Positions 1-35,524 of a stretch of DNA of 35,524 bases are shown in pieces. Source of the DNA: an uncultured bacterium (GTDB lineage: Bacteria; Schekmanbacteria; GWA2-38-11; J061); NCBI GenBank assembly GCA_964549305.1, contig CAZJVM010000025.1:1-35524 (forward strand), given 5' to 3'. The number at the start of each line of letters is the position of its first letter. Position 1 is the first letter of the stretch. The position numbers were made by a program, and so were the translations under genes. The notes under the pieces are model-generated. The model saw only the letters and a list, made by a program, of their open reading frames with translations. It had not been told where the DNA came from and did not search any database.

Positions 1-112
1 GGCAAATCAACGAACAAGCACATTCTGCCTGCTTCCTCGTCTACTATCCACATCTTACATTCGCTTAGTGCAAAGTAAAATGAGAACATATTTTGTATTA
101 ATAAAACAACTG

Positions 113-141
113 TTGACAATTGTAACCTTGGTGGTTACATT
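113..141 (+). promoter_or_regulatory. sigma-70-type promoter of higBA with overlapping palindromic operator
   Basis: TTGACA (113-118), 17-nt spacer, TACATT (136-141). Perfect inverted repeat TGTAACC-N5-GGTTACA (121-139) lies between and over the boxes, as expected for HigA autorepression. Confidence 0.75.
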
Positions 142-149
142 AATAAATA

Positions 150-428
150 ATGATTAAAAGTTTTGTTCATAAAGGGATGGAAGATTTTTTTTATGATGGG
201 GTTAAAAAAGGTATAAATCCCCAACATACAGGAAAACTGGCTGATATATTAGACAGACTTCATGCGGCACGAGATATTAGGGACATGAAATATCCGGGTT
301 CAGATTTACATCAGTTAAAAGGCAAAAAGAAGGATTTATGGGCTGTAAAAGTAACAGGCAATTGGCGAGTTGTTTTCAGCTTTAAAGAAGGCAACGCCGA
401 AAATGTAGATTACTTAGATTATCATTAG
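150..428 (+). CDS. higB: HigB (RelE/ParE-superfamily) toxin
   Basis: 92 aa. MIKSFVHKG N-terminus, LHQLKG...WAVKVTGNWRVVF and DYLDYH C-terminus are typical of HigB killer proteins. The toxin lies upstream of the antitoxin. Confidence 0.95.
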   Translation: MIKSFVHKGMEDFFYDGVKKGINPQHTGKLADILDRLHAARDIRDMKYPGSDLHQLKGKKKDLWAVKVTGNWRVVFSFKEGNAENVDYLDYH

Positions 429-440
429 GAGAATGACAAA

Positions 441-740
441 ATGAGAATTAGAAAAAGACCTCCCACGCACCCCGGTGGAATATTGAAAAGGCAGTATATT
501 GAACCGCTATCTTTAACTATCTCTGAACTTGCAGAGACACTTGGGGTATCAAGAAAAACATTATCAAAAGTTGTTAATGAGCATAGTTCAATCACTCCGG
601 ATATGGCTCTGAGATTATCAAAGGCATTAAAAACTACACCTGAGCTTTGGCTGAATCTACAACAGAATTATGACTTATGGCATGCTTCCCATAATTCAGA
701 TGATTGGAGAATGATAGAAGAAATCACAATACAGAGTTAA
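441..740 (+). CDS. higA: HigA antitoxin (Xre HTH)
   Basis: PTHPGGILK, HTH ISELAETLGVSRKTLS, ITPDMALRLS...TPELWLNLQQNYDLW. SD AGGAGA at 427-432. Confidence 0.95.
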   Translation: MRIRKRPPTHPGGILKRQYIEPLSLTISELAETLGVSRKTLSKVVNEHSSITPDMALRLSKALKTTPELWLNLQQNYDLWHASHNSDDWRMIEEITIQS

Positions 741-751
741 AAATAGGAGTC

Positions 752-1191
752 ATAAAAAAAGCGGAGTCAAGTCATTCAAAAAAAGCAAAGTCAATTAAAT
801 CCACTTTGATTGCTCCCTGTGGGATGAACTGCCGTTTATGCCGTGCGTTCATCAGAGAAAAAATGCATGTCCTGGTTGTCGAGAAGACGATGATCTCAAA
901 CCGAAAACTCGCGTCATATGTAAAATCAAAACTTGTGACAAATTAACGAAAGATAAAATCAAGTACTGCTCAAGTTGTGACAGCTTTCCATGCACAAATC
1001 TGAATCATTTGGACAAGCGTTACAGAACAAAATATGGTATGAGCATGATTGATAATCTTGAGAATATAAAGCATTTCGGCATACGAGATTTCGCCAGACA
1101 AGAAAAAGAAAAATGGGCATGTTCAAAGTGCAGTGAGACAATTTGTGTTCACAAAGAAAGCTGTATTTTTTATGGAAATAAATGGCGTTAA
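752..1191 (+). pseudogene. Frameshifted Cys-rich DUF3795-type protein
   Basis: LIAPCGMNCRLC (frame of ORF 704-946) joins NACPGC...CKIKTC...YCSSCDSFPC...LDKRYRTKYGMSMIDNL (frame of 838-1191) if one A is added to the A6 run at 858-863. The presumed start is ATA (752) after AGGAG. Confidence 0.75.
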
Positions 1192-1220
1192 CTATTCATT
1201 CTTTAAACCGGGGATGACGG

Positions 1221-1889
1221 ATGAAACTGGTTGCCATATTGGGAAGCCCGCGGGGAATTAAGCATTACACGGGAACACTATTAAATGAAGTTTTAAGCTC
1301 TGCAAAGAAAGCGGGCGCGGAAACGGAAGTTTTTCAATTAAATGACGACACGATAAAAACCTGTAAGGGATGTCTTGAGATATGCCACACAAAGGGTGAG
1401 TGCCACCAGAATGACAATTTTCCTGCAATGAAAAGAGCAATGCTTGAAGCAGACGGAATAATATTTGCAACGCCTAATTATATCTTCAGCGTTTCAGCAC
1501 ATATGAAAGCATTTCTTGACCGTTGCGGATTCCTGATTCACTGCCAGCAGTTAAAAGGAAAATACGCCGCATCTGTTGTTACATCAGGAGGGTCTGACCC
1601 TGCAGTTGTTGAAAATTATCTTGAAGATGTAAGCCTCCACTGCTTCGGATTCAGATACCTGGGAAGCGTTTCTGCCGTCGAATTACAGCTGACCGACCCC
1701 GATGAGAGAAAAAACGTGATGAAATCCGCCACCGACTTGGGAGAGCGAATCGTGAAAGCGATAAAAAACAAGGAAACAATTCCCGAGCAGGAAGAGGAAA
1801 TAAATCAAACCTACGAGATTTATAAATATATGGTAATGGTGCTCAAGGACAGATGGCCTGTTGCCTGGGATTACTGGAATTCAATATAA
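1221..1889 (+). CDS. Flavodoxin-fold NADPH-dependent FMN reductase / iron-sulfur flavoprotein (Isf-like)
   Basis: ILGSPRG FMN loop, compact Cys motif CKGCLEICHTKGEC, ADGIIFATPNY, MKAFLDR. Confidence 0.88.
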   Translation: MKLVAILGSPRGIKHYTGTLLNEVLSSAKKAGAETEVFQLNDDTIKTCKGCLEICHTKGECHQNDNFPAMKRAMLEADGIIFATPNYIFSVSAHMKAFLDRCGFLIHCQQLKGKYAASVVTSGGSDPAVVENYLEDVSLHCFGFRYLGSVSAVELQLTDPDERKNVMKSATDLGERIVKAIKNKETIPEQEEEINQTYEIYKYMVMVLKDRWPVAWDYWNSI

Positions 1890-1925
1890 ACAGAAGATAT
1901 ATCAATGGAAATCATCAATTGATGA

Positions 1926-2286
1926 ACTGACAAACTGCAAATGCCGCCTGTAATGAAACATGACCACAAAGAAATGTTGAGGGAAGGTTTTTGCAAACTT
2001 TCCGACTGGGCGAAGTATTTTGACTCGGGATTTTCATTCGATCTGAATTATGACCACAAATACGAACCGCAGTTGCATGAGGCATTTATCGATTATCTGA
2101 ATATTTATCTCAAATTCGTGAAGGAAGCCGAACCTATCCAAGACGAATAGATTTGCAATGAACTAATCGAATACAAAGGATATTATAAAAAATTTTATAA
2201 GGGGAAGTGACCCCGGTGCGGGTTCTGCTACTGCATTCTTCGGAAAAGAATGGGCAGAAAGACTCTTTAAAGATTTTCCTTTTTAA
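1926..2286 (+). pseudogene. C-terminal remnant of a ferredoxin-dependent bilin reductase (PebB/PcyA/HY2)-like gene
   Basis: ORF 1941-2150 gives LSDWAKYF...EAFIDYLNIYLKFVKEAEPIQDE. Reading through TAG 2148 gives ICNELIEYKGYYKKFYKG, and a +1 shift near the G run at 2201-2204 gives DPGAGSATAFFGKEWAERLFKDFPF* (2209-2286). This matches the FDBR C-terminal pattern AF.DYL..YL..V..AEP...DP.......FG.EW.E.....F.F. Confidence 0.65.
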
Positions 2287-3635
2287 TTTCCTCTTATTGT
2301 CGCTTTTACTGCTTTTGCCGCGTTTAATCTTCCGCCGCTTGCCGTTTTCTCCGTGAGGGAATCTAATTTGTCGGAGTTTTCGAGGATTATTTTTCTGAGT
2401 TTCTTCACCTTAATCTTTGGCTTCACTGAAATGATTAAAGCCGCAACGCCAGTTACAAAATTAGTGGCAAATGAAGTCCCCTGAACATATTCGTAGAGTT
2501 TTCCCGTTAGACTTTCCGATGAGGTGGTTATTATATCATCTCCCGGGGCGCCTATATGAACAGAGGTTTTCCCGTATGCCGCGAAGAAGGAAAGCCCGTC
2601 ATTAATATCTGTTGAGGTTACGGAGATAATATTCGGCAGGTCGTAGCTTGCGGGATAAAAGGGATTTGAGTCATTGTCGTATGAGCTGTCATCCACAGAT
2701 GCCACAAAAAGAATGTTGTTCTTCTTTGCCGTCTTTATCGCTGCACGCATTATCTCCGAGCTTTTATTGTCGCCGAAACTTGCATTGATTATGTTCACTT
2801 TTTTATTTATTGCATACTCGATTGCCTCGACTGCCTCATCGAGTGTAGGGCTGATTTTTAGTATCATAAGCCGCGCTTTCCGGTTAATTCCCGCGATTCC
2901 CGTCTTATTATTTGTTGTCGCGGCGATTATTCCGGCACCATTTGTGCCGTGGGAAAAAAACTGAATGTCGTCCGACGGGTCATTATCGTCATTAACAAAG
3001 TCCCAACCGTTTATATCGTCCACATATCCGTTGCCGTCGTCGTCTTTGAAGTTTCCTGCGACTTCACCCTTGTTTGTCCAGAGATTGGCCTTTAAGTCCG
3101 GATGTGTAAAGTCCATTCCCGTATCTATAAGAGCGATTTTGATCTTTCTCTTACCTGTTGTTCTTTTCCAGGCATTGTTGATATGTATGTCCGCTTTTTT
3201 CAATCCCGATACGGGTCCCGTCAGTCCGTTGATTTCCTGACCTCTGTTTTTCAATCCCCACTGTTGCGAAAACTCGGGATCGTTTACCGTAATTTTTTTT
3301 CCGGTAAATCTCATTTTGAAATTTTTTTCCGCTATATCAATAAGAGGGCTTGACTTCAGTTTGTGAATTGCCCTTTCCGCGGATTTTTCATCGGGAAAAC
3401 TTAATACTTCAATCTCCGTTGACCGTAACCGGAGTATTTTTTCCCCTGCGGTTTTTTCGGGAATAATGGCTCTTAATGCCCTGTATGATTTTTCAGGGGA
3501 AATACCCCGTTTAAACCTCACTAGAATCTTGCTTGGTTTATTTTCGTTAATCACCAGCGGGTATGAGAAATTGGGTGAAATTAAAGATAGTGAAAAAAGA
3601 AAAATCAAAATAAATAATCCGAATTTTTTGTTCAT
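2283..3635 (-). CDS. Secreted subtilisin-like S8 serine peptidase with propeptide
   Basis: Signal peptide, propeptide, triad motifs IDTG / SHGT / GTSFA, Ca-binding insert DDDGNGYVDDINGWDF, YPASY, GGRLNA. Confidence 0.93.
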   Translation of the reverse strand: MNKKFGLFILIFLFSLSLISPNFSYPLVINENKPSKILVRFKRGISPEKSYRALRAIIPEKTAGEKILRLRSTEIEVLSFPDEKSAERAIHKLKSSPLIDIAEKNFKMRFTGKKITVNDPEFSQQWGLKNRGQEINGLTGPVSGLKKADIHINNAWKRTTGKRKIKIALIDTGMDFTHPDLKANLWTNKGEVAGNFKDDDGNGYVDDINGWDFVNDDNDPSDDIQFFSHGTNGAGIIAATTNNKTGIAGINRKARLMILKISPTLDEAVEAIEYAINKKVNIINASFGDNKSSEIMRAAIKTAKKNNILFVASVDDSSYDNDSNPFYPASYDLPNIISVTSTDINDGLSFFAAYGKTSVHIGAPGDDIITTSSESLTGKLYEYVQGTSFATNFVTGVAALIISVKPKIKVKKLRKIILENSDKLDSLTEKTASGGRLNAAKAVKATIRGN

Positions 3636-3822
3636 TTATTTTTGAGAAAAATATGTTGTCTAAGCTTTTGAAAACTAAATCTTTATATTCACTTATTAGG
3701 AAAAATGTTTCAGTTTTGCAATATTTATCTTGACATATACATCATTAAATAGAATTTTATCAATCATATGTCAGAGGGAATTTTAAAAATGTTTTTCAAT
3801 TTTTTAAAAGGGGAGGAAATGT

Positions 3823-6800
3823 ATGAGTGCGTTAATCAGGAAGTATAGGATGCTGTTTGTTTTGGCAGCTTTATTTTCCGTAGCAATGTGGATGGGAAAT
3901 GATTCAGCAGAAGCACGTAAGAAAGGGAAGAAGCGCAAAAGAGCGGTCATCTCAGTCGATACTGCGAATTTAAACTTTTCCGGTAATGTAGGCGATTCAA
4001 TTCCCAACAAATTGGTAAAGGTAAAAAATGTTACCAAATCCAAAAAGAAAAAAAGCAAGTTTTTGAAATGGTCGGCATCTTCCGATGCGTCCTGGTTGTC
4101 GGTATCTCCTTCAAGCGGAAAAGTTAAAAAAGGAAAAGGTTCTTCCAAGCTGAATGTCTCAGTCAATACGGCAGGCCTTTCTCAGGGGACACAAACCGGA
4201 AAGATTACAATTACCGGCAATGCAAATCCAGTAGAGGTAAATGTCACTTTAAATCTTACAGTGAATCAGGCAGGTTGTTCTTACAAAATATCATCTGCAA
4301 ACGAGTTTGTTGATTTCGTGGGCGGAACAAGCAGCTTTAATGTGGAGACAGCGACCGGGTGTCAATGGACCGCTCAAAGCAGTGCCGACTGGCTGACCAT
4401 CACATCGGGGGCAAGCGGAAGCGGAAACGGTACCGTGCAGTACTCTGCCGCGGCAAATAACAGCGATACCCCGCTGTCGGCAACAATTTCCGTTGCGGGA
4501 TTGACGCACAGTGTCGCGCAGAACGCAAGGGTTACACTGAGAAGTTCCGTACACGGAATTGTGCAGGAAGTTGCTACGGGTTCTCCTGTTTCAGGCGCAA
4601 CAGTATATCTAACTTATGATAAAGACGGGAACGGTGTCGCCGATACCGTAACATTTACCACAGGTGCATCGGGTGAATTCCTTTTTGCGGATGTGCCTGT
4701 TTTAGGCGGAAACAACAGCGCGGGTCTTGCAATAGGTCCCGGCGCAAATGCTTATACCATAGTAGTTATTGCAACTGGTTATGCCACAAGTTACGGTTCC
4801 GTTTTTCCTTTTTATAATGCATTGATAGGAGACGGCACGATTACAAACTCAGGAGATTTGAATCCTGTTGTAGTTTCAAATCTTGCAGTTGATGCAGGAA
4901 TCATTTCACTCAGAAGACCGGGGGCAACGGCAACGGGAAGGGTAATTGACGGTGCATCGGGAGTGCCCTTATCAGGTGTAACTGTGAAAATCGCTCCTGT
5001 CGCTCCTATTACTCATGACATCATAACTGAAAGCGCAACCACTAATTCAAACGGACGTTTCACCTTTACTGATGTTCCGGAACTGGGAAGCTTTTCATTT
5101 GTTGCATCTCTGTCCGGATATACTACTTCTTCACCGGTTGGAGGTACTGTCGGTTCGAAAGATACCATATTGAGGATTGATTCAAATGTAGGAGATGTTG
5201 ATCCTGAAACGCCTATTCCTCTTTTGCCTATCGAGCCCGTACCTGATTTGAACCCACCTCATATATCGTCCACGAGCATAAATCCCGGACAGGCGCTTAC
5301 GCCGAGCGAATTGGCTGGTCCTTTTACATTTACCTGGTCTGAACCGATGGATTCCAATGCCGGCAAGTTAATAATCAATACGCTTGGCTTTAAGGGACTC
5401 GTTCCCGCAACGGGCAGTTGGGATTCAGGTAAAACGACATATACACTGACACCTGTAAACTCCATTCCAAAAGGGATGATATTCGAAATAACGGGTTTCT
5501 CTTCCTTCAGGGATGCAAATAGCAACTTCTATAATGGTCAGAAATCTGTCGGAACAAATGATAATTTCCTTGCGCAGATTTGCGGTTCTTTGACTGCCTG
5601 CTCTTCTGCTGTGGATACGGATTCAAGCGGGGTTGTTGAAATAAACGAAATTACCGCGCAGCACCTGTTAAGATTTTCGGCAAATGGAGATCCGGCACTG
5701 CTTACACCTCAGTCGCTTGCACAGGATTCGCCATTGACTGACACCCTTACAGGACTTGTTCAAAGCACGGCTAAAAACGCAAACAACGAGAACAACCTTG
5801 CCGCCACAGATAATCAGGCAAATGGATATACTCTTGCAGGTACGATTGCGGGAGCGACTTCCCTCGGTTCGGGAAATCCCATAATGGGTGATGCTCTCAA
5901 CGAGTCTGATTCCATCAATCTTTCGTGGTCGCCTCCTGTAACGGATACGGCAAGAGCATATAATATTTATGCGGAACACAGCACAGGCGGTTTTATCAAC
6001 GGACTTCCCGTTCAGGTTCGCGCGGGAGCGAAATCAGCCAACCCAGATGAAAAAACGGGAACAACCCCAGTTTCTTTAAGTGCAATTCAGACTGCAATCG
6101 GAACCTTCAATACAATAGCTACAACACCAATACCGACAGTTACATCAAAGAACACGAGCACGAGCACTTCAAGAGGCGCTATTGCGGGAACACTCGGTTT
6201 CTTCGACAATGGTTTCTCGGTAAATATGGGAGTAACTGCGATTAATCAAAACGGCGATGAAGGACAGTTCTCAAATATAATTATCGCAAATGACAACACT
6301 CCGCCAATGGTAAAGGAACAGGCAGATACAGTTGCAGGCGGAGTAAACGGTTTTGGATGGTCTGCACTATCGGCTACGAACACTAAACAGCGTCCGCTCT
6401 TTCTCATCAGTGATTCATCAACGGCAGGTGCCGGAACTCCTATTGTGGATACAGGTTCAGGCGCGGCAGACAGCCTTATAAAAATCAACCCGACTACACA
6501 TCCTAGTTCTACATACGGCGCTTCTGAGTGGACGTCATTTCTTACAGGAAAAGACGTATCATTTACCGTAACCACAAACGAGGATTTGTCGAAAACGGTT
6601 ACGCCAACTATTTCAGTTACCGATTCCGCGGGCACGCCGAGCGCCATTACGGCAACGGTTGCCATCGATAAAGTGTCGGGACTCACAGAAGATGACAGCA
6701 ACAGGGAACTCAAAGTTACAATGTCAAAGGACGGTCTTGCAAAGGTTGTTTCCGGAGACAGACTGAGCATTGGTGTGACGGATGAAGCAGGAAACAGCGG

Positions 6801-7653
6801 AATTTCAGAACTTCAGCTTGTTGACGGCAACGGTCCTTTCATAACATCTGCAGCGACCGGAAGAGTTGTGGCAGGGTCTCTAATAACCGAGACATTGACG
6901 GTTACCTTCTTCGAGCCGGTTACCAAAACAGATGCGGAGGCAATCGGAAACTGGACAGATGTCAACAGTGCGGCAGGCGGATTTACAAGTGATACGGTAA
7001 GTCTTTCATCAGACAGAAAGACTGCAACGCTTACAGCAAGCGCGCCCGGCTCAAAACCCAATTCTTCAACCGGACAGGGTGGCGCGGCAGGTGATTATGA
7101 CGGTTTTATCGCGACAACATCTACTGGTTCGACTCCTATAATTGCTTCAGGTGTAACCGATGATTCGGGAAACTTTTTCACTGCTCTCGGGTTTAATGTC
7201 ACTGACGGAATAAAACCGAGAGTGATGTCAACTCAAGATACGAATGCAGGCGGTGCAGGCGAAATTAACAGCACAGCTCAATCAGATGGTGATGGTATAT
7301 GGTCTGTAGATGATGATGCAAGTGCAAATGCCGACACATACAACATAAGACTTGCATTTACAGAAAATATTTTTACTGCATCTGAAGTGGCTTCATCAGT
7401 ACCGACAACAAAGGTAAGCGCTACAATATCAGCAACAGGAACAGCGGTTTACAGTGCTGTTGCGGCAAAAACCGTAGTTGGGCAGCAAAGCCAGGTTGAT
7501 CTTACTTTTTCAATTACAGGAAGCGTCGGAGTTGTTGCAGCAGGTGATAAACTCAACATCTCTGTTACCGACCAGGCGGGAAATACAGGTTCCAATATAA
7601 TTTTGGAACTTGGCGCCGCCGCTGCGGGACTTTCGAATTTTGTAGGCGAATAG
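3823..7653 (+). CDS. Large secreted surface protein (S-layer/adhesin-like): BACON-type, carboxypeptidase-regulatory-like and SbsA/Ig-like domains
   Basis: SD GGGGAGG, signal peptide ending SAEA. Two BACON-like units (WSASSDASWLSVSPSSG; CQWTAQSSADWLTITSGASGSGNGTV), two G.P.SGATV/T...G.F.F.DVP units, FTWSEPMD Ig-like unit, and a Thr/Ser/Gly/Ala-rich C-terminal half. Confidence 0.8.
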   Translation: MSALIRKYRMLFVLAALFSVAMWMGNDSAEARKKGKKRKRAVISVDTANLNFSGNVGDSIPNKLVKVKNVTKSKKKKSKFLKWSASSDASWLSVSPSSGKVKKGKGSSKLNVSVNTAGLSQGTQTGKITITGNANPVEVNVTLNLTVNQAGCSYKISSANEFVDFVGGTSSFNVETATGCQWTAQSSADWLTITSGASGSGNGTVQYSAAANNSDTPLSATISVAGLTHSVAQNARVTLRSSVHGIVQEVATGSPVSGATVYLTYDKDGNGVADTVTFTTGASGEFLFADVPVLGGNNSAGLAIGPGANAYTIVVIATGYATSYGSVFPFYNALIGDGTITNSGDLNPVVVSNLAVDAGIISLRRPGATATGRVIDGASGVPLSGVTVKIAPVAPITHDIITESATTNSNGRFTFTDVPELGSFSFVASLSGYTTSSPVGGTVGSKDTILRIDSNVGDVDPETPIPLLPIEPVPDLNPPHISSTSINPGQALTPSELAGPFTFTWSEPMDSNAGKLIINTLGFKGLVPATGSWDSGKTTYTLTPVNSIPKGMIFEITGFSSFRDANSNFYNGQKSVGTNDNFLAQICGSLTACSSAVDTDSSGVVEINEITAQHLLRFSANGDPALLTPQSLAQDSPLTDTLTGLVQSTAKNANNENNLAATDNQANGYTLAGTIAGATSLGSGNPIMGDALNESDSINLSWSPPVTDTARAYNIYAEHSTGGFINGLPVQVRAGAKSANPDEKTGTTPVSLSAIQTAIGTFNTIATTPIPTVTSKNTSTSTSRGAIAGTLGFFDNGFSVNMGVTAINQNGDEGQFSNIIIANDNTPPMVKEQADTVAGGVNGFGWSALSATNTKQRPLFLISDSSTAGAGTPIVDTGSGAADSLIKINPTTHPSSTYGASEWTSFLTGKDVSFTVTTNEDLSKTVTPTISVTDSAGTPSAITATVAIDKVSGLTEDDSNRELKVTMSKDGLAKVVSGDRLSIGVTDEAGNSGISELQLVDGNGPFITSAATGRVVAGSLITETLTVTFFEPVTKTDAEAIGNWTDVNSAAGGFTSDTVSLSSDRKTATLTASAPGSKPNSSTGQGGAAGDYDGFIATTSTGSTPIIASGVTDDSGNFFTALGFNVTDGIKPRVMSTQDTNAGGAGEINSTAQSDGDGIWSVDDDASANADTYNIRLAFTENIFTASEVASSVPTTKVSATISATGTAVYSAVAAKTVVGQQSQVDLTFSITGSVGVVAAGDKLNISVTDQAGNTGSNIILELGAAAAGLSNFVGE

Positions 7654-7687
7654 AGATATTGTAAGGGTTGTATTGGTATAAGCAATC

Positions 7688-7721
7688 AAAAACCCCCTGC
7701 TTTTTTGGCAGGGGGTTTTTT
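7688..7721. terminator. Intrinsic (probably bidirectional) terminator after the large surface protein gene
   Basis: Perfect 13-bp inverted repeat AAAAACCCCCTGC (7688-7700) / GCAGGGGGTTTTT (7708-7720), 7-nt loop, with A and T tails. Confidence 0.9.
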
Positions 7722-7737
7722 AATGTGAGGTACAAAC

Positions 7738-8853
7738 TTGGCGTTTTTTAAATATAGAAAATTATTTTTCCCTGCACTGCTTCTTATACCGCTTCTGTAT
7801 TTATCTTCCTGCATCAACGGAAAAGGCAAAAACTATGCCATCTTTCGAAATGATGTGACGCGCGCGGGATATGTAAATGAAGACACTTCTTTTTCCGGTA
7901 GTTTGAAGTGGAAGTCGAAAAAATTTTACGGATGGATTACTTCCACACCTGCTGTTAAAGACGGTATTCTCTATTTTGGTACGATTAACAAGACCCTTGT
8001 TGCAGTTGACATTGAAAACGGGAAGGAATTGTGGAGTTGTAAAACAGAGGGAACAATCATTGCCTCTCCTGCTATTTACGGAGATTATCTTTATGTTGGT
8101 TCAGCGGACAAATATTTTTATAAAATAAATATTGATACCGGGAAAATTATTTGGAAGTTCGAGACGGGAAGTTTAATAACTTCTTCTGCCTTTGTAACCG
8201 GTAAAAAGGTTATCTTCGGGTCGTGGGACGGAAAATTGTATGCTCTCGGCCTTGAAAAGGGAAACGAATTGGAAGAGTTTCAGACTTCGGAAAAAATAAC
8301 TTCTTCAGCGGCATTTGACGGAGAGAATATTTATTTCGGTTCCAACGACGGATACTTCTACTGCATAGCGTCAGAAGATTTTAAGCTAAAGTGGCAATTC
8401 AACGCGGAAGGCATAATAGGGTCGACTCCCTCGATTAGCGAAGGCAGAGTTTTTTTCGGCTCTGCAAATAATTATATTTACGCTCTTGATTCTTCAAAAG
8501 GTTCGCTAATCTGGAAGTTGAAGACAAAAGGTATTGTTGACTCTTCCCCCGCAACTGACGGTGAAATGGTTTACGCGGGGTCAGTTGACTGGAAGTTATA
8601 TGCAATTGATGCTGAAACCGGAAAACTAAGATGGAAATTTGGCACAAACGGACCCTTGATTTCCTCACCTCTTGTTTCGAATAATTCAGTCTATATAGGT
8701 TCCGTCGACGATAGTTTTTACTCGATTAACAGGAAAAGCGGCAGGATGAAGTGGAAATTTAAGACAAAGGGCGACATCAAATCATCTCCTGTAATATACG
8801 GCAAAAAAATCTTTATCGGTTCATATGACGGCTATATCTATTGTCTGGAATGA
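7738..8853 (+). CDS. PQQ-like repeat beta-propeller lipoprotein (BamB/YxaL-like fold)
   Basis: TTG start with GAGG SD, lipobox LSSC, about 8 repeats of W.F.T.G.I.SSP....G.VY.GS.DG.LYA.D..TG. Confidence 0.88.
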   Translation: MAFFKYRKLFFPALLLIPLLYLSSCINGKGKNYAIFRNDVTRAGYVNEDTSFSGSLKWKSKKFYGWITSTPAVKDGILYFGTINKTLVAVDIENGKELWSCKTEGTIIASPAIYGDYLYVGSADKYFYKINIDTGKIIWKFETGSLITSSAFVTGKKVIFGSWDGKLYALGLEKGNELEEFQTSEKITSSAAFDGENIYFGSNDGYFYCIASEDFKLKWQFNAEGIIGSTPSISEGRVFFGSANNYIYALDSSKGSLIWKLKTKGIVDSSPATDGEMVYAGSVDWKLYAIDAETGKLRWKFGTNGPLISSPLVSNNSVYIGSVDDSFYSINRKSGRMKWKFKTKGDIKSSPVIYGKKIFIGSYDGYIYCLE

Positions 8854-8929
8854 CTTATTGACAGATAAAAAACTTGAATATTTGCAGGAAATTGATAAAT
8901 TTAATCCATATTCTTTAATTGATAAAAGT

Positions 8930-9445
8930 ATGAAAAAAATATCAGACAGAATCGGAAAAAATAAAAGGTCAATTCTTGTTGTGCCTCTCTTTATTGTCCT
9001 GGGTATTTATTTTTTGCCCTTTCACTCGTTCGCAAAAAATAAAACCTGCCGTATAACCGTTAAGGTTTCCGGCAGTAATGAATGCAGGGAAAATGTAATG
9101 GTGGAGTTGAAAGGGTCTTTAGATAAGGCAAAAAAAACAAACAATAGGGGTAGAGTTAAATTCAAAAACCTTCCAAAAGGTACATATACTTTATCTGTTC
9201 AAAAGCAAAGTATTTCCTTTTCGCAAGAGACACAGGAGATATCATTCAAAGGTAAAAAGAGAAAGAAGCGCGTAAAAATTGATGCAACATCAACAACAGA
9301 GGAAATGCCGCAGATAATTTCTCATCCGGACGATTTGTCTCAGGGCATAGAATGTCCGCAAAAGATGTATGTTTATACTTCCACGGTATATCCGATACTG
9401 CATTATCCGGGCGATTATATGCACGATAATGCCCATATGGAATAA
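8930..9445 (+). CDS. Secreted Lys-rich protein with carboxypeptidase-regulatory-like (transthyretin-like) domain; 3' end possibly frameshifted
   Basis: Likely ATG at 8930, signal peptide ending SFA, V.VEL.G....KTNNRGRVKFKNLPKGTYTLSVQK motif. Confidence 0.65.
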   Translation: MKKISDRIGKNKRSILVVPLFIVLGIYFLPFHSFAKNKTCRITVKVSGSNECRENVMVELKGSLDKAKKTNNRGRVKFKNLPKGTYTLSVQKQSISFSQETQEISFKGKKRKKRVKIDATSTTEEMPQIISHPDDLSQGIECPQKMYVYTSTVYPILHYPGDYMHDNAHME

Positions 9446-9609
9446 ACTATTACGTTTACCCCCCCCATTTTTCGTCAGAGTTTAATGCGGACATTTAATT
9501 GGCGCTCAGGACTTTTGTTTTTCAATATTAAATGGATTATTAGAAAAAGGTATGATATTTTTATTTATTGATTAGAGAACTTAAAAAACGGATTTTTGCA
9601 TTAAAAGGT

Positions 9610-10374
9610 ATGATAAAGATATTTCCCGGAAGGAAAGTGAATGAAATTATTTTTACAGCGTTTATCGCAATTTTTTTAATTTCATCGCTTTCAGCCTGCT
9701 CGATATTCAAAAAAAACTCCTCCGATTCTTCTTTTGCTACCATAGAAGAATTTACGGATAAAGGTCCGAAAAAAGAATACATTTTGCAGTCAGGAGATAT
9801 TCTTGATATCAAATTCTTTTATATGCCTGAGCTAAATGAAAAAGTTACAATTCGTCCCGACGGATTGATTTCGCTCCTGTTGATTGACGATATACACGCC
9901 GAGGGTTTGACATCGCCGGAATTGAAGACAAAGCTTTACGGGAAGTACTCTTCCGTTTTAAAAAAACCGGACCTTAATGTAATTGTCAGAAAATTTACCG
10001 GAAGAAAAATTTATGTAGGCGGTGAAGTATCCCGTCCGGGAATGATTGAAATTGATGGAAGAATAAGCGTAATCCAGTCAATTATGCAGGCAGGCGGTTT
10101 TAAGGATACTGCCCAACCGAAAAGTGTAATTCTCATAAGAGATTCAGGCGGTGAAAAACCTGTGGTTGCAAAGGTTAATCTGAAGGAATATCTAAGTAAT
10201 CCCGAAAAACAGGATATACGTTTGAAACCCTATGATGTTGTCTATGTGCCGAAATCGACGATTGCGAGAATGGACCAGTTTATGTCGCAGTATGTGGATA
10301 AACTCATTCCCGTATCAAAAATGTTCGGATTCAGTTATATGTATAATCTCAATCCCGAACTCAATGTGCAGTAG
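9610..10374 (+). CDS. wza: Polysaccharide export outer-membrane lipoprotein (Wza/Poly_export + SLBB)
   Basis: Lipobox LSAC, YILQSGDILDIKF..PELN..VTIRPDGLISL, IYVGGEVSRPG, LKPYDVVYVPKS. Start uncertain (9568 TTG or 9610 ATG). Confidence 0.9.
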   Translation: MIKIFPGRKVNEIIFTAFIAIFLISSLSACSIFKKNSSDSSFATIEEFTDKGPKKEYILQSGDILDIKFFYMPELNEKVTIRPDGLISLLLIDDIHAEGLTSPELKTKLYGKYSSVLKKPDLNVIVRKFTGRKIYVGGEVSRPGMIEIDGRISVIQSIMQAGGFKDTAQPKSVILIRDSGGEKPVVAKVNLKEYLSNPEKQDIRLKPYDVVYVPKSTIARMDQFMSQYVDKLIPVSKMFGFSYMYNLNPELNVQ

Positions 10375-10400
10375 ATGTTAACTGTAATAAAGGCAAAAGT

Positions 10401-11390
10401 ATGGAGCTAAAGAATAAAAAAGTTCTTGTTACGGGGGCAGGAGGATTCATAGGAAGCCATCTGTGCGAGGCGCTTGTGGAGTGTGGCGCGCGGGTACGTG
10501 CTTTTTTACACTACAATTCCCGCAGTGACAACGGATTTATAAAGGAATTTCATCAGGAAATAAAAGATAATATTGATATCTACTACGGCGACCTGAGAGA
10601 GCTTGAAACGGTGAAAGAGGCAATTGACGGGATTAACGTTGTTTTCAATCTTGCCGCGCTTGTAGGGATTCCCTATTCCTATAGACATCCTCAGGAGGTA
10701 GTGGGCACCAATACCACCGGCACTCTGAATGTTCTCATAGCGGCAAAAGATGCGGGAGTGGAAAAGATAGTGCAGACTTCAACGAGCGAGGTGTACGGTT
10801 CGGCGCTATATGTGCCCATAGACGAAAAACATCCCCTTCAGCCCCAATCTCCCTATTCCGCGAGCAAGATTGGCTCAGATTCCATTGCAAGGAGTTTTTT
10901 CCTTTCATACGGGCTTCCCGTTACCATAATAAGGCCATTCAATACTTATGGACCAAGGCAGTCGGCAAGAGCGGTTATTCCCGCAATCATAACTCAGGCA
11001 TTGGCTGAAGACATGATTCACCTCGGAAATCTCGATACAACGAGGGACTTCACTTTTGTAAAGGATACCGTAAGTGGATTCATAAAAATGGCAACTTGTG
11101 AAAAATCCGTCGGTGAGGTCATAAATGTCGGTTCGGGAAGCGAAGTTTCCATAAAAAATCTCGTGGATATTATTCTCAAAATTGTCGGAAGAGATGTGAA
11201 AGTGGAAGTCGATTCTGACAGAAGGCGTCCCGAAAAAAGCGAAGTGTCAAGATTGCTCGCTGAAAACGGCAAAGCAAAAAGCATTCTCAATTGGTCTCCC
11301 GAAGTTTCTCTCGAAGAAGGATTGCGGAAAACCGTAAAATACATCGGAGACAATATCGGTTTTTACAACCCTAAAAAATATATGATCTGA
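10401..11390 (+). CDS. NAD-dependent nucleotide-sugar 4,6-dehydratase/epimerase (LegB-like)
   Basis: TGAGGFIGSH, LAALVGIPYSY, TSTSEVYG, QSPYSASK, RPFNTYGPRQSARAVIP, RRPEKSEV. Confidence 0.88.
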   Translation: MELKNKKVLVTGAGGFIGSHLCEALVECGARVRAFLHYNSRSDNGFIKEFHQEIKDNIDIYYGDLRELETVKEAIDGINVVFNLAALVGIPYSYRHPQEVVGTNTTGTLNVLIAAKDAGVEKIVQTSTSEVYGSALYVPIDEKHPLQPQSPYSASKIGSDSIARSFFLSYGLPVTIIRPFNTYGPRQSARAVIPAIITQALAEDMIHLGNLDTTRDFTFVKDTVSGFIKMATCEKSVGEVINVGSGSEVSIKNLVDIILKIVGRDVKVEVDSDRRRPEKSEVSRLLAENGKAKSILNWSPEVSLEEGLRKTVKYIGDNIGFYNPKKYMI

Positions 11391-11395
11391 TTGAA

Positions 11396-12103
11396 ATGAA
11401 AGCGGTCATACTTGCAGGCGGACTCGGGACTCGGTTACAACCTCTTACCTTTACAATACCTAAACCGCTAATCCCAATAGGCGAAACGCCAATTCTCGAG
11501 CATATCGTGCTCCATCTGAAAAAATATGGTTTCAGGGAGTTTATACTTTCAGTGGGATACCGTGCCGAGCTTATAAAGACTTATTTTAACGACGGTTCGA
11601 AACTTGGCGTAAAGATATCATATTTTGAGGAAAAGAAACCTTTGGGCACTGCGGGACCTTTAGTTGCAATAAATGACATTTACCCATTTAAAAAGGGTGA
11701 AACCTTTCTTCTGATGAATGGCGATATTCTTACAAAGCTGAACTTTAAAAAGTTTATAGATGAACACAAAAAAAAGAATTGTGAAATGACCGTTGGCATA
11801 AAGAAGTTCGAACAAAAGTTAAGTTTCGGCACAGTGAGAATGCAAAAAGGCGAGATAAGGGATATTGAAGAGAAACCGGTAAAAAAATATGAAATAAGCG
11901 CGGGAATATATTTGATTAATGAGCAGGCAGTTAGAGAAATTCCTAAAAATAAATATTTTACCGTTCCCGAACTTATGAAAAAATTGATTTTGAAGAAAAA
12001 GAAGGTTGGCGGTTATCTGATCAGGGAATACTGGCTCGCAGTTGAGAATTTACAGCACGTTGAAAAAGCTGTGGAAGAAGTAGGTAAGTGGGGAAGGAAA
12101 TAA
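11396..12103 (+). CDS. Sugar-phosphate nucleotidyltransferase (NTP_transferase family)
   Basis: AVILAGGLGTRL.P.T..IPKPL, EKKPLGTAG, MNGDIL, EEKP. No CBS domains. Confidence 0.9.
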   Translation: MKAVILAGGLGTRLQPLTFTIPKPLIPIGETPILEHIVLHLKKYGFREFILSVGYRAELIKTYFNDGSKLGVKISYFEEKKPLGTAGPLVAINDIYPFKKGETFLLMNGDILTKLNFKKFIDEHKKKNCEMTVGIKKFEQKLSFGTVRMQKGEIRDIEEKPVKKYEISAGIYLINEQAVREIPKNKYFTVPELMKKLILKKKKVGGYLIREYWLAVENLQHVEKAVEEVGKWGRK

Positions 12104-13633
12104 TTATTTCCCGGATTTCTTTCCGCTGAAAATAAGCATATCCTTTGAAATCCAGCTTGGCATCTCCTCTTCGAGCAAATCCGGCTCTCTTGTCACTTTT
12201 CTTCGCTTTGTGCCGTCTATATTTGTTATGAAGATGTCCAATGCGTCTTCTGCCTTTTCGCTTATTGCCCAAAACGCGAGTTCTTTGCCGTTGAGAGACC
12301 ATGTTGGCACTGCTTCCGCGGCATTGTTTCTGCTGATATTTTTTACATTGCTCCCGTCTATGTTCATTACATAAAGGTCATAGTTTCCGAATCCGAAATT
12401 TCCCTTATTATTCTGATGCCTTTCAAAGGCAATCATCCTGCCGTCTGGAGAAACCTTAGGGTCCATATCTCCGAAAGGCGCGCCATAGCTTTTTTTAGGG
12501 AAATTTGGTTTCGTAAGTTGAACTTCGTTTTTGCCGTTGCTGTCCATTTTCCATATGCAGGCAACAGGAATTTTACCGGGAAACCATCTGTTAAATACGA
12601 TAACATTGTTGTTTCCCCAGTGAGGATCCATTTCGTGTATTTGTTTTGTGGATGTAAGGCGTTTGAAACCACTGCCGTCGGATTTAATCGTTGCAAGGTC
12701 GAATTGCCCGTCAAATCTTGAAGTTGTGAAAAGTATTCTGCTGCCGTCAGGAGACCATACAGCGCCGAAATCAGCGGAGTTGTTTCGAGTGAGAAGTTTA
12801 TAATTTCCGCCGTCAATGTCCATTACTCCCACTTCGGAGGATTCCATATCGTCTTCGCCCACCAGTCCGTTTCCGTTGGTATCGTTCGTGAACACGGTAA
12901 ATACGAATTTTTTGCCGTCAGGGGATATGTGCGCGTGGTTTTCATAATATTTGTTGAATGTGAGCCGTTTTATTCCCGTTCCGTCTGTCCTCATTGTATA
13001 AAGTTCCGCAATGGTATCATCCCCTCCTTTCCTTTTGGGAGGATTGGCGGGTTTTCCCGGAGATGAGGAAATATCAAACTCGACTTCACTGATTGAAACG
13101 GTTTTTCCGCTTTCAAAAAAGCTTGTTATTCCGCCGATGTCCACAAGGGCGAGACGAAATATCTGCCACGGGTCGAGATGCTCATTTTCATCGTTGGTGT
13201 CTTTGTCAAAAACAAACTGCGAGAAAGGAATTATGATGTTTTTCCATTTTCCTTTGGAGACATCTATGAATGACTGATAATTGGAATTGTCAGTTTCCGT
13301 AAGTGTTACGGCAAACTTTCCGGAAACGGTTGACTTGAGCCAAAAGCTGACCTGACTCGCGCCTTTCAACTCGTTCGGTTTGAAAAGCATATAAATGCCG
13401 TTGAATCCAAATTTTTTGTTATACTTCCATTCAACGCCGGATGTTTTTATACTATTGGAAAGATTGAATGAACTTTGTTTTATATCCCCAACATTGTATT
13501 TCCAGTCTTTTGCTGATGCGCCTTTTTTCAGACTTTCCGCGATTGAATCCTTGCGGATTCCTTCACACCGGGAAATGGAAAGAATATTGAACGCGATAAA
13601 TATAAAAAGAGCTGTCTTTTTAAGTATTTTCAT
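12104..13633 (-). CDS. Secreted protein: N-terminal CBM11/CIA30-like carbohydrate-binding domain plus PD40 (TolB-like) beta-propeller
   Basis: Likely start ATG 13633 with signal peptide. VSFWLKS...KWKNIIIPFSQF jelly-roll pattern, then repeated SPDG..I.F / LY.M..DGS....LT blades. Confidence 0.75.
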   Translation of the reverse strand: MKILKKTALFIFIAFNILSISRCEGIRKDSIAESLKKGASAKDWKYNVGDIKQSSFNLSNSIKTSGVEWKYNKKFGFNGIYMLFKPNELKGASQVSFWLKSTVSGKFAVTLTETDNSNYQSFIDVSKGKWKNIIIPFSQFVFDKDTNDENEHLDPWQIFRLALVDIGGITSFFESGKTVSISEVEFDISSSPGKPANPPKRKGGDDTIAELYTMRTDGTGIKRLTFNKYYENHAHISPDGKKFVFTVFTNDTNGNGLVGEDDMESSEVGVMDIDGGNYKLLTRNNSADFGAVWSPDGSRILFTTSRFDGQFDLATIKSDGSGFKRLTSTKQIHEMDPHWGNNNVIVFNRWFPGKIPVACIWKMDSNGKNEVQLTKPNFPKKSYGAPFGDMDPKVSPDGRMIAFERHQNNKGNFGFGNYDLYVMNIDGSNVKNISRNNAAEAVPTWSLNGKELAFWAISEKAEDALDIFITNIDGTKRRKVTREPDLLEEEMPSWISKDMLIFSGKKSGK

Positions 13634-13701
13634 GTGCCATTCATAACACAGAAAAGTTGATTTGAAAAAGAAGATTTGAACTATGCGACGCAAAAAAAAC
13701 T

Positions 13702-15348
13702 TTAGGGCGTAAGTTCAAATTCTCCAAACGAGTAAAAGGTGTTATTTTTGGAATCAACGATAACAAGTTTCAGATAATACTTCCCTGCCTGCACCTTTGA
13801 TGTATCCCAGTTTCCGAGAAAGTCTTCATAGACGGGGATGGTATAAATAATTCCGTCGTTTACCCAGTTCCCGCTGTCTTTTAATGAATATTCAAAATGG
13901 TAGTTTTTCAATTTTATCGTACTGTCGGGTCCGCTTTTAATTAATGCCGAACCGTAAACTGGAATCAGGTCGCCTAACTTATAAATGTTCCCCGGAGCTG
14001 AAATATTTGCGAGGTAAATGTTGCTCGCCATATAGGCAGTCAAAGACGATTTAGCCCTGACGGGAAGAAGTGGATTATCGATATTTTCCTCAAAACTAAT
14101 GTTCTTCAGATAAATATTGCTGTTGTCAGTGGAAAAAATCGGTGATCCCATAATTCTGCAGGATTCAAAAAATATTTTTGAATCATTGAAACTGCCTATC
14201 CTTACTGAGTTAATCAATGAATTTTTGATTGAAAGCTGTCCTGTAAATTGAGTGCCCAGTGCGGCAGGCCCAAAAATCGAGTTGCTCACAGATGTAAAAC
14301 AGTCTGTAAAAACCATTAACTCATTTATTCCCGAATTTTTTATGCGAAATGTTTCAGCGTATTGGTTGCCCACTCCGGAAAGATAAAGCTGCCAGTAGAA
14401 AATATGGGTGTTTTTCAGTCTTATTACTCTTTCGAATTCATAGAGAGGAAGCTGAAAATCCGAGAAATAACCGGGAGCAAGATTGACAAAATCCTTTCCG
14501 TCATATCCGTAAAGGAAAAGCGCCATCGTTACTGCGGAATCAGAAATTTTGATATCACTGAAAAAACCGGGATTTATTATCCAGTATATATTCGAATCTT
14601 TGGTGGTTATAGTATAGTCGATTCCGTTGATACCGGGACTGCCCGGTATAATTTCTACATTGGACCTTTCAAAAGGACTTTTCAACCCCGATAAATCTGC
14701 CTGCACATAATAGGGAAAGTTTAGCCAGACAGCAATTGAAGTGCTGAGCAGGGTTGCGTTGTCTATATCAATAATAGCTCTGTCACTTGGAATAATTTCT
14801 TTCGGAAATTCGGAATCAATCACATTTAGAGAAGAACTGTCTATAATGTAAGCGATGAGCCAAGAATACTTGTTTGTGTCCAGAATGGAGTTGGCAATAT
14901 CTACAGTTGACGTATCTCTCACATACATATGACTGCTGAATCCGTTTGTAGCGAGAATTGAATTGTTAAAGGAAACTTTTGCGTTGTCCACTATACGAAT
15001 AAAAAAATGAAAATCCTGAAGATTCATAATCGAAATCGTAGAATCTTTTATGGTCAGTTTCCCGTTCCCTATGACAAAAATATTTCCGCTTATTGAAAAA
15101 TTTGAATTCGAAATAATGAGTTCGCCGGAATTCATTATATAAAGGTCGCCGTAAAGGTAATAATCACCGGTTATTGTATATACTTCGTTTGGGTCGTTTC
15201 CGAATCCGTCATAGCCAACCATAAATTCATTGCTTGGACCTCTCAAAAATGCAGATGCTTCATCGACAGGTTGAAGAAGAAGTAATGCGGATATAAGAAA
15301 AAAAGGAAGCAATGATACAAAAACTTTTTTAATTTTAAAATTATTCAC
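13702..15348 (-). CDS. Secreted hypothetical protein, probable beta-helix-like repeat region plus C-terminal Ig-like domain
   Basis: GTG start, signal peptide ending ASA, repetitive I.I.NS.I strands, C-terminal WDTSKVQAGKYYLKLVIVD. Confidence 0.7.
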   Translation of the reverse strand: MNNFKIKKVFVSLLPFFLISALLLLQPVDEASAFLRGPSNEFMVGYDGFGNDPNEVYTITGDYYLYGDLYIMNSGELIISNSNFSISGNIFVIGNGKLTIKDSTISIMNLQDFHFFIRIVDNAKVSFNNSILATNGFSSHMYVRDTSTVDIANSILDTNKYSWLIAYIIDSSSLNVIDSEFPKEIIPSDRAIIDIDNATLLSTSIAVWLNFPYYVQADLSGLKSPFERSNVEIIPGSPGINGIDYTITTKDSNIYWIINPGFFSDIKISDSAVTMALFLYGYDGKDFVNLAPGYFSDFQLPLYEFERVIRLKNTHIFYWQLYLSGVGNQYAETFRIKNSGINELMVFTDCFTSVSNSIFGPAALGTQFTGQLSIKNSLINSVRIGSFNDSKIFFESCRIMGSPIFSTDNSNIYLKNISFEENIDNPLLPVRAKSSLTAYMASNIYLANISAPGNIYKLGDLIPVYGSALIKSGPDSTIKLKNYHFEYSLKDSGNWVNDGIIYTIPVYEDFLGNWDTSKVQAGKYYLKLVIVDSKNNTFYSFGEFELTP

Positions 15349-15389
15349 GGTTTCAATATTTAAGTTGTTAAAGTATTCCTATAAAGCTA

Positions 15390-15405
15390 TGCAAATTTTG
15401 TGCCA
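15390..15405 (-). promoter_or_regulatory. sigma-54 (-24/-12) promoter
   Basis: Minus strand reads TGGCACAAAATTTGCA, with exact GG-N10-GC spacing, about 40 nt upstream of the GTG at 15348. Confidence 0.85.
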
Positions 15406-15481
15406 TATTTAACATTTTGCTGTTTTTCTTATTAAAATCCTGCTAATCAATTGAAATTACAAGCTGAATAATTTTATTGGT

Positions 15482-15604
15482 TGTCGGTTAAAATACCAAG
15501 TGACAGTTTAAAAAAAGAAAAATTGTTCAAAAAACCGACAATGGCTGAATGTAAAAACTTAACCTTCTGATTATTAATGTTATAAAGTGTTCAATATCCC
15601 GACA
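15482..15604. promoter_or_regulatory. Putative enhancer (UAS) array for a sigma-54 activator
   Basis: TGTTCAAAAAACCGACA (15524-15540) and TGTTCAATATCCCGACA (15588-15604) are both TGT-N11-ACA. An inverted third copy TGTCGGTTAAAATACCA lies at 15482-15498. Confidence 0.6.
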
Positions 15605-15658
15605 TATATTTTTACTATATGAGAAATTATTAGTATTTTTCAGGAGCTTATGCAATTT

Positions 15659-17041
15659 TTATTTTAAAATTCTCCTCATGCCCCCTGTAATAAGAATATA
15701 GACAAGCAACGATACTCCTGTTGCAAGGAAGATATTACTTTTATTCAGAAAAATAAATGTAACTGCCATTATTATGCCTGCCAAAAGTGGTTTTCCAAGC
15801 ACTTCAAAAAGTTTGATTTTTATTACATAACGGGAAATATAGTAATTTTGAATCACAATGTAGATGAATGTGGACAAAAGCACTGCCGTTGCCGCGCCCT
15901 TAATTCCGTAAGAGGGAATTAACAGGGTGTTTAGTGTTACCGCAGAGATAACTGAAAAAAAATTAATTTTCAGGTCATTTTCCTGATTGTAGGAAGATAG
16001 CAGGATATAGTCGCCTACGGTGATGAAGGCGAAAGGTAAAAGGCTTACCGCAAGTATCTGCAGTGGGAAAACAGACTCTTTAAACTCCGCCCCAAAGAGC
16101 AGGATTATTATTTTATCGGCACATAGTACAGTGATAATAATTACCGGAATGACCGCTTGTATGAGGTGGTGGATTATATAATTGCAGGTTGCTGAGAATT
16201 TATCGCCGGATTCTTCATAAAGTCGGGTAAGGTGCGGATATAAGGAATTTCCGAAACCCGCAAGTATAAGTTGCGCGGCAGTTATAAATCTCAGGGATGC
16301 GCTGTATAATCCCACATCGCTTGCGGGTCTGAATTTTGAAAGGAAAAGGATATCGGTTTTTGAATATATTGCCGCGAGTATGACTATCAGAGCGAAGGTT
16401 TTCGCGGATTTCAGAAGTTTCAGCCCAAAGGGAAAATCAAATTTGAAAGATATCGACGTCAGAAGTCTCCTCAATATCAATACATTTGCCGCAAATCCGA
16501 GAAAACGGGTGCAGATCATAATCTCTATTAATTCAATGAGCCCGAAACCGTTGATTATGGCAAAAACGCTTATCAGTACTCTTAGGAGATTTTCCAGAAA
16601 GGTTATGAAAGTATAGGGCTTTATATTTTCGATTCCTATGAAAACCCCCTCGCAATTTTCAATGAGCGTTGTGGTAATAAGAATGAAACCTGCGAGTGCC
16701 AGAGCAAGTTGTATTGTCCCGTCATAATTCAGAAGGACTCCTGCGGCATACATAACCGTTGAGCAAAGCAACCCCACGGGTATTGAAAAATAAATTGTAT
16801 GGACGAGATATTTTCCAGCAATCTCCGGCTTTCCCGCGACTTCGCGCGTGAGAAGATACTTGAATCCGAATGCCGCGACAGTCTGAAAAACGGCGATATA
16901 GGAAATGACAATGCTAAAGCCTCCGAGAAGCTCGGATCCGCTGAAGCGCGCCATTACGATAATCAAAATAAAGGAAAAGAATGGCTGAGTCAATCTTGCG
17001 ACTATTAAGAAACCGGTATTTTTAAGCAGTTTTGAGAACAT
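15659..17041 (-). CDS. wzx: Polysaccharide flippase (Wzx, MOP family)
   Basis: Many TM segments, LLKNTGFL, FG...LLTREVA, KTDILFLS...DVGLYSAS, LIPSYGIKGAATA. Confidence 0.9.
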   Translation of the reverse strand: MFSKLLKNTGFLIVARLTQPFFSFILIIVMARFSGSELLGGFSIVISYIAVFQTVAAFGFKYLLTREVAGKPEIAGKYLVHTIYFSIPVGLLCSTVMYAAGVLLNYDGTIQLALALAGFILITTTLIENCEGVFIGIENIKPYTFITFLENLLRVLISVFAIINGFGLIELIEIMICTRFLGFAANVLILRRLLTSISFKFDFPFGLKLLKSAKTFALIVILAAIYSKTDILFLSKFRPASDVGLYSASLRFITAAQLILAGFGNSLYPHLTRLYEESGDKFSATCNYIIHHLIQAVIPVIIITVLCADKIIILLFGAEFKESVFPLQILAVSLLPFAFITVGDYILLSSYNQENDLKINFFSVISAVTLNTLLIPSYGIKGAATAVLLSTFIYIVIQNYYISRYVIKIKLFEVLGKPLLAGIIMAVTFIFLNKSNIFLATGVSLLVYILITGGMRRILK

Positions 17042-17043
17042 AT

Positions 17044-18042
17044 TCAGTCGTTCTTTCCGGCAAGTTTTTCATCTTGATAAATACGAAACCCTTTGTTCGT
17101 GTAATATGTAAAAACTTTGGGATACATAAAAGCCGAAATCCGTCCCGGATTTTCCCTCTTATCGAGCATTCCTTCAAGAAAGGAAACGACGATTTTTTTA
17201 TGAAGTATATGTTTTTTGATGAAACTTTTTATGTGTCCTTTAAGAGTCGCATTCTTTACCACAAGTCCGTATTTTTCGCATAGCATCGGTATATATTCTT
17301 CCATGCCCAGAGCTTCCAGCTTTTCAATGAGTATCCCGAAGTTGTAACCGTGATTTACCTGCTGTCCGCATGCTTCCCTAAATGTATAGGGGTGATTGTG
17401 AAATCCGACGGCATCCTTGTTATACATTATTTTAAGTCCCTTTTTGTGAAGTCTGAAACCCACCTCTACATCTTCGCAACCTATTCTTTTAAATCTTTCA
17501 TCAAACATCCCGTGCGTTATGAAAAAATCTTTCTTGAAAGAGATATTTCCCGTAAAGAAATACCAGCAGGGAACTTCAATTTTATTTTCTATTTCCCTGT
17601 AGGGAAGGTCGCCCCATACTTTCATAAAAGGCGATTTCATCGCTTCTCTGTGAAGTTTGCTCTGCCCGAGTACGGCGAAATATTCCGAAGAATATTTTTC
17701 GTGGAATTTCAAATGCTCACGCAAAAAGTTTTCTGACGCAATGATGTCGTTTCCGATGATAAGCACTAAAACGGCATCTGCGTTTAAAACGCCCATATTC
17801 CTCGCCGGACCAACCCCCTTATGTTCACCCCGGAGATATTTTATTGAGATCGCTGACTTGTCTGCAATCTTTTTCACGATATTTTCGGCACTTGCTTCTC
17901 CCTTGCCGTCGTCAACTACGATGACCTCATATAATCCGGCGTCAACTGTCTGTTTCAGCAGGCTTTGCAGGCATTCTTCAAAAACTTCCACTCTTCCCAT
18001 TGTAGGAATTACAACGCTCAGTAATTTATTTTTTTCATTCAC
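17044..18042 (-). CDS. Glycosyltransferase family 2
   Basis: SVVIPT, EVIVVDDG, GVGPARNMG, FDERF...GCEDVEVGFRL. Confidence 0.9.
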   Translation of the reverse strand: MNEKNKLLSVVIPTMGRVEVFEECLQSLLKQTVDAGLYEVIVVDDGKGEASAENIVKKIADKSAISIKYLRGEHKGVGPARNMGVLNADAVLVLIIGNDIIASENFLREHLKFHEKYSSEYFAVLGQSKLHREAMKSPFMKVWGDLPYREIENKIEVPCWYFFTGNISFKKDFFITHGMFDERFKRIGCEDVEVGFRLHKKGLKIMYNKDAVGFHNHPYTFREACGQQVNHGYNFGILIEKLEALGMEEYIPMLCEKYGLVVKNATLKGHIKSFIKKHILHKKIVVSFLEGMLDKRENPGRISAFMYPKVFTYYTNKGFRIYQDEKLAGKND

Positions 18043-18060
18043 CTGCGAAAGTCTCCGTTA

Positions 18061-18924
18061 TTAAAAACCGTTAAAAGTCACCCATTCTGTATCGGTGAAG
18101 GAATCGGCATAATCGATGAAGTTGTGCCACGCGTCGAGCAGATCACTTTTTTCGCCTTTCCAGTCATCAAAAAAATACCAGTAATGATTTACGCAGATAA
18201 GAGGTTTTTCTTCTCTGCGGCATTCGTCGAATACTTTTACTGCATAATCAAAACATTCCTTTGCGTCCTTTTGAGGAAGGAAAAGGTTTACTCCGAAAAA
18301 AGCTCTTTGCCCTTTGAAAGAAGCTGTTGTGCGGGGCATAATTTTTGATGTGAGTTTTTTTCTAAGCATATATCTCCATTGTTTTATCCGGTCGATTCGC
18401 CCTTTGATATTGAAACTTTCAAAATCAGTGGAGATATTCAATCCTTTTCCAATTATAAAATCGCGCGCTTTTGCGGAAAGCATCTCATAGGGAGGGACAA
18501 CCGTTTTTACGCGAATATCCGGAAAGAGGTTTTCAAGGGTTTTTATTCCTTTGTTAAGATGAGTTTCTATGGATTGTGTATCCTCTTCAAGATACTCGCC
18601 CGTATGGTTGAAACCGTGCAGGAGGATTTCAACGAGTCCTTTGCTTAAATATTCTTTTAGAAAATTGCAAAGCGCTTCATTATCTCCCACCGGAAATTCC
18701 CTGTTTGTCCCTCTGAAAGCAGGCGGCGCGTTCAGGTCAAAATCGGAGTTTAAGATTTTTTTGATGAAATTATGTTTTACCTCTGATGTGGAAATGAATG
18801 GAATTACCGACAAAGAGACGGGATGACCTTTCTCCCAAAGACTGGCATAAACCGTCTCAAGCATTTCAGGCGCCGTGAAAAAGCTCGTGTCGTCATCTCG
18901 TACAATTATTTTCATATTTTCCAT
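18061..18924 (-). CDS. Polysaccharide deacetylase-like protein (CE4/NodB fold, DUF2334-like)
   Basis: IVRDDD, SLSVIP, EILLHGFNH, VPPYE, CVNHYW. Confidence 0.75.
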   Translation of the reverse strand: MENMKIIVRDDDTSFFTAPEMLETVYASLWEKGHPVSLSVIPFISTSEVKHNFIKKILNSDFDLNAPPAFRGTNREFPVGDNEALCNFLKEYLSKGLVEILLHGFNHTGEYLEEDTQSIETHLNKGIKTLENLFPDIRVKTVVPPYEMLSAKARDFIIGKGLNISTDFESFNIKGRIDRIKQWRYMLRKKLTSKIMPRTTASFKGQRAFFGVNLFLPQKDAKECFDYAVKVFDECRREEKPLICVNHYWYFFDDWKGEKSDLLDAWHNFIDYADSFTDTEWVTFNGF

Positions 18925-18985
18925 TATAAGGGATTAAACAGAATATGTCCTGTTTTTGAACAACAGGGCAGTGGAGATGCTTTAC

Positions 18986-19780
18986 TTAAAATGCGCCTCT
19001 TTTTGTGATGATTGCCCAGATGGTTTTAAAAATAGTTTTGATGTCAACGAGCAATGAGTGGGTTTTGACATATTCTACATCAAACTTCAGAGTGTCCTGA
19101 AATCTCAGTCTTCCTCTTCCGTTTATCTGCGCGAATCCCGTAATTCCCGGTTTTACGTCGAGTTTCGTTTTCTGCTCATCGTTATAATACTTAATCATTT
19201 CCGGAATGTCGGGACGAGGACCTACCAAATTCATATTTCCCTTTAAAACGTTTATAAAATTGGGCAATTCGTCAAGACTGGTCTGCCTTAACCATCTTCC
19301 GCATTTTGTAAGGCGGGGGTCTTCGGTTAGCTTGAAATTCATTTTGTTTATTTCTTCTTCCGTATAATCATAGGCATAAAGTTCGGGATAAAGTTCTTTT
19401 GCGTTTTCTTTCATTGTCCTGAACTTATAAAATTTGAATGGCCGCCCTCCAAGGTCCTCAGCTCTTCTGTTTCCTTTCCCCGCGATAAATGAATTGTCCG
19501 TGCCGTGCTGTGAATTTTTTTTACGGGCGTTTTTACCTCTCCTGTTATATCCGATTCGCGTCTGTCTGAATATTGCCGGTCCAGGAGAGTCCATTTTGAT
19601 TATGAGAGCGATAAGAAGGGTCAGTGGAAAGGAAAGAATAAGAATTGTTGCGGACAATAAAATGTTTATCAGACGAAAGACGGGCTTTGCGAAGAAATCA
19701 AGCGCAAATTTCTTCAAAGATGATCTTGCCTTTTTCTTCTCAGCCACAATGAATTTTCCTGTTCCATTCAATGACTTCAT
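18986..19780 (-). CDS. Priming sugar transferase (small monotopic phosphoglycosyl transferase, Bac_transf)
   Basis: IK.DSPGP..FRQ.R.G, YKFRTM, DPRLT..G..LR.TSLDELP, GPRP, KPGITG.AQ. True start may be GTG 19747. Confidence 0.92.
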   Translation of the reverse strand: MKSLNGTGKFIVAEKKKARSSLKKFALDFFAKPVFRLINILLSATILILSFPLTLLIALIIKMDSPGPAIFRQTRIGYNRRGKNARKKNSQHGTDNSFIAGKGNRRAEDLGGRPFKFYKFRTMKENAKELYPELYAYDYTEEEINKMNFKLTEDPRLTKCGRWLRQTSLDELPNFINVLKGNMNLVGPRPDIPEMIKYYNDEQKTKLDVKPGITGFAQINGRGRLRFQDTLKFDVEYVKTHSLLVDIKTIFKTIWAIITKRGAF

Positions 19781-20687
19781 CGACTGTCTCCTCGAGCGAG
19801 CGCGACGGGTTAAAATTCAAGCATTCTTTTGCTTTGGTAATATCGGCAATTGAATTTCTCAACTCTCCAACCTGTTTTTCCTTGTATATTATCTTGTTTT
19901 TATCGGACATTTTTACTCTTACAAGCTTCGCGAGCTCGTTTACCGATGTCGGTTTTTCCGTTCCGATATTAAAACTTCCATTTTTACATTCGCTTTCCAT
20001 TGCAAGAATGTTTGCCTCTGCAATGTCCTCCACGTGTATAAAGTCCCTTCTCTGTTCTCCGTCACCGAATATTTCAATAGCTTCTCCGGCGAGAATCCTG
20101 TTAATGAATATTGTCATTACGCCAACATAGGGAGTAAACTGCTGTCCCGCGCCGAAGGTGTTAAAATACCTCAGAGCAATAGATGATATTCCCATCTCCT
20201 CTCCCATAAGAAGGCAATACTTTTCAGCGGCAAGTTTCGAAATTCCGTATGGTGAAATCGGCTCGAGGGAATGGTTTTCGCTTACAGGGGCAGGTTTTTG
20301 GGAGTCGGCGTATACTGCCATTGATGATGCGTATACAATTTTTCTTACATCCGTATTTCTGCACGAATTTATTATATTTACCGTCCCCATTATGTTCGTT
20401 TCGGCGTCGGTATAAAATTCCTTCATCGATTCTCTTATGGTCACTCTTGCCGCTTCATGAAAAATTATATTGATCCTGTTTTCAGTTAAAATATCCCTTA
20501 CGAGTTTTTTGTCGAGTATATCTCCCTTTATAAATTTTACTTTCGCAGGTATATTCCCGGTCTTCCCCGTTGACAGGTCATCGATTACAAAAACTTCGAG
20601 GTCTTTATCGATGAGTTTTTTTGAAATATGCGAACCGATAAATCCCGCGCCTCCAGTAACGAGAGCTTTTTTATACAGTTTTTTCAT
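19740..20687 (-). CDS. NAD-dependent epimerase/dehydratase (UDP-hexose 4-epimerase-like)
   Basis: TGGAGFIGSH, DDLSTG, SPYGISK, LRYFNTFG, GDGEQRRDFIHV. Confidence 0.9.
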   Translation of the reverse strand: MKKLYKKALVTGGAGFIGSHISKKLIDKDLEVFVIDDLSTGKTGNIPAKVKFIKGDILDKKLVRDILTENRINIIFHEAARVTIRESMKEFYTDAETNIMGTVNIINSCRNTDVRKIVYASSMAVYADSQKPAPVSENHSLEPISPYGISKLAAEKYCLLMGEEMGISSIALRYFNTFGAGQQFTPYVGVMTIFINRILAGEAIEIFGDGEQRRDFIHVEDIAEANILAMESECKNGSFNIGTEKPTSVNELAKLVRVKMSDKNKIIYKEKQVGELRNSIADITKAKECLNFNPSRSLEETVDEVIEWNRKIHCG

Positions 20688-20719
20688 AATAATTGTTTAT
20701 AAAAAAAATTATGTTTTTG

Positions 20720-21667
20720 CTAAAAATAATTTTTACAGCTCAATATTCTTTCAGGGGAAACAATCGAATAACTCAGGTCAACTTCACTGTCAACTACCGT
20801 ATTGCGAAAAATAAGGGAATTGGAAACCGTAATTGGTTTTTTTATAACAACATTATCGCCCACTACGCAATTTTCAATTTTTGCGTCATTCAACTGTACG
20901 TCCTTTCCCAGAAGATTCTCAGAGGGCATTGTCTTTAAAAGCTCTATGTTGCACCTGAGAAGGTCGTGAGGCGATGTGAGGTTTATGTCGGCTTTGATTG
21001 CGCGCGAAGGGACTACAGAAAAACCGAAATCGATTAATATCTGTATGGAATCGGTCAATTCAAACTCATTGCGCATTGCGGTCCTGGGAGTCCTTCTGAT
21101 TGCGTCAAATATATGCGTGTCAAACAGGTATATTCCGCATCCCTTTAAATTCGTTGTCAAATATCTCGGTTTTTCTATTACCTGTATAACCTTGTCCGAG
21201 GAGTCAAGAAGTACAACAAAATTTTTTCTGATTTCCTCGGGTTTTTTTTCGTCAATTACTGCGATAACGGCATTGTTGCCGTCTCTGTCCATAAGTTCAA
21301 CCATTTCGCTCAAATTGTTTGATATAAAGAATATATCTCCCAGAAAAAGGAGAAACTTCGATGAAATATAAGGTTCGATTTTCCCTACTGCGTGGGCGAT
21401 TCCCAGATATTCCCTCTGCTCCACATACTTTATATTTACCCCGAATTTGCTCCCGTCGCCCATATACCTGTCAATCTGATGGCTTAAATGACCCACCACG
21501 AGTATGATGTCTTTAATTCCCGCTTCTTTCATTATATTAATCTGATGCGCTATAAGTGGTTTGTTGCAGATTGGCAGAAGGCTTTTTGGTATTTCCGTGC
21601 TGAATGGCGACATCCTTTTTCCCCTGCCTGCCGCCATTATGACTCCTGTTAATTTTTCTTCTTTCAT
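20720..21667 (-). CDS. Glucose-1-phosphate thymidylyltransferase-like nucleotidyltransferase (long form)
   Basis: MAAGRGKRM.P...PKSLLP, LGIAHAV, LGDIF, IEKP, RNEFELTDSIQ, short C-terminal LbH region. Confidence 0.85.
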   Translation of the reverse strand: MKEEKLTGVIMAAGRGKRMSPFSTEIPKSLLPICNKPLIAHQINIMKEAGIKDIILVVGHLSHQIDRYMGDGSKFGVNIKYVEQREYLGIAHAVGKIEPYISSKFLLFLGDIFFISNNLSEMVELMDRDGNNAVIAVIDEKKPEEIRKNFVVLLDSSDKVIQVIEKPRYLTTNLKGCGIYLFDTHIFDAIRRTPRTAMRNEFELTDSIQILIDFGFSVVPSRAIKADINLTSPHDLLRCNIELLKTMPSENLLGKDVQLNDAKIENCVVGDNVVIKKPITVSNSLIFRNTVVDSEVDLSYSIVSPERILSCKNYF

Positions 21668-21685
21668 TTGATTTCGCAGTTAGGA

Positions 21686-22810
21686 TTATTTATTAACTGA
21701 ATTATAAACTTCATTGTAAACTTCAAGAGTCTTTCTTGCCGTATTTTCCCAGGTAAAAAGCGATGCCCTTGCCAGTCCTTTTTCTATTAATGACTCACGG
21801 ACTGTTTTGTCGTTTATTGCCAGGGCGCATTTTTCGGCGATGTCCTCAATTTTGTAAGGGTCAGCGGTAATTGCCGCATTGCCAACAACTTCAGGCAGGG
21901 AAGTGACATTTGAAGTTACAACGGGAATGCCGCATGCCATTGCCTCGAGGGGAGGGAGTCCGAATCCTTCAAAAAGCGAAGGGAAAACGAACAAATCCGC
22001 TCCGTTGTATATATGCGGAAGATCGGCATAATCTATGTGACCCAATTCGATTACGTCATTTTGGAGTCCGAGGTTTTTAATATCATCTGTAACTCCCTGT
22101 GATTCCCACATCTTTCTTCCTACAAGAAGAAGTTTTTGGCTGATACCCATTTTTTTTTTCATTATCTGAAATGAATCAATGAGCCTTTTGGTGTTTTTCC
22201 TTGCCTGAAGTTTTCCCACATAGAGGATGTAACTGTCGTCGATGCCGTATTTCTTTAAAACAGCATTAACTTTGTCTTTTTCTTTAATCGGACGGTAACA
22301 TTTATCTACTCCCGAATAGATAACCGATATTTTTTCAGGTTCTATTTTAAAAAACTTGATTATGTCCTTTTTGGTTGTCTCGGAAACGGAGATTATTTTC
22401 ACGGCATTTTTAATGCCTTTCCCTAAGAGGAAATTTGCCCGCAGACGAATTTTTGCAGGAAAATATTCAGGATGAATATATGTGCAGAGGTCGTGAACAG
22501 TAAGTATATATTTTTTTGGAGAAACAAGTGAAGGCGCCATACATACGTGAAGAAGATCAATGTTTTCATTATGGACCTCAAAGGGCAGTCCCACGGAAAA
22601 TCGAATCAATTTTGAACGGGGATTTACCGGTTTTGCGGTAAAATTTGTATGGGTTTTCAACATTTCAGACAGACCCTCAACAGATGAACAGAATATTCTG
22701 TACTGATTTTTATTGTCTGTGTCCATAAGCCCTTTGACAAGGCCTAATTCATAGGTTTCAACTCCCCCTCCCTGTGTTCCTATTCTTTCAGCAAAAATTC
22801 CAATATTCAT
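21686..22810 (-). CDS. Glycosyltransferase family 4
   Basis: [44 protein letters not shown]. Confidence 0.93.
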
Positions 22811-22828
22811 TCTTGTTCGTATCTCTTG

Positions 22829-24241
22829 TCATCGGGGTTTTTTTGCCGGGATCTTTTTATCCGACTTTCTCATTACATTTACGGCATAAAGGCTTCTTAG
22901 CTTGGAGTAATAGCGAAAGTTTATTAAACTGCGATCTATTAATTCTATGAAAGCCCTTTTAGGATTGTATTTTATGAATACATTAAATCCGAAATACTGC
23001 CTTATGCGCTTAAGTTTCGAAAATGGAATAGTAGGGTGTTTAACATTTGTTGACGAATAGTAGGAGTTTAAAGTTATTGTTTTGTCCAGCCATCCGTTTT
23101 TTTCGCACAAATCATAAAGGTAGGTGCCTTTATACGCGGTAAAAATTGACACAGCAAGAAAATCGGGCTGAATTTTTCTGTTAATTTCTATGGTTTTTCG
23201 GATGTTTTCAACATTTTCCTGCGGAAGCCCGATCATATTGTATGTATATAGATTCATTCCGTATTTCTTTATGAGACGGCTTCCTTCGATAATCTGCTCA
23301 TCGGTGATGCTTCTTTTAAGAATATGTTTTCTTATTTCAATATCTCCGGATTCCACGCCGATTGATACTCTGTCGCACCCTGCTTCTGAAAGATATTGGC
23401 ACATCTCTTCGTCAATGTTGTTAATTCTTGCGTTGATATGAAAAGGGAGATTTACTTCCTTTTTGAGTTTTTCACATAACTCTTTCACGCGCGATTTTTT
23501 AAGCGTAAAAGTATCATCAAAAAACTCCACTCTTTTTATGTCGTATTTTTTTACCGCGTTTTTAATCTCGTCAATTATGTAATCAGTATTTCTGTAACGC
23601 ACATAACGTCCTTTTTTCTCGTAAAGGCCGGAATAAGTGCGGTTTATACAATATGTGCATTGGTACGGACAACCGCGTGAGCCGAGAAAGGATGCTACCA
23701 TATTGTGATTTTTAAGGTATCTCGGATAATCGTAAATATCCAAATCAAGATAAGGGAGTGAGTCGAGGTCCTGTATTAAGGGCCTGAGGTCATTTTTTAT
23801 GATATTTCCCTTTTTTTTGAACCATATATTTCTGATATCCGTTCTCTTTTCTCCTCTCTCGAGGGATTCCGTAAGTTCGACTATCGCCTCTTCGCCTTCT
23901 CCCAGGCAAATCATATCGAAACATTCTTCCTTTATGCTTTCTTCGGGGGCGATAGTGGGGTGGATGCCTCCTATAATTGTGGGAATTTGGAACTTCTCTT
24001 TAATCAGTTTCGCGACGTACTTTGAATAGGCAAAGTTGCAGGAGAGGGAAGAGAATGCAATCAATTGGGGATTGAATTTTTTCACCTTATTAAGAATCTG
24101 CTCGTCTTTCAGGCCGAATGTGGTGTCTATGAGGTCAACTTCGTGTCCGGCTTTTTTAAGCACCGCGGATAATATGGCAATCCCGATTGATATGTCCTTC
24201 GGGTGCTGTACCACATTTCCGTAAACTAACTGAACTTTCAT
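22829..24241 (-). CDS. Cobalamin-binding radical SAM protein (class B-like)
   Basis: N-terminal B12-binding domain (GGIHPT, GEGE), SRGCPYQCTYC, FFDDTF, GVESG, MIGLP. Confidence 0.92.
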   Translation of the reverse strand: MKVQLVYGNVVQHPKDISIGIAILSAVLKKAGHEVDLIDTTFGLKDEQILNKVKKFNPQLIAFSSLSCNFAYSKYVAKLIKEKFQIPTIIGGIHPTIAPEESIKEECFDMICLGEGEEAIVELTESLERGEKRTDIRNIWFKKKGNIIKNDLRPLIQDLDSLPYLDLDIYDYPRYLKNHNMVASFLGSRGCPYQCTYCINRTYSGLYEKKGRYVRYRNTDYIIDEIKNAVKKYDIKRVEFFDDTFTLKKSRVKELCEKLKKEVNLPFHINARINNIDEEMCQYLSEAGCDRVSIGVESGDIEIRKHILKRSITDEQIIEGSRLIKKYGMNLYTYNMIGLPQENVENIRKTIEINRKIQPDFLAVSIFTAYKGTYLYDLCEKNGWLDKTITLNSYYSSTNVKHPTIPFSKLKRIRQYFGFNVFIKYNPKRAFIELIDRSLINFRYYSKLRSLYAVNVMRKSDKKIPAKKPR

Positions 24242-24253
24242 ATTGTTCTTCTT

Positions 24254-25153
24254 TTATTTTTTAAATTCGTTTAAAAACAGATGAAATAATGTCCTCACAG
24301 TCAAAGTGACGAAAGAAAATAATTTCATAGGCGAAAAAGTACCACTCGCATTGTGCTTGCTATAATAGTTATAAGCTCCTCTGTGAAAGTCAATTATCAT
24401 TTTAGGATTTTTCCTTCTTTCGGGTTGATACCTTTCATAGTGTATAACCTTTGACGAAGGGATGCAGAATATTTTGTAACCTTCATCTTTTGCTCTTTTG
24501 CACCAATCCACATCAGTCCAATAAACGAAAAAATCCTCATCCATAAACTTCAACTTACTTACTACCTTTTTTTTCATCATCATACAAGCGGCTGAAACAT
24601 AGTCAACTTCAAAAGGGTTGGTTGTGTCTATGTTGTCAATGCACATAAACTTTGCGGATATGGGATTGTTCGGAAATATTCTGGTAACGAGTGCTCGCCT
24701 TCCGAAAAGCCCGCTTAAAAGGTTTGGGAATCGTCTCGCGGTTTCCTGAATACTTCCGTCTTCATTGAAAACCCTTGCCCCCACGACTCCGACATCTTCA
24801 TTTTTACGGAGAAAATCAACGAGATTTTGAAGCGCGCGGGGTTTGACTTCTGTATCGCTGTCGAGAAAAAGAATATAATCTCCGCTGATTTTTTTTAGAA
24901 TCTCGTTTATTGCCCGGCTTAATCCCACATTTTCCTTATTCTTCATTAAACGGACTTTGGGAAATTTGGTTTCCACCATATGGGCGCTTCCGTCATTTGA
25001 GTTGTTGTCGAATACGAATATTTCCGTTTCAAGGGAATTTTTTTTGGCAGATACGGATTCAAGGCATTTCTCGATTTCCTTGCAGTTATTGTAATTAACA
25101 ATTGCTATTGATAACATTTTTCTATCGTATTTTGAAAATATGAGTTTGTCCAA
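24254..25153 (-). CDS. Glycosyltransferase family 2 (WbbL/rhamnosyltransferase-like)
   Basis: SIAIVNYN, DNNSNDGS, LDSD, SAACM, MDEDFFVYWTDVDWC. Start may be ATG 25117. Confidence 0.9.
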   Translation of the reverse strand: MDKLIFSKYDRKMLSIAIVNYNNCKEIEKCLESVSAKKNSLETEIFVFDNNSNDGSAHMVETKFPKVRLMKNKENVGLSRAINEILKKISGDYILFLDSDTEVKPRALQNLVDFLRKNEDVGVVGARVFNEDGSIQETARRFPNLLSGLFGRRALVTRIFPNNPISAKFMCIDNIDTTNPFEVDYVSAACMMMKKKVVSKLKFMDEDFFVYWTDVDWCKRAKDEGYKIFCIPSSKVIHYERYQPERRKNPKMIIDFHRGAYNYYSKHNASGTFSPMKLFSFVTLTVRTLFHLFLNEFKK

Positions 25154-25233
25154 TAAGAAAAAATAGTTCGATTCTAATAGGGGGAAAAAACCATAATTCC
25201 ATTTATTTGCGTTTTATATATGTTGCAGTTTTT

Positions 25234-26163
25234 TTAGCTTCGCACGGTGTTAATAAACTTTTTCAATGCTGTCAATCTTGTTTTGCTTTTTTCATCTTTA
25301 TAGATAAGATATTTAAGGCGGGCAAGGGTATATCTTGAAAGAAGTCCGGAAAAATATAGTTTTTCGGCGATAAACGCGCCGGAAGGACTGTTGAAGTTCA
25401 AAAGATAGTCTCTGTATGAAAGTCTGTTTTTCTTTTCCGCTTTTTCGCCAACCTTTAAAACGGATTGATTTTCAAAGTGAATTACTTTTGCCTGCGGTAA
25501 AAATATTATTTTGTAACCCTTTTTCTTAATCCTGTAACACCATTCCTGGTCTTCAAAATAAAGAAAGAAACTTTCATTCAACGGGCCTGTTTTATCGAAA
25601 ACTTTATGGCGCAGCATTATGCAGGCACCGGATACCCAGTCAACTTCAAGGGGTTTTTGTTTTTTAGAGCGCATATAAAGTCCTCTGATTCGCGAAGATG
25701 AGGGAAATAACTTTGTCAATCCGGAAACCTCGCAAAAGATAACGAAAAGCTCAGGAAAGGACCCTGCAGTACTCGGATGAATGTTTCCTTTCTCATCTGT
25801 AAGGGAAGGCCCCACTACGCCGGTGTCCGAATGGTTTTCAAGATAATCAGTCATTTTGTCTACGGCGCCTTCGGTAAGAAGGGTGTCAGGATTCAAAAGC
25901 ATTATGTTTTTCCCTTTACACCGTGACAAGGCGAGATTATTGCCTGCGGCAAATCCGAGGTTTTTTTCGCTTTTTATAATTTCAACATTATTGTGCGTCT
26001 TTTCCAATCGCGCAATGCTATCATCTGTAGACGCGTTATCAGTGACAATAATTTCATAATCTATCCCTTTTACGGTGTTTTTTATGGAATCTACGCATTG
26101 TGTTAAAAGCGCGCCTGTATTCCAGTTCACAATGATTATTGACAGGTCCTTATCAAAATTCAT
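25234..26163 (-). CDS. Glycosyltransferase family 2 (WbbL/rhamnosyltransferase-like)
   Basis: SIIIVNWN, DNASTDDS, NLGFAAGNN, LNPD, VDWVSGAC, FFLYFEDQEWC. Confidence 0.9.
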   Translation of the reverse strand: MNFDKDLSIIIVNWNTGALLTQCVDSIKNTVKGIDYEIIVTDNASTDDSIARLEKTHNNVEIIKSEKNLGFAAGNNLALSRCKGKNIMLLNPDTLLTEGAVDKMTDYLENHSDTGVVGPSLTDEKGNIHPSTAGSFPELFVIFCEVSGLTKLFPSSSRIRGLYMRSKKQKPLEVDWVSGACIMLRHKVFDKTGPLNESFFLYFEDQEWCYRIKKKGYKIIFLPQAKVIHFENQSVLKVGEKAEKKNRLSYRDYLLNFNSPSGAFIAEKLYFSGLLSRYTLARLKYLIYKDEKSKTRLTALKKFINTVRS

Positions 26164-27641
26164 TTTAAGATCTCTGCTGAAACAGGTTTGATATCGTCAG
26201 TCTCTTCATCTTCTATTTTTTTCATTGCAACCAGAGTTCCCCCGTAAAGAAAGAGAATCGTCTGGATCGCTTCTTCTCCGAATAAGTCGATTCCCATATG
26301 AATTGCCGCGCCGCAGAATGAGGAAAGAATACCTATGGTTATTACTGTCATAAGATTATCGCCCGCGCGCATCACTTTTATTCCGGCGGAGAGGTTTTTT
26401 GAGTAAAAGATTAGCAGAAACAGTAATCCAATTAATCCCACTTCCGTTGCAACAATAAGATAGTAATTGTGAACGGGATATCCTATGGTAACATCTTTCG
26501 TATCATAATCGGGAAGATGAATAACCGATGTATTCAACCCGAATCCCAAAACAGGATGGTCTTTGAGCATTTTCAATCCCACTTTGCTCATTTCTATTCT
26601 TTGTTCAAATGCTCCCTTTCTTGTGTTCATAAATTTTTCTATTTTCCCCGTAAGAAAGAAGGACGATATTATCGCGATGAGGCAAACGGTTATAAAAGCT
26701 TCTTTGGGGAGAATTCTCTTCCATATCAAAAGCAGGAAAGCGACGGTAAGCGCGATTGCCGTGCCAATCAATCCGCCTCTGGAAAAAGTAAAGTAAAGCC
26801 CTATGCTCGCGAGGATGAATGCCGAGGCATATAAAATAATTTCGTACCACTTCCTTCTGATAACCGCCAGGCAAAAAATAAGGGGGAGCATCAGCTCGAA
26901 ATACATTGCTTCGATGTTGTGCGGACCAACTGTGCCGCTTCCCCTCATCGTGTCGTCATCGAGTCCGTAACCTACGGTTAACCCCTGAGGTTTATCTTCG
27001 ATGATGTTGCTGGCGTAAGAATATCCCGTAAGACTTACGGAAATCTGGTATTTGTATTCCAGAATGCATATTGCCCCTTGAATTATTGCGCCTATTGCAA
27101 GGCAGATTACGAGTGTTTTTAAATCTTTTTTGGATTTAACGGTGTTCGTTATAAAAATATAGAAGAGCAGAAACTTGATTAATCGCAGTAATTCAAAAAT
27201 GCTGTATGAGAGATTTATCGAATTTACGAATGAAAGAAGCGACCATATAATAAAAAGCGTAAGATAGACTGCCGGTTTGGGAAAAAAGAAACTTTCTCTC
27301 CTAGTGCATAACCTGAATCCCCATATTGCAAAAAGAATGAAAAGAATTATATCGCTGAATAAAATCCGCAATACAGGAGGCGAACCTGAAGGCACTCCGT
27401 ATCTGCCCATTACCGACTCCATAAACTCCCTGCTTCCCAATATTTTGGGAGCTACGAGAGGTATTGCGAGAATAAATATTATAAACCAGTATCGCTTTCT
27501 GTCTTTTGCGAAAATTTGGGAGATAAATACAACGACTCCCGTTATTCCCGCGATTGCAACGGAAAGTTTGAAGTCCATTACAAGGAGTATGATGAAGGCG
27601 AATAGGGCGCTTATCGCCGTTGTAAGCGTAAAATTGAACAT
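26160..27641 (-). CDS. O-antigen ligase/polymerase family membrane protein (Wzy_C)
   Basis: Multi-TM protein, R..GT.G..N, TFSRGG, HPVLGFG, VHNYYLIVATEVGLIG. Confidence 0.85.
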   Translation of the reverse strand: MFNFTLTTAISALFAFIILLVMDFKLSVAIAGITGVVVFISQIFAKDRKRYWFIIFILAIPLVAPKILGSREFMESVMGRYGVPSGSPPVLRILFSDIILFILFAIWGFRLCTRRESFFFPKPAVYLTLFIIWSLLSFVNSINLSYSIFELLRLIKFLLFYIFITNTVKSKKDLKTLVICLAIGAIIQGAICILEYKYQISVSLTGYSYASNIIEDKPQGLTVGYGLDDDTMRGSGTVGPHNIEAMYFELMLPLIFCLAVIRRKWYEIILYASAFILASIGLYFTFSRGGLIGTAIALTVAFLLLIWKRILPKEAFITVCLIAIISSFFLTGKIEKFMNTRKGAFEQRIEMSKVGLKMLKDHPVLGFGLNTSVIHLPDYDTKDVTIGYPVHNYYLIVATEVGLIGLLFLLIFYSKNLSAGIKVMRAGDNLMTVITIGILSSFCGAAIHMGIDLFGEEAIQTILFLYGGTLVAMKKIEDEETDDIKPVSAEILK

Positions 27642-27688
27642 TCTCTTACCGGTTTGTGCAGTAGTAATACATTATAAAAATGTATTAT

Positions 27689-28411
27689 CTAAAGTCGTTT
27701 GTAAATAAATCTCGGAATAAAATGTTTTCTGCGGTTTATAATCGCACCCAGTAAATTGGCGTTTCTTTTTTCAAGATTTAACCTTACCTTTTCAACAATC
27801 TGACGGCGTGTTTTATGTGCCTGAATAACAAGAATGGTGCCGTCAACATAAGGGGCGATAAAGAGCGAATCGGGATAATTATTCAAAGGCGCGCTGTCAA
27901 TGATGATAAAATCATAATCTTTTTTCAGTCCGTCATTGAGAATCGTTTTTATTTTATCTCCATTAAAACCCGGAGCAAGTTTGTCTCCTTTTTTCATAGC
28001 GGGAGCAATGTAAAGATTGTCTATGTCAGTTTTTCTTACGGTTTGTCGAAAATCGACTTCCTTGTCCGCAGTGAAGCAGTCTTTTACTACCGGTGTATCA
28101 GATTCGGCGAATCGGGAAAAGAAAGATGACCTGAAATTCATATCGATTAAAAGCACGGATTTGTTGTCTGTTTTCGACAATGTTTTTGCAAGGTGCAGAG
28201 CGATGAATGTGGTTCCTTCCCTGTGTAATGATGAGGTGAGCAGAATAATTTTAGGTGATTTGCCTCTATTGATATTTTCCCCGTCGCCTTCTGACATATT
28301 ATGCAATACGATTCCGTTTGCCAGTTGATAGAGCGAGTTGGAAACATCGCCGGGAAGGGATTTTCTGAAATATTTTTCCTTTAAATTTATCGTATCCATT
28401 TTGTTTGGCAA
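27689..28411 (-). CDS. CpsD/CapB-family BY-kinase domain with degenerate Walker A
   Basis: TSSLHREGTT (no Lys), LLIDMNFR, YDFIIIDSAP, DGTILVI, LLGAIIN. Confidence 0.85.
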   Translation of the reverse strand: MPNKMDTINLKEKYFRKSLPGDVSNSLYQLANGIVLHNMSEGDGENINRGKSPKIILLTSSLHREGTTFIALHLAKTLSKTDNKSVLLIDMNFRSSFFSRFAESDTPVVKDCFTADKEVDFRQTVRKTDIDNLYIAPAMKKGDKLAPGFNGDKIKTILNDGLKKDYDFIIIDSAPLNNYPDSLFIAPYVDGTILVIQAHKTRRQIVEKVRLNLEKRNANLLGAIINRRKHFIPRFIYKRL

Positions 28412-28428
28412 ATTTCTTTCATAGATAA

Positions 28429-29859
28429 TTAAAACCGGTATTTTCTTTTTACTTCCCTGATGGAAGTGATGACCGGTAAATTGAGATAATTTTCCACATC
28501 TTCAACATTTTTAATCGAGTGGTCGAGATATTCGGAATAGAATGCCAGGGCAATTCCGCCGAATAATCCCATTAACGCGCCTATGATTAATACGAGTTTT
28601 TTCCGGGGTTTTGTGGGTTTATAGGGAGGATATGAATAACTGATAACTCTTACGTTAGCTATCTTTGCCGAGTCCATTACTTTCGATATTCGCGACTCTT
28701 CGAGCTTTTTCAAATAAAGTCTGTAATTGTTTTCAGTGATATTTAAGTTTCTCTTTATCCTTAAAAGCTCAATTTCCTTGTCTCCGATTTTTTTGAATTC
28801 CTCTTCACTCGATTTCAACTCATCCTCAATTGCTCTACCTTTTTCCTTCAATGCGGCAAGACGTACCTGCGCGTCGAGAAGTTTGTCTTCAAGTTTTGGT
28901 ATGATTATGGGAAATGTTGGGTTTAACAGGGAGTTGTTGTCGGTTGCAGTGACGTCATCATTGCCTCTGTTTTCAACCGGCAATGAATCCGAGATTTGGG
29001 ATTTCAATTCCTCGACCTCTTTTTCGGATTTGTAAATATCTCCCATGTTTTCCTGAAGAGAAGTTTTAAGTTTTGAAATTCTTTCCACAATAGTTTTTTT
29101 CTGATTCTCCGTAGAGATGATTCCCCATTCCTTTCTGAATTTCTGCAATTCCCTTTCTCTTATGGAAAGCTGGTCTTTCAGATTTACGGATTCCGATTTG
29201 AAAAGCTCCAAAACTCCCGGAGTTTTGTATAACTCCGTGCGGTAATCCATATAAAAGCGAATCAGGGTATTGACAACTGTCGACGCGATGACGGGATTTC
29301 CCCACATTAATTCTATCTTTATGACATTTGAATATTTTACCGAGCTTACATCGAGACTTTTCTGAATGAGATAAACCGCCGCATCGTGATCGCTTAATTT
29401 TTTTAACAGTCCGATAGCATATAAAGAGTTATAGAAGGTGTCCTTTACTTTGTTGACTGCTTTGACTGCGTAATATTTTACGAGTTTCAGTAATGTTTCC
29501 GGTTTTGGTGAATCGGGAAAGAGGTAATCCAGTCCAAGTTCGTTTACTGTCTTTTCAACAAGAAAATTGTTGTTTATTATTTCGATTTCCGAATTGACCT
29601 GCTCTTTCGTAACTCCGAAGGAGAGTACCTGCTGTGATCCCGTTAATACTGATGGCACTGAAGAGTTTTCTCTGCCGAGTTTCACCAAAAGGGTTGCCTC
29701 TGCTGTATATTTTTGAGGCCAAACATAAAGTCCGAGGGCGACAAAGATTATGGTTAAAACAAAAAAAGTCAGTATCTTCAGCTTTTGTCTGAAAAAACTG
29801 TTCAACAGGTCGCGTGTGGATATCTGTTTTTCCGGGTTTTGATTGTTTGACATTCGCAC
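28429..29859 (-). CDS. Polysaccharide co-polymerase / chain-length determinant (GumC/Wzc periplasmic part)
   Basis: N-terminal TM, KYTAEATLLV, coiled coils, Pro-rich PPYKPTKP before the C-terminal TM, EYLDHSIK...VE..L.LPV. Confidence 0.9.
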   Translation of the reverse strand: MRMSNNQNPEKQISTRDLLNSFFRQKLKILTFFVLTIIFVALGLYVWPQKYTAEATLLVKLGRENSSVPSVLTGSQQVLSFGVTKEQVNSEIEIINNNFLVEKTVNELGLDYLFPDSPKPETLLKLVKYYAVKAVNKVKDTFYNSLYAIGLLKKLSDHDAAVYLIQKSLDVSSVKYSNVIKIELMWGNPVIASTVVNTLIRFYMDYRTELYKTPGVLELFKSESVNLKDQLSIRERELQKFRKEWGIISTENQKKTIVERISKLKTSLQENMGDIYKSEKEVEELKSQISDSLPVENRGNDDVTATDNNSLLNPTFPIIIPKLEDKLLDAQVRLAALKEKGRAIEDELKSSEEEFKKIGDKEIELLRIKRNLNITENNYRLYLKKLEESRISKVMDSAKIANVRVISYSYPPYKPTKPRKKLVLIIGALMGLFGGIALAFYSEYLDHSIKNVEDVENYLNLPVITSIREVKRKYRF

Positions 29860-29886
29860 ATCCGCAAAAATTAAAGATATTTAAAA

Positions 29887-29907
29887 AACGATTAACATTT
29901 AATCGTT
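29887..29907. promoter_or_regulatory. Perfect 9-bp inverted repeat upstream of the polysaccharide operon (putative operator or 5' hairpin)
   Basis: AACGATTAA-CAT-TTAATCGTT, 27 nt upstream of the first start codon (29859). Confidence 0.45.
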
Positions 29908-30214
29908 GTCCGGTCAGAATATCATTAAACATATTAGAGATGTTGCGATTACGCCGCAAAAGAAACGGAAAAGCCCTCTCTAAAATGAATATTATTATAC
30001 TACACTTTAGAATTATTAATTAAAAGACTAAAAGTTAGAAAATGCGGGAGGCATTAATTGACCGTACAGAATATTATAAAAAGTTTAAAAAGGAAATAAT
30101 CTCGGGTTCGGTCCTAATGAGTGCATTATTTGGGAAAGAATGTTATATGAAATGTTATAAATTAAGGTGAATGGAGCGTCTTTTTTTAAAATGTTAAATA
30201 CACAGGAGAGTATA

Positions 30215-30748
30215 ATGACTAATTTTAAGGATCGCATTGTTCGCGCTTCTATGTTGGATGCTAATCTCTATGAAGAGGTTGAGGCTGACAAAGGTGCAAT
30301 GGGTCAGGCCATGGGAATTGTTGTTCTTTCAAGTGTCGCAGCCGGAGTAGGGGTTATTGAGAGAGGTGGTTTAATCGGGATTTTGACAGGATCGATCACA
30401 GCCCTTATCGGGTGGTATATCTGGGCATATCTCACATATTTTATCGGTACAAAATTCCTTCCGGAACCACAGACCAAAGCAGATCTTGGTGAATTACTGC
30501 GTACTATTGGTTTTTCGAGTTCTCCCGGATTGATTAGGATATTAGGTATTATCCCGGGACTGGGAAGTGTTGTTTTTTTTATAGCCTCAATTTGGATGTT
30601 AGTGGCTATGGTGATTGCGGTAAGACAAGCCCTTGATTATAATAGCACACCGCGGGCTGTAGGAGTTTGCGTGATTGGCTGGATTATCCAGATATTAATT
30701 CTCGTTTTACTGTTTACTCTTTTGGGTAGCGGCTCAAAACCAGTCTAA
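30215..30748 (+). CDS. YIP1-family membrane protein
   Basis: SD AGGAG at 30204-30208. YEEVEAD..A..QA, LLRTIGFSSSPG, AVRQALDY, about 5 TMs. Confidence 0.85.
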   Translation: MTNFKDRIVRASMLDANLYEEVEADKGAMGQAMGIVVLSSVAAGVGVIERGGLIGILTGSITALIGWYIWAYLTYFIGTKFLPEPQTKADLGELLRTIGFSSSPGLIRILGIIPGLGSVVFFIASIWMLVAMVIAVRQALDYNSTPRAVGVCVIGWIIQILILVLLFTLLGSGSKPV

Positions 30749-30845
30749 TGTTTTTACATGTATCTGCAAAAATAGAGAGAAAATGGAACGACCCATATTC
30801 TCTCTAATATAATGTGATTTTCCGGAGAATGTTTAATAAGTAATC

Positions 30846-31009
30846 TTACTCATCCAGAATCTTTTCTGCTTCCTTTCTGTATGCATCCATTAAGCAAGAG
30901 ACTGGAGATAAAATGTGGGGATTCCCCATTCATTCATCATAGGCCACGGACTCATCCCTGTGCCGCCGGGTGCACCGTCTATTGTTAACAGATCAATTTT
31001 TGCTTCCGC
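30846..31009 (-). pseudogene. Relic of an FMN-binding glutamate-synthase-family gene
   Basis: Minus strand 31009-30890 = AEAKIDLLTIDGAPGGTGMSPWPMMNEWGIPTFYLQSLA*, with the IDG..GGTG FMN-domain motif. It is joined directly to MDAYRKEAEKILDE* (30890-30846), which resembles the extreme C-terminus of that family. Confidence 0.8.
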
Positions 31010-31158
31010 ATTTTTAATTAAAATGTTGCCGTTTTTATGGCACAAGATTCATTTATGTTTAATACTTTAAAAAGATGTTTTGCAGAAGGGCTTTATATAA
31101 GTTGATTAAAGGATAAATACTCTCATTCATACTCTTACTAAGTTTTAGTAATGTTAAT

Positions 31159-31188
31159 TTGACATCCCACCATACTATTGCTAATTAT
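31159..31188 (+). promoter_or_regulatory. Possible sigma-70 promoter of the HemF-like/AOR operon
   Basis: TTGACA (31159-31164), 17 nt, then TAATTA(T) preceded by TG (extended -10). SD GGGGAGG before ATG 31219. Confidence 0.45.
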
Positions 31189-31218
31189 TTTTCATACTTT
31201 TAAAGGGGAGGGAACCTA

Positions 31219-32004
31219 ATGCTATCCAAGAACGATGTTGTTGATTTTCTGCAGAATATGATTGGCGAATACGAAAAAATCTGCGCAACTTATAATCCGT
31301 CATCGCAAATATCCAAAAAATCCTTTGATACTCCAATGGGACGCCTCGACCTGAATCGCTCCGAAGGTGAAACATTTGACAAGGCGACCTCGATTTACTG
31401 CGACCTTAAAATAGAAACCCCTCCCGTGTTAGCCGAGGAGTTGGGTCAGGAGGGAAGCACTGCAGATGCAATGGTGCTCGAGATTCACTTTTTCCCGGTT
31501 AATCCACATATCCCGAAGGCATACATCGAACTTCGCGCAAACATCACGGACAAGGTTGTCCTTGCCGGAGGCACCGATATAAAACCCTACTTTGATAATG
31601 AAGAGGATATAAAATATTTTGCCGACGCAATGAAAGAGCTTTGCGCACGCCATGGAAAAAAATATGATGAACTTCAGAAGGTGAGAGCTGATTTCTTCAA
31701 ATCAAAATATTCCGGAGAGAAGGTGGGAAGTCACGCGGGTATCTATTCTTTCCATCTTGACGCCGAGGATTTTGGATTCTACAAGGATTTGGGAGAAACG
31801 TACATCACACTTGTCAAAGAGCTCGTTGAAAAGAGGAAAGGGCAGGAATATTCAAAAGAGGATATGGAAGATAAGCTTAAACAGCACGGCGAGTGGGTGC
31901 AATGGACACTTCTCGAGGATGACGGTACCATATTCGGGCTTAAGAAGGGAATTCCCGCAGAAGCATTGCTCGGGGCTATTCTTCCGCCCCATGCAAAATT
32001 TTAA
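31219..32004 (+). CDS. Divergent HemF (oxygen-dependent coproporphyrinogen III oxidase)-fold protein
   Basis: Collinear with HemF motifs: G.TFDKA, P.NPHIP....LR, GG.D..PY...EED, KRK...Y, L..D.GT.FGL..G...E.LL..LPP. Several substrate-binding Arg/His residues are replaced. Confidence 0.8.
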   Translation: MLSKNDVVDFLQNMIGEYEKICATYNPSSQISKKSFDTPMGRLDLNRSEGETFDKATSIYCDLKIETPPVLAEELGQEGSTADAMVLEIHFFPVNPHIPKAYIELRANITDKVVLAGGTDIKPYFDNEEDIKYFADAMKELCARHGKKYDELQKVRADFFKSKYSGEKVGSHAGIYSFHLDAEDFGFYKDLGETYITLVKELVEKRKGQEYSKEDMEDKLKQHGEWVQWTLLEDDGTIFGLKKGIPAEALLGAILPPHAKF

Positions 32005-32025
32005 TTTCTCGTTAGGAGATAAATT

Positions 32026-33141
32026 ATGAGTATAAAAGCAGAATTTGTGAATTATGTTAAAAACGAAGTAGGAATTCCCCTCGTTGGAGTTGTCGCGCCT
32101 GATGACTATCCCGCGGAGGATTATGAAAGAATCGCCCACGTCCAGAAAATATTCGCAAAAGCGACACCTCTTTCAGGCGGTATCGATACGGTATTTCAAC
32201 CCCGTGATTTTCTTCCCGAGGCAAAGTCTGTAATCATTACCGCTTCACCTGCCTATATCAAAAAAGACTTCACATTCGAAGAATGCAAAAAAGACCTGAT
32301 AGGTACGGCAGAGGCAACACACGTCAATACGAGTTATTTACAGACTAACGCTGAACGGGGCGCAAAGGTTTCTGACTTTTTCAAGGACAGGGGATATCAG
32401 TGTTATTCTCTTAATGCCGGTTCATTCCCTATGAAATTAATGGCATCAAAATGCGGAGTCGGTCATTACGGCAAGAATGCAATCATACAGCATCCCGATT
32501 ACGGCGCCTGGATTTCCCTTTCAGGATATGTTACCGACGCGGAGCTTGAACCGGACTCACCCCTTGAAAAAGACTGCGGCGAGTGTGACCTTTGCCAAAA
32601 AGCTTGTCCTACGGATGCCCTTAGAGAAGCTTACAGATGCGATATGACGAAGTGTATTGATTTTCATCTTGGACATAACAAACACTTTGTCCCTCCGGAG
32701 ATTCGCGATAAATGCGGAAATCTGCTCGGTGAGGGATGCACTGCCTGCAGGGATGCCTGCCCTAAAAATAAAAATCTTTCACCTATTGAAGGTTTTACTG
32801 TGCCTGATGAACTGCTTCACCCGAAAATTCTGGAAATTATGAACATAAGCGACGAGGAATGGGACAACGGATTTGCAATGACCCTTATGGGTTTTTTCCT
32901 TATGGATAAAAAATACCTGCTCAGAAATGCCGCAGTAGGACTTGGCAATTTTCAAGATGAGCGCGCAGTGGGAGTCCTTGGTGAAATGCTTCACGCGGGA
33001 CCCGACGAAGTGCGGGGTTATGCGGCGTGGGCACTGGGAAAGATAGGAGGAAAAAAATCCAAAGAACTTTTAAATTCTGCATTGAATAATGAGGAAGATG
33101 AAGATATAACCGGTGAAATAAAATTTGCACTTGATATGTAA
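32026..33141 (+). CDS. QueG/reductive-dehalogenase-superfamily cobalamin, 2x[4Fe-4S] reductase with C-terminal HEAT repeats
   Basis: P..FLPEAKSVI, A..CGVG.YGKN......YGAW, CGECDLCQKACP, KC, GCTACRDACP, RNAAVGLGN...VRGYAAWALGKIG. Confidence 0.85.
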   Translation: MSIKAEFVNYVKNEVGIPLVGVVAPDDYPAEDYERIAHVQKIFAKATPLSGGIDTVFQPRDFLPEAKSVIITASPAYIKKDFTFEECKKDLIGTAEATHVNTSYLQTNAERGAKVSDFFKDRGYQCYSLNAGSFPMKLMASKCGVGHYGKNAIIQHPDYGAWISLSGYVTDAELEPDSPLEKDCGECDLCQKACPTDALREAYRCDMTKCIDFHLGHNKHFVPPEIRDKCGNLLGEGCTACRDACPKNKNLSPIEGFTVPDELLHPKILEIMNISDEEWDNGFAMTLMGFFLMDKKYLLRNAAVGLGNFQDERAVGVLGEMLHAGPDEVRGYAAWALGKIGGKKSKELLNSALNNEEDEDITGEIKFALDM

Positions 33142-33177
33142 TGTGATGGAGAATTTTTAAGCGGAGGGTTTTTTCCT

Positions 33178-33663
33178 ATGCCAAATGTTATTCATTTTAA
33201 ACCCAAGAAGTGTACGCTTTGCAGACGTTGCGAAGCCGCCTGTTCAAACAAACATTTCAATGTTTTTACCAGTTTTTACTCAAAGATTAAGGCAGTGGAG
33301 TTTGAAGATGAGCAGTCATATTTTCCTGTTACCTGTTTTCAGTGCGATGATGCGCCCTGCATTTCCGCCTGCCCCACAAGTGCGATTGTAAAAGATTCCG
33401 AGACGGGAATCGTTACAATCAATGAAGACGAATGTACCGGTTGCGGAAACTGCATAGACGAATGCCCCATAAAACATATTTTTCCCTATGACGATTTTGG
33501 ACACGCCATTAAATGCGATTATTGTGGTGGTGACCCTGAGTGTGTGAAATTCTGCAAGGACAGAGCAATTGAATGGAGAGAGATAACTCCTGAAGAGAAA
33601 GAGGGAAGGGACCAGCTTTTTACAACTCTTGCAGATAAATTGAAGGAGGTTAAGGAATTATGA
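33178..33663 (+). CDS. 4x[4Fe-4S] electron-transfer subunit (AOR small subunit/DmsB-like)
   Basis: 16 Cys in four groups: CTLCRRCEAAC, CFQCDDAPCISAC, CTGCGNCIDEC, CDYCGGDPECVKFC. ATGA overlap with the AOR gene. Confidence 0.92.
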   Translation: MPNVIHFKPKKCTLCRRCEAACSNKHFNVFTSFYSKIKAVEFEDEQSYFPVTCFQCDDAPCISACPTSAIVKDSETGIVTINEDECTGCGNCIDECPIKHIFPYDDFGHAIKCDYCGGDPECVKFCKDRAIEWREITPEEKEGRDQLFTTLADKLKEVKEL

Positions 33664-35447
33664 AAGGGTGGACAGGAAAAATATTAAGAATAAATCTAAC
33701 AGACGGCAGTAATAAAGTTGAAGACCTTGATAAGGGTTTGGCAAAAAAATACATAGGCGGACGTGGTATCGGTTCGAAGATGCTTCTTGATGAAGTTGAC
33801 CCTACGATTGATCCTCTTTCACCTGATAACAAGATGTTCATCTTTACGGGACCACTTACGGGTACAGGCGCGCCTTGTGCAGGGCGTTATATGGTTATTA
33901 CAAAATCACCTCAGACAGGTTCTATCGCCTGTTCAAACTCAGGCGGTTACTGGGGACCTGAACTTAAGGCGGCAGGTTATGACGGAATAATCCTTGAAGG
34001 CAAGGCGGAAAAGCCAACTTATATCTGGATTGAAAACGACAAAGTCGAACTGAGGGATGCAGGCGACATCTGGGGTCAGGATACCCACGAGACAACGAGG
34101 TCGGTTAAAGCAAAAACAGACCACAGGGCAAAGGTTTCCTGCATAGGTCCTGCAGGAGAAAAGCTTGTCCTTATGGCGGCAATCATAAATGACACTAACC
34201 GCTCTGCGGCAAGGTCGGGAGTGGGCGCAGTAATGGGTTCAAAGAACCTCAAGGCGATTGCGGTGCGCGGGACAAAGGGTTTTTCAGTAGCAGACGGTTT
34301 CAGGGATGCAAGCCTTGAAATGACCGGACTCTTCAACACTGATGTTGCTAAGGGATATGGCTATTTTGGCACTTCAATGGCAGTGGACTACTGCAATGCT
34401 GTGGGAATCTTTCCTGCGAATAATTATCGTGAAGGCGTGTTTAAAGCTGCACCCAATATAAACGGACAGGCAATAAGGGATAAAATCCTTGTAAGGAAAA
34501 GAAGTTGCCACGGATGCGTGCTTGGATGCGGCAGAGTAAGCAGGGTGACTGAAGAAGGTTTTGAAGGATACGGTGAAGGCCCCGAATATGAAACAATTTA
34601 TGCATTCGGGTCAACGTGCAACATTGACAACATCAATGCCATTGCAAAAGCAAATTTCATCTGCAACGAACTCGGAATGGACAGCATCTCTGTTGGAGTG
34701 ACAATTGCTACGGCAATGGAACTTTATGAAAAGGGCTTAATTACAAAAGAAGATGTGGGAATGGAGCTTAAATTCGGCGATGCAAAGGCAATGGTTGAAC
34801 TTACGAGGCAAACGGGACTTCGCGAAGGGTTCGGCGACCTGCTTGCATTAGGAAGCTATCGTCTTGCGGAAAAATACGGTGTGCCTGAAATTTCAATGAC
34901 ATCGAAAAAAATGGAAATCTCAGCTTATGACCCTAAAGGTTCAAAGGGAATGGCGCTTACCTATTCCACCAACCCTCGCGGAGGCGACCACACAAGAGGC
35001 GCGACTGTCTTTGCAGAAGTTTTCGGAATACCGAAGAAGGTGAAGTCAAAGATAGAAGACGGTAAAGGCGAGCTTGCAAGAGATTGTCAGAACTTAAATG
35101 CCGCAATTGATGCAACAGGCGCCTGTATGTTCGCTACTGCCGTTGTTCAGCACGAACCTTTTGCTAAAATCTTAAGCGCCGCAACTGGCGAGGATTTTTC
35201 CTATGAAGATTATGTCAAAATAGGCGAGAGGATTTGGAATATAGAACGGATTTTCAACAACAAGGCAGGATTTGGCAGAAAGGATGATTCCCTTCCTCCG
35301 AGAGTAATAAGCGAACCCCATACTGAAGGTCCGTCTGCGGGACTGACTGTCGATTTTGAAAGAATGCTCAATGATTACTATTCGGCACGAGGTTGGGATG
35401 AAAACGGTGTTCCCACGAAGGAGAAGCTTGCTGAGTTAGGTATATAA
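33660..35447 (+). CDS. aor: Aldehyde:ferredoxin oxidoreductase (tungstopterin AOR family)
   Basis: GGRG.G, KSPQTG, AARSGVGAVMGSKNLKA, CHGCVLGC, GPEYET, CNELGMDSIS, DATGACMF, YY..RGWDENGVP. Confidence 0.95.
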   Translation: MKGWTGKILRINLTDGSNKVEDLDKGLAKKYIGGRGIGSKMLLDEVDPTIDPLSPDNKMFIFTGPLTGTGAPCAGRYMVITKSPQTGSIACSNSGGYWGPELKAAGYDGIILEGKAEKPTYIWIENDKVELRDAGDIWGQDTHETTRSVKAKTDHRAKVSCIGPAGEKLVLMAAIINDTNRSAARSGVGAVMGSKNLKAIAVRGTKGFSVADGFRDASLEMTGLFNTDVAKGYGYFGTSMAVDYCNAVGIFPANNYREGVFKAAPNINGQAIRDKILVRKRSCHGCVLGCGRVSRVTEEGFEGYGEGPEYETIYAFGSTCNIDNINAIAKANFICNELGMDSISVGVTIATAMELYEKGLITKEDVGMELKFGDAKAMVELTRQTGLREGFGDLLALGSYRLAEKYGVPEISMTSKKMEISAYDPKGSKGMALTYSTNPRGGDHTRGATVFAEVFGIPKKVKSKIEDGKGELARDCQNLNAAIDATGACMFATAVVQHEPFAKILSAATGEDFSYEDYVKIGERIWNIERIFNNKAGFGRKDDSLPPRVISEPHTEGPSAGLTVDFERMLNDYYSARGWDENGVPTKEKLAELGI

Positions 35448-35481
35448 AAATAATAAAACAATGTTTTTTTGGTGATTCTAT

Positions 35482-35520
35482 AAATTCCTTCTCTCATTAA
35501 TCGGGAGAAGGAATTTTTTT
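35482..35520 (+). terminator. Intrinsic terminator closing the AOR operon
   Basis: AAATTCCTTCTCTC (35482-35495) pairs with GGGAGAAGGAATTT (35503-35516) with one G-U pair, followed by a T run. Confidence 0.85.
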
Positions 35521-35524
35521 ATAC

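Follow-up and report, generated by a model that had tools for sequence, protein, structure and literature searches.

A divergent HemF-fold protein family with an altered substrate pocket, encoded repeatedly beside tungsten aldehyde:ferredoxin oxidoreductase genes

Proteins like the one encoded near the end of contig CAZJVM010000025.1, from an uncultured member of the Schekmanbacteria (assembly GCA_964549305.1), are named coproporphyrinogen III oxidase (HemF, CPOX) in databases, and the question that this locus raises is whether the protein is that enzyme or something else built on the same fold. We analyzed the whole contig stretch of 35,524 nucleotides (the window), where the gene is the first of four consecutive genes on one strand; the features are:

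31205..31212, + strand, Shine-Dalgarno-like purine run GGGGAGGG, read from the sequence, 6 bases 5' of the ATG
31219..32004, + strand, divergent HemF/CPOX-fold protein of 261 aa, intact open reading frame of 261 codons with an ATG start
32026..33141, + strand, QueG/reductive-dehalogenase-family protein with two 4Fe-4S motifs and HEAT repeats, 21 bp 3' of the HemF-like gene
33178..33663, + strand, 4Fe-4S dicluster ferredoxin-like protein (Pfam Fer4_7/Fer4_11)
33660..35447, + strand, aldehyde:ferredoxin oxidoreductase (AOR/WOR family) large subunit of 595 aa (PF02730 287 bits, PF01314 473 bits)

The spacings of 21 bp and 36 bp, followed by a 4-base overlap between the dicluster gene and the AOR start, suggest that the four genes may be co-transcribed, and the dicluster protein is likely the small subunit of the AOR; the contig ends 77 bases past the AOR gene. 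A candidate promoter at 31159-31188 is given no weight because the scan gave 8 sites versus 6.2 +/- 2.8 in shuffled sequences. The order HemF-like, QueG-like, same-clade AOR is repeated in L037 (same genus) and L038 (same family), and a QueG-like gene also follows the HemF-like gene in L063. The QueG-like protein of the window matches the solved structure 5D08 at E 2.5e-43 and stays under the QueG cut-off (TIGR00276, 145 bits versus 200). A second QueG-like paralog in the genome (L158) is 33% identical to it; both deviate from solved QueG at motifs that we take to be catalytic, so that assigning L158 as the true QueG is unsupported, both paralogs appear non-canonical, and they are possibly cobalamin reductases of another substrate. 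Elsewhere in the window, a 69-aa fragment at 1941-2150 (+ strand), 3' of a flavodoxin-like gene, matches a bilin-reductase-like profile at E 4.6e-16 and is probably a remnant. A polysaccharide synthesis and export cluster, recognized by eye upstream on the opposite strand (18000-29859, -; glycosyltransferases, chain-length and O-antigen-ligase-like genes, a radical SAM gene), appears unrelated to the HemF-like gene.

The HemF-like protein, in which no signal peptide or extra domain was seen, matched Pfam PF01218 at 94.4 bits (cut-off 31.8), yet failed the HemF equivalog NF003727 with 103.1 bits against a cut-off of 297. Its structure model (pLDDT 95.8) has the CPO-type alpha/beta/alpha fold (Z 32.0 and rmsd 2.0 over 252 residues to Leishmania CPO 3EJO), and Foldseek concurred with TM 0.84-0.86 to HemF/CPOX. 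Bilin reductases and the chlorophyll-catabolite reductase RCCR, with which the sequence-only reading had asked for a structural comparison, share the fold at a greater distance (Z 12.8-20.3; PebA 20.3, PcyA 17.7, RCCR 2ZXK 15.9), and no FDBR or RCCR Pfam domain was matched at E<=0.1. The homolog search returned 105 clusters that were 42-88% identical to the query (itself set aside), of which 90 entered the alignment and 15 were left out as fragments. An exhaustive search found an identity gap between this subfamily and both the other divergent paralogs (33-35%) and canonical HemF (near 30%), and the subfamily formed its own clade with support of 100/100, in agreement with the earlier proposal of a separate HemF-derived group. 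Its named loci come from Schekmanbacteria and deltaproteobacterial/Thermodesulfobacteriota MAGs, and a few carry other labels; the closest named homolog, 88% identical, is labelled Candidatus Schekmanbacteria. Source names accompany 26 of the 105 matches and all 26 read "coproporphyrinogen III oxidase", exactly the mislabelling by automated pipelines that had been foreseen. No fused form of 511-2000 residues was found among 7999 scored candidates, which is weak negative evidence; what looks like a HemF-like/AOR fusion in L018 is garbled where the two parts meet and reads as a frameshift in that assembly, and the ESM Atlas gave HemF-domain clusters only, with no other lead. The protein has the HemF fold but departs from HemF at defining residues, and should therefore not be annotated as HemF. 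At minimum, systematic mis-annotation credits these genomes with an aerobic heme step that they very probably lack.

All six altered HemF motifs of the sequence-only reading are present, starting at residues 88, 101, 164, 222, 234 and 246, and each aligns with its proposed HemF counterpart in solved enzymes from bacteria and Leishmania. E88, Y102, E104, R106, D120, R156, E233 and D234 occur in 90/90 aligned homologs, and in the same columns 80 canonical-type rows have S (60), H (63), N (63), R (69), D (78), C (61), Y (61) and D (80), respectively. Because these eight residues are kept throughout, the pocket changes are family traits and not noise. In human CPOX numbering, transferred through motif offsets to the alignments of the bacterial and Leishmania enzymes, the replacements are S244->E, H258->Y, N260->E and Y399->E in 90/90, R332->V in 88/90 (V169; R in 79/80 canonical rows), R389->H in 84/90 (H223; R in 79/80), R401->E/D in 72/90 (position 235, never R; R in 80/80) and R413->P in 87/90. 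The equivalents of R262, D282 and D400 (R106, D120 and D234) are retained in 90/90. The catalytic-position Asp and the single Arg that had been said to remain are thus Asp400 and Arg262, but Asp282 is kept too. Likewise, the supposed loss of most substrate arginines includes the Arg328 equivalent in the window's protein, but that residue is kept in 62/90 homologs. The accessible part of a study of human CPOX (10.64898/2026.07.02.735896) describes S244, H258, N260, D282, R332 and D400 as intolerant to substitution, R328, R389, R401 and R413 as tolerating change, added negative charge in the 400-404 loop as damaging, and T256, the position of K/R100 below, as an active-site residue.

Summed over 19 active-site positions, charge was +3.74 in canonical HemF (range 2 to 6, n=68) and -2.29 in the subfamily (range -4 to -1, n=90; window's protein -4), counted by sequence position and not from pocket electrostatics; the ranges do not overlap, also when 16 long or eukaryote-type rows are included. 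The subfamily has conserved basic gains as well (K/R100 in 90/90, R156 in 90/90, K/R238 in 76/90 and an inserted H172 in 89/90), and adding positions 153, 156 and 172 brought its mean to -0.56 and the window's protein to -3. Therefore, of the charge-reversed pocket that had been proposed, the flip in net charge over the 19 positions stands, but basic residues that may compensate are partly there at the family level and the subfamily pocket reads as closer to neutral than "reversed". Nor need the acids point to the neutral or cationic ligand proposed in the sequence-only reading, since they may serve to donate protons and not to balance the charge of a cation. The protein is also acidic overall (net -13).

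Taken against known systems, the family shares with HemF/CPOX the whole fold, 22-25% identity and the equivalents of R262, D282, D400, G402 and G406, and differs in the eight replacements listed above, a one-residue His insertion, a length shorter by about 40 residues, its separate clade and the absence of heme-synthesis context. It shares with the bilin reductases PcyA, PebA, PebB, PebS and HY2 (2D1E, 2X9O, 6QWQ, 2VCK, 6KME) the fold (Z 14.8-20.3), and its acids may, by alignment, fall at their His88, Asp105 and Asp220/256/206 positions, but it is only 10-16% identical to them, groups with HemF, keeps HemF's R262 and occurs in a host without heme oxygenase; to RCCR (2ZXK, Z 15.9) the likeness is one of fold, at 9% identity. 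The Schekmanbacteria proteins that Rockwell et al. (2023) placed between bilin reductases and RCCR (PMC10151467, accessible part) correspond to the 18 bilin-reductase-like paralogs described below and are another branch from the HemF-like genes. In sum, the subfamily is a variant of a known fold, whose reaction is probably new.

Among the neighbors of the family, AOR genes recur. An AOR lay within 600 bp of the HemF-like gene at 26/95 loci, corresponding to 12/42 clusters at 90% identity and 7/27 at 80% identity (9/27 if the distance is widened to 3.5 kb), while the AOR-adjacency background in the host genome is about 2% (binomial p 8e-7, or 2e-3 when four events only are counted, kin not being independent). 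Same-strand AOR neighbors span four AOR clades and a fifth clade lies tail to tail. However, no AOR was found within 3.5 kb in 18/27 clusters, among them 10 of the 16 whose flanks extend 1 kb or more in each direction, and the recurring neighbors of these AOR-free clusters (MFS transporter, UPF0047, nitroreductase, hexapeptide protein) have no common theme. Tungsten AORs are associated with low-potential metabolism, and it is this context that leads us to infer that the HemF-like protein may act independently of O2, as the sequence-only reading had supposed. Bilin-reductase-like genes lie near a subfamily member in 4/27 clusters. In the host genome 6/9 HemF-fold genes have an AOR or a bilin-reductase-like gene no more than 3.5 kb away, compared with a background of 6.4%, and bilin-reductase-like genes are not enriched near AORs (1/17). 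A conserved run of bilin-reductase-like, DUF2284, ferredoxin-like, AOR and HemF-like genes was observed in L017, L086-L089 and L129. Five carrier MAGs, two of which supplied rows of the bilin-reductase-like profile, had 20-31 AOR, 2-5 HemF-like and 14-21 bilin-reductase-like matches each. Among 81 genomes of one carrier's phylum (thresholds 1e-8 and 1e-25), both families were present in 3 (the centre genome and two more), which may be close kin, and neither in 78. AOR-rich genomes without the family were common in this sample, and AOR expansion was therefore rejected as a marker of carriers.

The host genome, listed as 100% complete, contains nine PF01218-type (HemF-fold) genes, none at canonical score, 18 matches to the bilin-reductase-like profile (one of them a fragment), 12 tungsten AORs and four UbiD matches. 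The bilin-reductase-like alignment matches PebB, HY2, PebA, PcyA and PebS, and RCCR more weakly. The other eight HemF-fold paralogs lack E104, and those on contigs C30, C3 and C79 retain more HemF residues. Three HemE-like proteins, 46-47% identical and all under the cut-off (L154 on C7, L155 on C12, L156 on C19), retain the Asp but lack the arginine motif and have a Trp-bearing motif in place of the C-terminal His (residue roles from the accessible part of PMC3510221); HemE-like genes of similar kind occur in two relatives. HemB is present, and no HemN or AhbD above cut-off, no AhbA/B domain and no cytochrome bd was found in the host genome; heme oxygenase (PF01126) was found in 0/5 genomes of the phylum. 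The only ferrochelatase-domain match is the weak one of L157 (C2:22077-23534, 485 aa, N-terminal hydrophobic segment, 28.5 bits), and weak matches like it occur in all 5 genomes of the phylum. With no recognizable HemN, AhbA/B, AhbD or HemH, the host's route to heme is unexplained. The host encodes heme-copper oxidase subunit I (cbb3 type by eye) and so cannot be called a proven strict anaerobe. PF01218 matches number 2-9 in each of the 5 phylum genomes, one of which, 99% complete, has such a match without a HemE-like gene.

We tentatively favor, at less than an even chance, a reading in which the HemF-scaffold protein has come to work in the manner of the ferredoxin-dependent bilin reductases, with the AOR as its source of electrons. 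The substrate would be a tetra- or oligopyrrole derivative poor in carboxylates, with roughly a single propionate for R106 to bind; the neighboring tungsten AOR would oxidize an aldehyde and load the electrons onto ferredoxin, and these electrons would reduce the substrate in one-electron steps with protonation via E88/E104/D234. This would likely take place where pigments derived from chlorophyll, bilins or heme are degraded or remodelled at low oxygen. In bilin reductases, the substrate receives its protons and is reduced by way of the residues at PcyA His88, Asp105 and Asp220/HY2 Asp256 (PMC13446030, Table 2, in its accessible part). In PDB alignments these PcyA donor sites are found five before one conserved proline, five past the next one and in a C-terminal DP motif. 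A profile alignment with 22 bilin-reductase-like proteins put E88, E104, D120 and D234 on the columns of PcyA His88, Asp105, the DxxP Asp and Asp220, where canonical HemF has S at 88 and N at 104. Four profile alignments gave the E88/E104/D234 register with a probability of 43-73%, and two MAFFT alignments agreed with it at 88, 104 and at 120; in the second of them some rows are shifted by one column at 234, and column 104 is D/E in 8/11 bilin-reductase-like rows. However, a profile of the subfamily only was not significant against the bilin-reductase-like set (probability 1.6%), and the active sites of CPO and bilin reductases are placed on opposite sheet faces (PMC13446030, accessible part), which conflicts with the mapping of E88/E104 to His88/Asp105; the proton-donor register is therefore a lead of moderate strength. 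The reductase reading is consistent with the repeated AOR linkage, the ferredoxin-like neighbors and the large bilin-reductase-like sets in carriers, with invariant acids gained and most carboxylate-binding residues lost while the Asp400, Asp282 and Arg262 equivalents are retained, and with the parallel loss of the arginine motif in the three HemE-like paralogs. It fits less well with a protein of net charge -13, not an obvious ferredoxin partner, with the lack of heme oxygenase for bilin supply (0/5 genomes), with the absence of E104 from the other eight paralogs, and with the 18/27 clusters without a nearby AOR and the many AOR-rich genomes without the family.

Pocket positions carry five carboxylates that never vary and two histidines that hardly do (E88/E104/D120/E233/D234 with H172/H223), a set that would also suit an acid-catalysed non-redox or metal-using protein that demetallates, hydrolyses or tautomerises a pigment-derived ring, or that binds a divalent metal for that purpose. 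Some HemF enzymes reportedly depend on a metal (PMC10548856, accessible part), and a redox partner is not beside every member. We regard this explanation as unlikely, though of some weight, since the recurring neighbors are redox enzymes and the acids appear to coincide with proton-donor positions of the reductases.

A HemF-type oxidative decarboxylase acting on another, less charged pyrrole substrate, with low O2 or a different acceptor, would account for the invariance of the R262, D282 and D400 equivalents, and the heme-copper oxidase subunit I and the unexplained route to heme are in line with it. It has a precedent for a changed substrate in tolyporphin HemF2, a HemF-like enzyme that decarboxylates rings C and D of protoporphyrinogen IX (PMC10548856, accessible part). 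HemF2 resembles the present family as a HemF paralog with an altered pocket and, in its case, an altered substrate, but it has remained an oxidative decarboxylase and belongs to a cyanobacterial biosynthetic cluster. On the other hand, the equivalents of the substitution-intolerant S244, H258, N260 and R332 are replaced, 72/90 members carry D/E at 401 within the loop where negative charge is damaging (10.64898/2026.07.02.735896, accessible part), and the tungsten AOR neighbors suggest low-potential metabolism, so that we consider such a decarboxylase rather unlikely.

A further explanation is a non-catalytic ligand carrier or accessory subunit, from which the AOR would receive a hydrophobic aldehyde or product. 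The tight spacing to the AOR start (17-25 bp in L013 and L011, a 4-base overlap in L020) and the starts of three paralogs, which look by eye like signal peptides and would suit binding proteins, favor this role; the eight invariant polar pocket residues (90/90) are more typical of catalysis, and many members have no AOR partner at all, while the partners that do occur fall into four clades, which makes a carrier quite doubtful. Complex prediction for the L013 pair (AOR residues 6-645 and the HemF-like protein, as alignments) scored 0.15 against a mark of 0.32 and allows no call either way. That the protein is a divergent but true coproporphyrinogen III oxidase, as in the database labels, is very improbable, because the fold and Pfam match, the 26 source names and the presence of HemB without HemN above cut-off are set against 103 rather than 297 bits, charge ranges without overlap, HemE in 0/5 carrier MAGs at E<=1e-40 (completeness not given), HemE-like proteins without substrate arginines in the genome, no heme-synthesis gene among the recurring neighbors, and better candidates in the C30, C3 and C79 paralogs. 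The remaining share of probability goes to a non-pyrrole ligand, for example an N-heterocycle.

Should the reductase reading hold, the family would connect the oxidases of this fold with its reductases and would supply candidate enzymes for pigment alteration that is now usually taken as spontaneous diagenesis (PMC8695116, accessible part). As to descent, a long, fully supported branch splits canonical HemF from the divergent proteins in the unrooted tree. When the tree was rooted on bilin-reductase-like proteins, canonical HemF nested among the divergent ones with support of 95/95 and 97/93 in two row sets; when monophyly of the divergent group was put to an AU test as the alternative, p was 0.43 for one row set and 0.048 for the other, and long branches meet at the root. 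These trees allow that the aerobic HemF arose from the divergent HemF-like radiation. A wider view, which we consider doubtful, is that the whole set represents an undescribed low-oxygen tetrapyrrole metabolism and that the HemF-like radiation is the O2-independent stock of the oxygen-dependent HemF. Its enzymes would be the dozens of proteins of the HemF and bilin-reductase fold, the arginine-poor HemE paralogs, UbiD decarboxylases and tungsten AORs, and its chemistry would reduce, decarboxylate and open pigments from chlorophyll, heme or bilin. Rockwell et al. argued that all known enzymes of the CPOX/RCCR/FDBR fold are directly or indirectly O2-dependent and hence postdate oxygenic photosynthesis (PMC10151467), and in the accessible part of that paper we found no mention of divergent HemF-like proteins. 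An O2-independent stock, if true, would contradict the O2 dependence published for every enzyme of the fold, and an AOR-tied HemF-fold family in hosts without detected heme oxygenase or HemE makes the claim of Rockwell et al. testable with one soluble 30-kDa protein. The words coproporphyrinogen, porphyrin, bilin and chlorophyll are all absent from the main text of the 2026 WOR classification, a literature search whose reach excluded most subscription papers found no description of this HemF-like family, and a phage search with a bilin-reductase-like protein gave no match.

We also observed that the HemF-fold paralogs C8:36450-37322, C82:3835-4749 and C66:10267-11253 start with apparent signal peptides (by eye). 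The C8 paralog adjoins a TonB-receptor-like gene, twin-arginine-like proteins and a bilin-reductase-like gene, and the C66 paralog sits between a UbiD gene and an AOR. The AOR genes on C29, C80 and C86 adjoin small flavin-binding split-barrel-like proteins, again by eye.

Follow-up and report, generated by a model that had tools for sequence, protein, structure and literature searches.

The window analyzed here, the whole of a 35,524-nucleotide stretch of contig CAZJVM010000025.1 from an uncultured Schekmanbacteria bacterium, closes with four genes on one strand (31219-35447). In order, these encode a HemF-like protein, a QueG-like protein, the 16-Cys ferredoxin WorS, and the aldehyde:ferredoxin oxidoreductase WorL, separated by 21, 36, and -4 bases (Table 1). 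The QueG-like reading frame starts with ATG and has an AGGAG-type site upstream of the start. Promoter-like sites number 12 against 11.6 expected in shuffled sequences, and position is the sole argument for the candidate listed in the table. Elsewhere in the window are a pair of genes for a HigB-like toxin and an HTH antitoxin (150-740) and a large exopolysaccharide cluster (9568-29859; Wza, Wzz, Wzy, a flippase, glycosyltransferases, and epimerases), inside which lies a B12-binding radical SAM gene (22829-24241).

Table 1. Features of the four-gene unit and its flanks
Feature	Position	Strand	Description
Sigma-70-like promoter candidate	31159..31188	+	TTGACA-18-AATTAT, 10/12 matches, 30 bases before first gene
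HemF/coproporphyrinogen-oxidase-like protein, 261 aa	31219..32004	+	PF01218, 94 bits (cut-off 31.8); active-site region rewired
QueG-fold protein, 371 aa	32026..33141	+	Nitroreductase-type cobalamin domain, 2x[4Fe-4S] domain, HEAT tail; without QueG proton relay
WorS/AorA-type ferredoxin subunit, 161 aa	33178..33663	+	Pfam Fer4 families; 4-base overlap with next gene
WorL/aldehyde:ferredoxin oxidoreductase catalytic subunit, 595 aa	33660..35447	+	Pfam AFOR_N and AFOR_C
Intrinsic-terminator-like hairpin, end of four-gene unit	35482..35524	+	14-pair stem and T tail; longest of 12 regional sites

A QueG fold without the QueG proton relay

Pfam and alignment bore out the layout that the original prediction had read from the letters, namely, a B12 domain, eight cluster cysteines, and a HEAT tail, as in QueG. 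Fer4_16 matches residues 184-248 and HEAT_2 residues 296-366, with no Pfam match to QueG_DUF1730, and the nitroreductase-type cobalamin domain is fused to the ferredoxin domain as in class III cobalamin enzymes. The eight cysteines (184/187/190/194/210/238/241/245) all match C188-C247 of QueG, the pattern of two [4Fe-4S] clusters. QueG is the nearest solved structure over the whole length (Bacillus subtilis 5d08; phmmer E, 2.5e-43). The protein scores 145.3 bits against TIGR00276 (QueG), below the curated cut-off of 200 bits, which is itself reached by 6 of 14 control genomes, and 46 bits against TIGR02486 (RDH), below the cut-off of 160.

We mapped residues by phmmer to B. subtilis QueG 5d08 and by hhalign to an annotated Virgibacillus QueG. 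All four motifs quoted in the prediction (TSYLQ, LNAGS, FPMKLMA, and GFFLMDKK) are present as written. The predicted loss of DYH holds for Asp104 and His106 (Ser103 and Leu105 here) but not for the tyrosine, which is retained (Tyr105 to Tyr104); the register is off by one in one of four alignments, and none of the four places His or Asp there. The change of VDTG to LNAGS was correctly read, catalytic Asp134 being Asn130. Gln220 is His217, and Arg141 is Lys137; the latter substitution is real but not diagnostic, because Lys occupies this position in 11/100 proteins that carry His106 and Asp134 as well as in 88/89 members of the clade described below. The claim that tRNA-binding motifs are lacking went too far: the wobble-base/U35 contacts Trp294/Arg295 are lost (Leu292/Met293), but equivalents of Lys222 (Lys219), Lys297/Lys298 (Lys295/Lys296), and Arg302 remain. 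Arg57, Ser216, and Asp241, cobalamin contacts of QueG, are all altered. With a pI of 5.02 and a net charge of -17, the protein is acidic and falls within the lowest 6.4% of a crude set of 1180 ORFs of 250-500 aa (median pI 8.1); in the same genome, QueH has a pI of 9.3 and Tgt 7.6.

Of 2356 candidates from a homologue search, 84 reached E<=1e-40; 82 of these are of the same type (37-100% identity) and 2 are ordinary QueG. The relay-less gene is thus a member of a family, not a decayed gene. Its nearest named relative is 78% identical and labelled Candidatus Schekmanbacteria; many family members are annotated "epoxyqueuosine reductase," and matches in the ESM Atlas are only to automatically named epoxyqueuosine-reductase-like or hypothetical clusters.

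We pooled homologues, profile matches, and fetched loci (270 distinct sequences) and built a FastTree phylogeny of 142 representatives over 359 columns, midpoint rooted and with RdhA left out. Clade A, which contains the window protein, and its sister clades B and C form one group (support, 1.0), separate from the proteins with His106 and Asp134, with several other relay-less, HEAT-bearing lineages in between. Residue counts cover proteins no shorter than 330 aa (89 in clade A, 20 in B, 6 in C, and 100 QueG-motif proteins); counts of His106 and Asp134 in the last set, and in part those of the HNK motif in clade A, are true by definition. Clade A has Asp134 in 1/89 members and His106 in none; position 130 is mostly Val/Phe/Ala/Ile, with no conserved acid in place of Asp134, and the DYH tyrosine is kept in only 27/89. 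At 294/295, a basic residue occurs in 4/89 clade A members versus 92/100 QueG-motif proteins; all 89 clade A proteins carry a basic residue at the positions of Lys222 and Lys297. All eight cluster cysteines are kept in 88/89, the most conserved feature, and conservation of the GKN hairpin and of the basic residue beneath the ring matches that seen in QueG. An independent, homology-selected alignment has Asn218, Lys219, and Lys137 invariant and His99, His217, Glu236, and Thr47 at 90% or more.

Compared with QueG (B. subtilis 5d08/5d0b/5t8y, Streptococcus thermophilus 5d6s; TIGR00276), the window protein is therefore set apart by the missing Asp104/His106/Asp134 and Trp294/Arg295, by His217 for Gln220, by a hydrophobic LMGFFLM segment, by its acidic charge, and by its place below the family cut-off, in a separate clade, and in a redox operon. 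Relative to the reductive dehalogenases PceA and NpRdhA (TIGR02486), it scores far under the cut-off and has a HEAT tail, no membrane-anchor gene was seen beside it, and the active-site pair (the tyrosine and the residue at position 130) is not conserved in its clade.

Queuosine synthesis and distribution of the family

The source genome (2.94 Mb, 100% complete) encodes queC, queF, tgt, queA, and QueH, and none of its genes exceeds the TIGR00276 cut-off. Since a separate QueH is present in a queuosine-complete genome, the QueG-like gene of the window is not needed for queuosine. Together with the tree placement outside QueG and a further such gene in the genome, this lends good support to the original contention that the protein is not QueG. 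That second QueG-fold paralog belongs to clade C and also lacks the relay (contig C10, 50682-51710). It stands before an FMN-reductase-like gene and behind small genes that, judging by a motif, are presumably ferritin/rubrerythrin-like; in G001 and G003, the gene preceding it is the same. Two short QueG-like proteins without a HEAT tail are also encoded (C14:26319-27014, 231 aa; C12:17333-17962, 209 aa).

QueH is present in 4/4 relatives. The family occurs in 5/61 genomes of a sample of relatives, which are the five of the source order, and in 22/42 genomes from a single deltaproteobacterial class, where a genome may have as many as three paralogs. It was found in 6/301 genomes of the phylum of that class, all six from the same class. 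Within the 42 genomes, none passes the QueG cut-off, and 37 have QueH, including 18 of the 22 that bear the family.

Neighboring genes

WorS has 16 Cys that are invariant in an alignment of five orthologs, with four [4Fe-4S] clusters predicted, and a pI of 4.95. The best PDB matches of WorL are 9mqx_D (E, 2e-193) and 1aor (E, 1.7e-181). By the scheme in the main text of PMC13328260, positions 33178-35447 are a predicted Class II WorLS, with both AFOR domains and an adjacent four-cluster WorS; tungsten content and aldehyde activity of WorL are probable by homology. As in the Class II WorLS described there (AOR clade 1aor, 8c0z, 9mqx), the 16-Cys worS lies directly before worL; the window unit differs in having QueG-fold and HemF-like genes in front, and that main text contains 0 occurrences of QueG, epoxyqueuosine, cobalamin, or coproporphyrinogen.

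The order QueG-like gene, worS, worL is found in 5/5 genomes of the order, with differing flanks, and may reflect one ancestral event; the HemF-like gene precedes the QueG-like gene in three of the five. Outside the order, only 2/20 loci (L204 and L210) have an aldehyde oxidoreductase no more than two genes away from the family member, and none of 14 further metagenome loci, many of them short, has one (L032 would be a 15th but duplicates the arrangement of G004). Given this rarity, WorSL is no obligate partner. Locus L210 (G076:C137, 2437-7500) is an independent same-strand run of genes for a clade B QueG-like protein, a 287-aa Fe-S protein, an aldehyde oxidoreductase, and an FMN-reductase-like protein. 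One sub-lineage (L027, L031, L105, L108, and L203) has a conserved gene for a 257-261 aa protein followed by the QueG-like gene; this protein seems to resemble YprB/RNase-H-like proteins, a weak hint of a role involving RNA.

The HemF-like protein scores 103 bits against the NCBIfam HemF model, far under its equivalog cut-off of 297, and its PDB matches are coproporphyrinogen oxidases only. Its motifs are altered (DRG to DDG and RRGRY to QHGEW), at positions that presumably correspond to Asp400/Arg262/Arg401, which are reported to be catalytic. The source genome has nine HemF-like genes (the others on contigs C3, C8, C9, C30, C34, C66, C79, and C82) and 13 aldehyde:ferredoxin oxidoreductase genes. 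Three of the nine lie within three genes of an aldehyde oxidoreductase, versus 2.4% of genes genome-wide (binomial p, 0.001, calculated post hoc with the window locus included). Across the deltaproteobacterial lineage, an aldehyde oxidoreductase of one of at least four different types neighbors 9/21 HemF-like ortholog loci, viewed with flanks of 1.5 kb or less. HemF-like genes occur in 33/42 genomes of the class, that is, in 22/22 that bear the family versus 11/20 others, and the nine genomes without them may be one lineage. Compared with the QueG-like gene, the HemF-like genes seem to be linked more strongly and more broadly to tungsten-type aldehyde oxidoreductases. At L192 (872-2414), a HemF-like gene is directly followed by a gene for a B12-binding (corrinoid) protein, and the HemF-like ortholog of G003 (L118; G003:C11:259470-262658) seems broken or partial.

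According to PMC10151467, Schekmanbacteria have bilin-reductase-like proteins, whose fold HemF shares; our profile search found no sequence link between the HemF-like protein and bilin reductases. We treat a tetrapyrrole-related substrate as a lead only.

Proposed function and alternative readings

The original prediction of a cobalamin-dependent reductase of a small molecule is, we infer, still the best reading. With middling confidence, we propose a likely cobalamin/[4Fe-4S] small-molecule reductase that is fed electrons by WorSL in the source lineage. WorL would oxidize an aldehyde, and electrons would travel via the four WorS clusters to the pair in the QueG-like protein. There, base-off cob(II)alamin would be reduced to cob(I)alamin, Lys137 taking the place of Arg141 beneath the ring, and Co(I) would attack the substrate within a rebuilt, clade-specific pocket. 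This pocket may be lined by Thr47, Glu96, His99, His217, Asn218, Glu236, and the LMGFFLM segment, and the retained Lys219/Lys295/Lys296 patch may bind an anionic group of the substrate or a partner. The couple for aldehyde oxidation lies near -580 mV, which fits the potentials reported for the QueG clusters (-575/-510 mV) and for the cob(I)alamin couple (-530 to -610 mV).

Some observations sit less easily with the proposed reductase. Both the QueG-like protein and WorS are acidic, so direct docking is not favored. Proton delivery is hard to account for, given the lack of a conserved acid for Asp134 and the retention of the tyrosine above the corrin in so few clade A members; this tyrosine is described as the only active-site residue common to all class III enzymes, and B12 binding in this class cannot be proved from any sequence motif (PMC4646009). 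The cobalamin domain nevertheless probably still binds B12, judging by its sequence. The source genome makes heavy use of B12, with 24 B12-binding-domain matches, most in ORFs of 450-680 aa; CobS was not found there, so cobamide must be salvaged.

Cobalamin might itself be the substrate, in a CblC-like processing or reductive activation in which the protein strips upper ligands or delivers cob(I)alamin to B12-dependent client enzymes via its HEAT tail, with WorSL as the electron source. We consider this unlikely, though worth keeping in view. Identity to CblC/MMACHC is 10-13%, and CblC has neither a ferredoxin nor a HEAT domain (PMC4646009). Among the loci read, none was seen to have a gene for cobamide transport or synthesis next to the family member, neighbors being judged by BLAST and N-termini only. 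The clade-specific polar residues His99, Glu96, His217, Asn218, and Glu236 resemble a dedicated pocket, and B12-binding domains are present in 42/42 genomes of the deltaproteobacterial class, of which only 22 have the family. Appreciably less probable is a role without B12, as an iron-sulfur relay or accessory subunit through which WorSL electrons would reach further acceptors, for example, the HemF-like protein. Such a role would suit the primacy of the eight cysteines in conservation, the change of some cobalamin contacts, and four additional cysteines (87, 126, 143, and 205), each kept by 76-88 of the 89 clade A proteins; against it, the entire cobalamin domain is kept, with its GKN hairpin and invariant basic residue 137, and the family mostly occurs without WorSL.

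We regard it as very unlikely that the protein is a divergent QueG, or another RNA-modification enzyme, that still binds an anticodon loop. The whole-length structural match to QueG, the four retained basic residues, the basic 294/295 residue of four clade A members, and the housekeeping or nuclease-like genes that adjoin some members speak for it. They are countered by the lost relay, the TIGR00276 score, the tree position, and the acidity, as well as by multiple paralogs, the presence of QueH, and redox-metabolic neighbors. The small-molecule reductase remains our preferred reading.

Significance

So far, class III B12 enzymes are known to carry out just two chemistries, reduction of an epoxide on tRNA and dehalogenation, and the structural study of QueG noted that redox partners of the class are little known and further families probable (PMC4646009). 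Neither the subfamily nor its linkage was found described in the literature covered, mostly article listings, with passages of PMC7585037, PMC7242693, and PMC12219181. Surprise is tempered by the numerous non-QueG paralogs of the fold in the tree and by the lineage-limited operon link. The subfamily is also a source of misannotation, placing "epoxyqueuosine reductase" labels in genomes that use QueH. As a speculative and rather improbable extension, it might be a third class III cobalamin family in which WorSL gains a B12 subunit (a new kind of WOR) and aldehyde-driven Co(I) carries out an undescribed anaerobic reduction with HemF-like proteins, possibly of carboxylated pyrrole or tetrapyrrole breakdown products. 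The subfamily is in any case a concrete candidate for a further class III family, with a candidate electron donor encoded alongside, and would be testable by existing expression methods (PMC7585037).
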